This document shows, piece by piece, positions 1 to 64,000 of a stretch of 64,000 nt of DNA (the first letter of the stretch is position 1; each line of letters opens with the position of its first letter). The notes beneath the pieces were generated by a model. That model was not told the origin of the DNA, made no database searches, and saw only the letters and a list, made by a program, of their open reading frames with translations. Both the position numbers and the translations under genes were made by a program. Origin of the DNA: Octopus vulgaris (taxonomy: Eukaryota). The DNA lies in NCBI GenBank assembly GCA_951406725.2, contig OX597829.1, positions 6,696,001-6,760,000 of the forward strand. Reading direction: 5' to 3'.

Positions 1-396
1 TCTAACGGTGAATGGATACAACGTCTTAGATACATATATGCACATATAACCTTATACATATACACAAGTACACACAATCATATAGACACTTACACATACT
101 CACAAATATACGTATAATCTTAAAGTATACACACATTATCGCTCATCCATCTCTACATATATATATGCATATACATACACACACACATATATATATATAT
201 ATGTATTTATACATACATACATACACACATGCACACATTTATATATATGTATTGATACATACATACACACATACATATATATGTACATATATATGACACT
301 CTTTTCAAGGACAACGGTTAAAATTTAAATTTGCTTTATTTTATTCTATTTATTCTTTTTTATATATTTTTATTTCTTTTATTATTTTTTTATATG

Positions 397-427
<31 letters not shown>

Positions 428-791
428 CATATATATATTTACACATACTCATATATGAATGCATGCACCAATACTTGGTATGATAACAAGAAATTTCACT
501 GTGTGATGTTTGTTGTAAGAACGAATTGTGTAAGGCATTCAAGAAAATCCTGCACACAACTGGCCTTAAGATCAAGGTTGTAGAAAAGACAGGTAGGACT
601 ATCAAATCTGTATAAATACTCACATACATACGTAAGTACATAAGTACAAACATACATACATACATACGTACATACATTCATACATACATACATACATGTA
701 CACACATACATACGTACATAAATACATACATACTTACATACTTACATACGCACATACATACATACATACATACATACATACATACATACAT

Positions 792-831
<40 letters not shown>

Positions 832-844
832 ACATACGTACATA

Positions 845-1080
845 TATATCATGAACTAACTTTTACTTTCTCAGATGCAGCACTAAGTTTTGTCAGTGAA
901 GAGGTCGCGGTCTGAAAGCGACGAAAATATTTTGACAAATTAAATTTAAATGTTGAAGTGAATCTAACGGTTTTTGTGTGTTTCTTTAATGGCTTATAAA
1001 CACCTTCCATGCTGCAATTGTTTTCGTTCCAGCACACGATCTCAGATCAGGTCACTCGCTATGCAAGTACATCTCCGTAA
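845..1080 (+). mobile_element. Short interspersed repeat (family A) with atypical hammerhead-like motif; 3' end fused to (TA)n
   Basis: Near-identical copies at 26043-26270, 49662-49997 and 51061-51399 (reverse), inverted fragment at ~25905-25967; ends ...gtacatctccgtaa(TA)n; motif TTTGTCA-GTGAAGA-g-GTCGC..GCGAC-GAAA-ATAT-TT-TGACAAA at 889-939. Confidence 0.75.
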
Positions 1081-1091
1081 TATATATATAT

Positions 1092-1620
1092 ATTTACATA
1101 ATTAAAAAAATTGCATTTCTAATTGTCTCAGACAGACTTATACAGTAGCAGTACAATAAAGTGATGGTTTGTTGCCAATTTAATGTGGAAGTCCTAGGAA
1201 ATGGAAGAATGCTATTGCTATTTAGCCTTAAGAAACATCGCTTCCAGTTGGCTATCTGATACAAGCGTTCTGTGTCCTTACGTTTTCAAACAGAGGACAT
1301 AAGCATCTCCACCCAGCAAAGTCGACTTCCAGAGACCAGTTCCAGCATCGTTGCTCTTCATTAGTCTGGAGTAGCTTCGTTTGCTAGCTGTCGATGCTTA
1401 TTCGCCTTTAAAAACTTATAGAAGTTAAAGTGAAAACTTAAGGACACAGATCGCAGTGGCATTCTTCCCTTTCTTGGGCAACAAACCATCACATCATTGT
1501 ACTGCTACTGTATAAGTCTGTCTGAGAGATTTAGAAATGCAATATTTCTTATTTTGTAGATCAGTGAATTTATTTCTCTTGAAATTCTATAAGCTTTCAA
1601 AGGCGAATAAGCATCGACAG
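1092..1620. mobile_element. Fold-back (palindromic) element, family B
   Basis: 1092-1176 is the reverse complement of ~1477-1545; second inverted pair 1388-1423/1585-1621; core homologous to 13023-13480, 33446-33903 and 48090-48475. Confidence 0.65.
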
Positions 1621-2431
1621 CACGCTAAGTGTCCCAGGTGCTGTGGTGGTTTTAGAAGTGCTGAGTAGCGAATGTCATGTCATGCTGGATACATTGAAGT
1701 TTTTAAGCCTTGGTTGAAATACGCAGTAGAAGGGCATAGGTATTTCGAGGGGCTTTAGCAAGTTCTCACAAACCTCATGTAACAAAAGAATTGACGTCTG
1801 ATGATTTTTAAGATGATTTTCCAGCAAAATTGAGAACTTGAAAGTTGCTAGATTTAAATTCCAGGGACAATTACGTTTAGTGCATTGTTGAAAGAGATAT
1901 CAGTCAACATTCACATAACAGCAGAGCTTCACTAAGGGTCGCTATTGTCTAAGTGAGGTCCGACTTAAATACAGACCAGTTAGGACAGCCATATAAAAAA
2001 TTATGGCCCTAAAATTAAGCGGACATCTAAGCGGGTGGTGCATTCCGAGAATAATATTATATAAAAGCAAAAACTCCATCGAAAACATGGGCACAGATAT
2101 TTTGTATTGTTTTACAATACATTCGGTTACTGCTATATTAGTTTTAAATCACCAAGTATAACGACGCATGGATTTGTGTGTGTGCGTGTGTATTTGTGTA
2201 GGCACGCAAGTGTCTATAAAAAAATGAGCACAGACACACACACGTGTACAGCCATAAATATGAGTTTGCGAATGAACCTGATATGCGCGCACGCATTAAG
2301 TGTACGTAATGCTAACAGGAAAATCACTCCTTTCATTAATATTTTTCCCTCGAACTTTTATAGCTATTACAAAATCAATTCTTAGAAAGAACATCTACTA
2401 ACAGCACTATAACCACAACAACTACTACTAC

Positions 2432-2508
<77 letters not shown>

Positions 2509-2578
2509 ATAGTAGTAATAACAGTAGTAGTAGTAGTAGTAGTAGTAATAGTAGTAATAGTAGTAGTAATAGTAGTAA

Positions 2579-2640
<62 letters not shown>
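2432..2640. repeat. (TAG)n/(TAGTAA) microsatellite
   Basis: Directly visible; explains the poly-Y ORF. Confidence 0.97.
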
Positions 2641-2890
2641 CTGCTGCTGCTGCAAGTACAGTTGATGCTACTGCTACTACTACTCCAACTACACTACCAG
2701 TAGTAATGATGATGATAATAATAATATATCTGTATACTACGATTCACTTTTCACTAGGCTTTGTATTTCCGCTATCGATGTGTCGAAGAGAGTCTTTCTA
2801 AACATGTTAATACGTAAAAACTATATCTGCATGTATATTTGAGCAGTCATGCATATAGGCAAAAGTATGTGTTTACACGTGATTGAACAA

Positions 2891-2922
<32 letters not shown>

Positions 2923-2966
2923 AGGGTGTAAATATATATAGATAAATGTATGCAAATATATATATA

Positions 2967-3296
2967 AATATATAGATAGATAGATAAATATGTATATGAA
3001 TATGTGTACGTATAAATATATACATGTATATGTACATGTATATATATATAAAATTTAATAAGGGTAGAAATTGATATTAGTCAATTAAAACTGAACACGT
3101 GTTCAGTCCTTTAAATTTGTATGTAAAAATATTTTAATCTTCGGATTTTTTTTAATATGATGGGCCACTTGTTTTAATTGACTAATATCAATTTCTACCC
3201 TTATTAAATTTTATATATATATACATATACATATACATGTATATATTTATACGTACACATATTCATATACATATTTATCTATCTATCTATATATTT
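2967..3296. repeat. Inverted duplication (~125-bp arms) containing the retrozyme-type 3' end motif plus microsatellite flank
   Basis: 2967-3091 is nearly the reverse complement of 3171-3296; arm contains gttttaattgactaatatcaatttctacccttattaaatt(TA)n. Confidence 0.75.
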
Positions 3297-4899
3297 CCAA
3301 CCGTCGATTTATTACCTCCTCATACAGTTGCAACTATTTCTTTCACACTCACACCTATCTCTTTTATTTCGAGCTAGAATAAGCCTCAGAAGTACGTGCA
3401 CACACACACGCATACACACACACACACGTAATGCATACATACATACATACACACATACATGCATACATGCATACATACATACATGCATACATACAAACAT
3501 ACATGCATAAACAGAGACCATTCAACATTAAATATGCAGGTGTAGAGGACCGTTTACAATTTATGTTTAAACATTTTCTTCTACAATTATGTTGGATCCT
3601 CCAGCCTAAATCACCAACTGGTTTATTTCTCCAATTATAAATAAAAGGAACACCTTTCATTTAACAATGTCGTGTAATTCAACCGGATTTTTGTAAAATA
3701 TACCGTACACTGCATGGAATTTTGCTAACCCGACCATAGCTGAAATCAATAACAAAGCCAACAGCTGTTTAAGAAGATGTATGTAGTATAATTTTACTTG
3801 CACCCGACATTTAAACCAAGATCTACTTCGATGCTGGGAAAAGCCCCCTCTAACGGATGTATGAAGGTGAAGACCTTTCAACCGGATAAATGAAGCGGTA
3901 ACGAAACAGCTTCGGCAATAAGAAACTTCTTTTTCCAAAAAATGGTTGTCCTTGTGATTTAAATCCATCTCCTCAAAAACATTGAGACCTGGCTGGAATT
4001 TGCCTGACTCGAGATGGAAAATAATGTAAACAAACCACTGCCACCATCGCTAAATTCACATGTCTCTCCAAATAAAACCGATCACCAGAGACAACTATGG
4101 ATTATATTCAACTTGAAAACATTCGTTGAAAACTTTTTTCTACTTTTTTCGAAACAATCGTTAAGCGACAGGCCGTTCTTCACAAGATTAAGAAAACATC
4201 CAGTAACTTTAATGTCAGTTGTAAACGATGTCGCTTGGATGTCTTTCGTTCCATGTCCCAACCTGAATGATTCAAAATCTCTTTTGAGAGATGGAGCTTT
4301 CTTAAAAGTGATATCTTCCTTCCTATTCTCTGTATAATGTCAGTAAGCTAGAATCTAACACGTGATTTATACAGGCCCGTTCAAAAATTCGCCTATGGTA
4401 GCGAATGTTTCACTCAGCGTCTTGAATTCGTGTTTTAGATTAATCAACCTTCCCTAAAGTGCTTGCCGTGAAGACTTACCTTAGAGTTTGTTAATTTGTT
4501 CATAAGATGTAATTGGTGATGTAAACTAATTACTTCTCTTATATTTTATTATCGTTGTTAACCAGCCAATATGGCAGCGCAGAATTTTCATGCTTACTTC
4601 AAGTATGGTTTTCCATTTAGTTTAGTAGTTTCGTTATTATGTATACTGCAGATTTTTCCTAGATGTTCTTTAAAAGTGATAGCAGCTGTGTATATGAAAG
4701 TATTAATGTTATAATAAATTATCATCATGTGATTCCATGTTGGGACATGGAACGAAAGAGAGATTTCAGGATTTCAAACTTAGTGCATTGTGACTCAATG
4801 CAACTTTCACCATAGCTACAAGCAAACTGTTTAATAGGAGGGCAAAGGGAAGGGAACGAACAGATACTGCTACAAGAGCCTGATATTTTACAGAAAACC

Positions 4900-6450
4900 A
4901 CTAATGTATGTATATATATTTTGCAAAGCACTATGGAAGGTTTGCCAAATTGGATTGCTATAACGTGGACAAATCTTATAGGCAAGACTGAAACCTTGCC
5001 TGATGACTACAAGTCTGTTTCTTGCCTAAACGTTATGTACAAATTGTACACAAGCGGCATTAACCAATTCCCCCAGGATCATTGTGAGTCTAACAACATA
5101 GTGACTTATGAGCAGGCAGATAGACAGAAGGGAGCAGGGATATGTGCCGAACAACTTCTGATGCACAAGCTGTAGAGTTCGAAGAGAAGAAACGCTGTTT
5201 GAGCTTTGCAGCAGTATGGCTTGATTAAAGGCATTCTATTCTATACCTAACTCATGGCTGCTGAAGTGTCTACGTTTTGCAGCGTGCCTGCTGCCGTAAT
5301 TGCTACAATTGAGAGTCTCGGAAAGAACTGAACAACAATTCTTACACTTAGAACTAAGAACGGACGATCGTTTCCAACGTTATAAATATTTCAAGGGAAT
5401 GTTCCAACGAGATACTCTTTCAGTAATTCTCTTCATTTTGGCATTAAATCCATCATAATTCTTGCTACAATAAACATCTGACTGCTTGCTAAGGTCTGCA
5501 ACTGCTAGAGATATTAATGTAATCCATAATTCCTTTGTGAATGACCTCAAGGCTTATTCTAAAAATGTTTACAATGCCAAAAGACCGCTGGAATTAATAA
5601 CATTTTAAGCTGACATAGGAATGGAATTTGACCAAAACAAATGTTCATATTTCATTGTCGAAAGCGGAAAATGTGTCCCCCATATCCAAAAACCTGTGCA
5701 TCAATGGTTTCCTAATTTCCCCTGTTTTACACATAGAATACTACAACTACTTAAGTATTGATGAAAACATATACGATGGTGTCTTAAATAAAGATTGTGA
5801 CCCGTGAATATGAACCAGACTTAGGAACTATGGGATCGGAACTCTCCTCTTACAACAAGACAGTAACTTACTATGCATTTTCAGTGCCAATACTGATTCC
5901 AGCATTTGGGATACTTTCTCTATAAGAAATCCATTTCATTAATACTAAAATCCGTTGGATCCTGACATCAATTGGAAATCTCTTGAGAAAATAGTCTCTA
6001 TCTAATAAGAGATAACGGAGGTATAGGCTTGAGAACAGTGCAGATAGTCTTCGAATGTCGAATAACTTCACTCAGACAGCAAAAATAAATACAGCACTGA
6101 AAAGTGAAGAGAATAATATCCTACGCGCCATTAGCAAATTCCTTAGGAAACAAACTGTAACTGATGAACTCCAATACAATCCCCTAATTTCCGGACTGAC
6201 ATACCTCAAAGAAGACCTGTTTGTGAAACGTTCATCATACGAAAAGAAGAATAGGCAAGGGTATTTTTTCCGAAGACTTGAATATGACAATAATATCGAC
6301 AAGAAGAGCAGCCTCTCTTCGACTCGTTACCTTTACATCACATCATAAATTGAAAGCTATGTATTTTCAATCCAAGAACAGGAGATTGTTACGAAATACC
6401 CAATGAACAAAAGAGACAGTGAAGTCCTTGGAGCTCCAAGATGTAACCGA
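4900..6450 (+). mobile_element. Decayed non-LTR retrotransposon RT, R4/Dong-like
   Basis: Frameshifted RT motifs: DYKSVSCLNVMYKLYT, GAGICAEQLL, GMFQRDTLSVILFILALNP, FVNDLKAY, DIGMEFDQNKC, and C-terminal SIQEQEIVTKY typical of R4/Dong elements. Confidence 0.75.
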
Positions 6451-6571
6451 AAATGTTTAGAAAATATTTTTCATTTTTAACCTCGTAGATAGTACGCACT
6501 AGGGAATTTGACCTTTAAATTTTGGGGGAAATGCTGATTATACTCGAGAATTTACGGTACATAAATATAGT

Positions 6572-6729
6572 GGCGTAGTTGTGTGGTAAGCAGCTTGCTT
6601 CCCAACCACATGGTTACGAGTTCAGTCTCACTGTGTGGCATCTTGACCAGGGGTCTTTTACTATAGCCTCGAGCTGACCAATGCCTTGTGAGTGGATTTG
6701 GTAGAGGGAAACCGAAAGACACCCGTCGC

Positions 6730-6730
<1 letters not shown>
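6572..6730 (+). mobile_element. tRNA-derived SINE, 5' half
   Basis: A/B-box-like head (ggcgtagttgtgtggtaag...gagttcagtc) and conserved gtgagtggatttggtagagggaaaccgaaaga block shared with 24478 and 26660 copies. Confidence 0.8.
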
Positions 6731-6816
<86 letters not shown>

Positions 6817-7119
6817 TGTGTGTTTGTGTCTCTGTGTGTGTGTGCGTGTGTGTATCATCATCATCATTTAACATACATTTTCCACGCTTGCATGGGTTAG
6901 ATGAAATTTGTTGAGGCAGAATTTCTACAACCAGACATACTTCCTGTTCCTAACTCTCATCCATTTCCAAACAAAGTAATATTTCCTATGATCAGACATG
7001 TTTTTCTGTAGAAGACAAGAAACAATGTATGATGGCAATGTCTTCTGTCAACGATTCTATTGAAATTTAAATACAATATTTAATAACAGTACAAATATAC
7101 ACAGCTATAAATCAGGTTG

Positions 7120-8470
7120 CATTTCTTTAGAGGATTGCTGGTAATCCATCAAGATCCGCGGCTGAGTTTGAGCACATTTCATCAATGGCTAACATCACGG
7201 CTGGTTTCCTCTATTTTGATGCTATAAATAGTTGCCATTTCGTTGTGTAGGGCTGAGAATCCAAAGAACTCATCAGGCATGGCTACTTGCAAATGTTCCA
7301 ATGGAGTGGTGAAAACACTCTTATAATGCATGTCCAGTATCTCACTGATCCTCTAGGGTTCTGCAGTCGGCGAGCCATTTTCTTCGAATAGTGACCCTAT
7401 TTTGTACCGTACTGAAGCAGTCATTTTTGCATATCTGTAGAAGGCTTTAGGGTTTGTCTGTATTTCTGACAGCCCTGGTTTCTTTACCTGTCCCATCTTT
7501 TTCAAGGCAGTGTTTAGGCTCATTCTTGATCTCGAGCAATATTTGTTTGACACTGGATCCATTGCTATTCTTCAGTGGCCCATTTAGAATGTTTGAAGTT
7601 TTTGCTCATCGTTTCATTAGAATCCTCCTATCACTGAGAATTATATTTTTCTGTTGGTTTGGTATTTTCTATGGAGAAAACTTACTGCATAAAGTGTTGT
7701 AACTTTGTCTATATCTACTTGCGTACATAGACTGACAGATCAGTTTCATTCCATTATCTCTTTCTCAATACCCTTCTAATCAGCTTTGTAAAACTTCAGA
7801 CTGGAGTACTGTTGGGTTCCTCTTGTAGCCTACATGTCTGTAGTCTTCTTGAACCATACATTGTTGGTTTTATTAAATTATAGCCCAAAAAACTCGTTAG
7901 TGTCACTTTAACCTTTTTGGATGAGATCCGTGTTATTTGTGAAGCAGAAGTCCAGGATATGTTTCCCCTTTGTTGGGTGGAGCACTATTTGCTCCATAAA
8001 GAGCATGTTCGTGGTGGTTCTTTCAGACATGCCAAAAAGAGACTCTGCATGCCTCAGGCCTGGCAGTGACATACCTGAGAGAAGGCATCCCTCAGACCAT
8101 TCGATATAAGGGAGGTTGAAAGCCCTTAGAAATATGTGCAGGCTGTTATCCAGGTTTGTTGAAACTTCTTTAATTTCTTGGAGACTCTCTTCAAATGAGT
8201 CCCCATGATTTGGAGTGAATGTTGGGCGATAAGTGGTACATATTACTATTTTCATATGTTTAATGTGTACCACCAGATTTTCGCTGAGTACGTTTGGGTG
8301 TGACATCAGGACCACAGGCGTGGCATCTTCTCGAAAGTACAATGCTACTCCAACATGAATTCTTCCTTTCCCGTCAGTTCGAAACACAACATATTTTGGT
8401 ATGTGTATCTCGGCATCTCATATATCCACGTTTAGATGTGTTTCTATTAGCCACTCATACTGATTCATGA
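7120..8470 (-). mobile_element. Decayed CR1-type LINE ORF2 (APE endonuclease plus linker)
   Basis: 7908-8387 reads VGVALY...TYRP...FNLPYIEW...PTKGKHILDFCFTN (APE); KAFYRYAK...IGSL and AIDEMCSNSAADLDGLPAIL match the ORF at 14696. Confidence 0.85.
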
Positions 8471-8840
8471 CGTGTCACAAAGTCTCTGAGACACAGTGTT
8501 TTGCGTTGTTGGGACTTTACAAGGACCCTGATGTTCAGCAAAAATACTGGTGTACATTTAGGGTATCGGTAATAGACATTGGTTTTACTTGTGTAGAGGT
8601 GTCAGAGATGGCCACCTTGGCCCCTGTGTTGCTTCAGGTGGCTGCCAATACTAGTAAGAGTTCCTCATATTGGTTGTCAAGTGAAACCAGGTCAGTTGCT
8701 TACAATCTTCTGTCCAACCTCGCAAAAATTCTCTTGTTTCTTCCTACGAGCTGTGCATGTGCTATCCACTACTTCCGATTTGGTACTGCTACTGTTAACT
8801 TCTCGCTCAGAGATTTAATGTTGAATACACATATGTAATT

Positions 8841-8912
<72 letters not shown>

Positions 8913-9045
8913 ATAAATATTAGGAAATAAATCCAAATTTACAGGGAAAAATCAGATTAAGGATTGAATCCAATTTTATAGTAAAATATAATATAATATT
9001 AAGTCTTTCTTTGTTTGATTTGCACAATAGTGGTTTTGTCTCTAA

Positions 9046-9129
<84 letters not shown>

Positions 9130-9147
9130 TATATATGTACATATATG

Positions 9148-9181
<34 letters not shown>

Positions 9182-9189
9182 TATATACA

Positions 9190-10615
9190 TTTACTAGGGT
9201 TAGAATCATTATGAAAATAAGGTAATTTTTTCGTTAATTGAAGAAATAATTTGAGACAAGCTATTTCATACAGAAAGGCAACATTAAGAAATCTAGGGTT
9301 AATAACATCATAATATCTATGTTCTGTTATAAAGTATTTATAAAAAAGTTTGTATAAGGCCCCGACCAAATTAATCTTAATTTGATTGGGGAATTGGATT
9401 ATAAACAAAATATTGTCGCTCATATCAGGTGATACATTATAATTTTCAAATTTTCGAACCTTATTAAATATACAAGGAGTTTGATTTTTTATTCTATTAC
9501 TCATATTCCCAATCGTATGGCGATAATTAGAAGATTGGAGCAATACATTGGTTCTCGTATTTTGCATCTCGTTTTCCTTATTTGGACGTTTAACCTTAAT
9601 TACCCTATCCTTATAACTATTCATAGGAATTTGTTTCAGATCTTTACTATCATGATAAACAGGCATGTTGTTAGAGAAATTGATGTTCATAATTTTAGGA
9701 AAATTCTTCAACTTTTGTTTATACTCAGATTTGTTGAGTGTCACATTATAGAAACTAGCATTTTTGTCAAAAATTTCCTTATTACACAATACATTAGGGA
9801 TTCTTTTAGAGATATTATAAACCAAAAAATTCTTTATTGAACAGGGATGATTGCTTTCTACATTCATATACTTAAGATTGGAGTTAGATTTATGGTATTG
9901 CTCAAGGTTGCCAGTAATGATATTAAGACTAACTTCGGGCATCATCCCTATATAAACCTTGCGAATTTCAGGAGAATCCCTCCCTAAGATAAAAAGAATA
10001 TAAATACCCACTAAATCTGTAACTTGGGCAAAATCTGCAGAGCCCATAGCTATGTCAAAGCCATCCCTACTATCTATGTTAGTCCAATACTGGGTTTCAA
10101 ACTCTACAATAGTTTTTCTGGCGTCTAAAATAACATTAGTTTCATTTATATTTATATTTGATTTTTCGCGAATAGAAGGGCCTTATTTAAAACTTCTTAG
10201 TTAATTAAAAAGTAATAGCTATCAATATCTATTTGGATAAATCTATTCTTGCATTTATATTTAATGCTATGGAACCAATTTATTACTACATAGCTATTAG
10301 ACCAGAGTTGTAACTTAATCTTTTCTTTAACAACCGCCATCTATTTATCCAACGTAGCTTTATTAGTTGGACATGGATAGGGCTGTAGGTATAAGAATTT
10401 CATATTATACTGCTTTGAACATCTTTGAAACAAAACTTATGTTTATATATGAATTACTCCATCTTCTTCTTTTTCTCATTCATTGATATCTTAAATACCA
10501 ATATATATCAATACAAAACTAACGTTTAGAGTCTTTTACTGAACTGATATAAATCGGAGTACTAGGACATCCTTTAAAGGATTATAGATTCTTGGTAGCC
10601 CACCTTATGGGAATA
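9190..10615 (-). mobile_element. Decayed Penelope-like element reverse transcriptase
   Basis: GFDIAMGSADFAQVTDLVGIYIL (PLE FDVxMGSxDGAE motif) and YHKSNSNLKYMNVESNHPCSIKNFLVYNISKRI...EIFDKNASFYNVTLNKSEY (PLE thumb); catalytic DD region appears deleted. Confidence 0.8.
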
Positions 10616-10794
10616 ACAATCAACTACTGTCATTCAAATTCAAAATGACTGACGACTAGCATCACGCTTGAAACTCAAGTGTACCAACGAATTTGATTCA
10701 AACTGTTTTGATCTATAACTGTTTTGATCTATACATGTAACACCCAATAAATTTGTTGAGCACCATTTTTCATTTGTCTACTCACTCGTATATG

Positions 10795-10899
<105 letters not shown>

Positions 10900-11052
10900 C
10901 GAACTTGTGTAAATGTGCATAGCATAATATATCAGTTGCATAATGTTAAAAGAGAGACTGGTTTTTGTATTTGTTATTGTAATAAAATTTTGTTTTTACA
11001 ATGTTGAAGCGTGTTAAACATTAAGAAAATATTTTGTAATTTTCACAAAGTT

Positions 11053-11092
11053 CAATTAGCGCTTTCATACGTTCGTAGTAATCATCAGATAG
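11053..11092 (-). ncRNA. Minimal type-I hammerhead ribozyme motif in a probable PLE pseudo-LTR
   Basis: Minus strand CTAT-CTGATGA-tTAC tacgaac GTAt-GAAA-GCGC-TA-ATTG; intact core, palindromic stem III (AGCGCT), weak stem I. Confidence 0.6.
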
Positions 11093-11154
11093 CGAAATGT
11101 ATTTAACTGACAGTTGAGTTCTTGACAACTGTTATAAAATGACTGACTTCTTCC

Positions 11155-11215
11155 TTTTTATACCTCTTAGAAGACTCCGGCAAGCTGAAGTTTTGGAAGA
11201 TAGTTTTGACCAATC
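11155..11215 (-). promoter_or_regulatory. Putative Pol II promoter (CCAAT plus TATA) upstream of the hammerhead
   Basis: Minus strand GATTGG (11215-11210) then TATAAAAA (11162-11155), ~65 nt upstream of the HHR. Confidence 0.35.
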
Positions 11216-11607
11216 TGCATCAGCTTAAACGTCACGATATTACTGGCATAATTTCCGCCTTTATTTTAACTAGTTAGCGTGCGGTTTACATGTAATGGTT
11301 TTTGAGTGAGCAGATTTAGTTGGTTTCGATCGTTTTTATTTCAATTGGTGAGAGTCTTCTGTAATTTGTTCATATTCACATGTGAAAGATATTTTCTAAT
11401 CTACATCATTAACTGGTTGTGATACTATTGTTGTTATTTGTGTTCAGAACGGGTTTCAACATTTTAACAAAACCTTTGTCCTTTTATCTTTCTTCCAACC
11501 TCATTTGCGTCATATACTTTTGGGAAATGAAAAATTAGAAACATTTTCTGACCACTTGTTTCTATATTTTCGCTCAATGGAATTTGGCTACATTAGTGTC
11601 CCGGATT

Positions 11608-11673
<66 letters not shown>

Positions 11674-11732
11674 TGTGAGAGAGATAAATATATATATGTA
11701 TGTATGTATATAAATATATATGTGTATATATG

Positions 11733-11769
<37 letters not shown>

Positions 11770-11774
11770 CATAC

Positions 11775-11821
<47 letters not shown>

Positions 11822-11822
11822 C

Positions 11823-11875
<53 letters not shown>

Positions 11876-11882
11876 AACACAT

Positions 11883-12610
11883 ACACGACAGAAGTAAACA
11901 GACACCCCTTAAAACATTGTTTTATGTTAATTCTAACTTGTAAAGGTTTATATTTTTATTAATTGATATTTTTACGCTTCGGGTTTTATATGTGACTGTT
12001 TGAGCATGCCATGTACAAAAGAAGCCTTGGGAGTCTCTGAATTTCAAAGAGGCTGTATTGTTGGTATTTCTGAAGGTGGACATAATCAGCGTAAAATTAC
12101 AGGAAGCCTTTGGATCCTGCTTTCTATAGTTAATTCACCGGAGAGAGGAATGAGTCCGCTTCACCTCAAACCGATCAACCAGGGCTCTCTGATAGGATCC
12201 TTTGCTTTGCTAAGAGAAGTGTGGATGATAATCCTCGTTGCTAGGCTTCTGACATAGAACAAGTTGATGCCCGTCCAGCTGTCAGGTATCTTCACAAACT
12301 TGTTTACTATGGCAGAGCAACAAGAATGAAGCCACTTCTTCGACCAGCCGGCATCAAGCGGAGAAAAGATTCGGTCACTAAAATTTTAGGACACTGTCAT
12401 GTTCTCTGGTGAGTCCAAGTTTGCCAAATTTCCTGAGAGTGGTCGAGTGTGGGTCTGGAGAATATTATCAAGAATTTGATATGAAAAGATTGCGGCCAAT
12501 AATGAAACACGGCAGCATTTATGTGATGGTCTGGGGTGCAATTTGTAGCAATGATCAATCAGAGCTGGTGGAGTGTGAGGGAAACATAAATTCAGACAAT
12601 AATGTTTTCA
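11883..12610 (+). mobile_element. Decayed Tc1-family transposase
   Basis: VSEFQRGCIVG...GHNQRKI (paired-like HTH start), KPLLRP, KHGSIYVMVWGAIC...LVECEGNINS (Tc1 DDE region); frameshifted and 3'-truncated. Confidence 0.85.
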
Positions 12611-12795
12611 TAACACTATCCCTAACCCAAAATATTAAATATTCACATTATAACAACTAATAGATAATTTGAAAGTATAATTTTAGATTTGAATACATTG
12701 TAATGATTATAAGGGTGTTTATTTACTTCATTCATGTCTGTGTATATATATGTATATATGCAAATATGTGTGTGTGGTGCATGTGTATAGATGTG

Positions 12796-12852
<57 letters not shown>

Positions 12853-13022
12853 GTATGTATACATGTGTATGTATACATATATTCATATGTATATATGTGT
12901 ATGTATGTATATATGTATATATATACCTATATATGTGCCACTGTATACATATATCTGTATATATGCATATATATATACATGTAGACGTATTTCTATAAGG
13001 TAGACTATGGTAGCGGTACTGG

Positions 13023-13480
13023 ATATTAATAGTTATCGCCAAGCTAATATGGCAGTCCATAAATATAGGACGAAAGCTGCCGTTGATTAGCCCCAAGTGG
13101 CCATCGAATCTAGGTAGCTATGTGACACACGAACCTGTGTCCATTATAACCTTCGAACAGGAGAGGTCAGCCACTCCCCCTTGCCCTTTATCAGGGTATT
13201 TGCCCTTTATCAATGCAGAGTAGCCGAACCCAGCAGCCGTCGCTACTGACCGTCTGTTGGAAGGATTATTTACCTAAATTCAGTGGAATGCATCTACTGG
13301 TATTCAAACCTAGAAATATTATTATTTCTAAGTCTCTCTAAAGGAGACTACAGCAGCGGTAGTCAGAAAACTAGTCTCTCACATATCTAGCTAGAGGCGA
13401 TGGTCACTTGGAGCTAATCAACGGCAGCTTTCGTCCTATATTTATGGACTGCCATATTAGCTTGTCGATAAATATTAATA
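13023..13480. mobile_element. Fold-back element, family B
   Basis: ~95-bp terminal inverted arms (tattaat...gccaagctaatatggcagtccataaatataggacgaaagctgccgttgattagc); hammerhead remnant TTGATAA-AGGG caaata CCCT-GA on minus at ~13190-13213. Confidence 0.7.
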
Positions 13481-13550
13481 TACGTACATATATATAGATA
13501 TATATATATATATATATATATAAATATATAAATATATATATGTATATATA

Positions 13551-14309
13551 GGCAGGGCTGGCCTGCTAGGCAGCCGGCCGAATGCTAGAAAGAGATCATC
13601 AACGATCAAACACCAGAACCAAATTTGGCGGGCAGGCCAGCCCTGCCTATATACACATATATTAGAATTTTCTCTGACTCCTCAGATTTTTTGAATGCTG
13701 GACTACTGGTTTTAAATTGATATTAAAATTAATATTAATTTATCTCCCTCATTACTTAAATATTGAAATAAATACGTTCCCTAGTAGTAAGCACTAACCG
13801 CAGTGAATTATTCACTGCAGTCCTTCGGTTCAGGATTTTCTTAGCGCGCCAGAGCCAAGACATTTGAAATTTTATCCCCGATGTAAACGGTAAAACTAAG
13901 CACGTGTCTGTCTTGACACAGAGAGCTGGGGTTAGTTTTACAGTTTGCATCTCGATGACCGAATGTACTGATGAAGTCACGGACATTTGAATTATGTAAG
14001 TAATTCTTTTGTTAAAGACCGAAACCGAGGTATGCATTTAAGTCTGTTTTTTATTTAAATTTTCATATGTCCTGCCCGCCAAATTTGGTTCTGGTGTTCG
14101 CTGAATTCTTCCTCTAGAGAATTTCCCTTGTAGTTTGATCGTTGATGATCTCTTTCTAGCATTCGGCCGGCTACCTAGCAGGCCAGCCCTGCCTATATAC
14201 ACATATATTAGAATTTTCTCTGACTTCTCAGATTTTTTGAATGCTGGACTACTGGTTTTAAATTGATATTAAAATTAATATTAATTTATCTCCCTCATTA
14301 CTTAAATAT
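13551..14309 (+). mobile_element. Retrozyme-like element: 546-nt monomer plus ~130-nt partial repeat, inverted 5' segment, within (TA)n
   Basis: 13632-13762 repeated at 14178-14308 (period 546); 13551-13635 is the reverse complement of 14071-14096 and 14134-14193; one HHR in the monomer. Confidence 0.8.
13962..14038 (+). ncRNA. Type-I hammerhead ribozyme motif
   Basis: AATGTA-CTGATGA-aGTC...GACc-GAAA-CC GA GG-TA-TGCATT: 6-bp stem I, canonical core, predicted cleavage after 14032. Confidence 0.8.
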
Positions 14310-14526
14310 AAATATATATATATATAAATATATATATATATAAATATATATATATATAATATATATATATATATATAAATATATATATAATATATATATA
14401 TATATACATATATAAATATATATACATATATATATACATATATATATATATATACAAATATGTATATATATATATAAATATATATATACATATATATACA
14501 TATATAAATATATATACATATATAAT

Positions 14527-14600
<74 letters not shown>

Positions 14601-14672
14601 CATATATATATATACACACATATATATACAAATACATATATATACACATATATATATATGCATATACATATA

Positions 14673-16602
14673 CATATGCCAAAGAAACAGCTACGGTGCA
14701 CTGTAGGATAGGGCCACTCCTTGAAAAAGAAGGCACACTCACAGGAAAACCAATGAGGGTAAGTGAAATACTGAATGAGCAATTCAAGAGTGTTTTCACT
14801 CCACCCCTTGGGCATTTCCAAATCAGCAATCCAACTGACTTCTTTAACACTGCAGATATAGAATCAGAGGCGGCGACGATAAATTACATCGATATAAAGG
14901 AAGACGATGTAATAAAGGCTATAGATGAAATGAAAACAGACTCAGCTATTGGCCCCGATGGATTCCCGGCAATCCTCCTAAAAGTATGTAAGAGAGTCCT
15001 AGCAAGACCACTGCAGTTCCTCTTTCAGAGCTTCCTTGCAGCTGGCAAACTTCCAAGAAAACTGAAGGAAGGTAAAATATGCCCTATTCATAAAGGAGGT
15101 AGCAGAGCGGAGGCCAAGAACTACAGACCTATCTCTCTCACCTCACACATCAGCAAGGTCATGGAACGAATAGTCAGAAGGAAACTAATCACCTTCCTTG
15201 AAGAAAATGATTTGCTGCCTGACACCCAACATGGTTTCCGACCAGGAAGAAGCTGCTTAACTCAGCTCCTGCAGCACTATGACTGGGTGCTGAAACAACT
15301 GCTCAACCACTCTAATGTGGAAGTCATATATCTCGACTTCGCAAAGGCCTTCGATAAAGTCGATCATGGAATGATATGTCACAAACTGCGTGATCTTGGC
15401 ATAGTTGGAAAACTAGGAGAAAGGCTTCATGACTTTCTGAAGAATAGAAGTCAGGTGGTAGCAGCCAATGGGGCCACTTCCATTAGCACGCAAATAGTGA
15501 GCGGTGTCCCGCAGGGCACTGTTTTGGGACCACTACTGTTCATAATGGCCCTCTCAGACATGCCCTCAGCCACGCAGAGAGCCACGATCACAAGTTATGC
15601 AGATGATACAAAAGTTTCACAGGCAATACAGAACCCTGAAGACACTAAGCACCTGCAATGTGAGCTGGACGAAATATACAAGTGGGCTGAAAAGAATAGC
15701 ATGCAGTTCAATGCTGAAAAGTTTCAAGCTTTTTACTATCAGCATGCAAAACTGAATGCAATACCCAATGAATACACTGGACCCGGAGGGATTGCAATCC
15801 CAGAGGCACAATCAGTGCGTGACCTGGGTATTCACATGAGTGATGACGCAAACTTTCATGTACATGTTGCTAAACTGACAATGAAATGTAGACGGCTGGC
15901 TGGATGGATTCTTAGAACCTTTAGAACAAGAGAACAAGAAACCATGATGGTCCTCTGGAAGACACTTGTCCTAAGCCACTTTGACTATTGCTCTCAGCTA
16001 TGGTCACCATCCAGTGTCAAGTTGATCACAGAACTTGAGGCGATCCAACGAAGCTACACGAAGAAGATAGCCTCTGTGCAGCATATGAGCTACTGGGAGA
16101 GACTCAAGAGATTAAAGCTCTATTCCCTGGAGCGTAGGCGAGAAAGATATGCCATGATATATATCTGGAAGATCCTGGAAGGTCTTGTCCCAGACTTTGG
16201 CATCGAGAGTCACATAAATGCCAGAACCGGACGCCACTGCGTAGTACCAAGGACTCCAAATTTTCCATCAAGATGTAGGACAAGATATTGTGATAGCCTG
16301 GGCTTCAGAGGCCCACGGCTCTTCAATATCCTCCCGAAGAACCTGAGGGACCTGCATGGTGTAGATGCGGATGTCTTTAAAGTAGGACTGGATCTCTTCC
16401 TGTCAGGTGTCCCGGATGAACCAACTTCACGGCAGGAGGCGCAGATGAGGGCAGCTGCATCGAACTCTCTCATGCATCAGATGGCGTTTGCTAAAAAGCA
16501 TCCGTGAGGTAAAACCGTGTAGCAAACCAAATGGCGGTGCCCCAGCATGGCCACAGGCCATTAGCTGAAACTGGAAAATCAAAATCAAATCAAATCAAAA
16601 TC
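14673..16602 (+). mobile_element. 5'-truncated CR1-type LINE with 3' UTR and (AAATC)n tail, inserted in (TA)n
   Basis: Open RT ORF, short 3' UTR, tail aaaatcaaaatcaaatcaaatcaaaatc at 16575-16602; TA repeats on both sides. Confidence 0.92.
14696..16507 (+). CDS. LINE ORF2 reverse transcriptase (endonuclease domain missing through 5' truncation)
   Basis: 603 aa without stops: [61 protein letters not shown]. Confidence 0.93.
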
Positions 16603-16681
16603 ATATATATTTATACACACACATATACATATATACATACCTATGAACATATACTTACATATGTTTATATACATACATATA

Positions 16682-16724
<43 letters not shown>

Positions 16725-16726
<2 letters not shown>

Positions 16727-16905
16727 GGAAGTAACAAAAAAAAAGAAAATACGATAACAGGTGTGTAAACAACAAACAGGTGTATTAGTTAAACGTTCGG
16801 GAAGGTGAGAAAGTCTTTTATGTTTGGAGCCTAAGCTCTTCAACAGAAAGGAACACGAAAAAATAAACAGAAAGAATAAAGAAAGCCTTAGTGGCTAGCG
16901 GTCAA
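16725..16905 (-). mobile_element. Short repeat family C with hammerhead variant (16815-16850)
   Basis: Homologous to 45387-45575 and 57695-57850; CTTT-CTGTTGA-a-GAGC ttag GCTC-cAAAC AT A-AAAG (decayed). Confidence 0.6.
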
Positions 16906-16940
16906 TCATGTGTGTGTATATATATATATATATAAATATA

Positions 16941-17256
16941 TTGACAAGACTCCCTTCGGTCATGACTGAACATGGGATTGCACCTAGAAAGTTACCCTCC
17001 CAGGCACAAGTCCGGGCAAGGTTGTTTATTGAAGACCAGCAGTTGCCCATGCATATCAGCCTCTCCTCTCCATGCTACCAATGCTATCCAAGGCAAAGGC
17101 AAAGGCTGATATAGCTTGGCACCAGTGACGTCACAACTGATTTCTACAGCTGAGTGAAAAAAAGTGTCTTGCTCAAGAACACAACACGTAGCCCGGTCCG
17201 GGATTCGAGCTCACAACCTCATGATCGTAAGCTCGACACTCTAACCACTGAGCCAT
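16941..17256 (-). mobile_element. tRNA-derived SINE with CORE-like block
   Basis: Minus strand tggctcagtggttagag (A box)...gctcgaatcc (B box)...gtgttcttgagcaagacactt. Confidence 0.85.
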
Positions 17257-17559
17257 ATATATATAAATCAAAGGTAAAAAAACAAACAAACGGAACTCGT
17301 CAAATTATAACAAGCAGGAAGGGTTGATAACACAACAACGCAAACAGAACATAACAAGATACATGTATCCTTTGCAGCCAATTGCTTCTGCGATCGGAGT
17401 CTGGTATGTCTGCGTACTTTCGCCCAGTCCTCTCCGATATTTCTCGAAACCAGTTGGGCCAAGGGCTTACGCAGAAGGCATTAATCCCTTGAGCAAGGCC
17501 AACGAATGTACATATACAAACACATGGAAATATAAAAACAAAAAGTATACAGACATATA

Positions 17560-17606
17560 TGTACACATACATCTATACATTTATATACATATATGCACAC
17601 ATATAT

Positions 17607-17653
<47 letters not shown>

Positions 17654-17911
17654 TATACATATTTATATATATATATATACATATTTATATATATACATAT
17701 TTATATATATATATATACATATTTATATATATACATATATATATATATATACACATATATATACATATTTATATATATATACATATATATACATATATAT
17801 ATACATATTTATATATATATATATTTATATATATATACATATATGTATATATATATACACATATATATACATATTTATATATGTATACATATATATACAT
17901 ATATATATACA

Positions 17912-17954
<43 letters not shown>

Positions 17955-17986
17955 TTATATATATATACATATTTATATATATATAC

Positions 17987-18017
<31 letters not shown>

Positions 18018-18023
18018 CATATT

Positions 18024-18101
<78 letters not shown>

Positions 18102-18306
18102 CATATATATATATATACATATATAAATATATATATATACATATATAAATATATATATATATACATATATAAATATATATATATATACATATTTAAATAT
18201 ATATATATATATACATATATAAATATATATATATATATACATATATAAATATATATATATACATATTTAAATATATATATATATATACGTATATATATAT
18301 ATATAT

Positions 18307-18379
<73 letters not shown>

Positions 18380-18400
18380 TATGCGCGCACACACACACAA
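17560..18400. repeat. Complex (TA)n/(TACATA) low-complexity array
   Basis: Directly visible. Confidence 0.95.
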
Positions 18401-18889
18401 ACGCACACGGTAAAGCAAATAAACTTTACGCAAGCCCACGTTTACTATGACACATACCCGTACGCAAGACACTTATACACAGTTACCTATACACATACAC
18501 ACGCGCGAGTTGAGGCACAAACTAGCATGCACTCTCCGATTTGCGTATATAATGGTCCACTGATCGACAAACCAACAATACACGTCATGCTGCGGCGGTA
18601 CAGACGCCTCTTTATATGGTCTGCTGCCACTGTTACAAAATAGCCTTACAATAGAAGAAAAAACTTGAGAATGGCCACAATTTACATTGAGAACAAAAAA
18701 ATTAGAAAAATATGAATAAAAATATGCAACAAAAGGAAAAAAAAAAGTATAGAAACAAAACAACATCTGAAACAGTCGACATCATTACATTTTTTTTCTT
18801 TACCTATGCAAATACACTCACATATTCGCAACACATACAAAACACACACACACTCACACACACTGAATACATATATATTCATATATCCA

Positions 18890-18948
<59 letters not shown>

Positions 18949-18993
18949 GTGTAAGTGTATATATATGTATATATATATATATATATATTTATA

Positions 18994-19061
<68 letters not shown>

Positions 19062-19358
19062 GGCATATATTTACATGGAGAAAGCACATATATTTCCACA
19101 CATATGTGCATATATACAAATATATATTCATATGTATGTATACGCATAGACACATAAATACATGCGGATAGGGAGATTGATAGAGAAATATATTCATATG
19201 CGTACACTCAAACATTGGCACACAAACAGACACATATATTGAGTGCGTTTATCTCTTATTTCTAGCAATATATATGTCAGTCATATCTAATGATGTTTAT
19301 TGCTTTCGTCTTCGGTACACGGTTGCCTACTTTACCTATATTATGTGTATATATGTAT

Positions 19359-19452
<94 letters not shown>

Positions 19453-19506
19453 GGGTAGATAGATAGACAGACAGATACATATATATAAACACAATTATAT
19501 ATACAA

Positions 19507-19539
<33 letters not shown>

Positions 19540-19557
19540 CATTATATATGTGTAATC

Positions 19558-19599
<42 letters not shown>

Positions 19600-19648
19600 T
19601 AGTTATATATGTACATATATATATATATACATACACACATATATATAC

Positions 19649-19703
<55 letters not shown>

Positions 19704-20849
19704 CACACACACATATATATACGTACTATTGTTAACATTCAGGGTACAACGAATGTCTGCGAATTTTGGGACCATTGAATATGAAAGTGCTTTTTGTATG
19801 TATGTATGTATGTATGTATGTATGTATGTATGTATGTATGTATGTATGTATGTATGTATATGTGTGCGTGTGTTTGTATACGCGTATCCATATAGGTTTG
19901 TGTCTCTGTGTATCCATGTACACGTATGAGCGGGTGTATTAGTGTGTCTGTGTATTCGCGTGAAGAATAAAATAGTGTGTGTATGTTTGTATGTGATTTT
20001 GGTTTCTGTCTAAGCATATCTGAATGTGTCGTGTGTCTAAGTATGTTCCAACCCTAGCAATCAACTATCACCATCTGTTATCCACTCCAAGTTTCTGCTT
20101 AAGCTTTACAAATGGATCTTTTACAAAGTCTTCACAAGAAAGCAGCGCCACAGCACTACTCATCATCATAGTCACCACTGCTGTTAATACCCCCATCACT
20201 ACATCAACGTATCTTTCCTCTTTTCGTTTAATTTTCTGTTCTTTTTCTTCTTTTGTCATGGTCATCATCGTCACCTCTTCCTTATTATCAAGCTCCCAAC
20301 CACTTCCTTATTTTATTTACCTGTTTTTTTTTTTATTTATATAAAACTTTGTTTTCTATTCGTTCGCCATCATAATCATCATCGCCGCTCTCTCCATCAC
20401 ACCACCTCGCATCATATCACATATACCACTAACATGATCGTCAGCACTAGCACGACCATTACCAATACCATCACAAATACCACTAAATTCACCGCTACAC
20501 CAAATTACCTGACTACAATCAATTGCATAAGGAACGCTGAGTCTACTACGACAATGATTGACATTAATTAACATCTTTCTCATTACTATTACACTACCAC
20601 CAACAACCCATTACCACCACTAGCAGAAATACCATCATGAACCATTTTGATCCAGCACTGTTGATATCAGCGCCACCAGAATTAACTGCAGCCTCATCAG
20701 TAGCATCAACCGCGTCTATTTCCGAAAAATATAGACGGCTGAATTTGTCGATTGGGGGGGGGGGGAATCTTGTAGTATTGGTGAGCGTTCAACGGTATTG
20801 GAACGTTCAAGGGTATAATGATCGATGATTGAAGTGATAAAGATTGATG

Positions 20850-21860
20850 ATTGATGTTAAGAAAAATGTAGCTGACAAAGAGGACTGGAAGCTTTTATCA
20901 TGATGATTCATGATTCACGTCGAGTATCAAAATACCGTTAGCAGGGCTGCTGCCCAATGTTCTGCGAACATTTTAAAGGCTGTAAAATGTAACATAGACA
21001 ACAGGAAGATACACAGTAAGTTCTGTCACAGCACCCGTGCGCCGGAATTCCTACAACAACTGCAAGACAATGTGATGGAAGGTCCAAGCCAGGGAATCTG
21101 AATAAGGGCCTTTGCAACCATACTTTCATGGGGCGCAAGGGAATATTCTGATAACCAAATCGAAGGAGAACTGCTTGATGGGGTCTATGAAGCTCTGCAA
21201 CAGACTGCCGCACTTTTGTGAGCCGGAGATAATCTGGTTCTTAGATGAAACGATCTTCTTCCAGGGAAAGGACACAGCACCAAGAACAGGTGGTTTGCCT
21301 ACAATCTGTGATATCCCATGAATCATGAAAACCCAAGTCCCCCACCCACCATAGACTGTGACGGTCTTTGTATGTGTCTGCAGTGAGGATAACTCTATGC
21401 CGCCTCGAATCTTTGAACAAGGCCTTTGGCTCAATTCAGACGGCTACATGTAACTACAGGATCCTGTGGTCAAACGCTGCAAGGCCATATGTGTGGCAAT
21501 AGGTTTCTATGGCTTGCATATATCCGGAAAGTTTCAGAAGTGATTGTCTCAGAATTTCAACGACTTCATCTGCTCTAATTTCTGGTGCATCTGAGAAAGA
21601 CACTAACTACTCTGGCTGCAAAAACTAATCCGAGCTGGTGATCAAGATCAAGGTGTATGAATTACTTTCCATCCACTGAGTGAAGAACGCAATGTACCAA
21701 GTTCCAGAGTTGTCTTGAAGCCGAAGGCGGCTCCTTTGAGTAAACTATTACCTCTCAGAACTAATGTAGTTGATATTTTAAAAAATTCTATTACTTTTTG
21801 GTGGGATATTGTGATTTCTTTTTACGCAAACTGTCAAATTTAGTTTGAACACGCCGTAAT
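20850..21860 (+). mobile_element. Decayed Tc1/mariner transposase, maT/DD37D-like
   Basis: IWFLDETIF, MKTQVPHP, VTVFVCVCSEDNSMPPRIFEQGLWLNSDGY, RPYVWQ; possible right TIR ctgtcaaatttagtttgaacacgccgta at 21831-21858. Confidence 0.75.
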
Positions 21861-23048
21861 CCAACGTTATCTGTTAAAACGACATGAAAAGAAAACGTAT
21901 CGAAAAGCAACATAGCAACACAGAGTACGCAATCAATGACACCACCAAGGACTAGGTGAAGGAACCTCTAACAGTTACAAGATCTGCTTGAAATGGTAGC
22001 CATTTATTCTTCCCCTTATCAAAACCCACTACATTTATTTTAAAATTCGGAAGAATATTTTAGATAATGTATTTCTACACAGGCTGCCTCTTACTATAAT
22101 ACGGAATAGTTAAAACATAATTCTAAAAATAACGGTCGGACTGAACTGGGTTAAACAACAATGTCTGCAACATGATCACATGTAGCAAGAACGAAAACCA
22201 TTTTAGCGTCAAAAACTGCAATGGTATCAACAAATAAAATAAAATAACATCAAGAACGTGAACTTCTTCAAGAGCGACAACACCAGAGCCTCAATACTAA
22301 CGTATCAACAGTGGTATCGGCATCATCAACATTTTAAACAACGTCACAGACATTAACCCCACTAGCAGTGCCACCATTTTCCTTCTGCCTACTTCCCTTC
22401 TTTTTGAAAGCCTCGTGCACAACTCAGTTTCGACAATAGCAACTGATGACCATTAACACTCAAAATTGAAATTGCAAACGATGAGACAGAGAGTGAGCTA
22501 GGCAAACGGACAGGGAGGCAGACTGACAAGCGACCAGAAAACAAAAACGAAAGAACGGAGAGGAAAAATTAAACCAAAGGAGAAGGAAAAGGAAAATAGG
22601 TGGAAGTGTGTGCTTCAACACTAGAGTCATTACGGAGATTGTCAAATTTCTCATATTAGTCACATATGGTATTAAACTTGAGAATTTGTTCCTTAAGGGT
22701 GTCTGGTTCAACCCACGGTCTAATTCATTAACGGATTTAACAAGACAGTGATTTTGTGGATATTGGTGTAGGGTAGGGTGGGAATAAAAGGCAGAATGCA
22801 GTGGGTGGTATTTTGCATTCAATTTTCTTAAATATAAAACGACCACTTCTGCTTAGACAGAAAGTAAGAAAGAAGTAAACTATTTAACAACAAAATCAAG
22901 CAAAATTAGCGAAAATACTGGTGAATATTTATTTTATGAAAATTTATTCATCTTTATTACATTTGAAGGTTTAACTTATTATCATAGCAGCTATATATAA
23001 ATATTATTGTGTCTGGTGAGAATCAGTCTCTTTTGGTGCATTATTACT

Positions 23049-23119
<71 letters not shown>

Positions 23120-23173
23120 CATGCACACACACACATACACACATATATGTATATATAGATATATATTCATACC

Positions 23174-23374
23174 TACTCTAGGCACAAGGCCCGAAAGTTT
23201 GGCCTTGTGCCTAGAGATCGACCAAATTACGCAACTGGTGCGTAATTTATCGACCTCGAAAGGATGAAAGGCAAAGTCGGCCACGGTGGAATTTGAACTC
23301 AGAACGTAAAGACAGACGAAATACCGTTAATCATTTCGCCCAGCGTGCTAATGATTCTGCCAGCTCGCCGCCTT
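23174..23374 (-). mobile_element. tRNA-derived SINE (second family)
   Basis: Minus strand ggcggcgagctggcagaatc...gagttcaaattcc...gcctttcatcctttcgaggtcgataaa; related copies at 27683-27840 (-) and 36886-37005 (+). Confidence 0.85.
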
Positions 23375-23687
23375 TTTATAGATATATATTAGATGATAAA
23401 ACGAATGGTTTATACCTTGTGTCTTACTGGTAAAGCATGGTCATTTTCAGTGTTCACTAATGGTACAGTAAATGACAGACGGAAGATGGAAGACACGAGA
23501 ATTTAAATTAATCAGGACAATTGTTTTGACATATCTCGCATCGATCTCTGGCGAGTGGAATACTTAACAACTGGTTCAGGAGCATATATCCTATAATTTG
23601 ATGCTTTTCTTTACACGAAATGAGAAAATACCATGTGGAATTGTTATTTTAACTAGTTATATGTATTTGAGACCCGAAGACACACAT

Positions 23688-24130
23688 CTGACAAGGCGAG
23701 CTCCCTAGGCACCGAGCATAGCCAGGTCACTAGTGATTTCGCGTTTACATTAACGCTCGTCAGTAGCTCGCCTCGCTTGCTAGTAAATAAGAAGGTGCAA
23801 TATTGTGGCTATGAGTTTTGACTTTTATTTCTAGCAGTGCTGATGCTGAATAGCACCCTCAGTCGCTTTACTGGAGTGTATATTTTTGCCTTTCGGTTAA
23901 AAATTGCTGACAATTTTAATCTGAAAAGGGTAATTTATTTTAACCCAAGGCACCGGTGAGACCTACAGAAGAGCGTTGTTGTAAACGCGAAAGCATTAGT
24001 GATCTGGCTTACTAGGTGCTTAGGGAACTCACCACCCTTGTCAGTAGATAAGATTATTGTGGTTATGAGTTGTTTTGATTCTTATTTCTAGCAATATTGG
24101 TGTCGAATAGCGCCCTCAGTCGGTTTAGTG
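23688..24130 (+). mobile_element. Retrozyme-like element: ~255-nt monomer plus partial repeat, with inverted 5' segment; two hammerhead copies
   Basis: ~23782-23870 repeated at ~24043-24128; 23688-23768 is the reverse complement of 23961-24044; HHRs at 23720-23768 (-) and 23961-24009 (+). Confidence 0.75.
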
Positions 24131-24133
24131 ATA

Positions 24134-24179
<46 letters not shown>

Positions 24180-24358
24180 CATACTTTTGCATATTCACAT
24201 AAATATATATATACGACCTCGAACCCACAAAAGTAAACAAGAGAGACAGAAACAGGCAGAATCAAGGAAAATACCCTTTGTATTTGAACACTATGCAAAT
24301 ATTCTTTAAAAAATACTTTTCTTATCATTTTTCTAAACTTAATTGTTTGCCATACTTA

Positions 24359-24394
24359 CAGTTGAAAAAGTCTCAATGACTGAAACCGGTACTG
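24359..24394 (+). ncRNA. Decayed minimal hammerhead motif
   Basis: CAG-TTGAAAA-AGTC tcaat GACT-GAAA-CCGG-TA-CTG; all stems intact, core mutated from CTGAAGA; element ends ~50 nt later at (TA)n. Confidence 0.55.
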
Positions 24395-24477
24395 AAATGT
24401 TTTTTATAAAATTATTTTAGCATTTTCTACCTTGACTTTTTTCCATATATATATATACACATATTTATATATATATA

Positions 24478-24634
24478 GGCGTGTCTCTTTGGTCAGAAGC
24501 TTGCTTCCCAACCACATGGTTCCGGGGTCCGTCCCACTGCACTGCACCTTGGACATGTGTTTTCTACTATAACATTAGGCCAATCAAATCCTTATGAGTG
24601 TATTTCGTAGACGGAAACTGAAAGAAGCCCGTCG

Positions 24635-24680
<46 letters not shown>

Positions 24681-24905
24681 TATCTATCGAAATGTGTGTG
24701 TGTCTTTGTGTCTGAGTCTGTCCGTACTACCGCCACTCGTTGAAAACCGGTGTTGTGTTTAAGTAACTTCGTGGTCTGGCAAAAGAGACCGATAGAATAA
24801 GTACCAGGTTTAACAAACCTAATCACTGGGTCGATGTATTCAATCAAAAATTCTTCAAGGCACTGCCCCACCATTGCCGCAGCCAAATGACTGAAACAAA
24901 TAAAA
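24478..24905 (+). mobile_element. tRNA-derived SINE, full length, with internal microsatellite and LINE-like tail
   Basis: Same head as 6572; tail aaggcactgccccaccattgccgcagccaaatgactgaaacaaataaaa. Confidence 0.85.
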
Positions 24906-24913
24906 TACTAATG

Positions 24914-24969
<56 letters not shown>

Positions 24970-24989
24970 TGTGTATAATATTAGTCTTT

Positions 24990-25560
24990 CATCCTTTTAC
25001 TTGTTTCAATCACTTGACTGCAGCCATGCTGGTTTTTAGCCTAGTACTTATTCTATCAGTTTCATTTGCCGAACGCTAGATTACGGGGCATAAACACACC
25101 AACATCGGTTGCTAAGCGATTGGGTGTGGGGAAAAACCGACAAAATGATACACGTATACACACATACACACATACTATGGGCTTCTTAGATCTTTTCACT
25201 TTAATTGGCAGATCGAGAAATTAATTTTTTTGTAAGTAAATACTTTCAAACTTCGGACACTGGTAGAATGTGTCATATAAAACATCTTTTACTCTTAGCT
25301 TTGTTGAGAAAAGTTTCTATTTACGAAGTTATTTCGTGTTAAAGTTGTCGTATTTTGGTAATTTTAACCAATCAATGACATGCATTCAGCTGAATAAAAT
25401 TATTGCTGTTGTTTGTCAACAACAACTACCGATGAAAGTGAAAAAATCCGGCTTCTTTCAGTTTCCGTCTACCAAATCAACTTACAAGGCTATGGTCGGT
25501 CCGAGGCTATAGTGGAAGACCCTTCCCGAGGTGCCATGCAGTGGGACTGAATCCGGATGC
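24990..25560 (-). mobile_element. SINE split into 3' part (24990-25195) and 5' part (25450-25560) by an unrelated insert
   Basis: Reverse-complement matches to the two halves of the 24478 SINE. Confidence 0.65.
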
Positions 25561-26042
25561 ATCTAATAATATATGTGAATCTACTAAAGGATATATGATC
25601 ATACGTTTCTCTTATGTTTTTCTTTTTGATTTTTTGTTTTTTTTTTATTTAAAAGCCACTAATAATTTCTACTGTATAGGTTCCATGCGCACTGAAGAAT
25701 GTGACTGTTATATTTGAATTGTTAACTGACCCATAAGTATACTTCTTGTGTATCGTAATGTTTTGGCAGTTTGTGAGGTTGTAGTGGTCGCCACCCGGTT
25801 AGTTTAACAGTTTAATTTATTATTTAAAAGTTGTTTCTCTTCTGGCTGTTTCTTTAGACCATATCTTTTTCTTATATTTTCTTTTTTGAACAAATGTTCT
25901 TTTAAACAATTGCAGCGTGGAAGGTGTTTATAAGCCATTTAAGAAACACACAAAAACTGTTAGATTCGTACATACATACATAAATATATAAATACATACA
26001 CACACATACATACGTACACATACACATACATACGTACATATA

Positions 26043-26270
26043 TATCATGAACTAACTGTTACTTTCTCAGATGCGGCACGAAGTTTTGTCAGTGAAGAGG
26101 TCGCGGTCTGAAAGCGAGGAAAATATTTTGACAATTTAAATTTAAATGTTGAAGTGAATCTAACGGTGTTTGTGTGGTTCTTAAATGGCTTATAAACACC
26201 TTACACGTTGCAATTGATTTCGTTCATGCACACGATCTCAGATCAAGTCACTCGCTATGCAAGTACATCT
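26043..26270 (+). mobile_element. Family A repeat copy
   Basis: Closely similar to 845-1080 including the 5' part; hammerhead-like motif at 26085-26134. Confidence 0.8.
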
Positions 26271-26659
26271 CTTCTTTTAAATTTCTCCGTAAAGTACTTT
26301 TGGTGTTCACATAATAGGGTACTATTTCAATTGCCTACTAAGTGACTGATATATGATTGTTTCTGCTCTTTTTAGACACTAGTTATGTTTGGAGATGTCA
26401 CAGAACCTCTGTTGTGTCTAATTCTCAAAAGGCAAATATTCAATGTATACTTGCTTTACATATACTTTTAAACAAATTTTAGATAGTATTTCGACGACTA
26501 CTACTAAATGGCTGTGTAAGGTACATAATATGTAATGAATATAATGTATTAGAAATATGTCTGAAATCTGCATGTAGTTTTCTCAGGAATCCGTTTAATT
26601 TTATTTCGTGTAGTTATACACTTGCGGTTATAGATAAGAAACTATTGTGAACGTTAACG

Positions 26660-27060
26660 ATGGTAAGAAGCTTGCTTCTTATCAGCCGCATTGTTTCGGG
26701 TTCAGTTCCGCTGTCTGGCATGGTGGGCAGTTGTTTTCTACTATAGCCTCAGGCCGACAAAATTGTTGAGTTGATTTGGTAGACGGAAACTGAAAGAAGC
26801 CTGTCGTATACAGACTGTATATGTGTGTATGTGTGTGTATCAATGTGTGTTTCTTTCTATCTGGGTTTGTCTTCCCCATCACCGTTTGACAAGCGATGGT
26901 GATGCGTTTACGTCCCTATTACTTAGCAGTTCAGCAAAAAAGACCGATGGAATGAGTACTAGGATTAAGAAATAAGTCCTGGGTCGATTTGTTCAACTGA
27001 AACCCTCCAAGGCGGTGCTCCAGCATGGGTGTAGTCAAATGACTGACATAGCTAAAAGAA
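26660..27060 (+). mobile_element. tRNA-derived SINE
   Basis: Colinear with the 24478 copy; tail aaggcggtgctccagcatgggtgtagtcaaatgactgac. Confidence 0.85.
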
Positions 27061-27682
27061 TATGATAGGAAATTTCTTGCTATATTGTTTTGTTTTAAAC
27101 GTTTTCCTGGACTGCAATATTTCTGTTTTTATCTTCTGTTCTCACACTCTTTGCTCTTGTTATATGTTCCTGTTTCTCTGGAAGTCCAGAAAGACCACCA
27201 ATGTGTGTATGATATGCATCTGTGTGCGTGTGCGTTTGTTTGTGCAGCATGCGTGTGTGCGAGCGCGCGCCTACGCATGGCATATCTTTCATCAGTTGGA
27301 GAATATATTAGCTATTTCCTTTTAACGTTATAAAATATTAATTGATAATTGCTTTGTTCTCTCTTTAAACATAGTTGCAATTTGATCTCAACATGGTCTA
27401 GTTTTTTTTTTATATTTAGACATAATTAATTCTCGATAAATGAGTGGTAATTTAATTCTGTGGTGGTTAATTAAATCTTTAAATGCAAAAAAATTAGTGT
27501 GAGTCTGTCTTTGTGGAGAGTCATTGCTAGTTTTTACTTTGTGTACAGCCTTATGTATATGTTCCTTTTTTTCTTTGTCGTATCCACATTGTAAAAAGTT
27601 TACAATTTCACACTCCATGACTCGGTGTAGTTTATCACCCTCATACTGAATAAAGTTTGGCATTCCCTGTTTAGGTATTCCT

Positions 27683-27840
27683 TTCTACTCTAGGCACAAG
27701 GCCCGAAATTTTTGGGGAGAGGGCCATTCGATTAGATCGACCCCAGTACTCAACTGATGCTTAATTTATCGCCTCCGAAAGGATGAAAAGCAAAGTCGAC
27801 CTCGGCGGAATTTGAGCTCAGAGCATAAAGACAGACGCTG
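27683..27840 (-). mobile_element. SINE (second family), 3' part
   Basis: tactctaggcacaaggcccgaaa...gaaaggatgaaaagcaaagtcgacc matches 23174-23374. Confidence 0.8.
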
Positions 27841-28667
27841 GCCACTTTCCCTGTTTAATAGGTATGAATCACCAAAGGGCAATGAGATAAGTTTCATAAA
27901 ATTAAATAGCAGCTAGATGAAACGTGTATTTTGGTATTTTGTTTGATTGGGGGGGGGGGATGTTTCTTTTTTGTTCAAACGTAATATAGGTAACTTATCA
28001 AATATAGTAACTGGAACGGTACAAATGTATTAATTTACCTGGAATTTTCTCATCAGAATTTCAAATAGTCGATGCCATAATGAGAATCCGAAACATGCAA
28101 TCACTCAGTGTCAACTTATACACATATATAGGCATATTCATATAGTTTATTGAAGTTGTCGTCTAACTCCAAGTTATACTTGATAGTGCTGATATATCTT
28201 TGATCCATGGCCAATCTGGTCATAAGTACAGAGTTCTGGAATAATCAATATAAGATTTTATTTGATGTTTGTTAAAGATTTCGCTGCTATATACGCGCAG
28301 GTGCGGCTGCGAGGTTAAAACTTTGCTTTCCAACCACATGGTTCCGAATTCAGCACCCCTCCATGCCTATCAGAGACTTGTAAGTGGATTTGATAGGTGG
28401 AAAATGAATGAAGCTTGAAATCCGTTCTCATGGATATAAGGTTTACTAAATTTTTATTCCCTCAAATGTCTTGCTCGAGTAAAAACAACGCGCTAAAAAT
28501 GTTTTATCGTGGTTTTGGGTTTTAACTGCCAAATTTAGCATGTAAGAAATCTACATGGTGGTTTTCTGTCCGTGTTGATGACATACACTATTATATTTCA
28601 AAATATTTATGTCTTTTGACTTTTATCACGCATGCTAACCACTGGTATAAGTAATTTAATAATTTAC

Positions 28668-28716
<49 letters not shown>

Positions 28717-29328
28717 CACTACAAGAAGATACTACTATGGTATTAATATTAAGATATATTAAATACAGTATAGTATGAGTGGCTCGCTAGCAATTAAAAA
28801 TCAAATAGGAGTTAATAAATAGAAGGTGCGAAATATCCCCAGCGATTGCTAAAAATAAGTGTAAAAAATTAACTCTGAAAGCTACAAAAAACATTTACGT
28901 GAAGCAAGCTCATCAAACTAAAACGACTTTTCCCTTGTGAAATACATTCATAAAAAGACATAGCTGGACAAGGCTTTATCACGTGATTTTGAAATTTAAC
29001 CAATAAGGTCTTGCTTCCCTTTGGAAGCATCTACCAACTATTAGGCGCTAAATAAATAGTTTGCTTCGTAATAGTAAATGAGAATAGGAAACCGTTGATA
29101 AGCAGCGCCAAATTCAAACGGTTAGATTGTGTGAGGAATACAGGGTGTGCAGGTGTGTATGTGTGTGTCTATGTCCTCGTAACCTAGTGGTTCGGCAAAA
29201 AGAGACTCATAGATTAAGCTTCAAAGTATTGGGGTCGATTTGTACGACTAAAATCTTTAAATACAGTACCCCAAGATGACGGCAGTCATATAACTGTAAC
29301 AAGTAAAAGATGAAAGATAGTGCGTGTT

Positions 29329-29368
<40 letters not shown>

Positions 29369-30513
29369 TATGCATATGTGTGCTCACAATTACGACCTGG
29401 CACACACGCTTATTACTCCTCTGTACCTCCATATAAATTCAGTTGCAACGACAGCCTTAACAACGACAGCAGCAATATTAATAACATTAATAACAAGAAA
29501 ATCATTGTCACTAGAGAAACTATGAAAATGCCTTTTTAGATAATTAGGTACTTGTTAATTAAAATGTTGACTGATTAACTGACTAGCGTAGATATCTGAC
29601 GAGCAGATGTCTGATTATATAAATGACCCAATGGCTATATTCCCAGTGACTGATTACATACAAGAAGTCGTTTGTATTTCTCCCTTTTCTTTTTTTTATG
29701 ATGACTGATTAGAAATATATCAATCAGCCACCAGTTGACTAATTAGATATTTGTATACTACAAGACTGATAATTAAAAATGTTATCCATATTTTAGTTCT
29801 ACTATAGATATGTAACACACACACTATAATAAAGCCAATGTGTGTGCGTACGTGTGCGTGTGTGTGTATGTGTGCGCATTATGGAATGTTTTCTATACTG
29901 GGAAAAGATAGGTAACTAAAGCCATTCTTTACTTGATAACCGTTTCTTTAATTAGGCCAACAGACATCCATTAAAAAAAACTTATATATAATTAGAATTC
30001 ATAGATTTCATATTCTCACCTACTCAATATCAACGTATTCAGCCGATGTACAAGCGTAGCACCATTTTGCTTATGTTTTTAGTTTGCTTGTTTGTTTGTT
30101 TTTATGTTTTCCATTTGACATTTCGGTGAAGGGCATCTTGAAGATGTTATTCTACTTGAATCCCTCCAGAAGTAGTCATTGCATTCATAGTACTTACTGA
30201 ACTAATGACTAAGAAAACAATATTCATTTCGACGGTGTTTTGTGCTAATATGAGGGCTTGTCTGTAATTAAGAAAACTATCAGAAATTACAACGAAATTT
30301 CACTCAAGTAATACTGCTCCATCTTTAGAAAATGACACATTACATAGTTGTCTGTGGAACCAAATATCAGCCACATCCTGAACAGAAAATTTTTTTTAAG
30401 TGATAGATAACTCTGGAATGCTTTTATTATAGCTGTATGCGGGCACAAATGTTACAGGTCGCGACAAGAACACGTTTGTGGTGATGATTTACCCGTACTT
30501 GCCCGTACTAAAT

Positions 30514-30578
<65 letters not shown>

Positions 30579-30965
30579 ATATACATATATATATATATAT
30601 AGATATATATATAGACAGATAGATGGATAGATGTGCTGATTCATTTGAGAAAGAATTTTTTTACTTATGACAGACCAAGATACAGTCTACGACTGAGTGT
30701 AAATTTTATACGTTCACAAACCATCTATATCAGCAATACATACACAATAATTTCAACAGTCGCATTAGCAGATAAAAACAATCTATGGATAAACATGAAT
30801 GGCTAATTTGAATAATGCAATTAAATTGATGCTCTGCTGTCTGAGAAAATTTCCACTATTCATTCAAAGGTAAATAAACGTCTTTTACATTAGCACAAAC
30901 CTCTCAGTTTTCACAGAGAGTGGTAAAGTTGATTGAATTAGGTGATGTATTTTAGTAGAAGTTAC

Positions 30966-31029
<64 letters not shown>

Positions 31030-31031
<2 letters not shown>

Positions 31032-31346
31032 ACAATTGAGGGTAAAATTAACTAGTTATTAATCAATTTCACCAAGTAGTGTTCAGTATGTAAAAGGACC
31101 ATTTAAGGCGAATTCAAAATATTACATTATATAATTAGGGCTTAGTAAAATAAATTACTTTGCCACATACTGAACTTTCTAGAAATAGCAGCCAAAAAGT
31201 TTTTAGCCATTTCCACTACTTTAAGAAAACTTCTCTCAGATAATGTTTACTCATAAATAACTCACGAAGGTATGGAGGTAAAAACAGTAAAATATCACAA
31301 GTACAAAGATCATTTGAGAACGTCAACGTTTCTAGATTAGCCGAAA
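31030..31346 (-). mobile_element. Diverged partial copy of the 562-nt retrozyme-like monomer
   Basis: Aligns with 41869-42176, same (TA)n-CAACAATTGAGGGTAAAA junction; stops within the hammerhead (gagaacgtcaacgtttc). Confidence 0.8.
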
Positions 31347-31392
31347 TATATATATATGAGAGAGAGAGAGAGGAGGATGGAGAGAGAGACTA

Positions 31393-31439
<47 letters not shown>

Positions 31440-31594
31440 AACACAAGTGGTGTTTAAAATTTATTAGTGCTGTATCTAAACAGAAATGTTACGACGGGTC
31501 ATAGATTAACAGAATACAGATATGCAGTTATAAAAAAGCATGAGACTAAACAACATAGCATAAATGCCTCATCCTCAGGTAAAAATCTTAAACA

Positions 31595-31925
31595 TAAGTC
31601 TGGTATTTATTTTATCGGTCTGATTTACGGGGACGTAAACACACCAACGCCGGTTGTCAAGTGGTGGTGGGGGACAAACATCGATGCAAAGATACACACA
31701 CACACATACATACATACATACATACATACATACATACATACATACACACATACATACATACATACATACATACATACATACATACATACATACATACATG
31801 TCTCTCAGTTTCTGACTCCAAATACATTCACAAGGCTTTGGTCATCCCGAGGTTACAGTAGAAGAGACTTCAGACGGACTGAAGGTGGAACTAGTGGTTC
31901 GGAAACAAGCTTCTTATCACCACAC
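31595..31925 (-). mobile_element. tRNA-derived SINE with internal (TACA)n
   Basis: Reverse-complement match to both halves of the 24478 family. Confidence 0.7.
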
Positions 31926-31968
31926 CTATAATATTTGTGTATATGTGTGCGTATATATAGCGTACGAC

Positions 31969-32006
<38 letters not shown>

Positions 32007-32189
32007 CTGCCGTACGCTACCAACAAATGATACCTAATGGTAGTTTTTATTTAACTGTGGTCTCAGTATTACGAAACTCATTCCGATCGGTGGACCTGTT
32101 CTCCTACGTGTTGATGCAGCTAGATTCTAAAAACAAATCACATATTTTAATCTATCTATACAGATAAATATACATACATAAAACATATT

Positions 32190-32208
32190 GCTAGATAGAT
32201 AGACAGAG

Positions 32209-32259
<51 letters not shown>

Positions 32260-32280
32260 TAGGTAGATAGACAGATAGAC

Positions 32281-32331
<51 letters not shown>

Positions 32332-32337
32332 TAGACT

Positions 32338-32391
<54 letters not shown>

Positions 32392-32434
32392 CAGACAGAC
32401 AAATAGATAGATAGACAGACACAGAGAAATAGAT

Positions 32435-32466
<32 letters not shown>

Positions 32467-32560
32467 AATAGATAGATAGACAGACAGACAGGCAGACAGT
32501 CAAACAAATAGATAGATAGACAGACACAGAGAAACAGATAGATAGACAGACAGACAAATA
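32190..32560. repeat. (GATA)n/(GACA)n microsatellite
   Basis: Directly visible. Confidence 0.95.
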
Positions 32561-33445
32561 TATAAACGGTTAGATAGATGATAGGTGGGTAGGTTGTAGG
32601 AGAAGGAAATAAAATGTACCCCTATATAAAACAAATTTATATGAAAATTTCTGTGTGCACCAGTATTATAAAGTTGAGTTACTATTTAAATGAAGTAGGC
32701 TAATGTGCGTGTGTGTGGCTGTGTGTGTGTGTGTGTTTAGATGTATGTGGACATACTTATATTAATATATATAAGTGGACGTATATGTAAATATATAAAC
32801 AGAGGTATCATTAATACATTGTGTAAAATGAATATCACTTTGATTCTAAAGGTGAGTGGAATGGGAGAAACACCAAATTTAAGTGCTAGTTTAAATATCT
32901 ATTAGTATTTATATACATTCTTACACGTTCAATACTTGCCCGGAGCGACTATACACCTCATCCCATCGAGGTGGATAAAATATAATGGCAGGCACATTAC
33001 TGCCATTCAATTGATTTTTTTTTCTCTTCTCCTTTGAATTTGAAACCTTGTGCCAATCATTATAATCATGACTGGCATTTATTTTATTCATTATTATTGT
33101 AGTTGTTTGAGTGGCAATGGATGGTAGAATCGGTAGAGAGTCAGATTAAATGTGTAGCATATATTTCGGTTTCTTCTATTTCCATTCTGATTTCAAATCT
33201 GAATCGTATAAGTATTAATAATACTTATACTAGAAACGATTCATTCACTTACATTCGTTTGTATTTGTAACAATGTAAGATATTATCATTTCGATGTGAA
33301 CGGTGATGAGTACGGTTCATACATTAGAATGTAAGACAAAACTTACAGAGTTTTTGTTTTTAGCGCTTAACAAGGCACTATCCTAGAGCTCCCATAACAA
33401 CATTTCACCTTGTGCTCCGGTAAAAATAATTGTAAAATCATTTTA

Positions 33446-33903
33446 GAGTAAAGATTATTTGCCAACATAACAACGCAGTCCTAGTTTAGGACGAATGTTA
33501 CTGTAATTTAGTCCTAGGAGACGTCGTCTCCAGCTGGCTGTACGACACGATCTGTGTCCTTATATTTTCGAACAAGTGAATCTAGCACCCCCATTCAACT
33601 CAAAACAATATCTGTGTATCGCGATTTCCGGGTTATTTCGCTTCATCATCACAGAACAATTATTCCCTTCATCTAACCGAACAATTATTCTGTACTGATG
33701 GAGGGAAATAACTCGGAAATCACGATACACAGATATTGTTTTGAGTTGAGTGAAGGTGCTAGATTCTCTTGTTTGAAAATAAAAGAACACAGATCGTCTC
33801 CTAGGACTAAATATAAAGACACAGATGTCTCCTAGGACTAAATTACAGTAACATTCATCCTACACCAGGACTGCCATGTTATGTTGGCAAATAATCTTTA
33901 CTC
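33446..33903. mobile_element. Fold-back element, family B, with a hammerhead motif in each arm
   Basis: ~200-bp inverted arms; HHR remnants at 33612-33654 (-) and 33690-33732 (+); consensus CTGTG-CTGATGA-aGGG aaataa CCCg-GAAA-TCGCGA-TA-CACAG. Confidence 0.75.
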
Positions 33904-35499
33904 CAAAGTACTGTTGTTGTACATCTCTCGATGTGAGATTTACAAATAGTAATTTTCTAATCATTATTTTAGTTTGAAAAATTCAACGCATGAAAGACCT
34001 TATAATTAATTCAAGCAACTTTACACAAACACGCAATAAGTTAATTGATACCATTTGTATACAGACAATCTATCACGCAAAGGTAATGCCTCTCATTTGT
34101 GGTTATATCAGTCTCTTTATCAATCTTTCTCTTCCCTCTCTCTCTCCCTTGCTTTCACTCTCCTGCTCTCTCTCTCTCTCTCTATGAATATATATATAGG
34201 TGTGTGTATGTGTGTGTGTGAGTATGCGTGTATATGTTTTGCATGTGTGTACATATAAGTAAATTACGGATATAGCAATTATTTTATTCTAAAGATTTTA
34301 GACCCCTGCTACATGTAATACTTGTCGTTTGTGTAGTTGCCTCAGTCGTCACAAATGTCTCCAAGTGAACATATCTTTTTTTTTTTAATTCTAGCTAGGG
34401 TCTATTGTATTTTCAGTTTCTATGGCAATCCTTTCAGACGATGATGCAATCAAATATAGATATTTTAGAAATCGTAAAAGTGTATACGAAACACTTTTTT
34501 GTAAATATTTTCTGATTTTCAGTATACAAATATTGGAAACTTAGAATAAATTACAATACATACAGTTTTATGTGCTGTTGAAAATGGTTGTCAACCTTGC
34601 ATTTATGAGAAGCTAAATATACCGAGCCGCATAATTTCATCATGAAGACTGAGTCTGATGTAACATTATTTATCACTAATGAACAATGTTTGTTGAAATA
34701 TTTTTAAATGGCTACCGGATGAACAATTAATATTTGAGAGATTCCTTAAAAACCTCCATAATTTAACCAAACATTTAGTTCTCTCTATTGCAATTAAAAA
34801 ACGTCATCAAGAACTCACCTAAAATATCTAGATTCATCAAAATGTCAAGTTCTTTGAGACTTTATTAAACGTAGACAGCTTTCAAACTTCATTATTTAAA
34901 ACGAACCGTCAATATATTCGCAAATTATACAACTATGACAACGTCATTACTAAGATATTGGTTTGTAAAACCTATCAACTTTTTCTTAAAATAAACAAGC
35001 TTTTAGCAATATAGCCAAATGCAAAATGGGAGAAATCGAGAGAAACGTTTTAATTTTGAAATTAAAATACAACTGGAATATCGTTACAAACCACGCTATA
35101 AGCGACATATTGAAACGTTTAACCGTTACAAGTTTTAACACAACTAAAGTTTTTCAAATACTTACTAAACATTTCCTTTTAAATCACAAATTCCACAAGC
35201 TTCTCAATTGAGAAATATTAAAATTTTGTATTTATCCACCTAAAATTGTCCAGAGATATTAACAAAATCGTATCTTTTGAAATTAAACTGTATTCTTTGA
35301 ACTGAAATATCAACCATTTTAATTGCATCAACATTACTTGAAAGATTCTGTTGACCAAGAAATCAAGGTAACTGTGTTTCAATTTCACGTGACTATCTGT
35401 TAAAGAGAAATATCTCAATACATTCATGTCCTCGAGCAATATTTGGAGATCTAAGAACAATGACATTGCATACAGTTGATCATGGATGGAACTTCAACT

Positions 35500-36240
35500 G
35501 ACTGACATAGGCAGCCTTGGAAAGGAGTACACGGCCATACGTTTCATCCCTCCAGCACTTTATGTTTTCACTGCGGTTCTAATGACCCCATCTACGAAGC
35601 CAGTGCTGTGCGTTTTCATTCCCAAGGAAACCCACATCATAAGCTTTAAAACTTCCCTCCTACGATTCCTCCACTCACTTCTTTCCAAAGCTAATTTTTC
35701 TCAGTTCTTTCAATTTGCCTTTTATGCAGTCTTTGTACCTTTTGTGGTTTGTGCTGAGGACGCTTTCCATTGCACAGCTCTCCATAGAACAATTGCTTCG
35801 GAATCGTATTCTCTTCTATACGTACAGTGTGGTGTATTCAACGCAACTGAGTAGTTATAATGAGAGACTGGATGCTTGTACGTCCTGCGTTTGCAAGAAC
35901 TTCTGAATCGAGAGTTTTGCTTTGCTATTTGATGTTGAGTATGTGGCTGAAACATTTTTTTAGGAAAATGCTCAAGCAGCTTTTGTTTTCGTGACGTTAT
36001 TTGTTCTGCTGTCAAGATTTCAACCCTTAGATACAGAAATACATCTACGTTTTCAGACAGCATCTGTAACATTTAGTAAGCTTGAAAATATATTCTAGAC
36101 AAATCGCAGCATCAAGTTGAGTGTTTACAAGATTTTGTTGAGTAAGAACTCTATTGTACTCTTCTGAAGTATGGATAATAGAATGTAGGCATCTTAATCT
36201 GATCAAGCGCTCCATAAAAAAAAAATGTTTGACACATTCT
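35500..36240 (-). mobile_element. Decayed RTE-clade LINE 3' fragment
   Basis: PKQLFYGELCNGKRPQHKPQK..YKDCIK and EKLALERSEWR, characteristic of the RTE ORF2 C-terminus. Confidence 0.8.
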
Positions 36241-36885
36241 GAACGTCAAATGGCAAAATAAAGCATAACATATATATAAACACGAACCAACAAGTTTCGC
36301 AATGCGACTGCATAATATTACATAGTAAACAAAATTGTTTCTTTAGTGAACTATGTTTAGTATACATATCGCAGCTTTAATAAAATATAGAATATAGTGT
36401 AAGACATTCATCCGTATAGAATGTTACATTAATACAGATAAGTATATCATTTTGCCTCACGTATTCTGGTAGGAGGTGTGTATGTTGTGTGTGTGCGCGC
36501 GCGCGTGCTTGTGTAGTGAAATAATATATCTATATTTAACCATATCTATATGGGTTACATACGCTTTTTATAAAGATTCGAAAGCTGGAAGTAAAGGAGG
36601 CAGATATTTCTGTGTCTAATTGACGACTCTGCTATACTCATTACGACGTCTCCCGCCAGTAAAATCCCTAACATAGAAGAAATAGCTGTTTGTCATTCTT
36701 TTAAGTGCAGCGTGAGAAATCTAAACTAAACTTTGAAGTCACCTTTAAAGTAAATACATACGTGTTCATGTCTATGCGTATCTGTGTGTATTTGCGTTTG
36801 CGCGCGCGCGTGTCTAAACCGGTTTATGTATTAGCATTTATTTAGTGCATGTCATCAGGTAGCTTATAATTATGTTGCAATGCAA

Positions 36886-37420
36886 AAGCGGTGAGCTGGC
36901 AGAATCGTTAGCACGCCGAATAAACTACATTTCATTTGGTATTACGTTCTGAGTTCACATTCCGTCGAGTTTGACTTGAACTTTCAGGATCATTGAAATA
37001 AGTTTCAGGCCTTATGCCTACATTAGAAAAATATTCTTTTGTTATGCTGTTTGGGCTTTATAGGTTCAGGCATGGCTATGTCGTTCAGGTTTTCACTTGC
37101 GACCATGTGCTTCCATATACAATGCCACTGCGCGGTATCATGGGCAAATGCGCCCCCCCTAATGCCTCGTGGTTGAATTTGATAGATGGAAGACCGCCGT
37201 CTGTGTGTGCGTGTTTGTTTTGATTTTTGAGTATTTGACAACGCTGCTACTTCACAAGCGCTGCCGGTCGGTTTACGTCCGCAAGTAGATCGGCATAAAA
37301 AAAAACGGATGTTATAAGTACTGGATACTTCAGAATTATGTAATGAGGTTGATTTGTTTTGACTAAAGTCGTCAAGCCAGTAACCCAGCATGGCCGAAGT
37401 CCAATGGCTAAAATATGGGA
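36886..37420 (+). mobile_element. Two adjacent decayed SINEs (36886-37005 and 37065-37420)
   Basis: Matches to the two SINE families above; tail cccagcatggccgaagtccaatggctaaaa. Confidence 0.7.
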
Positions 37421-38109
37421 AAAAATAAAAGGTATTTGGCTATATGAATGAATAATTTTATCTGTGCATATCTGAATGTTCGCGGATGGTTGTGTGTCTG
37501 TGTGAAATGAATTAAGAAATCAGTATTGGGTACTGTTCCTCCAATGTGTTCTTACCCAAAACAAAGGTAAAAATGTTGCTTTTGTTATTGATGTTGCAAC
37601 ATATATTGCTCTTGGAAAACTATTGCCAGTTCGATTCCAACCATGGCCAACCAGCCTTTATTTATTTATTATTTTTTTTTTTAATCTAGAACTATATTAT
37701 GTCGTTCTATTTCTAAGTCGGTTAGGTAAGATTTGATGTAAACTTGGGTGATATTTCTAACATACTGATCACAACGAACAGACTCCCTCACTAGGTGGCT
37801 CTGAAAGTTTTCTGTCTTTCAGGCAGGTCACAGTCATAGTCACTATTTCCAAGGAGATTAATATGTAACGGGAACACGTAAGTACACTCCTCTATAATCT
37901 AATACCATACGACGCACCACACAAAACGGTTGTTGCTGAGCAGCTTATTAATTCCCACACGTTGAAAAATTACATATCATACATTCACAAAAATACATGT
38001 GTTCTCATACACTAATATGTGTATGTGCTTATGTACGCATACGTGAGTGTATCGAGTATGGATGCATATAGGTATATATATATATGTATGTATATATATA
38101 TATATATGT

Positions 38110-38149
<40 letters not shown>

Positions 38150-39199
38150 TTTGCAAGTAGGAGGGAGTGGACCTGCATACACACACATGTATATATACAC
38201 ATGCACACACACATATATATATATATATCTGTATATATATATATATCTGAACACAACTGTGTACATATACACATAAATGCATACTGTACAAATATTTATT
38301 CATATTTCTCGAATATCGATACATATTTTCGTTAGTTTCCTCCATCTCTAGAGGTTATTTGCAAATATTGATTTATATGCATTTGCGAATTTATATTTTA
38401 TTGAATCATTGCCAATATATTAAAAGTTGACGTTTAATCAGAGAGATGAAAACCAAAGTCGACCTTACTGGTTCACTGTTGAATTTAGGACCTTTTTTTA
38501 AAATCTTCTCTATGAAGCTTTACCAGTCTGTCAAAAAGTCATCAGAGATGTCGGAAATGGTTGGTATTAAATCAATAAAGATCATATAGATATACACCCT
38601 AGCCAGATAATATATACGATCCACGGAAATTCTCGTTACTGAACAACTTCCTCAGACAAATATACTGAACAGAATCAACGATGTACTATCTGTGCTGTTG
38701 CTTGATCTGTTGCAAATAGTAGCAAAGTTTTCATAAAATTGCTCCCTGACATTTGAAAAATAGACAAGGTAGTTGTTCATGGTTTACAATTTGGCCATAA
38801 CGTCTTTCTAAAGGCCGTTTTAAAACACACAACAATCTAAATAAATAAAAATACGGATTCGTTGAAGCACATGTCACAATACTGAGTTTGTATTTACATC
38901 ATTGCGTTTTTGATCCAATTCCTCGCCAATGCTAGCTCTACCTTTTATCAGTCGGTTTTCATATAAAATATATACTACTCAAATCCTAGACATTGTATAC
39001 AATATTTTGTGATTAATGCCTGAATTAGATTTCTTTAGGCACTGATTTATAAGTCCTTTGCCAAAAGTTTACAAGTACAGCTCCTTGGAATTTGATTATT
39101 GACAAGAACAAGAATAAATTTTAAAGTAACTGAGATCCAAATACAATTTCAGTGTCTGTCATCGAAACAATTATAAATGCTGGAACCTAGGTAAAAGAA

Positions 39200-39800
39200 C
39201 CGTGCACTTAGCATTCATTTTAAGATTGGAATCAAATCTTTATAGTGGTGTTACTAACAATGTTAAATTTTGGTTTCTTCCCTATATATCAGAAAACCCA
39301 TCATTCCCAAACCCGCACTCCTCTTTTAAACTGTTTCAATTATTCGTTGCATCTCTCGTTCCATTGCAAAATCTTTCAAGACAAATCTGTAAAGAAATAT
39401 TGGGAATTACTTTCGCATATTGCCGATTTCGTTTTGCTTCTCTTCTGAGAACGTATTTTCATTTTTGTTTTTATATTCTTTTCTATAATCACGGATTACT
39501 ATTTCTTACACGCCTGCAGCGTTTCCTGAAAGACCTGCTTCGGGAAAATGTATTTGGGAAGTTCAAAGAAACTGATATACCATTGAATTACTTACAAGAG
39601 TGCAACTATAAGCAGATGAATTATCATTTTGCTTAGTCACAAAAGATTTCGTTTCAGGAGATGAGTAAATGACAGACTGTTATGGTTATGTATTTATCAG
39701 ACAAAGAATTGTCTACCTCAATTTGGAGTATAGCAGAAATTTTGTGAGTGAATGTTTTTATTCAGAACTTGTGAAAGATCGTTACAGTGGCTGCATGGAA
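39200..39800 (+). pseudogene. Possible decayed TIR-domain (Toll-like receptor) remnant
   Basis: CLVTKDFVSG (TIR box 2-like) followed by RIVYLNLEYSRNFVSECF (SxNFxxSEWC-like), preceded by ISENP and a hydrophobic stretch; weak, by eye. Confidence 0.3.
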
Positions 39801-41594
39801 TTTTGGATAGGAAACTTAATCCTTCAGTCGGTTATTACCGCCAGTAGGTACTTGGGTGCATTTAGCCTATATCATTCTGTAGCAAGCATTCAGATCAGGT
39901 TTCAGATCTTCTGCATCACAATCTATCAGCCGCAGGTGTCCTGAATAACGTCATAGGTGGTGACGTTATTCATGGCACATTCCAAGAAACAGCTGTAGTG
40001 AAGTATTAACTAATTTGGAATAGAAAACGCAATGCGAGCTAAATTTAACGGGTATTTCATCGTTCCTCCTTGATGTCCGTTAATCTTATTCGTGTCAGAG
40101 ACGAAACTATGACTTAGGTTAATACCATTTATTTTGAATTCATAATCAATAACCTGAAATATTATATTCTTCTTGACAATGAAAATAAATATTAACTGAT
40201 ACTCCTATGAAACATAAAGCTTAACACTATTGTTCATTTGAAGCAGCTAAGATATCAATGGTTCATCATAAGTGATGGACAGAAACCAAATCAACATATA
40301 TTTTCAAGCATAAATATATCAAGCTGTGTGTAGAGCTATGGTAATAGTTGGATGAAACGAATGAGTTTTGTCACCTTTTCTAAACATACATGCAAGAGAA
40401 GCCAAGATTTGCACAGCAAAATACTGAAGCATCCATTTTGCAGGGATTCATCTGCGCGTGGCGATGTAGACTTTATGGTTTATTTCTACCTCACTGATTA
40501 CTAAATAATGATACTATTGTTAACTAAGTTATTGGCCATGGAGATAGAAAACATATTTTCTGATAATATAGGGGGAAATATCCATTGTCTGGTCACTCGA
40601 TTTAATGCTCCTAGTCATTATGTTTGATAGTTTCTCCAAATGTACTAAATCTTTATGTAACTTCATTTTATAAACAAAATAATCATTAAAAAAACCAACT
40701 AAAAACAACATACAGCTAACCTTGAAATTAGACATTCATGCTTTTGCTTTAAAATCGGCATTTAATAAGAACAGTTGTATTTAAAAAGTCTACGACAAAT
40801 AAAATCTAGTAGTTTTATGAATTACATAGCTTTCTTCCTCCTCCACCCAGTTGAATCCATAGATGTACAAACTGAAGCAAACAGATTTGATTCGCGTACA
40901 AAGATTCTTCTGTCATTAAACAATTTCCATGTAAATTCATTAGCCATTTCATCACAGATACCAAGAGACAAGCATTTCTTTTAGATTATTTATGAGAACC
41001 AAAAGAGTTTTATAGATTATTGTCGAAATATGATGGAGCTTTAGCAATTCTTCTTGTTTTGTTTTGTGTATTTAATAATCGTTTCATGGCACTATAAAGC
41101 CGAACGAAGAATTATTTCAACAGCAAAATTAAAGGAAGCAAATTCGCAAACAATAACGGTTACAACAATAAAAATTACGAGAACGACAACATGATCGTCG
41201 TCAACAACAACAGCGTCCGCTAAAATTACAACAACAAGTAACAAACACTACTAATACAACCAACACCACCACCACCACCACCACCACCACCATGATAACA
41301 CAATAATAACTAATAGAGTTATCGGTGCTAAGAAGAATTCTATCCAAGTTTTTCTGATTCCTTTGATTGCTGAAAATGCTGGTATGCAAACGTATGAAAT
41401 TCTGTATGTGCGGACGCACGCGCACACAAACAGGCACACGCACGCACACACTCACACACACTCACACACACTCACACACGTGTGTCAATCCAAATAAATA
41501 GCGCATACTCCCAAATAATAAACTTATACCTATATATACAAATACAAATATAAATATATATTTTTTTATGCATGTATACACACGCACGCACACA

Positions 41595-41651
<57 letters not shown>

Positions 41652-41834
41652 GCCTATCTATCTATCTATCTATACATTTACCTACCTATCTATCTACCTA
41701 TCTATCTACCTATCTATCTATATACCTATCTATTTATCTACCTATATATATATAAATGGAGTTTAACGCAGGTAAAAATCAAATACTTTTACTTCCGACA
41801 CATGTTTCGAAGATTTCACTGATATTATTCGAAA

Positions 41835-41868
<34 letters not shown>

Positions 41869-42152
41869 CAACAATTGAGGGTAAAATTAATTAATTATTA
41901 ATCAATTTCACCAAGTGTTCAGTATGCAAAGGGACCATTTAAGGCGAATTCAAATTATTACAATATATAAAAGGGCTTAGTAAAATAAATTACTTTGCCG
42001 CATACTGAACTCATTAGAAATAGCAGCTAAAAAACTTTTTTAAAAAACCATTTCTAATACTTAAAGAAAATCTCTCTCGTATAGTGTTTGGTCAACTCAA
42101 CTCACGAAAGTTTGGGGGTAAAGACATAAAAAAATCAAATGCAAAGGTTATT

Positions 42153-42204
42153 TGAGAACGTACGTTTCAAGATTAGTCATCAAGACACTTCTATCATCAG
42201 CTCA
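42153..42204 (-). ncRNA. Minimal type-I hammerhead ribozyme motif (monomer 1)
   Basis: TGAG-CTGATGA-tAGA..GTC ttgat GAC..TCTt-GAAA-CGTACG-TT-CTCA; palindromic stem III ACGTACGT. Confidence 0.75.
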
Positions 42205-42714
42205 GAAACTCCTTGGTTTGGATTTGAAAACACTGAAAGTGAGAGCATACTCTTTCGGCCTCTCATCGCCTTCGAAGATCTGCTCGTAACTAACAGTGCC
42301 AACAAACTCAAACATGCAAGCGAAGAATTTCTGCCCTCCCCTTTCCACCAGCGTGGGTTAAAATCAACAAACACTCTGCTTATTTCGGTAAAATCCGAAG
42401 CATTAATTAGAGGGAGATTAATTATAATTTCAACAATTGAGGGTAAAATTAATTAATTATTAATCAATTTCACCAAGTGTTCAGTATGCAAAGGGACCAT
42501 TTAAGGCGAATTCAAATTATTACAATATATAAAAGGGCTTAGTAAAATAAATTACTTTGCCGCATACTGAACTCATTAGAAATAGCAGCTAAAAAACTTT
42601 TTTAAAAAACCATTTCTAATACTTAAAGAAAATCTCTCTCGTATAGTGTTTGGTCAACTCAACTCACGAAAGTTTGGGGGTAAAGACATAAAAAAATCAA
42701 ATGCAAAGGTTATT

Positions 42715-42766
42715 TGAGAACGTACGTTTCAAGATTAGTCATCAAGACACTTCTATCATCAGCTCA
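42715..42766 (-). ncRNA. Minimal type-I hammerhead ribozyme motif (monomer 2)
   Basis: Identical to 42153-42204, 562 nt away. Confidence 0.75.
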
Positions 42767-43997
42767 GAAACTCCTTGGTTTGGATTTGAAAACACTGAAA
42801 GTGAGAGCATACTCTTTCGGCCTCTCATCGCCTTCGAAGATCTGCTCGTAACTAACAGTGCCAACAAACTCAAACATGCAAGCGAAGAATTTCTGCCCTC
42901 CCCTTTCCACCAGCGTGGGTTAAAATCAACAAACACTCTGCTTATTTCGGTAAAATCCGAAGCATTAATTAGAGGAGATTAATTATAATTTCAACAATTG
43001 AGGGTAAAATTAATTAATTATTAATCAATTTCACCAAGTGTTCAGTATGCAAAGGGACCATTTAAGGCGAATTCAAATTATTACAATATATAAAAGGGCT
43101 TAGTAAAATAAATTACTTTGCCGCATACTATGCGGCAAAGTATTTATTTACTAAGCCCTTTTATATATTGTAATAATTTGAATTCGCCTTAAATTCCTTG
43201 CATACTGAACACTTGGTGAAATGATTAATAATTAATTAATTTTACCCTCAATTGTTGAAATTATAATTAATCTCCCTCTAATTAATGCTTCGATTTTACC
43301 GAAATAAGCAGAGTGTTTTTGTTTTAACCCACGCTGGTGGAAGGAGGCAGAAATTCTTCGCTCATGTTTGAGTTTGTTGGCACTGTTAGTTACGAGCAGA
43401 TCTTCGAAGCGATGAGAGCGAAAAGTATGCTCTCACTTTCAGTGTTTTCAAATCCACCAAGATTTCTGAGCTGATGATAAGTGTCTTGATGATAATCTTG
43501 AAACGTAGTTTCAAATAACCTTTGCATTTGATTTTTATGTCTTTACCCCAAACTTTCGTGAGTTGAGTTGACCAAACACTATACGAGAGAGATTTTCTTT
43601 AAGTATTAGAAATGGTTTTTTAAAAGGTGCTATTTCTAATGAGTTCAGTATGCGGCAAATAATTTATTTTACTAACCCTTTTATATATTGTAATAATTTG
43701 AATTCTTAAATGTCCCTTTGCATACTGAAACTTGGTGAAATTGATTAATAATTAATTAATTTTACCCTCAATTGTTGAAATTATAATTAATCTCCTCTAA
43801 TTAATGCTTCGGATTTTACCGAAATAAGCAGAGTGTTTGTTGATTTTAACCCACGCTGGTGGAAAGGAGGGCAGAAATTCTTCGCTTGCATGTTTGAGTT
43901 TGTTGGCACTGTTAGTTACGAGCAGATCTTCGAAACGATGAGAGGCCGAAAATATGCTCTCACTTTCAGTGTTTTCAAATCCAAACCAAGGAGTTTC

Positions 43998-44049
43998 TGA
44001 GCTGATGATAGAAGTGTCTTGATGACTAATCTTGAAACGTACGTTCTCA
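43998..44049 (+). ncRNA. Hammerhead motif in the inverted arm
   Basis: Same sequence on the plus strand; a deletion-damaged copy lies at 43467-43513. Confidence 0.7.
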
Positions 44050-44240
44050 AATAACCTTTGCATTTGATTTTTTTATGTCTTTACCCCCAAACTTTCGTGA
44101 GTTGAGTTGACCAAACACTATACGAGAGAGATTTTCTTTAAGTATTAGAAATGGTTTTTTAAAAAGTTTTTTAGCTGCTATTTCTAATGAGTTCAGTATG
44201 CGGCAAAGTAATTTATTTTACTAAGCCCTTTATATATTGT

Positions 44241-44477
<237 letters not shown>

Positions 44478-44501
44478 GAAAGTATATATATATGTATATG
44501 T

Positions 44502-44559
<58 letters not shown>

Positions 44560-44882
44560 TTATGTATGCTATAATTCGCTCCGAGGAAGGTACAGAATGA
44601 TACGCAAGCCCTCAGATCAAACTGCATCTGATCTTATAGCACAAATCCATTTAAGTTGATGATAGTAATCACATAACTGATAGTTATGCCACTCATCAGT
44701 TTGTATTACGCTTCAAACTTCTCGTATGGCTTTACTGTAAAGAGTAAGAAAGAATATTGTGTTGATGAGCTATACATCGGTGATCTCATATGTACACACA
44801 CACACATATATGTGTTGGTATGTATGTACATACATACATATATATATATATATATAATGCAGATATATATTATAATATATGA

Positions 44883-44917
<35 letters not shown>

Positions 44918-45386
44918 GTCTAGGGACGGTTGTTACGTCAATAAGAATAACAATAACACATTTACAAGTTCAAATCTACTTGTTAGTCGATTGGTCAATT
45001 GGTCAAATACCCAAACAGATAGCTTCTTTAATGTCTAGATGAAACAATCGGCTGTTGCTACTCAAACTCTTCCGTCAAAACTCTTCTGTCGCCAACTTTT
45101 TACTTACTCGTTTCTCTCGCTGCAAGGACTGCTCTGTGTCTCTCTGAGAAGTGGTCATATCTCCGCATGTATGTATGCTTCTATGAGTGTGTGTAGATGT
45201 GTGTTTGCTTAAAAGAAGAGGGGGTGATGTTCATTAATCTGTAATTAATCTGATGGGTTACTCTATACTACTGGAGAGTATAAATTGATTCTTCAAGTGA
45301 AATATTTGTGACAGTGACTTTCACGACACTCACAGTGACTACCAATAATGTTCAGTTTTAAGAGTATGTGTATATATATATATATA

Positions 45387-45575
45387 GGGAGAGTTTACGA
45401 CAAAAACAAAAGACGAATACTGGTGGTGTACAAAACAAACAGATGTATTAGTATAACGCTCAGGAATAGAAAAAGTCTTTTACGTTTCGAGCCTCCGCTC
45501 TTCTACAGAAAGGGACACAGAAAAAAACAATGAGAGAAAAAATGTGTGTAGTGGCTAACGATCTATCATGGCGAC
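45387..45575 (-). mobile_element. Short repeat family C with hammerhead variant (45477-45512)
   Basis: Minus strand CTTT-CTGTAGA-a-GAGC ggag GCTC-GAAA-CG-TA-AAAG; flanked by TA repeats. Confidence 0.7.
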
Positions 45576-46212
45576 TGTATATATATATACATACATATTT
45601 GTGTGTGTATGTATGCACATGCATGCATGTATACCTACATACAGACACACATACATACTTACATACATACATACATATAAAGTCCTAGGATGGTAGAGGT
45701 GCAGAAAATCCAGGTTTCACAACGGTAAAACCATCGTGTTGGTTTAGCGAAGAGTAGAATATAATCTAAATAAAAAGACAGAGAAATTCTTTAACACATT
45801 TCTAATGATTAATTACAATTGTTTCTGTTCCAATTCTGCTTCCGACGGCAGTTCACGCAAAAGTTCCAGATGAAATAAACATGTATTTATATTCATATAT
45901 GTATATATACATGTGTGTTTGTGTGTGTATGTGTGATCATTTGTGCATAAGAAATGCTCTACAAGAAATATGTGACTAATGTGTACGTTTGAAATGTTGA
46001 GTGAGATTGTAATGTAATGAGTTGATGTTTTCCATATAGAGATAGGATGTTAATAGGAACTAAGGCATAAAGGGAATCAGCGCAAATCCATTCTGTGCTG
46101 TTAATAATAACTATAACAACATCGACGACAACAACGATGATGTAAATAATGCTGACGATGATGATGATGATGACGATAACAACAACAACAACAATAGTAA
46201 TTGGTAGAATGT

Positions 46213-46647
46213 GGAAGAGGAGGGGGAGGAGAAGGAGAAGAAGAAGAAGAAGAAGAAGAAGAAGAAGAAGGAGGAGGGGAAGAAGAAGAAGAAGAAGGAG
46301 GGGAAGAAGAAGAAGAAGAAGGAGGGGAAGAAGAAGAAGAAGAAGAAGAAGAAGAAGAAGAAGAAGAAGAAGAAGAAGAAGAAGAAGAATGAGGGGGAAG
46401 AAGAAGAAGAAGAAGAAGAAGAAGAAGAAGAAGAAGAAGAAGGAGGAGGAGGGGGAAGAAGAAGAAGAAGAAGGAGGGGGAAGAAGAAGAAGAAGAAGGA
46501 GGAGGAAGAAGAAGAAGAAGAAGAAGAAGGAGGGGGAAGAAGAAGAAGAAGGAGGGGGAAGAAGAAGAAGAAGAAGGAGGGGGAAGAAGAAGAAGAAGAA
46601 GGAGGGGAGGAAGAAGAAGAAGAAGAAGGAGGGGGAAGAAGAAGAAA
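46213..46647. repeat. (GAA)n/(GGA)n polypurine tract
   Basis: Directly visible; explains the poly-E/K/R ORFs. Confidence 0.97.
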
Positions 46648-47279
46648 ATTTCAAGGTAGAAAAAAGAAGGTAAAACACTAAGCTAGCTGTGCAGATGAGC
46701 CTGTCCGCTTAGCACAGCAGACCATGTGGCCAATTTACTCTACGGCACGTGGTGCACCGGTGACTGACCTCCTGGTTACAGATTTCTAAGTGTGAGTTAG
46801 CTTCAATGCAACACCAGCTTAACACACTTTAAGCAACAAAACTGCATCTGTTCCTCTTGCTACCGTTTCATTAAACCTTCTGTATTTCTGACGCACCTAA
46901 GGGTTGCCTTTAATAGAAGTGGATGTTACGACAAGCCTATTGTTATTTGCTTTTGCTGTTAGTTCGATGAGGCTTTTTTTTTTTCCTCGTAGCAAAAGTA
47001 GTAATAGCAGCAGCAGCAATGATGACAGTGAGGATACTAATAGTTGTAGCTGTACTAGTAGAATATTTGTGGTATCGGTTTGGTTTTCTTAATAATTCTT
47101 TACTTATTTGCGTGTAACTATTGTATATATGGTTGTGTGTGTCTGTATATATAATTTGCTGGTTACGATTTTTCTTCTTTTTTGCCACTGACGCCGTCTT
47201 TTCACCCTCCAAACTCTCTCTTTCCCGTTCTTTCTTCATCCCGGTGTCTTTCACATTTATCACCTTTATTTTGTATCTT

Positions 47280-47480
47280 TTTTACTTTTGCAGTAATTTG
47301 ACTGCGGCCATGCTGGGGCAGCGCCAGGAAGTGTTTTAGTGAAACAATTCGAACCTAGAGCTTAACTTTTTTAAAGTCGAGTACTTATTCTATCAGTCTC
47401 TATTGCCGAACCGCTAGTTAAAAGGAATATAAACACACTAACACCAGTTGTTAAGCTGTGGTGATGGAACAAACAGACAT
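47280..47480 (-). mobile_element. SINE 3' half
   Basis: tttgactgcggccatgctggggcagcgcc...gtacttattctatcagtctc...gccgaaccgcta. Confidence 0.75.
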
Positions 47481-47496
47481 AAAGCCATACGCACAT

Positions 47497-47556
<60 letters not shown>

Positions 47557-47585
47557 TATATATATTTTATATATATATATATATT

Positions 47586-47663
<78 letters not shown>

Positions 47664-47797
47664 TATATATATTTATATTTATATATATATTAAAATATAT
47701 ATATTTATATTTATATATATATATTTATATATATATATATTTATATTTATATATATATATTTATATATATATATATTTATATTTATATATATATATT

Positions 47798-47829
<32 letters not shown>

Positions 47830-47954
47830 TATACATATATATATATATATATATATATTAAAATATATATATTTATTTATATATATATTTATTTATATAT
47901 ATATATATATACGTATACATATATACACACGCACGCACACACACTCACACACAC

Positions 47955-48001
<47 letters not shown>

Positions 48002-48089
48002 CAGAGAGAGAGAGAGAGAAGGAGGGAGAGAGAGAAGGAGAGAGAGAGAAGGAGAGAGAGAGAGAGAGTAAAGTCTATTTGCCATCGTT

Positions 48090-48475
48090 AAGTGACAGTC
48101 CTTATTTGGACGGTGTTACTACCTTTTTTAGCCCCAGGAAAACGTTCTTTTACTTTGATAAATAGACTTTACTCTGTAGTGCTGTTACTACTTATGTTTT
48201 TCCCTTTACGAGATCAGTGTTTGTGTGTCACTTTAAAATTATATACTTCAAACAAAGCCTAGTGCTGCTATCTCTAGCGAACACTTATCCTGTCTCGATG
48301 AAGTAAAATAATCCAGAAACCATTGATCCGGTGGTACCGTTTAAGGCAGAGTGTGGACATTAGCTCCCTTGATCGAGGTATAAGGACGTAGTTGTGCTGA
48401 AAAACATGTTTTCTTGGGGCTAAAAAAGGCAGTAAAACCGTCCTAATTAGGACAGCCACATTAGTTTGGCACTCT
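48090..48475. mobile_element. Fold-back element, family B (decayed)
   Basis: gtccttatttggacggtgttactacctttttagccccaggaaaac inverted against gttttcttggggctaaaaaaggcagtaaaaccgtcctaattaggac; HHR remnant tcgatgaagtaaaataatccagaaac at ~48295-48320. Confidence 0.6.
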
Positions 48476-48869
48476 CTAGTACTGTTAGTACTTATTGCTC
48501 GATCAAAGATTTAAATCTAACTTTTTTTCTCATATATATATATATATATATATATATTTGTAAAAAATGAAGTTCGAAAATGCTGCTGTATTATACAATT
48601 TTTAATTTTTATATATACATTATAACATGTTTCAGTTCCTAAAATGAACCTTATCAAAAAAAGTTATATATAAAAAGAGACAGCTCATGCCGTCAAACAC
48701 AAGAAATTCATTTATAATACACAACGGAGTCAGACATCTTAGAGTTCATGTATAGTTGATATATAGTTCATGTATAGTTGATATATAGTTTGAAGTATAT
48801 TTCAAAGTGTTCGATGCAGTGGCCCACGGTGGCGATACGTATTCAATACAAAATATATATATATATATG

Positions 48870-48944
<75 letters not shown>

Positions 48945-48946
48945 AT

Positions 48947-49045
<99 letters not shown>

Positions 49046-49661
49046 CAGTAGTTATCTAAAGCTTGCGTACACACTTGGTAGTATACCGATTAAAGCAGTT
49101 TCACTGTCTATGGCTAACTGATGTCTTCCACAGGATGAATATGAAAGCCACTGGATCTACTTCGGGAATTATTCAGTGTTCATCGAGTGTGTAACAAAAT
49201 AAGAGAAAGAGAAAATGGAATTCACGCGATCCTGTATTAATCATTAAGATTGTTTCGACGCATTCTGCATCGGTCCCATGTGGGTGAGATTTTGTACAGA
49301 TGGCTGTGCTGCTTCATTCGGTGAGGATGTGCCGCGGCACGTTATATATCGCTCATTAATCTCTGTTTCGCATATTTCGATTGGAATAAAGTTTCTTCAT
49401 TTACCAGTAGCTAGTGGCGTACAAGTGAGAGATCAGAATTTAGAAAAAATGTCACGAAAGGAGTGAAAGGAATGATTTTAAAATAGTACTTACATTTGTT
49501 TTAACCTATTGCATTCATATTCCACATGACAGAACTTAGATCAATATAAGAAATTATTATCACGCCTCTATGAAACAGTATGGCTGAAAGGTTGAGACGT
49601 TAGTTTCATAAACTTGAGATTTCCGGTTCGATCCTACTGCTAGGCATCTTGTGCAAATATC

Positions 49662-51399
<1,738 letters not shown>

Positions 51400-52463
51400 T
51401 ATCAATAGATAATGTGTACCTCTTTCCCGGATAAATTCCATTTGTAAGTTGAGTTCATTGTCGTGACCTGTAAGGATGAGATATTCTGGAACCTTTTAGA
51501 GCTTAAATTGGTTTATACTTCCCTCTTATCTTACCTGTTTCTGATATCACTTTCTCAATTTTTTTAAATTTCACTTTTCTTTTTATATAACATATAATAA
51601 TACACAGATTTTGCAACACATTGATTATAAACCTTTTCGCTCTCTGCCCTTGATGTTTATCTAGATCCCATTGTAGCGTCCTATATTTCATAGCGTAGGG
51701 GCCCTTTTAACTGAAAATAATGAAAAGTGTTTACGTCACCCCCACCTACCTCTTTTTATGGACTTTTTGCACTATCTAATTGAATTCTTCTAAAGTTTGT
51801 TTCTTTATGTGTTAAGGGGTACTTAAGAAATTAAGATTCGAGGGAACATCTAACAATATTTATTTACAACCTGCAGCCAGTTCTGAACTGTCAACTCTTA
51901 ATGCTTTTATTCACAATAAACGCAGTCTACTACCATTAGATCTTTTAATGGTGATAGATAAAAATTAGAAATGAATTACAACCGCATGGTCTATTCCTGC
52001 CACTCCAAAATTGTAGCTGTTTTTCTCTTAGATGATTTCTGCTGTAATAATGGCAACGTGGAATTCCTTCATCTTTTAGCTCTCTTTTTTTTTGCAACAG
52101 ACGATGACACTACATTTGAACTGATGTAATGCTTGTATTGTTCGATTGAATGGTGCCGTCTGAAATGGTCGTATTACGTTAACACCTGACATCATGTTAC
52201 TAATTTCATTTTATTCACCTTACTTCCGGGTGTGCGGATAATACCGGACTGACTTGGTGCCTCAACTTAAGGGCCTAATTCAATTGAATCTTAAATATAT
52301 CTTTGTATATGAGTATATGTATATAAAATGATAAGAGAATATATACATAGAGACAGTGAGAATATAACAATATGAGTGTGTGTCTGTGTATATATATGGC
52401 AAATGGAAGATGGAAGTGATTATTATTAATCACGACAATTGTTTCGGCACATCTAGCATCAAT

Positions 52464-52548
<85 letters not shown>

Positions 52549-52642
52549 ATTTATTTATTTTTTTATCTAGTTTCAGCTCACAAGCTGTGGCCATGCTGGG
52601 GCACCACCCTATATATATATATATATATATATACTCTTATTA

Positions 52643-52681
<39 letters not shown>

Positions 52682-52694
52682 TTTTTTTTTTGTT

Positions 52695-54190
52695 TTATTA
52701 ATTTCGGTTATGTGTCTGCGGTCGTACTAGAGCACCACCGTGATATTTCACTTTTACTTATGACTCTTCTTCGGCTGATTTCCCCCAGGGTGGTGCGGTT
52801 TCATCATCACTCCTGTATGTGCTATTTTCTTGGTTGTTGATCCATTTTCTGTATGAGGGAGATTCACACCGCTGCCCTTCTCTCTACCTCATGGAGGGCC
52901 GTCGGCTTATCTGGTATGTGGAGTACACAATGTTATTTCTTTTTTGATGACATTAATGCGCACATTGTGTAGGTTACTTAATTTTTGTGTCATGGCATTG
53001 GCGTGCTGCAGGTCTTTGGAACCTAAGCTATTGCATTGCTTTCTCTTGTATTTAGACGGAATGGACTGTACCTCTGTAAAATACAACGGCATCCAGTTCG
53101 GGCATTTATATAACATTGTGTTTCACCTTCACTTTAGGGAATAAAGTCGTAGGTTTTTCATCTGCTGCACTGTTACAATCCTTTCACTGTAGAGACATTG
53201 GACTGCTTCAATCTTCGCTCTTAGTTTGGCGTTATGTGGTGACCATAGCTGAGAGGTGTAGTACAGGTAGCTGAGAACAAAAGATCTCCACAGGCTCAAC
53301 ATAACTTCTTGGTCTCTTACCTTAAAGGACATTAGTATCCACCCTGTCTGTTGTCTGCACTTTGTTGCTATCTTGGCAATGCACATACTGATTCCGAAGT
53401 ATGTTACTCTGTGATTGCAGTACCTTCATGGTCCGTATATGAAGGCTGCGCTGCATTTGTGAGCTGATAGTGCAGTGCTTGAAATTTTCCAGTGTTAAAC
53501 TGTACATCGTTTACTTCGAAAACCACTTTTACTTTGCATGTAGGTCCCATTGTATGCTTGCGAGGTCATCTGAATTCTTTATTGCTTGTGATAGCTTTTT
53601 GCATCATTAATGTAGATAGTGACACCCGCTGTCTGAGTAAACATGAGCATGTCTAAGACAGTTATTATAAACAGTAATGGTTCCAGGGCAATTCTCTAGG
53701 GAACGCTACTTAGAATTTGAGCTTTCACAGAGAGGGCTGCAACTGCCTCACTTCTGTCTTTAAGGAAATCATGCAACCACTCTCCAAGTTTACTAGTAGC
53801 TTGTGACATATCGTACCATGATCTACGTTCTCAAAGGCCTTCGCGAAGCCAAGATATATTATACTGCCATCTAAATAGTCAGGGAGCTGTTTCAAACCCC
53901 AGGCATGGTGCTGTAAGTGATGTGTGACGCAGCTTCCTCCTGAATGAAACTCATATTGTGTATTGTTTAGTTCGTAATTTTCTTCTTGGAACATTATCAG
54001 TGTCTTTTTGATGATTTGTTCCATGACTTTACGTATAAGTGAAGTCACAGAGATTGGCCAGAGTATTTAACCTCCGCTCTGCTCCTACCTTTGTGGATAG
54101 GGCATATAATGCCTTCTTTATGCTCTTTAGGAAGTTTATCACTTGCAAGGAAACTCTGGAAAATATCTGAAATGGTTTCGCTAAAGCCTG
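52695..54190 (-). mobile_element. Decayed CR1-type LINE, 3' portion
   Basis: IYLGFAKAFENVDHGTICHKL, KCRQQTGWIL, SQLWSPH, LRLYSLK; colinear with 14696-16507; UTR-like end at ~52695-52742. Confidence 0.88.
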
Positions 54191-54878
54191 CTTATATGAT
54201 CTCATGTGTGTGTCTCTCTCTCTTACTCTCTCTCTCTCGCTCTCTCTCTATTACTCTCTTTCTCTCGTGCCTGGATTCCAGAAAATAGTGCGGATACATC
54301 TCCAAGATTTAGTTCCTGGCAAATCACAAATTAACAGGTGTGATTAAGCGATGGGTCAACTTCATGCTGTAAAAAATAAGACGAGCATTTGAAAATGCCG
54401 CCATCAAAACATCATCCTTCCATAAGGCCTCAAAAAAATTAGATAAATCTAAAGTATTCTGTTTTCTTATTAACCCATGTGACCATATATCTTTTGAAAC
54501 TAATTTTGTTACGATTAATTTTGAAAATAATTGAGAAATTTACTAAAATAACATTTTCATTCATGTGAACTTTCCGCACGACTGTCACGTGAGAATAATA
54601 CATGAACGTTGACCAATCAATTTGTACGTTAACGGATAGCGTTCTCAGCCCCATTCCTACTTTAAGAACAAACATTTTCTATGACAACGGCCAGAATATA
54701 CATAATTCGGAACAAAATTCCATACACGATACACAGTTGACATTTTGTTCTCAAACCGGTATTCTAATATTTTACATTATAATTAAATTCTAATTAATTG
54801 TAATTTATTCTGTGTATATTTTTGCTATTCCTCGGATTGTTTGGTTCAATATCTATCTATATATATATATATTATATA

Positions 54879-54955
<77 letters not shown>

Positions 54956-54967
54956 ATATTATATATA

Positions 54968-55025
<58 letters not shown>

Positions 55026-55657
55026 CCTAGTCTCGCACGGAGCAGTCTTGAACAAAGCAGACGTTCATAGAATTTTATTTAACATTTTGTGTACACCCTG
55101 AAGTGGGAAGAGATGTGATGCGGATATATTCTCTGGGGAAATTTATTATAGTAAACAAAGGGAAACCATCCAAACTTGTTATTTTCTGTTCCCAGATAAA
55201 GAACTGAATACTTATTTGTTGTTGAAGATGCGCAGAGCAGAGAAATGCAAGCGTCGTGCAGTCCGATAGAATCGTCAACAGCCGATTGTGTTTTCATATT
55301 GTCTTCGAGGAATGACTTCTCCCGAGAATATTTCTGTACTAATGATCTCCCTACCTTCCGAGTTTACACGAACAAATTAAATATGACAATATATTTTATT
55401 CAACGCTGCTTCGTGCGACTTTGATGCGTTTGTTGTGATTTGACCAAGTTTTAGGCATGTCAGAAAATATATTATTTTCTTTTCGTATATATAAACCCTA
55501 AATTCCCTGTAGGGCCGTGAAATACGGCTTCCGTGAAAAATACAGAAATGCTTGCGTTCTACAATTCGATGATATCATTAATATCTAATATCTTCTAAGA
55601 AAATTTCTATTGCGAAAGAAATCTTCCTATGTCAAAAGCACACGGTATATAGACTAG

Positions 55658-55740
<83 letters not shown>

Positions 55741-57166
55741 TGTATATGTGTCTGCCTAGACAGATTTATCAACTGGATATTTATTACATTTAATCCACAT
55801 TATTACCAGCAGCTTAATTTAAGTTGCCTTTATGTGGAACATTTATTGCTAACCAAAACTCTGCCGACCTGCCAAAAATAAATGCTTTATCTACCTCAAA
55901 TCTCACATCGTATATAAAACACATTTGAGTTCCAAATGCCCATGATAAAAAAAAAGGACAGGAATGAGGTTGATCCTGGTTGGAATGCCTCCGAACCAAA
56001 GGCTCCTTTACCAAGCTTGACAAGGAGCTAAAGAAAACAATAATAAAATGGACTTTGCATCTTCGTTCCAGTAATTGAAAATATGATATCTCCAATCAAA
56101 TTTTGACGAAGACAAACAAATATATAATTATGTCACACAGAAAAAGACAAACATAAAGAAGAAACAAATATTGCAATTAATTTAAAGGTAGAAGTAGAAT
56201 ATCTGTTCTAAACAGATTGTAGGTGGTTTGTATCACGTGTAAGAAGTTTGTTGTATGTATTTTTTTCCGTGTGCACGTGTATCTCTGTTCACGCGTGCGT
56301 GTGTGAGTAAATACATATATATATATATATATATATGAATGAATGAAAGAATGAGCTTATGTGTAATTGTATTTGTATGCGTATTTATGCGGTTGTGTGC
56401 AAATGAGTCACTATATGCGTGTGTGTGTGTGTGTACGTGCGTATGTGTACGTGTGTGTAAGTTGCGTGGGCTTATCAAAAATGGGTTCCTGTCTCAATTA
56501 GCTTTGTGCTTTTATTATAATCCCCTGCTCCGCCCGTACCCATTTCCTCTATGACTTTAATATAAACGTCAGTAATTGAATGATTAGGGAGACATGACCC
56601 TAACATCTTGTGCAAGGCACGGTGTTAGAAGTTTCTTAATCTAGCCCAATTGCATTTGAACAGATGTCTTCAAATGTCTTAGGTATTGTTTCAGCAACGG
56701 AGAGGTTTAGAAGAAACACACCCACTCAATTATACGCAAAATCACGCATGCACGCACACACGCACACACACAGAAAACACATACACACACGCACACACGC
56801 ACACGTAAACACAATACAACTCAAACAGACGCTAACACATGCATGTATATTCAATTTTAATAAAATCTCCAAACTCTGTGTTATTTAAGCACATTTTTAC
56901 GGCGGTATGCGACATTTTAATTAAGGAAAGCAGTGTATCCTGACAAAAATAATGCTAAATGGTGGAAATGATTTTGAATTTGATGCACACACAGACACAC
57001 ACACACACATATGCTCACACATACACATGCAATTATTCAAACGCGCGCACGCACACTTATATGTGTGTCTATATATACACATATACATACACACATACAC
57101 ATGTATGCATATATATAGACACACGCACGCACATATATGTGTATACATATTTATATATATATAAAT

Positions 57167-57198
<32 letters not shown>

Positions 57199-57303
57199 GT
57201 ATATATATGTATATATATATATGTATATATATGTATATATATGTATATATATATATATGTATATATATGTATATATATGTATATATATATATATATATGT
57301 ATA

Positions 57304-57358
<55 letters not shown>

Positions 57359-57694
57359 GCACACACATATGCATGTAGACATACCGGAATTCTAGGTAAT
57401 GCTGACATATATGTATCTACATACGTCGAAAGAAAAAGGCATCGTTCATCCTTTGGACTGATGAGCAAACCGTATAATTTTATTTGGTCCTCGTCGACCA
57501 ATGAGAAATGGTTATTATAATCGAGAATGAGAGACAGAGTGTGATAGAACTGAACTAACAGAAGCTCGGCAAAATGTAAATATCTTGAACGTCCGCAGGT
57601 AATTCTATTTCAAAAGATTGTATCCTTACATTCATTCATCCATACGTAGATCTGTCCATATATCTATCTGTCTGTCTGTCTACCTATATATATA

Positions 57695-57850
57695 TTTCTC
57701 TCCTTGCTTCTTTTCTGTGTATCTTTCTGTCGAAGAGCGTAGGCTTGAAATGTAAAAGACTTTTTCTATTCCTGAGCGCTATATTGATACATCTTTTTGT
57801 TTGTACTCCACCTGCCTTCGTCTTTTGTTTATTTTCGTAAACTTTCCCTT
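57695..57850 (+). mobile_element. Short repeat family C with hammerhead variant (57723-57758)
   Basis: CTTT-CTGTCGA-a-GAGC gtag GCTT-GAAA-TG-TA-AAAG; ends ...actttcccttt(AT)n. Confidence 0.65.
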
Positions 57851-57867
57851 TATATATATATATATAG

Positions 57868-58286
57868 GACGTCCCTCACGACGCCTCAAGACTGCTTCCA
57901 CACATTTTCCTCATTCATCTCGATCTTCCGTAATGGTCCTCAGTTTCTGCATCCTTTCCTTACTAGTATCCTCCCGCAAGCTCTCAATATAGGTCGTCTT
58001 TCTCCTTCCTCTCCTGGTTCTTCCTACCGGTGGTTGTCAGAGCACTAACTTGTTAGCAATTTCATCGGTATGTCTGATGCAGTATTCAGCTAGTCTCACC
58101 TTTTATGGTCTATCTTCAATGTTACATTTGCTATGCGTCAGTGTTTGCTATATGACTCTTCCAGGAGACATTGAGAGCCATTCTAAGCATTCTCGCATAA
58201 CAATCATCCAACTGCTTCTTGAATGCTTTAGTGAGCGCCCATATTTCAGCCCCGTATAGAAGAGAAGATTCCACTGTTGCCAGAAT
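57868..58286 (-). mobile_element. RTE-clade LINE fragment
   Basis: [45 protein letters not shown]. Confidence 0.85.
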
Positions 58287-58287
58287 G

Positions 58288-58289
<2 letters not shown>

Positions 58290-58365
<76 letters not shown>

Positions 58366-58975
58366 CATATGTATATATATATATGTATATATATATATAT
58401 TTATATATATATATATACACATATATATGTATGTATATATATATATTTATATATATATATATACACATATATATGTATGTATATATATATATTTATATAT
58501 ATATATACACATATATATGTATGTATATATATATATTTATATATATATATACACATATATATGTATGTATATATATATATTTATATATATATATATACAC
58601 ATATATATGTATGTATATATATATATTTATATATATATACACATATATATGTATATATATATATATTTATATATATATATACACATATATATGTATATAT
58701 ATATATTTATATATATATATACACATATATATGTATGTATATATATATATATTTATATATATATATATACACATATATATGTATGTATATATATATACTT
58801 ATATATATATATACACATATATATGTATGTATATATATATATTTATATATATATATACACATATATATGTATGTATATATATATATTTATATATATATAC
58901 ACATATATATGTATGTATATATATATATTATGTATGTATATATATATATATATATATACATATATATGTATGTAA
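58290..58975. repeat. TA-derived minisatellite with ~40-nt higher-order unit
   Basis: Repeating (TA)n-CACATATATATGTATG-(TA)n-TT. Confidence 0.9.
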
Positions 58976-59022
58976 ATATATGAAAGAATGGAGTTGAACG
59001 ACGAATTAACAAAATTCCTTTA

Positions 59023-59105
59023 TTTTCGACATATGTTTCGAAGGCTGCATATTCCTAATTGCGAAGGAATAAGGAGTATATTATGCCGCTTTCTCATCAG
59101 GAAAA
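59023..59105 (-). ncRNA. Type-I hammerhead ribozyme motif in an inverted PLE pseudo-LTR
   Basis: TTTTC-CTGATGA-GAAAGCGGCAT...ATGCAGCCTTC-GAAA-CATATG-TC-GAAAA: canonical core, G10.1-C11.1 pair, GUC site, palindromic stem III. Confidence 0.8.
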
Positions 59106-59189
59106 GCAAGGAACTTATGTCAACATCAAGATGCACGAAAAACTTTTAGATGACTGCTCACACGGAGCTCATAGTAATAATCACTATCT

Positions 59190-60325
59190 GACAGGATGTA
59201 TAATAGGCAGTATGGGCGTACTGTCCCTTATACCCATCCATTGATGTTGAATTTTGCTGTGGAGAAATATATGGAGAAATGTATATCAACAATGCTGATG
59301 ATCTAGACAACGTTAATGATCTAGAAGCTAACATTTTGGAGAGCATCCAGCAAATAACTAACTCCATGCATCAGAGTATAGAAATAACGATAGACTGCTC
59401 TAGTAAGCATCCTAACTATAGATAACCTGTTTTAGATACTGAACTCTGGCTAGAAACGAAGAACAGTAAGGTTCAGATCCTTCACTCTCATTTCTCCAAA
59501 CCCATGGCCTCTAAATAACTTGTTCTCAAGAACGCAGCGATTGCGGACAACGTCAACTACAACATTCTGAAAGATGACTTAGAGAAAGTGATGAGGTATG
59601 TGTCTGGCATGTGCGATCCTGTGGAATTGGAAAGACACATACAACACTTCATCCACCACATGCAGTTCTCTGGCTACAACTACAGGGACAGGATGAGAGT
59701 GTAAAAAGCAGCCAGGAGGACTAAGTACAAAGCCATCATAGGGAGTGACGCTAAGGAGATTTGCTCGCTGCACAGGAGTAAATCCTAGAACAGCCGGGAA
59801 AGAACCAGTAATAAGATAGATAAGGCCAACACTTGGTATGGCAGCAAAAAATTCCAGAGTGTCCTATGCGGCGAACCAGCATGCCTTTTTAGAAAACATT
59901 AATTAAAGCTAATCTACGAATTAAAGTAGTGGAAAGGCCTGGCGCCCCTTTAAATTTCCTAATCTGCAATACCTATCACTTTGATAAGTACCCCTGTATG
60001 GAGTACAATTGTGTTGTATGTAGGATGAACCCACGGGTTAATTGTAAGGTTAGGAATGTAGTGTGTAGCTTACGATGTACTGAGGGATAGTGCAGAAACC
60101 TGACAACTACCTACATCGGGGGGACTGCACGCAGTATAGGAGCGCATACAGGTGGATCTTGGCGAGAGCTCAATAAAGGGAAAAGCTCGTCAGTACTTTA
60201 CCAACATACTCATGGAACAATTAATAACATAGAGGTTAAAATACTATCGACAAATAGACAGATTACAGAAGCTACATACATAACTGTAGACAGACCGAAC
60301 GTCAATAGAAAACATGAATGGAACA
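59190..60325 (+). mobile_element. Decayed Penelope-like element (RT C-half plus GIY-YIG endonuclease)
   Basis: PVLDTELW, HFSKPMAS, QFSGY, then NCVVC...NCKVRNVVCSLRC...YIGGTARSIG and RQITEATYI...NRKHEW. Confidence 0.85.
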
Positions 60326-61034
60326 GTAACACCCACCACACCACGTGACTAAAGACAGTAGGGATGTGAAGAGAGAGGAAGGAAAACGAGAAAAGGATAA
60401 AATGGGAGGAGAGAGAGAAAGGGACAAAAGGGGAAGGGAAGAAACGTAAATGATACACAGATACGTACTGAGCAATATACACTCAATAGACATATATGCA
60501 CTTACCTGTGATACGAATGAGAAATAGAGACAGGTGCAAAAAACAGATGAATGGAATAGATAAATAAACGAATGTCTAAATATATCTGCCACGTACCTGC
60601 GATAAATGAGAGACAGAGACAGATAAGGTAAATATATAAAACAATATGAAGGGCATGGATACATTCGAAACAAACGCATACATACACACAAACACACACA
60701 CACATGAAATCTCATGAACGGCCTTATGGTGTTAATAATGCAATTAACACGGTCAGCAGTAGCAGCAGCAGCGGTGCCGACGACAACAGTAACAACAACA
60801 AAACTACCACGATGCCAACACCGTGGATTAACACATATAAAGAAAGGAATTGAGGCACTGTAACTTCCACCCACCCGCCATTTTTTCTCCGGTCTTAGGA
60901 CAGCAGTAGCATACTGGGGTGAGAGGTTGGGGCCGAGGGCTGCTGCTAAAAGCTATTACACACATACACACAAGCATACACACACACACACACACACACA
61001 TACATATACACACACAGTCACACACACACACACA

Positions 61035-61069
<35 letters not shown>

Positions 61070-62619
61070 GAACAAAATCGCATGCGCACACATCTTAAAA
61101 GAACAGAATGGAGTGAGTGGAGCAAGAACACACACGGAAACGTCAAGTGTCGCTGAAGAGGTCACAGATGTGTGACGAAAGATTTCCGGAGAATGGACAG
61201 GCATTAAAATAATAAAATAACAGCAATAAACGAATGAAGAAAAAGAAAATATATATAGTGCGTGTGTTAATTTGGTAAAAATAAATTAAAATAACAAATA
61301 AATAAAAATGTTAGCCGTGGCAACCGGACGTGTTTTTCATTGCTCTGTTTAGTAAGTATTTAAAGAAACAGAAACCATATCAACTCAAACATCTCTGAAT
61401 TTTAATTCCTAATTCTTACGAAAACTGAGATTAGAAATCAACAAAAGATTAACTCTGACCCCATACATCCTGCAATAACCTGTGGAAAACGAAATGATTT
61501 CTCGTGAGTACAATATAAATTTCTCTGGTGATTCTAATGAATATATACGCACGTACACATGCATCCTGCGATTTTATTAAATTCATAGAGCACTCAGAAT
61601 TTATACACAGACTTTTCACTTCACACTCATATATCCCTGTTGAAAACTCTCCCTTTAAAACTAACGGCCACATATACACGACTATATGTATCAAATTATC
61701 ACAGAATTTCGCAAAACTCAAACACCCTTCACTTTCAAACTGCAGATTTCCTCATCAAAGCAAAAATTTCTGCATTATCATGTGCATATATTTTATCTTC
61801 AAGCATCTGTAAATATTCATCTCAAATACAAATACAGTCTACACTACTACTTCACTACTGTTGCATACGTTTCTACATAACTGAACACTAACACAAGGAG
61901 TAAATCAATAATATACAAATATATTTTAAAAGAAAACTCTAAGATAAACAAAATTGGTCTGAGAATGTAATAGACCTTCTGATAATTTCACGGTATTGTC
62001 TTGCCCAAATGGAAAACATAGATACATCATGCCGCGACCTAATAGCCAGACGTAGAATTCTACTTTTCAGAAATCGCTCCGTGAAACAGATTCAAAACAA
62101 ACTTAAACAAACAGAAATGGCATTTAAATTAATTAGTAGACATTTTGTAAAACTCCAACGCGTCTTCTCTTCAAATACTGGTCAACACCACCAACAACAA
62201 CAACAACCATCACCGCAACAACAAAAACAGCCACGGCAACAACAGTAACCACCTCGGCAAAAAAAAAAACCAGCCACAACAACCATCATAGCAACAACAA
62301 CGTCCACCTCAGCAAAAACAACAATCACCAAGGCAACAACAACAACATCTGCAGCAGGAACAACTAACCAGTCTCAAACCTTAACACTCCTTAATTCAAC
62401 TACAATTGATGACCTACTTAATGAAACGGTCAGTTTCTCAGATTCCAGCAATTCACGCCCCATTCAACTAGAGTTTGTTACCTACCCATCAAAACCTTTA
62501 GCAGCATCAACGATTACAGCAACAACATTAACAATTACAGCTACAACAACCACCTCAAAAGCAGCAACAGACACAGCTTCAACCTTCTACAATCCCAGTT
62601 TGTGATCAACCGACTAAAT

Positions 62620-63540
62620 GCTTACTTGAAGACCCATAAATGAATTTGCCAGACACAAATGTACACAAATTAAAATCTATGCCCCTCACTGCCAACACAC
62701 GAAACCCCAAAATATGCCGCTATTCACTACGCAAGAGGTTGTGAACTGACACTAATTGCAAATTCCCTCGGGCGACTCCCTAGTGCCATCCAACAATAAC
62801 AGAGACTTTGGAGTGATTGTTGATAACAATCTAAATAGCAATATATAGCAAGGTTGACTTGGCCCGCGAAATGTGCTGCTGGATTCTGAGAACTTACCGG
62901 TCTAGAGATGTCTACACCGCCATCCTTCTCTACTCCACCTTTGCTCGATACCACTATGAATACTGTTGCCCAGTGTGCCTTCCCCCACCCATACGAAGTA
63001 ACTCATTATGAAAATGGAAGCACTCCAGAGGTCAATCACAAGAAAGATAGATGGCATGGGAGGCATTGACTATCGGGGTTGACTAAAAGAACTCAGTCTC
63101 TACTCTCTCCAACGCCGTCGGGAGCGCTACATCCTTTGTATGATGGGGAAAATATTCCACCAATATTGCACAAATAATGTTGGCACCGACTTTAAAATCC
63201 ATCCAAGACTTGGTCCAGTGCTATCCGTCCATTACAGAAATCGAACTCGGTACACATAACAATATTACGTCACAATAAGTTTAACTCAACCGGTCTAGCT
63301 CTCTTTAGTACCAAAATACATCAAAACGGAAACGGATCCCATAAAATTTAAATGTTCACTGGACAAATTTCTTCAAAGAATCCCGGACCAACTTCCTACA
63401 CCCCGTTATGTCTCCAACAGTAATAATTTCTTGCTAGAGTTGGCTATGGTGCCCCATATATGAGTAAAAGACTTCACCAGATGGTACTATTCAGTTAGAC
63501 ATAACCTGGGCCTATACTAGCCGCAACCTATCAAAGTTAT
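62620..63540 (+). mobile_element. Decayed CR1-type LINE 3' fragment
   Basis: CAAGF/WILRT, HYEYCCPV, MEALQRSITRKIDGM, LKELSLYSLQRRRERY, LDKFLQRIPDQ. Confidence 0.85.
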
Positions 63541-63760
63541 CAATGACCAACCCGAAGTATGACAATATATGTTACAACACATGATTTCACATCAGGAATA
63601 TTGCAAAATGAATTGTGAAACGTTAGATAAATATAAACGCACACACACACACACATACACACACGCATACACACACGCACGCACACACACACACACACGC
63701 ACACACAGACATATATATATACGCATGTATATGTATATGTATATATATATATATATTATA

Positions 63761-63800
<40 letters not shown>

Positions 63801-64000
63801 GTTATATGTATATACAGAGGATAGAGAGGAAGAGATGCATTCGAGGATTTTTTAGACTTTTTTTATTGTGAAGCATTTATTAAATTCAATGATGTATAAA
63901 AGTCAAACTTCTTACAAAGTAAGATTGATTGATATCAATGCACTTATTGTGGTACTCCAGCTACTTTGTAAAGGTCTCGTAGATGTCATCCAACACAAAG

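Follow-up and report, generated by a model that had tools for sequence, protein, structure and literature searches.

Structure of the repeat at positions 13551-14309

The window analysed here is a 64,000-nt stretch of the Octopus vulgaris genome (contig OX597829.1, positions 6,696,001 to 6,760,000, forward strand). At positions 13551-14309 it holds a copy of a 546-nt repeat unit, made up of a long forward arm and a short inverted arm. With unit positions (u) counted from u1 = 13632, the copy and its flanks comprise the following features.

13488-13550, no strand: left (TA)n target tract
13551-13611, minus strand: inverted arm, segment 1 (u501-u546 and u1-u16), stopping at end A
13609-13636, minus strand: inverted arm, segment 2 (about u440-467)
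13632-13636, no strand: GCAGG microhomology joining the 5' ends of both arms head-to-head
13632-14177, plus strand: full 546-nt non-coding unit, 38% GC
13648-13763, plus strand: first copy of the A-B 'tail' (u17-u132), the best-conserved part between the sister families
13876-13943 (u245-u312): long hairpin whose sides co-vary between subfamilies
13925-13928, plus strand: hot spot of arm 5' ends (u294-297)
13962-14038, plus strand: type I hammerhead motif with a 6-bp stem I and an intact core, predicted to cut after 14032 (u401)
14178-14309, plus strand: partial second turn (u1-u132), stopping at end B
about 14306-14677, no strand: right (TA)n target tract

The forward arm (13632-14309) measures 678 nt, or 1.24 turns of the unit. 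The direct repeat (13632-13774 and 14178-14320, spacing 546) has one mismatch in the first 132 nt. The longest stop-free frame of the unit is 93 aa, its GC content lies below the 45% used as a retrozyme criterion, and its fold beat 100 of 100 shuffles (z -5.65). In unit length, number of turns, the terminal direct repeat of ~130 nt, the non-coding nature of the unit and its position within (TA)n, these results agree with a preliminary description of this DNA. That description had also reported an inverted 5' piece joined through GCAGG; the microhomology is present, but the piece consists of two segments separated by a 33-nt deletion with AAC microhomology at the joint, which had been missed. 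The outer limit of segment 1 is ambiguous, with the match continuing within the TA tract as far as about 13536. On its left side the copy adjoins a MITE-like element of ~500 nt (12990-13490) with long terminal inverted repeats, which lies between (TA)n tracts, while an unrelated 5'-truncated LINE-type reverse transcriptase frame (14660-16507; Pfam RVT_1, E 1e-30) is located to the right.

The hammerhead motif

Stem I of the motif pairs 13962-13967 with 14033-14038, and the core consists of CUGAUGA (13968-13974), GAAA (14021-14024) and GUA directly before the predicted cut. Loop II is long and carries a GNRA-capped hairpin, stem III has only 2-3 bp and a near-palindromic loop, and the first pair of stem II (positions 10.1/11.1) is an A·C mismatch in the young subfamilies. 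The hammerhead, at first called canonical, is therefore not fully so. The core is intact in nearly all of 49 family copies, and the commonest core change within the family affects the variable seventh position. Rfam, searched at the gathering score, gave no match, and in the minimum free energy structure of the isolated 91-nt segment stem I was formed and the catalytic arrangement was absent (z -1.07).

To assess the stems, 15 hand-picked sequences of the 546-nt family and related families were aligned. Stem I is paired in 100% of these sequences, with two-sided changes in four of its six pairs. Its covariation of 0.60 (0.602) was reached by none of 500 shuffles and compares with at most 0.135 in slid controls, which are the better guide since kinship among aligned sequences can beat shuffles without any structure. 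The first pair of stem II is G-C, A-U or G-U in 9 of the 15 rows and unpaired in six, namely five young A·C copies and one diverged family-1 row with U as the 3' letter.

With its A·C mismatch and so short a stem III, the motif is expected to cleave weakly as a monomer. Stem III, being short and palindromic, would fit cleavage as a dimer or with the help of a protein, such as has been reported for motifs of axolotl and anole. According to the accessible part of a recent preprint, cleavage in vitro failed for eight of nine Xenopus retrozymes that had been predicted (bioRxiv 10.64898/2026.07.22.740005). In the one Penelope-like element (PLE) that has been reconstituted, as far as covered by the available text (PMC11167929), RNA that had not been cut served as the main substrate, and mutation of the ribozyme left insertion normal, so that the hammerhead may be dispensable.

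A young family of dispersed insertions

A first look at the 2.8-Gb genome gave 1374 family candidates, and one 25-mer of the unit has 339 exact matches in it (reversed control pattern, 0). The 546-nt element belongs to a young dispersed family of several hundred copies. We mapped 81 loci, not counting repeat fetches and a segmental duplicate. Of these, 26 were the best DNA matches (a choice biased to full units), and the other 55 came from the first contigs, in the order listed. These loci hold 139 arms of at least 40 nt, with a median length of 521 nt. Sixty-two of the arms are longer than 546 nt, with seamless turns at an exact 546-nt period, and 23 carry at least two whole hammerheads. The tandem arrangement that the preliminary description proposed to look for is accordingly present, as head-to-tail arms of up to 2142 nt (3.9 turns), and long clustered arrays of the satellite type were not seen in the 81 loci, where the family is dispersed. 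No cluster of more than five hammerheads was found among the first 100 of the 339 pattern matches.

The outer ends of the arms adjoin TA or CA repeats in 133 of 135 classifiable cases; target-site duplications are unreadable inside (TA)n. Contigs from five sequencing runs (four of them guessed to be RNA) cover the unit; as they carry no strand, end, circle or level information, they count neither for nor against the proposal.

Arm ends follow a two-site rule

The 3' ends of the arms, read in arm sense, occupy two fixed sites separated by about 112 nt. End A lies at u17-31, with ten ends slightly earlier (A'), and end B at about u123-143. Random circular permutation among the genome copies, another proposed check, was rejected, as only the 5' ends vary. 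Fifty-five of the 81 loci are two-armed and 26 one-armed. The two-armed copies comprise 42 A+B, 9 A'+B and 1 B+B, no A+A and 3 with another end, while the one-armed copies end in B (15) or in A or A' (11). Classifiable pairs are therefore heterotypic in 51 of 52 cases (P about 1e-14 under independent 50:50 choice).

The A-B interval corresponds to the Penelope 'tail'. The family displays the insertion signature of EN+ PLEs, that is a partial tandem, an inverted 5'-truncated copy and a tail at one end only, together with a bias for (TA)n targets as in Neptune, Hydra and Naiad. The copy at 13551-14309, with its short A arm and its 1.24-turn B arm, is a daughter and not a source; having one hammerhead, it cannot excise a monomer.

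Inverted arms could in principle arise from a single cDNA that folds back, from later gene conversion or from assembly errors. Such an origin would account for variants common to both arms, and a palindrome at 41950-44250 of the window may be a product of this kind. However, 16 of the 42 A+B copies have arm lengths that fit neither fold-back geometry of one cDNA, the outer ends differ in a fixed way, and the arms bear independent later mutations, which makes this explanation scarcely credible for the family.

5' ends of the arms and the predicted cut site

The 5' ends of the arms are spread round the unit, with two exceptions. The first is u294-297, where 9 of 139 ends fall versus 0.9 expected in an interval chosen after the fact; it coincides with the inner end of the 3' side of the u245-u312 hairpin. 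This hot spot may mark a transcription start or RNA 5' end, or a stall of the reverse transcriptase; a transcription start would mean that some templates are linear.

The second exception is the predicted cut site, at which six arms genome-wide stop versus about 1.8 expected (P about 0.01), an excess that was counted without a matched control site and is possibly inflated by a 2-nt TA microhomology. A seventh, diverged copy also begins there. These ends lend modest support to cleavage in vivo. At the same time, ~98% of the passes read through the site, and the template must thus have been mostly joined or uncut there.

A template that is a linear monomer cut at both ends, on which the reverse transcriptase jumps without a scar from the 5' end to the 3' end and so mimics a circle, would explain both the six arms stopping at the cut site and the single haplotype per insertion described below. 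Yet 49 hammerhead copies showed no indel at the cut site, and with ~2% of passes stopping there (6 versus 339) the jump would have to be precise and ~98% efficient. We regard this template as improbable.

Each insertion carries a single haplotype

At 55 polymorphic sites, mismatches amount to 2.2% between the arms of a locus and 1.5% between turns, versus 21% between loci. Comparing the two arms within each of 34 two-armed loci gave 33 differing sites, while comparison with other loci predicts 276. Since a foreign arm matches equally well in 10% of cases on average, a single locus of the main subfamily does not settle the matter by itself. Some variants are private, in the sense that they were seen in only one of the 81 loci sampled out of several hundred. 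Fourteen loci repeat such variants from turn to turn and 10 have them in both arms (one of these cases, L054, is doubtful), whereas recurrence would account for ~0.06. Locus L134 has four private variants in four to six copies, and L024, L030, L040 and L132 behave likewise. Another 204 discordant sites represent later mutations that were not homogenised.

From these patterns we infer that a single unit sequence, there at the time of insertion, served as the template of both arms, and amplification from monomer to multimer would seem to recur in each subfamily. The source of one-haplotype arms and turns is most simply a circle; two RNAs from one dominant source locus are a possible alternative for the shared haplotype. 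It had been argued earlier that more-than-unit length implies a circular RNA. The 1.24 turns alone are too weak for this, because any pLTR plus tail gives a terminal repeat, and it is the seamless multi-turn arms throughout the family and the repeated private variants that speak for a circle. A single circular template is on balance probable.

The main competing explanation is twin priming by a PLE on linear, uncut read-through transcripts of arrays, with a promoter inside the unit near u296, arrays renewed by DNA duplication or conversion, and the hammerhead as a passenger. The weak-looking ribozyme and the nine 5' ends at u294-297 would fit this, as would two literature findings, as far as the accessible text of the sources goes: internal initiation on unprocessed RNA in vitro (PMC11167929) and the local tandem amplification proposed for retrozymes (bioRxiv 10.64898/2026.07.22.740005). 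Linear copying cannot lengthen an array, however, and young arms of 3.9 turns are present. Private variants are shared by every turn and by the two arms, while the 204 discordant sites argue against homogenisation; nor did the first 100 of the 339 pattern matches contain a cluster of more than five hammerheads. We therefore consider linear transcripts an unlikely, though not negligible, template, and prefer the circular one.

A sister family and further relatives

There is a sister family with a 530-nt unit, which also forms a closed cycle and is older (copies about 90% alike). The two units are identical in 359 of 563 columns (64%) and in about 80% of the tail, and the sister family gives compensatory changes in the hammerhead stems. 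Its 33 two-armed cases, a crude count in which some loci were fetched twice, comprise 23 A+B, 3 B+B, 2 A+A and 5 other; the A+B rule is thus looser than in the 546-nt family.

The closed cycle in both families bears on the possibility that the copies are pLTR fragments of an autonomous PLE yet to be located. All end features do match PLE insertions. Yet in each of the two sister families the end of the unit leads back to its start, and arms that run past B all continue into the next turn. In 85 family loci, the 81 mapped ones plus four more, no arm is contiguous with a PLE ORF, and matches to PLE proteins occur in only five of these loci, apart from the arms (at least 1 kb away in the four with arms listed). 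An origin as pLTR fragments is thus very improbable, and the scenario that the preliminary description had set against its own reading, in which all copies are simply pLTRs attached to a PLE ORF, does not apply to these loci. Its retrozyme-like, PLE-mobilised reading is supported by the closed repeating unit, the absence of an ORF-linked arm in these loci, the arms of up to 3.9 turns and the PLE-type ends.

More distant relatives of the unit were seen at L291 (reverse complement, 4760-5500), L191 (2270-2865), L040 (227-311) and position 3124-3212 of the window; in the L291 relative, too, stem II is mismatched at its base. The palindrome at 41950-44250 is a near-perfect 2.3-kb structure of another hammerhead unit with a period of 562 nt and four hammerheads. 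Its left turns are 99.9% alike, it has weak matches to the tail model, and it recurs elsewhere in the genome; part of its right arm, with numerous small deletions, is possibly an assembly artefact. One further motif that was searched for had no match in the genome.

Proposed mechanism and relation to known elements

Taken together, these data point to a family of likely non-autonomous retrozymes, which a PLE enzyme probably moves by priming both (TA)n strands on one probably circular RNA. Mobilisation of the PLE type of a non-autonomous unit is well supported and very probable. In the proposed sequence of events, arrays with two hammerheads would be transcribed, cut and ligated to a 546-nt circle, and a borrowed PLE protein with reverse transcriptase and GIY-YIG activities would nick both strands within (TA)n. 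Reverse transcription would set out from A at one nick and from B at the other, and each cDNA would extend round the template for a random length, in most cases past the ribozyme site, before the two cDNA ends anneal by microhomology. An arm of zero length would leave a simple copy ending in A or B. The wider reading, for which we see even chances, is that such rolling-circle twin priming, with one strand primed at A and the other at B on one ribozyme-made circle, accounts for the tandem, inverted and tail structure of PLEs generally, and that the genome harbours a radiation of 530-560-nt circles.

Metazoan non-LTR retrozymes and their proposed dependence on PLEs have been published (PMC7229834; bioRxiv 10.64898/2026.07.22.740005). 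As far as the accessible parts of these two reports go (Cervera and de la Pena 2020; Li, Clavereau, Pollet), the 546-nt family resembles these elements in its low-GC non-coding tandem units with one type I hammerhead each, in forming dimers to multimers, and in residing in a genome with autonomous PLEs. Its unit is longer than the 170-400 nt of the former report and lies inside the 51-972 nt of the latter. In contrast to the long arrays of published retrozymes, it forms dispersed insertions of 0.1-3.9 turns. The present analysis maps the ends, inversions and tails of these insertions; the available text of PMC7229834 does not use the word 'inverted'. Kinship with the pLTR of an autonomous PLE was seen for 24 of 57 Xenopus retrozyme families in the part of the preprint available (bioRxiv 10.64898/2026.07.22.740005).

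EN+ PLEs of the Neptune and Hydra clades, as described in the accessible text of PMC8557442 and PMC3846280, share partial tandems, an inverted 5'-truncated copy, a tail (described there at one end only), (TA)n targets and a type I hammerhead upstream of the ends. Unlike these elements, the 546-nt family has no ORF, and its tail has about 112 nt versus 30-40 nt. The purified PLE protein PAc Poseidon (Frangieh et al. 2024; PMC11167929, available part) cuts and extends both strands, is predicted to dimerise, and starts reverse transcription at two internal RNA sites bounding the tail. The family agrees with this in vitro system in the proposed priming of both strands, in the two start sites bounding the tail and in AT-rich targets. 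PAc Poseidon, however, showed no strand difference in start site, while the arms of the present family almost always differ in site and share their haplotype. Non-autonomous Chlamys PLEs such as MRC1 (PMC8557442, available part) are likewise non-coding and multicopy with head-to-tail derivatives; their 3' end is similar to that of an autonomous family, and canonical hammerheads are missing from most of them, whereas the 546-nt family has a hammerhead and no parent among about 10 PLE families sampled.

In the open-access papers searched, no such cephalopod family and no such end or haplotype footprints are described. Copying of animal retrozymes as circles by PLEs has so far been proposed from co-occurrence and pLTR kinship, and the origin of the Penelope tandem, inverted and one-sided-tail structure is an unsettled question in the accessible parts of the PLE literature cited. 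The family offers countable footprints on both questions, namely the rule of one A and one B end and the single haplotype through arms and turns. Its unit is also a small defined template for reconstitution, with two mapped start sites and one predicted cut site. If rolling-circle twin priming holds true, the family would be a genomic record of this process.

Candidate PLE partners

Autonomous PLEs are abundant in the genome, with intact ORFs of the Neptune type (781 aa; Pfam RT and GIY-YIG) and the Hydra type (841-908 aa). The latter have the DKT and CxCX5C motifs given in the accessible text of PMC8557442, and the 841-aa protein had no Pfam match. Tails measure 40 and about 27 nt in Neptune-type elements and about 90 and 150 nt in Hydra-type elements, and four of five inverted insertions of autonomous PLEs inspected have mixed ends. 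Among about 10 families sampled by way of GIY-YIG loci, Hydra-type loci and a tail covariance model, with the top candidates scored, no PLE end was significantly like the unit or its tail.

Two sets of candidates were rejected. Matches of the tail model near PLE ORFs (L287, L291, L191) are nested relatives of the unit and not pLTRs. One Hydra-type tail reached z 3.6 in comparison with the family-1 tail, while other members of this Hydra-type family reached z of at most 1.6 and a region outside any pLTR z 4.0. By analogy, given the long tails and the similar hammerhead layout, a Hydra-type partner would be our guess.

The dominant Neptune-type PLE (L091-L102) has a 781-aa frame, a second frame upstream and a 40-nt tail; by eye, no canonical hammerhead was noticed in its pLTR. 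Young Hydra-clade-like PLEs with intact frames of 840-1090 aa and tails of about 90-150 nt are very abundant (L227, L231, L291-L302), and one of them, L298, is a full tandem with a period of 3623. The window itself contains, on the minus strand at 58985-59200, the 3' end of a Hydra-type PLE that ends in (TA)n, and its pLTR, which bears a type I hammerhead, is 77-80% like the pLTRs at L288, L291 and L295.

Follow-up and report, generated by a model that had tools for sequence, protein, structure and literature searches.

Families of tandem repeats with hammerhead motifs

The window, i.e., the whole 64-kb stretch analyzed here, is AT-rich animal DNA dense in microsatellites. Masked self-comparison (self-BLAST), together with a descriptor scan for hammerhead ribozymes (HHR), resolved four repeat families, A, A2, B, and C. 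The strict HHR descriptor matched the window six times, whereas 100 Markov shuffles averaged 0.06 hits; one of the six, at 7276 in a LINE-like fragment and with an atypical stem III, is probably false. The units of A, B, and C (562, 546, and 257 bp, respectively) are arranged in tandem, non-coding, and low in GC, and have neither LTRs nor an open reading frame for a reverse transcriptase (RT). The type I HHR motif within the unit has an intact core in A and B and is decayed in C, while A2 carries its 3' half. Only A has two consecutive complete HHRs. There was no hammerhead among 150 of the 248 Rfam matches listed, which showed only microsatellite-driven miRNA look-alikes, and no tRNA was found in the window. 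A partial tandem forming a pLTR is present in A, B, and C. Head-to-head inverted copies with a palindrome at the junction occur in these three families, with short palindromes in B and C, and in an additional element, E. Judging from these sequence features, A, A2, B, and C are very probably non-autonomous derivatives of Penelope-like elements (PLEs), i.e., non-LTR retrozymes.

The direct part of B (13632-14305, + strand), delimited by self-BLAST, is a partial tandem of 1.2 units that runs into a (TA)n array (14306-14677); another array lies on its left flank (13488-13550). Two copies of CCCTCA were found in it by motif scan, at 13746 and 14292. Its type I hammerhead (13961-14039, +), obtained in the descriptor scan with its shuffle control, has the core CTGATGA at 13968-13974 and a predicted cleavage site after 14032. 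The inverted head-to-head 5' copy (13551-13639, - strand) also ends at (TA)n. The surroundings of B are rich in other repeats. An open frame of a LINE-type RT (14678-16507, +; Pfam RVT_1, E 1e-30) begins right after the (TA)n that follows B, and related fragments occur at 7263-7400 and 53463-54183. To the left of B, between two TA arrays, a 103-bp inverted repeat (13023-13125 and 13379-13481, 92%) bounds a MITE-like element of about 460 bp. Two SINE-like interspersed families are found elsewhere in the window, one at 23173-23318, 27685-27837, and 36884-36986, and the other at 6584-6728, 24490-24636, 25450-25557, 26661-26808, and 31800-31865.

The A tandem (41867-43129, - strand; self-BLAST) comprises 2.2 units and ends in (TA)15. 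The descriptor scan places its HHR cores at 42200 and 42762, and the motif scan places the first C of its CCCTCA copies at 43004, 42443, and 41881 (all -). It is followed by an inverted arm of about 2 units (43130-44244, +) that ends at (AT)n. Relative to the left arm, the right arm has 57 deletions, 2 substitutions, and 1 insertion. The deletions are of the single-base type and probably result from sequencing or read error across the palindrome. We considered whether the inversion at 43129 is a pure fold-back artefact and rejected this, since the right arm ends in a different (AT)n, about 90 nt before the point that corresponds to the end of the left arm, and the left flank is not mirrored. 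The inversion itself thus seems real.

A2 (31030-31347, -) is a 5'-truncated relative of A with a full 3' domain. The direct part of C (23791-24130, +) is a partial tandem whose decayed HHR has its core at 23966-23972, and its inverted 5' copy (23688-23769, -) carries an HHR with the core at 23757-23763. Two further elements are tentative members of the set. D (28400-28670, +) would be a decayed relative of A and B, with a P1-like stem (28535-28543/28630-28638, +) whose probability of arising by chance is 4%. E (3050-3213) consists of a short inverted pair, arranged head to head about a palindrome of 18 bp, and has CCCTTA, 8 nt, and (TA)n at either end. A, A2, B, and, weakly, D and E are homologous across the last ~100 nt (pairwise p of 0.007 for D with A, and of 0.003 for E with B, uncorrected for 15 pairs). 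C has no detectable homology to the other families (p 0.29-0.68). The possibility that D is itself a tandem (28459 versus 28667) was unconvincing. A weak match to the model of the 3' domain described below (28379-28471, +; E 0.78) ends at a second CCCTCA within D (28459), which may be a remnant landmark. Finally, element G (58982-59110, -) has a canonical HHR with its core at 59094-59100 and ends at (TA)n about 47 nt past the cleavage site. The hammerhead of G has a long structured stem II, and its end resembles the short end of Hydra-clade PLEs.

Fixed 3' ends at (TA)n

The original prediction had named six copies of a motif, CCCT(C/T)A, close to microsatellites at the 3' ends of HHR elements. 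All six exist, with two reverse-strand coordinates displaced by 1 nt (the true spans are 41876-41881 and 31037-31042), and the gap to the microsatellite is indeed short, from 0 to 12 nt (9-11 in A, 7-8 in A2, 8-12 in B, ~12 in C, 8 in E, and 0 in D). In D, the CCCT lies so close to (TA)n that the final TA of CCCTTA may already belong to the target. Other parts of the claim were too broad. The six are not all HHR elements: E has none, and D has only a look-alike of the 3' half of an HHR. Nor are the families unrelated apart from their ends, as A and A2 are 81-87% identical, and A and B have about 100 nt and the fold in common. The signature is not general either, for CCCT(C/T)A is missing from the (TA)n end of the HHR element G, at 59100 (-).

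There are 42 CCCT(C/T)A sites in the window. Such a site lies within 25 nt upstream of 7 of the 220 microsatellite edges, where 1.7 are expected, and of 6 of the 83 edges starting with TA, where 0.65 are expected; these counts include the inverted duplicate of the site at 3198. When 12,288 patterns were scanned blindly, CCCT(C/T)A was outside the top 15 listed, all of which are TA-like. Taken alone, the enrichment at edges is therefore post hoc. A better and fairer test is provided by ends that are defined through homology. The end points are fixed along the unit, as had been proposed, and CCCTCA is common to the homology-defined ends of A, B, and C. In 200,000 draws of three random windows of 25 nt, a hexamer common to all three turned up in 0.15% of cases, and one with at least 3 G/C in 0.012%.

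The expected enrichment of (TA)n at the junctions was borne out within the window: (TA)3 follows 6 of the 9 homology-defined ends, which were set by eye, against a background of 1.85% (P 3e-9). The three others are the main end of B, with an imperfect TA repeat about 5 nt later, and the main and inverted ends of C, which lie at GT-type repeats. A, A2, and B are flanked on either side by TA repeats, in agreement with the idea that the copies sit inside (TA)n, and this speaks for insertion into a pre-existing array rather than for tail growth. Target-site duplications are indiscernible inside (TA)n, as is also stated for the PLEs known as Naiads (Craig et al. 2021, PMC8557442). Another family, F (849-1080, 26045-26290, 49659-49996, and 51063-51402), has no HHR and ends with CATCTCCGTA followed by (AT)n in 3 of its 4 copies, two of which are in facing orientation on either side of an (AT)n array of 1 kb. 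This unrelated family reaches (TA)n with another end sequence.

A folded domain upstream of the junction

The AT-rich block that precedes the motif had been noticed in the original prediction, which missed that, in the predicted structure, it is a stem-loop. The block makes up the stem of P4, a hairpin closed by pairing between a GG and the CC within CCCUCA. P4 has 15 bp in family A; the figures for A2, B, C, and E are 14, 13+2, 5-6, and 6, respectively, and the stem is weak in D. In A, A2, and B, the last 149 nt fold alike, into a domain of ~145 nt with a single fold on the hammerhead strand: a P1 of 10-11 bp encloses the hairpin P2 (GGC..GCC with CU after it), the small P3, and an AU linker between them, and is followed by P4. 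In B, this domain (14155-14297, +) consists of P1 (14155-14164/14239-14248), P2 (14165-14188, then CT, with CCCT at 14187), and P4, which starts at 14254 and closes at the CCCTCA of 14292-14297. In the terminal unit of A, it spans 41876-42010 (-), with P1 at 42000-42010/41917-41927 and P4 from 41912 to the CCCTCA at 41876-41881.

Several observations bear on whether this is a structure of the RNA. Folded as RNA on the HHR strand, the domains have z-scores of -6.0 in A (in an internal copy identical to the terminal one), -6.2 in A2, and -5.7 in B, and none of 200 shuffles was as stable. The z-scores are -4.0, -2.2, and -2.9, respectively, on the opposite strand and -3.8, -2.4, and -3.8 with DNA parameters. 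When A, A2, and B were aligned by sequence only, 7 of the 19 P1/P2 pairs change on both sides, and 96.5% of the cells of the alignment are paired, a value reached in none of 500 shuffles. With D added, 7 of 14 pairs change on both sides, and RNAalifold recovers the same helices. The covariation sample is one of 3-4 related sequences, and it was in A that the structure was first recognised.

Sequence variants provide independent support for the fold of A, A2, and B, as far as can be read from contigs of four runs (of the 24 listed) that bear three organism labels and cover one A unit. The variants are unphased and were drawn from 40 of the 65 listed. Both partners of a P1 pair, 42562 and 42489, vary from C-G to U-A in all four runs, with shares of 0.49/0.45, 0.55/0.58, 0.43/0.20, and 0.53/0.41. 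The listed variants also include a change from G-C to G-U at 42479 and one at 42456 (4-20%) that opens the top pair of P4. The remaining three variants listed within the 3' domain affect unpaired positions. The depth of the contigs was 2.1 to 4.7 times higher over 42425-42595 than past the junction, an observation that we set aside because the profile is noisy and contig depth cannot rank parts of the element. No (TA)n junction was present among 24 of the 312 loose contig ends listed.

A model built from A, A2, and B failed to recover C, D, and E. D and E therefore stay tentative members, and C, which is without the P1 domain, has the landmarks alone in common with the others.

A second end point and a tail at one end

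The hairpin closed by GG..CC and followed by CU occurs twice in each family. A second one lies upstream of the main motif, at a distance of 94 nt in A, 105 in B, and 78 in C. We refer to the position after P4 as site 1 and to that after the second hairpin, P2 in A and B, as site 2. In C, site 2 is a hairpin with CCCT at 24035 and site 1 a hairpin with CCCTCA at 24113 (+). The inverted 5' copies stop shortly after the site-2 position, 15-17 nt past it in A, 3-9 in B, and 6-7 in C, where the inverted copy reads GCCTT and the direct copy CCCT. The inverted copies thus fall short of the main end by roughly 75-110 nt, which leaves a tail at one end only. In E, both ends are at site 1. Hence, A, B, and C each have two preferred end points, both just 3' of a stem closed by GG..CC and followed by CU. 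The ends counted are four main ones defined by homology and three inverted ones, and A, A2, and B are kin. Positions 0-20 nt after any CCCT make up 4.1% of all positions, and those after a hairpin-closed CCCT 0.8%. By analogy with the PLE studied in vitro (see below), the two end classes would match two internal start sites of reverse transcription.

Search for an autonomous partner

The open frame at 9187-10182 (-) is a decayed RT fragment of a Hydra-clade PLE. It had 479 protein matches in an unindexed search and a tblastn span of 9646-10373, while a word-indexed search gave no match among longer proteins. Its frame of 332 codons is without the YRDD stretch and is cut by (TA)n before the endonuclease. 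The full-length relatives have the RWK, DKT, and CxCx5C motifs described for Hydra elements (PMC8557442). We rejected the CCCTAG that precedes (TA)n in this fragment as an element end, since it lies within coding sequence ahead of the missing endonuclease. HHR-like remnants are found nearby, at 10649 (+) and 11088 (-). No Hydra relatives were found in viral contigs, and the motif had no match in prokaryotic genomes.

By alignment of five relatives, we gathered 78 Hydra loci from other organisms (the best 80 of 427), of which 64 were examined; the 14 left out of the UTR counts are mostly short, truncated, or interrupted matches. Among the 64, 40 have an HHR core, and 31 have at least 90 nt past the HHR. 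The same motif had been expected at the 3' ends of autonomous PLEs. This was not the case here: CCCT(C/T)A occurs in 1 of the 31 loci, beyond the TA junction of that copy, and model R1 had no hits in the 78 loci, which thus include no autonomous PLE with such an end. Instead, 22 of the 31 have another hairpin, GCTC-loop-GAGC(A/G)(C/T)T, 45-67 nt after the HHR, which is also visible by eye in several published Hydra consensi. The (TA)n junctions of these loci lie ~40-65 nt after the HHR or past this end hairpin. The GCTC..GAGCACT hairpin, an unpublished criterion derived from these loci, had no match in the window. By eye, no terminal homology was seen in the ends of 6 Hydra and 3 cephalopod Naiad consensi. 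The different end hairpin and the lack of R1 hits make Hydra elements of this type unlikely helpers for A, B, and C. Both groups have an HHR near the 3' end, (TA)n targets, and short and long end classes, whereas they differ in the end hairpin, which is closed by GG..CC-CTCA in the families studied here.

Mechanism and competing readings

The best mover of these elements would be an endonuclease/RT of the PLE type acting in trans, as originally proposed. We consider it likely that A, A2, B, and C are non-autonomous PLEs mobilised in trans by a PLE RT/GIY-YIG protein, with the landmarks at their ends, and lean, with less assurance, towards the 3' fold setting the start sites of reverse transcription. 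Under this mechanism, the arrays would be transcribed as multimeric RNA, longer than a unit, which the hammerhead may cut or circularise. The PLE protein would bind the 3' domain and nick (TA)n. Reverse transcription would then initiate within the RNA at a point 7-12 nt beyond P4-CUCA, where no more than a few A-U pairs would assist, and could extend beyond a single unit. The inverted, tail-less copy would arise from another start, after P2-CU, and the 78-105 nt between the two sites would be the PLE "tail". That one enzyme serves several families is plausible for A, A2, and B, which are relatives, but conjectural for C, and G and F reach (TA)n with other ends.

The original prediction had attributed the fixed ends to a priming site on the RNA that anneals to nicked (TA)n. 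The start would then be set by pairing of AU-rich RNA with the (TA)n primer, and the hairpin would be incidental or serve RNA stability. ATAT or TATA does occur at the main junction, or 1 nt past it, in A and B, both of which also have their inverted ends within the TA-rich linker, with an overlap of 6 nt in B, and joining by microhomology is known at the 5' junctions of PLEs. However, the overlap between RNA and target at the main junctions is ~2 nt in A, 1 in A2, 4 in B, and 0 in C, and TATA or ATAT occurs in 9% of random 10-nt windows, so that annealing can be at most an aid. Moreover, other AU-rich stretches of the units go unused, and the PLE PAc initiates without homology (PMC11167929). 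Annealing is weakly supported, and we regard it as unlikely to set the start. The landmark looks structural, a hairpin and CU, rather than a sequence that pairs with a primer.

Slightly less probable still is shared ancestry alone, in which one ancestral pLTR gave rise to all families, the motif and fold were kept for another job of the RNA (circRNA stability, export, hammerhead folding, or transcription end), and the protein fixes the ends. The homology of A, A2, and B, and weakly of D and E, across their last ~100 nt would follow from such a history, and G ends at (TA)n without the fold. What speaks against it is family C, which, without detectable homology, has both hairpin-CU landmarks at its two ends, and the fact that both end classes follow the landmarks.

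We also considered rolling-circle elements of the Helentron type (HINE/DINE-1-like), with the arms of P1 as subterminal inverted repeats, P4 as the 3' palindrome, and the hammerhead as cargo. The distances of the 3' arm of P1 (~50 nt) and of the hairpin (~13 nt) from the end of A are within the HINE ranges of 38-60 and 8-35 bp, and the centre of the A inversion falls in the 5' arm of P1. This arm, however, is internal (in A, A2, and B, it lies ~135-145 nt before the 3' end) and not 2-4 nt from the 5' terminus, the targets are (TA)n or GT-type repeats and not TT or T-rich sites, and there are head-to-head inversions with a one-sided tail. The G-U pairs, the strand asymmetry, and the better folding as RNA than as DNA indicate a structure at the RNA level and argue against this reading, which is very improbable.

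The motif CCCT(C/T)A is also one mismatch away from CCCTAA, the reverse complement of the telomeric repeat. That it could be a vestige of priming by endonuclease-lacking PLEs on chromosome ends, such elements carrying stretches of this kind beside HHRs (Craig et al. 2021, PMC8557442), is hardly credible, as the motif is single-copy, half of it is paired in a stem, and the junctions, 7-12 nt downstream of it, are with (TA)n rather than telomeric repeats.

To return to the 3' fold as the site where a PLE protein would start, most of what it entails is not new. Fixed ends, TA targeting, and trans-mobilisation are expected PLE biology, and type I hammerheads, tandems, inversions, and a tail at one end are published PLE traits. 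The part worth following is the covarying 3' domain with its twin landmarks, seen in few copies. A broader proposal, which we find conceivable but do not favour on balance, is that each lineage of PLE-system RNAs has its own covarying 3' structure by which the RT recognises where to begin, in this case the P1-P4 domain, whose two GG..CC-CU landmarks place the starts and define the tail; it would include the unrelated C, and the GCUC..GAGCACU hairpin of Hydra elements would have the equivalent role. If this were true, PLEs would gain a 3' recognition code like that of SINEs and LINEs, and an RNA-boundary rule reminiscent of telomerase, the sister RT of PLEs. The origin of the tandem and inverted structures of PLEs and their microsatellite bias are named as unresolved by Craig et al. 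2021 (PMC8557442), and two internal starts without a conserved determinant are described for one element by Frangieh et al. 2024 (PMC11167929). Hairpins of a domain aligned with two end classes turn the start-site question into a mutation-and-rescue experiment. The domain also offers a means of matching retrozymes to the PLE that helps them and of annotating a repeat that is very abundant.

Comparison with known systems

Our literature search found no description of the 3' domain of A, A2, and B or of the Hydra end hairpin, although Repbase, Dfam, subscription journals, and supplements may contain them; the words "stem-loop" and "hairpin" are absent from the main text of Craig et al. 2021 (PMC8557442). 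Further literature for comparison is found in PMC4209133 and PMC13282606.

In HINE/DINE-1 elements (Thomas et al. 2014, PMC4067079), an inverted repeat and a 3' hairpin lie at similar distances from the end, whereas the present elements have neither a terminal 5' subTIR nor a TT target and have a hammerhead and head-to-head inversions. The likeness to the non-LTR retrozymes of animals is closer: these have non-coding, low-GC tandem units, type I HHRs, and a proposed mobilisation by PLEs (Cervera and de la Pena 2020, PMC7229834; Li et al. 2026). The units of A, B, and C are within the reported range of 51-972 bp, and animal retrozymes are described as deriving from the pLTRs of PLEs by Li et al. 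2026 (bioRxiv 10.64898/2026.07.22.740005). The conserved 3' domain, the fixed end points, and the (TA)n junctions are present here and absent from the retrozyme descriptions that we compared (PMC7229834; Li et al. 2026).

Endonuclease-containing PLEs have partial tandems, an inverted 5'-truncated copy, a palindrome at the inversion, and a tail at one end (PMC8557442; Arkhipova et al. 2013, PMC3846280), all of which are found here. The tail is one-sided and of 30-40 bp in the account of Craig et al. 2021 (PMC8557442), which also reports the preference for (TA)n, stated for Naiad and Hydra, with a microsatellite bias for Neptune (PMC8557442; PMC3846280). Unlike these elements, the present ones have no ORF, and their tail is longer, 78-105 nt.

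The nearest experimental parallel is PAc, a Poseidon element of Anolis and the one PLE tested in vitro (Frangieh et al. 2024, PMC11167929). It cuts AT-rich DNA and has two internal initiation sites, which lie at a stem-loop lacking homology to the DNA that is cut. PAc and the elements of the window are alike in having two internal RT starts (putative here) that bound the tail, a stem-loop downstream of the HHR, and AT-rich targets. The sites of PAc, however, are in the ORF and at an AC-rich stem-loop, whereas those described here come after GG..CC-CU hairpins in a non-coding domain of several helices.

Follow-up and report, generated by a model that had tools for sequence, protein, structure and literature searches.

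A fossil retrozyme-like insertion with an inverted head in Octopus vulgaris, probably moved by a Penelope-like element

Positions 23688-24135 of the 64-kb stretch of Octopus vulgaris DNA analysed here (the window) hold a small repeated element. Its best explanation, and a likely one, is that a non-coding, non-autonomous retroelement was inserted here and is now a fossil, one that has a C-A-B unit of ~255 nt with one canonical type I hammerhead, belongs to a family of animal non-LTR retrozymes and was mobilised by a Penelope-like element (PLE). Contigs from sequencing runs show the family to be multi-copy and dispersed, with a defined unit order and with a hammerhead core that, as reconstructed from their letters, is canonical; it is probably a new family of a known kind, namely a non-LTR retrozyme, probably moved by a PLE. 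Judged by their sequence, both ribozymes at the locus have decayed, and this copy is read as dead and devoid of ribozyme function. The partly flipped front end of the insertion points to Penelope-type elements as the carrier.

Layout of the insertion

The insertion opens with an inverted segment (A'), continues in direct orientation as B-C-A-B (23782-24135) and ends against a (TG)n microsatellite (Table 1). A BLAST self-comparison of 23670-24140 found an inverted repeat (23960-24044 against 23769-23688) and a direct repeat (24055-24138 against 23801-23881), each at 79% identity with an E value of 3e-14, and global alignment extended both matches, with 78 of 98 aligned letters identical in each. 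The unit period is 254-257 nt, the lower figure being taken from the BLAST starts. The ~255-nt period and the inverted 5' segment recorded in the first-pass annotation were thus borne out; the CCCTCA that it gave as the end is present as a motif, but the 3' end of the insertion lies at ~24135, ~14 nt beyond it.

No open reading frame (ORF) was found at 23688-24135, so the repeats enclose no reverse transcriptase (RT) or GIY-YIG frame; the longest stop-free frame in the unit has 48 codons, and the GC content of the unit is 39%. The surroundings, across the 64-kb window, are AT-rich animal DNA laden with microsatellites. A search for a target-site duplication gave no clear one, the best candidate being an 8-nt microsatellite-like word ~20 nt from the junction. 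The CTG at the junction with the flanking repeat was assigned from the continuation of the flanking family at a contig loose end at 23585.

Table 1. Segments of the insertion and its edges, in window coordinates
Feature	Positions	Strand	Description and basis
A'	23688..23781	-	Inverted 5' piece carrying a type I hammerhead; BLAST and global alignment
CTG (3 nt)	23688..23690		Present both in the flanking repeat and at the outer edge of A'; candidate microhomology for the second primer
B1	23782..23881	+	Direct part, restarting at the unit position of 24043; global alignment
C	23882..23945	+	AT-rich rest of the unit; after B and before A in other copies too
A	23946..24044	+	Second hammerhead, with a distal stem I extension (~23948-23955 with 24014-24021)
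B2	24043..24135	+	3' end of the insertion; central part common to very many genomic pieces (depth bins 24050-24124)
(TG)n microsatellite	24134..24175	+	Abuts the 3' end; likely target edge

Two decayed hammerheads at the locus

In the minus-strand copy, C3 lies at 23763, the cleavage position falls between 23725 and 23724, and U16.1 is changed to C at 23726. The first-pass annotation had written this hammerhead in the same way, and a type I descriptor allowing at most one core mismatch returned it as the sole match on both strands of the 64 kb, while 0 of 10 block-shuffled windows gave any match. The plus-strand copy (C3 at 23966) retains an intact UC site at 24003-24004 and has a mutated core (U4A at 23967), both in agreement with the earlier description, from which further mismatches in stem I (23962) and stem III (23993) were missing. 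Rfam returned no hammerhead on 23660-24135, where five unrelated matches stood at E<=10, nor among the 150 listed of 248 matches for the whole window, nearly all of which were microsatellite-driven miRNA matches; exact-motif scans gave 0 matches in metagenome contigs and 0 in viral contigs. With both copies mutated in the core and lying on opposite strands, a cleavage-competent element at the locus is not supported, nor does the locus count as an 'active non-LTR retrozyme' in the sense of the preprint 10.64898/2026.07.22.740005.

The two copies had also been proposed to complement each other. In the predicted fold of the full transcript of either strand, A pairs with the complement of A' over 72 or 74 bp, on which ground the locus is read as non-functional. 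Functional complementation is not supported, since two mutated copies on opposite strands would pair over 72-74 bp in any transcript crossing the locus, and the copies complement each other on paper only, for working out the ancestral ribozyme. It is scarcely credible that the damaged copies form one working hammerhead in trans, with the minus-strand RNA as the catalytic strand and the plus-strand RNA supplying the UC site: although the isolated pieces are predicted to co-fold into a full three-way junction with an extended stem III at -20.8 kcal/mol, and metazoan hammerheads act as dimers (PMC4209133), both strands would have to be transcribed, either full transcript would lock A to the complement of A', and the 20% divergence between the copies carries no sign of constraint. 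The isolated pieces co-fold because both descend from one near-palindromic sequence.

A dispersed family in sequencing contigs

Part of the stretch is contained in 9 of 24 listed sequencing runs, under four organism codes, and none of the nine is listed as RNA. Four runs were compared at 80% likeness over 23400-24135, with 1122, 662, 829 and 91 contigs placed, many of which fall on the flanking repeat and not on the element; the contigs are short, their depth is not equivalent to copy number, and one of the runs (X3) may be a source of the analysed DNA. At 23726, the letter that restores U16.1 (G>A) accounts for a depth of 876/1156 in X3 (15 contigs), 35/66 in X4 (6 contigs) and 844/1114 in X6 (14 contigs) and is the majority letter among the other copies. 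The family is multi-copy on this position alone, at which 6-15 contigs per DNA-like run (X3, X4 and X6) differ from the locus. On the plus copy, U4 is restored in at least two X3 and at least two X6 contigs together with the stem I letters at 23962 and 23964, and the stem III letter at 23993 is restored in at least two contigs of each of these runs. G8A is present in three of the four listed U4-restoring contigs (2/2 in X3, 1/2 in X6), so those contigs would be dead too.

When the family letters are inserted and G8 keeps the state of the two window copies, pairing is complete in stem I (5/5), stem II (5/5) and stem III (4/4), and the earlier statement that the consensus is a fully canonical hammerhead gains support from letters drawn from other copies. 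The two outcomes that the first-pass annotation had named as damaging to its reading did not arise: other copies in three DNA-like runs show that the direct repeat is no local duplication unique to this locus, and the letters of those copies give a complete canonical type I core instead of a consensus without one. An intact young copy, or an array of two intact units, was not found among the short contigs of the runs compared. In folding predictions, the decayed circular-monomer proxy has a modest structure, with 59% of its bases paired at -60.8 kcal/mol and a z of -1.6 relative to 100 shuffles, and the minimum free energy fold of the extended minus copy with majority letters is not the hammerhead fold (z -0.97).

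The order of the segments recurs in other copies, where B leads into C (joints 24131->23879 in X3 and X6 and an X6 loose end at 24131), C into A (a contig record spanning 23912-24026) and A directly into B (contig loose ends and joints), and from these three links the family unit is a closed C-A-B repeat. Other copies continue ~25 nt into C beyond the point at which the locus copy stops. Segment B is far more abundant in the contigs than A or C, so it may be shared with other families. Within it, 24075-24099 stands far out from the remainder of the unit, with an X3 depth ~2000 times that of a single-copy sequence; this part of B also has an exact match of 18 nt at 19254 and is possibly a motif common to many families. 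Contigs of a run guessed to be RNA (X11) fall on B, C and the flanking repeat, with none on the hammerhead segments, a distribution that carries no weight on expression.

Ribozyme class and retrozyme assignment

In the reconstructed ribozyme, stem II is 5 bp long and has G10.1-C11.1, A9 is not followed by an additional base, loop 2 has 6 nt, stem III is short (3 bp) and near-palindromic, and stem I resumes beyond an internal loop or bulge as a distal helix of 8 bp. The stem I bulge might make the usual tertiary contact with loop 2, as in the Schistosoma structure. Canonical metazoan motifs possess a 6-bp helix I, a 4-bp helix II and a short palindromic helix III, whereas the minimal motifs of PLEs are distinguished by an extra base after position 9, a long helix II and a helix III that is reduced or missing (Cervera and de la Pena 2014, PMC4209133). 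None of these minimal features is present in the reconstructed ribozyme, which by its letters fits better with the canonical class than with the minimal PLE class, so that the label 'non-LTR retrozyme' fits.

Non-LTR retrozymes of 150-450 bp carry the canonical hammerhead class (PMC7229834), and the period of 254-257 nt places the octopus element within the metazoan size range, as had been stated earlier. It shares with them a canonical core (in the family), a tandem unit of this size, the lack of coding sequence, a GC content below 50% and a multi-copy state. Animal non-LTR retrozymes, as described in PMC7229834 and 10.64898/2026.07.22.740005, likewise have a 150-450-bp non-coding, low-GC unit with one type I hammerhead; they occur as dispersed monomers and dimers, include a mollusc example (Mytilus) and have a proposed dependence on PLEs. 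The octopus copy is different from them in being dead and in bearing an inverted 5' head, which is absent from the passages of these two descriptions that were compared. In the literature searched, no report of a cephalopod retrozyme was found, nor any paper on octopus hammerheads as judged by titles and abstract openings; the main text of the paper that supplies the age calibration below (PMC13282606) contains neither 'ribozyme' nor 'hammerhead', and repeat libraries could hold the family unnamed.

The insertion could instead be the 5'-truncated end of an autonomous PLE, the 'unit' being its pseudo-LTR (pLTR) and the ORF-bearing body having gone uncopied. This is unlikely, in that the locus runs B-C-A-B without coding sequence between the repeats, all three junctions occur in other copies, the ribozyme is canonical rather than minimal and the unit has no ORF, even if the insertion anatomy is typical of PLEs, the PLE-type motifs of Schistosoma include hammerhead pairs 100-700 bp apart on opposite strands (PMC4209133), and the excess of B over A and C would suit such an origin.

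Insertion anatomy and a probable Penelope-type mechanism

Partial tandems, an adjacent inverted 5'-truncated copy and a bias toward microsatellites are traits of PLEs (PMC8557442, PMC3846280). The locus shows the partial tandem with the adjacent inverted 5' piece, and this combination of inverted head and partial tandem is a documented PLE insertion pattern that had gone unremarked in the earlier annotation. The abutment of the 3' end on (TG)n is in keeping with the PLE preference for microsatellite or AT-rich targets and counts for little, as microsatellites occur everywhere in the window. Endonuclease-bearing PLEs with pLTRs and minimal hammerheads (PMC4209133, PMC8557442, PMC3846280, PMC11167929) share with the octopus element the partial tandem, the adjacent inverted 5'-truncated copy, the type of target and a hammerhead in the repeated end. 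The octopus element is distinct from them in its lack of an ORF and its canonical hammerhead; its inverted piece sits at the very site of the absent direct piece, whereas that of PLEs stands head-to-head with a full pLTR. In this copy the 3' end lies ~90 nt past the outer end of the inverted piece, which may set it apart from PLEs with their optional tail of 30-40 bp.

The breakpoints are matched, as the inverted piece starts at the unit position of 24044 and the direct piece restarts 2 nt inside it, at that of 24043; two contig records also start at 23782. Together with the three shared bases, these breakpoints form the layout that priming on one RNA by two DNA ends would be expected to produce. 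In L1 twin priming, as Ostertag and Kazazian reportedly described it in 2001, 5' inversions are said to arise from two DNA ends priming one RNA; these inversions have in common with the octopus locus the start of the inverted piece at the end of the direct piece and a short microhomology with the flank. Different from L1, the octopus element has no poly(A) tail or L1-type target duplication, and its template would be a tandem small RNA. In the case of PLEs, a purified protein has been found to nick each of the two strands and extend it, to begin synthesis at internal positions of the RNA and to accept RNA that has not been cleaved (PMC11167929).

The arrangement is not confined to this locus, as flipped A leads into B at joints 23740->24074, 23745->24060 and 23769->24081 in three X3 contigs and at 23769->24081 in X6, with inner ends that differ. 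This recurrence argues against the rival view that the pattern was made afterwards from an older repeat with a hammerhead, by a chromosomal micro-inversion and/or a local duplication, a view that is very unlikely on two further grounds: one inversion would require A' to have lain inside the flanking repeat and the right half of that repeat exactly between A and B, and a sequence-unrelated young element at 13545-14318 (97% identity) has the same geometry. What speaks for it is that the flanking repeat is broken and inverted as well (23586-23690), so that 23586-23781 could be a single inverted block. That flanking repeat (23470-23690) is a different high-copy repeat, in which 23586-23690 has been flipped at its own site, as compared with its family, with a loss of ~9 nt, and its minus strand at ~23515-23530 resembles the 3' half of a minimal hammerhead; its inverted head and that of the element meet with 3 shared bases and no spacer.

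Under the preferred reading of a retrozyme mobilised by a PLE, tandem copies would have been transcribed, and the hammerhead could have cleaved the transcripts into single units. Other retrozymes are known to circularise. An RT/GIY-YIG endonuclease of Penelope-like type, supplied in trans, would have nicked both strands at the (TG)n edge; one DNA end would have been extended from the end of B through B-A-C-B, while the other may have paired through CTG with the end of the upstream A and been extended along A to give the inverted head, the first cDNA stopping where the second began. The template would have held at least 1.75 units, either as an uncleaved multimer or through more than one round on a circle, and the inserted copy would then have decayed neutrally, ending without ribozyme function.

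Animal retrozymes have been argued, from co-occurrence and phylogeny, to be non-autonomous PLE derivatives (Li, Clavereau and Pollet, bioRxiv 10.64898/2026.07.22.740005), and the text of this preprint contains none of the terms 'inversion', 'mollus' or 'octopus'. No paper on PLE twin-priming inversion was found, judged by titles, and retrozyme, inversion and Penelope came together only in one review. No partner PLE could be tied to the family. A decayed 311-aa frame at 9250-10182 (-) was considered as such a partner and set aside; it matched no Pfam family and no homologue in the searches, for which reason it is not counted as support, and its Atlas leads were all below 0.8, a weak GIY-YIG lead standing at 0.77. 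It bears a motif that we take to resemble PLE reverse transcriptase. The broader proposition, that cephalopods have a retrozyme family with a canonical hammerhead and that an in-place inverted head is a regular feature of its insertions, is tentative and falls somewhat short of an even chance.

Age and orthologues

The JC distance between the two copies is 0.24 (20% difference). On a calibration in which JC 0.09 corresponds to ~25 My and 0.2 to ~56 My (PMC13282606), the age at 0.12 per copy would be roughly 30-35 My, a maximum if differences between the template units predate the insertion. Orthologous contigs span the insertion in organism B (540 nt, 2 differences) and organism C (362 nt with 6 differences, and 368 nt with 5 differences and 9 gap letters). 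The insertion is therefore common to three organism labels, and U4A is kept in the orthologues of organisms B and C.

Other elements in the window

The first-pass annotation had seen the same architecture, with a different sequence, in an element at 13551, and this was confirmed at 13545-14318. The repeats of this young element are 97% identical, inverted 13545-13611 matching 14133-14199 and direct 13632-13774 matching 14178-14318; it has an extra inverted bit at 13609-13639, an overlap of 16-22 nt and, at 13968 (+), a hammerhead-like motif in which A9 is followed by an additional base, stem II is long and positions 10.1 and 11.1 are mismatched. The decayed relative that had been placed at 28780-29050 (-) could not be established and is borderline (nhmmer E 7.2): for three queries, equally high scores were reached by 1, 4 and 13 of 500 shuffles and by 2, 0 and 3 of 397 window tiles, and core-motif scans of the window gave no match there. 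This region has a weak likeness to B and a palindromic stem-III-like word without a catalytic core, and it could represent a far more ancient relative.

Tandem and inverted copies of a ~560-bp repeat, with up to 100% identity, occupy 41867-44246 and 31030-31340 and bear CTGATGA...GAAA motifs at 42200, 42762, 43471 and 44002, likely representing another PLE-type tandem/inverted insertion. A dispersed family of 90-96% identity, with inverted pieces beside (TA)n tracts, is located at 845-1079, 25904-26271, 49659-49996 and 51063-51402. A long open LINE reverse transcriptase frame at 14702-16504 (+) (RVT_1, E 1e-30) has a closest relative at 88% identity, its best named relatives in Argonauta hians at 59% and 64%, and decayed relatives at 53237-54183. 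The Argonauta relatives, together with SINE look-alikes, point to an octopod as host. Long inverted-repeat MITE-like elements lie at 33442-33907 and 13023-13481, with arm identities of 82% and 92%, respectively.

Significance

The locus copy itself is a fossil of little consequence, while its family, if absent from existing repeat libraries, would add cephalopods to the hosts of non-LTR retrozymes. Of broader use is the matched inversion breakpoint, a possible fingerprint of the mobilising enzyme; it bears on the identity of the enzyme that mobilises animal retrozymes and on whether the template is a circle produced by cleavage or a multimer left uncleaved. Regular in-place inverted heads, if they prove true of the family, would be a locus-level fingerprint of a Penelope-like enzyme priming twice on one multimeric retrozyme RNA; they would add mechanistic evidence to a retrozyme-PLE link now based on co-occurrence and phylogeny, and would mean that several unrelated small parasites in this genome share one double-priming reaction.

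Follow-up and report, generated by a model that had tools for sequence, protein, structure and literature searches.

Non-LTR retrozymes are characterized by tandem repeats that each carry a type I hammerhead ribozyme and yield circular RNAs of 170–400 nt, and in the accessible text of PMC7229834 tandem cDNA is proposed to be copied from such circles. The same text describes the axolotl hammerhead HHR_Amex2, whose stem II has a U.U pair at its base; its cleavage is more efficient in dimers, and circles are produced. Retrozymes have also been treated as non-autonomous derivatives of Penelope-like elements (PLEs), ranging over 51–972 bp with a mean of 650 in ray-finned fish; according to the available portion of that preprint (bioRxiv 10.64898/2026.07.22.740005), one of nine Xenopus retrozyme dimers is cleaved in vitro, the Xenopus retrozymes match the terminal repeats of PLEs (pLTRs) and local tandem amplification is proposed. 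The minimal hammerheads of PLEs cleave poorly, and circular templates have been proposed for them in the part of PMC4209133 open to us, whereas the traits attributed to PLEs in sections of PMC8557442 and PMC3846280 are a bias for (TA)n targets, a tail confined to one end and inverted 5′ copies. For the anole Poseidon element PAc, the accessible sections of PMC11167929 report that the reverse transcriptase (RT) initiates at two internal positions, the distance between which defines the tail, and extends both strands, that hammerhead cleavage is dispensable in vitro with unprocessed RNA as the main substrate, that hammerhead mutants insert normally, and that no RNA-seq ends fall at the cut.

The window, i.e. 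the whole 64,000-nt stretch of Octopus vulgaris DNA analysed here, contains a two-armed element between two TA runs with the following features (positions are those of the window).

41836..41866, no strand: (TA)n target microsatellite, left flank
41861..43129, minus (the ribozyme-sense strand): left arm of 2.26 units arranged head to tail, its outer 3′ end lying at fixed site A
41866..42076, minus: structured end module of ~210 nt, contains sites A and B, common to five families
42153..42204, minus: type I minimal hammerhead 1, GUU triplet, H17 at 42157
42157..42718, minus: predicted 562-nt monomer between the two predicted cut sites, branched rod fold
42425..42638, minus: end module, second copy
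42715..42766, minus: type I minimal hammerhead 2, H17 at 42719
43120..43138, centre 43129: exact fold-back, arms meeting head to head at unit positions 139/137
43129..44246, plus: inverted right arm of 2.09 units that ends outward at fixed site B (unit position 87–92)
43468..43512, plus: hammerhead copy damaged by likely assembly deletions
43998..44049, plus: intact hammerhead 3
44245..44552, no strand: (TA)n target microsatellite, right flank

The first 562-nt unit of the left arm (41868–42429) is followed head to tail by a second of 561 nt (42430–42990; 99.8% identity, a single 1-nt gap) and by a partial third of 139 nt (100% identity), and (TA)n adjoins both outer ends of the element. Site A corresponds to about unit position 556–1 and site B to 85–97 (near 92, 41959), the two being ~96 nt apart. 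The initial annotation had described 2.25 nearly identical head-to-tail units with two hammerheads at 41868..43128; alignment bears out the units and both hammerheads are real, whereas the inverted arm at 43129–44246, with its third hammerhead, had been missed. A motif scan places the two minus-strand hammerheads precisely 562 nt apart, as annotated, and the predicted new 5′ ends at 42156 and 42718 follow from the H17 positions. The tandem is no assembly duplication, as the loci that share its junction are dispersed over many contigs. The absence of a credible ORF likewise holds: the plus-strand frames are short (108 and 96 aa between stop codons, the one in the first unit measuring 105 aa when counted from Met) and have no Pfam match, a Pfam search with the 108-aa antisense frame returning nothing, whereas the longest sense frame spans 37 aa from Met in a unit of GC content 0.35. 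The element lies between two copies of a 21-nt direct repeat (a TTCGAAAG core and TA), at 41826–41846 and 44474–44494, of which the right one is separated from the right end of the element by ~230 nt of TA. The pair may represent a target duplication that TA expansion has split; such flanking repeats are not general among the other loci surveyed.

The hammerhead comprises a 4-bp stem I, CUGAUGA, a U.U pair followed by a 3-bp stem II, GAAA, a stem III of 2 bp capped by a palindromic GUAC loop, and a GUU triplet. GUU is a weak hammerhead cleavage triplet and is present in 100 of the 100 copies listed among 2,146 matches to the stem III/I half. In a 410-nt context the predicted pairing probability of stems I and III is 0.07–0.09, and a fold constrained to the hammerhead is predicted to be 3.5 kcal/mol worse than the local optimum; for the 10-nt palindrome an intermolecular duplex of −11.6 kcal/mol is predicted, as the dimer model requires. 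Rfam gives no match of any kind in the window at the gathering threshold and no hammerhead match at E up to 5, where hairpin-type miRNA/sRNA models alone appear (six on the fold-back and one on the TA run). Thus, the hammerhead call rests on the motif and on covariation across families. Contigs from four sequencing runs, taken by guess to be RNA, cover most of the unit, and are given no weight as a sign of expression, the family being high-copy. Two contigs, from two studies, end at 42158/42159; they were likewise set aside, other contigs spanning the position.

The genome searched comprises 2.8 Gb in 227 contigs. It contains 1,365 matches to the exact hammerhead pattern but none to the reversed control, which shows that the hammerhead is not a chance motif. 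The hammerhead pattern of a sister subfamily, F2, has a further 521 matches, and a motif for the end module that excludes most F1/F2 copies has 4,259. Among 100 places listed, variation of the hammerhead falls almost wholly in or beside loop II, and the GUC/GAC stem is mostly retained. The unit itself recurs as full-length copies, 97–99% identical and on many contigs, among the 40 of 1,410 candidates that were scored, in keeping with the genome search that had been suggested for it. The locus is a recent insertion of a young, dispersed, mobile and protein-free family, and within this family it is nothing special; the view that this copy is the best candidate for an active circular-RNA retrozyme is not borne out, as it is one of hundreds with nothing locus-specific in its favour. 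An older, single-armed relative (83% identical) lies in the same window at 31029–31340, begins at site A in (TA)n and is truncated within the hammerhead.

The ends of the element were surveyed at 56 loci, consisting of all 49 C1-contig loci among the 100 listed places together with 7 long arrays, all chosen for hammerhead content and hence biased toward longer arms. Arms in two orientations are present at 37 of the 49 C1 loci, and in every one of these the ribozyme-sense 3′ ends face outward. Outer ends at A and B are found in 35 of the 37 two-armed loci and one off-site end in the other two, whereas A+A or B+B combinations do not occur (0/37); the 12 single-armed C1 loci end at A (6), at B (5) or elsewhere (1). 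(TA)n is present on both flanks at 49 of the 56 loci, and, with regard to target-site duplications, 53 of the 56 have no common non-repeat words in their flanks. Two-armed insertions with A and B ends in (TA)n are the ‘tail’ footprint of Penelope elements. The 86 inner ends are scattered around the unit, with 3 located within 5 nt of the predicted cut (1.7 expected), and 36 of 83 arms exceed one unit, the longest attaining 6.1 units. Of the 32 loci of the simple A+B kind, 17 have a B arm that extends further along the template than the A arm, and 9 have the reverse. B arms that outreach A arms imply that two independent primings are needed, and a single primer with fold-back copying, which cannot yield B arms longer than A arms, is ruled out. 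At the junctions of these 32 loci an overlap of at least 2 nt is observed in 16 and inserted bases in 11, and the arms are joined at an identical unit position in 5 (0.7 expected, p=0.0008), 2 of which join different rounds. In most families of alignment A1, sites A and B are situated ~13–18 nt downstream of a CCC motif, a possible positioning signal.

Comparison with the described systems indicates that the element shares with metazoan non-LTR retrozymes its non-coding head-to-tail units, one type I hammerhead per unit, low GC content and coexistence with PLEs. The initial annotation was right to see a retrozyme in it: tandem non-coding type I hammerhead units, a self-paired monomer and dispersed copies make it a non-LTR retrozyme-like element. 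The U.U pair at the base of stem II, about which it had been cautious, is present and has a precedent in axolotl HHR_Amex2 (accessible text of PMC7229834), as does the 2-bp stem III. The unit length of 562 nt, which it had thought unusual, exceeds the 170–400-nt circles of PMC7229834, yet falls within the 51–972 bp given in the available portion of bioRxiv 10.64898/2026.07.22.740005. Unlike metazoan non-LTR retrozymes, the element has two head-to-head arms and two fixed ends in (TA)n and carries a minimal PLE-type rather than a canonical hammerhead, with cleavage and circles here predicted from sequence. In place of the type III hammerhead in LTRs and the 4-bp target-site duplication of plant LTR retrozymes, type I hammerheads, tandem units and (TA)n flanks are found; the insertions end directly in (TA)n, from which we judge that, as in non-LTR retrozymes, LTR, PBS and PPT are lacking. 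The hallmarks of PLE mobilisation are seen as two fixed 3′ ends, an inverted truncated copy and a Neptune/Naiad-like microsatellite target. Like Neptune-clade PLEs, the element exhibits partial tandems, an inverted 5′-truncated copy, a one-sided tail, a microsatellite target, palindromes at inverted junctions and a minimal hammerhead with a palindromic helix III; unlike them it has no ORF, its unit closes on itself and its tail measures ~96 nt rather than 30–40.

In the twin priming of L1, both target ends prime on one RNA and the inverted part is joined by microhomology, whereas here both sites are fixed and internal, poly(A) is lacking and both products can exceed one unit. With anole Poseidon PAc, as far as the accessible account goes, the element has in common two internal start sites that set the tail, extension of both strands and an AT-rich target. 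The strands of anole PAc are, in vitro, alike in start site, whereas the two ends differ in 35 of 35 classifiable loci here, and the start sites lie within a covarying module of non-coding RNA in our element and at the ORF start in anole PAc. At the level of sequence the element behaves like a PLE-mobilised retrozyme; the class of non-LTR retrozymes is already known, and it is the variant anatomy that adds to it. In the retrozyme literature we found neither the two-armed footprint nor the strict count of one site per end nor a shared covarying initiation module, although Repbase or Dfam may list the family otherwise; the word ‘inverted’ does not occur in the available main text of PMC7229834, ‘twin priming’ occurs in none of the 11 papers listed for retrozymes, rolling circles and Penelope, and the accessible part of the cephalopod repeat-annotation paper PMC13282606 contains neither ‘ribozyme’ nor ‘retrozyme’.

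The predicted fold of the monomer is stable both as a linear (z −5.8) and as a circular molecule (z −5.6, −151 kcal/mol), and is 25 kcal/mol better than that of the antisense. Sister families F3, F4 and F7 (L172–L291; 601, 591 and 561–564 nt, respectively) were reached via fragments beside other loci and have a hammerhead of their own each; their units are circularly permuted, and in the loci inspected they form two-armed A+B insertions as well. The five families (561–601 nt, 55–85% identical) become colinear once opened at the predicted cut, with the end module beginning 81–87 nt past it in all five and with stem I compensated in each family (UGAG/CUCA, CCUACG/CGUAGG, CCCAUG/CAUGGG, CUGAG/CUCGG). 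Their consensus fold attains −191 kcal/mol compared with −59 to −75 kcal/mol for six column shuffles, 45 of its 154 pairs are changed on both sides (22–27 in the shuffles), and stem I closes the monomer. The end module alone forms 31 pairs that are 96.9% paired, against 33–45% in slid controls, and has 24 double-change cells against 8.3 when shuffled, a value that none of 500 shuffles reaches and that, the sequences being related, gives no probability. Some of the shuffle z-scores rest on 15 shuffles and are rough. The covarying fold and the compensated stem I suggest, at the level of sequence, that monomer and ribozyme are under selection. F7 comprises GUC as well as GUU subfamilies, in which the units form multi-unit arrays, and one F3 element (L192:220-1480) carries what by eye is a mariner-like transposase sequence inserted at TA.

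The nature of the template may be examined through the divergence among units. Median divergence within a locus is 0.43% in tandem and 0.50% across arms, whereas it is 7.1% between loci; a test against the nearest sampled locus does not discriminate, the within-locus value being lower in 28/57 and 23/56 loci. No effect of register is detected from arm to arm, with 77 differences in 18,597 positions in register (0.41%) and 101 in 21,565 out of register (0.47%, p=0.45). Private alleles, meaning private among 94 sampled loci that were chosen for a hammerhead or full unit and with homopolymer columns excluded, were followed in the 76 loci with at least two rounds: 25 alleles, spread over 20 loci, are fixed, being carried by every round of their locus; 3 alleles, from 2 loci, are mirrored, each occurring in the same single round of both arms; of the others, 6 are present in part of the rounds and 59 in one copy each. 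A variant present in every unit implies that a single monomer was recopied, or that the units were homogenised later. Together with arms of up to 6 units and no excess of ends at the predicted cut, the count of fixed against mirrored alleles favours a recopied monomer as the template, likely a circle, which would be the simplest route. A different case is L120 (G000:C2:167587851-167590873), in which an outer unit of a distinct variant type is mirrored in both arms, with 0 differences in 679 positions between matched units and 13 in 1905 between mismatched ones; this locus requires a mixed (heteromeric) multimer as template. Among fixed private alleles 8 of 34 are sense A>G changes, compared with 5 of 79 among single-copy alleles (p=0.02); as no strand bias accompanies this (A>G and T>C 8 vs 5, p=0.58), RNA editing is no more than a possible reading.

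A candidate enzyme is encoded in the genome. An intact 781-aa frame with RT, CxxxxCxxC and GIY-YIG motifs is present in 16 of 150 listed GIY-YIG matches (6,136 candidates); its copies are 95–100% identical, set in (TA)n and preceded by a 479-aa ORF, and by the linker described in the accessible part of PMC8557442 the family is assigned from sequence to the Neptune type. The element has no RT plus GIY-YIG ORF inside it and is not an autonomous PLE, and PLE protein fragments, seen at 9 of the 241 loci with elements (a total that includes overlapping loci), all fall outside the element spans. The sampled Neptune terminal repeats (50 GIY-YIG loci of 6,136 first-look candidates) have no DNA in common with the unit or the module. 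Footprint and target, by analogy with described PLEs, make a PLE partner, probably Neptune, likely. A loose contig end pursued as a lead to this partner yielded one module remnant, and further partner searches returned more non-coding families and nothing else. This young, intact Neptune-type PLE (L152–L167) has a ~510-nt terminal repeat with CCAAT/TGACGT-like boxes upstream and an apparent tail of ~40 nt, as against ~96 nt in the element, and a motif scan finds no canonical hammerhead in its terminal repeat.

We consider it fairly probable that a Penelope-type enzyme uses a single RNA, predicted to be a circular monomer of 562 nt, as the template on which the two strands of the cut DNA are primed. 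The tandem arm would be transcribed; its hammerhead would cut each unit once, probably in dimeric form by way of the 10-nt palindrome, and stem I would keep both monomer ends together for ligation, as structure and published retrozymes suggest for both steps. A PLE RT-endonuclease acting in trans would then bind the structured module and cut (TA)n, the target observed at the insertions. One DNA end would prime at A and the other at B, ~96 nt upstream on the RNA, in agreement with the observed ends and with in vitro work on PLEs. Each cDNA would circle the template for 0.1–6 units and stop at random, which reproduces the observed lengths, and the two cDNA ends would be joined by microhomology, short inserts or palindromes such as those seen at the junctions. 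In some insertions, an uncut multimer would serve as the template.

An uncut read-through multimer could alternatively be the general template, with twin priming kept, the hammerhead rarely cutting or serving another role, and arrays renewed via template jumps or occasional DNA-level expansion. Normal insertion of anole hammerhead mutants and the lack of RNA-seq ends at the cut (accessible sections of PMC11167929) agree with such a template, as do the weak predicted folding and the mirrored variants of L120 and L113, and the lack of an end excess at the cut fits it equally well. We nevertheless hold it to be rather unlikely, since a linear template cannot give an arm longer than its source and would confine a new variant to one round, whereas 25 private alleles are fixed against 3 mirrored, subfamilies 7% apart each retain 6-unit arms, and five families retain the hammerhead in the same place with a compensated stem I. 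The unit might also be the terminal repeat of an undiscovered autonomous PLE, the arrays being truncated by-products. The ~510-nt size of a Neptune pLTR and the minimal PLE type of the hammerhead (PMC4209133, in the part open to us) are compatible with this proposal, as is the match of Xenopus retrozymes to pLTRs in the portion of the preprint available. Arms that pass from one unit to the following one for as many as 6 rounds, the position of all PLE fragments outside the elements and the absence of the module from sampled Neptune ends render it improbable.

Palindromes can undergo arm-to-arm conversion, and a short insertion might thereby, or by unequal crossing over, have been expanded and homogenised at the DNA level in the manner of a satellite. 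Local tandem amplification has been proposed elsewhere (bioRxiv 10.64898/2026.07.22.740005, available portion) and accords with this origin, as does the capacity of palindromes for conversion between arms. The arrays are, however, short, dispersed and non-integer, ending at random unit positions, the youngest loci are homogeneous too and most junctions are asymmetric, so that such expansion is very doubtful as a source of the arrays. The smallest probability falls to the tandem or inverted arm being an artefact of assembly or of long-read fold-back, which we regard as hardly credible in spite of the exact fold-back at 43129 and an error gradient of deletions in the right arm. Relative to the left arm, the right arm has 57 gaps, nearly all of which are deletions, along with 1 insertion and 2 substitutions; counted from the fold, deletions number 10, 19, 17, 8, 3 and 5 per 200 nt. 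The deleted forms are thinly backed by independent contigs of run X16 (depth 0–84 in two bins, 10^5–10^6 in clean parts), and the junction at 43129 is not among the joints listed for that run. The arm nevertheless stops at the second fixed site of the family, B, and enters a unique flank that does not mirror the left one, and the palindrome is therefore read as real; most loci have asymmetric junctions, and the contigs of run X16 list more than 12 other head-to-head joints. Among the suspected artefacts the deletions alone look artefactual, and they are likely long-read errors inside a real palindrome.

As a more speculative extension of twin priming on a circular monomer, which we advance as tentative, the five families may constitute a superfamily of viroid-like circles of 560–600 nt whose structure is kept over at least 45% divergence, the module positioning a dimeric Penelope-type RT of which each subunit primes one cut end at its own site while circling one template. 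If true, the genome would hold, in its thousands of copies, an in vivo archive of rolling-circle reverse transcription with coordinated twin priming, and the module would be a transferable cis signal that directs insertion to (TA)n. How PLEs build tandem and inverted insertions and what role hammerhead circles have are stated to be open in the accessible parts of PMC8557442, PMC4209133 and PMC11167929. The family supplies thousands of young products as well as two start sites mapped to a covarying module of 210 nt, ribozymes of different strength are available in its sister families (stronger with GUC and a 6-bp stem I, weaker with GUU), and the genome also encodes an intact candidate enzyme; a circular versus a multimeric template and the rule of one site per strand are thereby directly testable.

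Other hammerheads are found elsewhere in the window. An unrelated one on the plus strand (13961–14039; GUA, 7-bp stem I) belongs to a repeat of ~545-nt period at 13550–14310, which is set between TA runs, has a short inverted piece at its left end and looks like another two-armed retrozyme family. Within 58980–59700, a minus-strand hammerhead (59023–59105, GUC) directly follows a long TA run, and the plus-strand sequence after it resembles, by eye, a decayed PLE coding fragment. Finally, a hammerhead-like motif with an AUA triplet occurs on the minus strand at 7219–7280.
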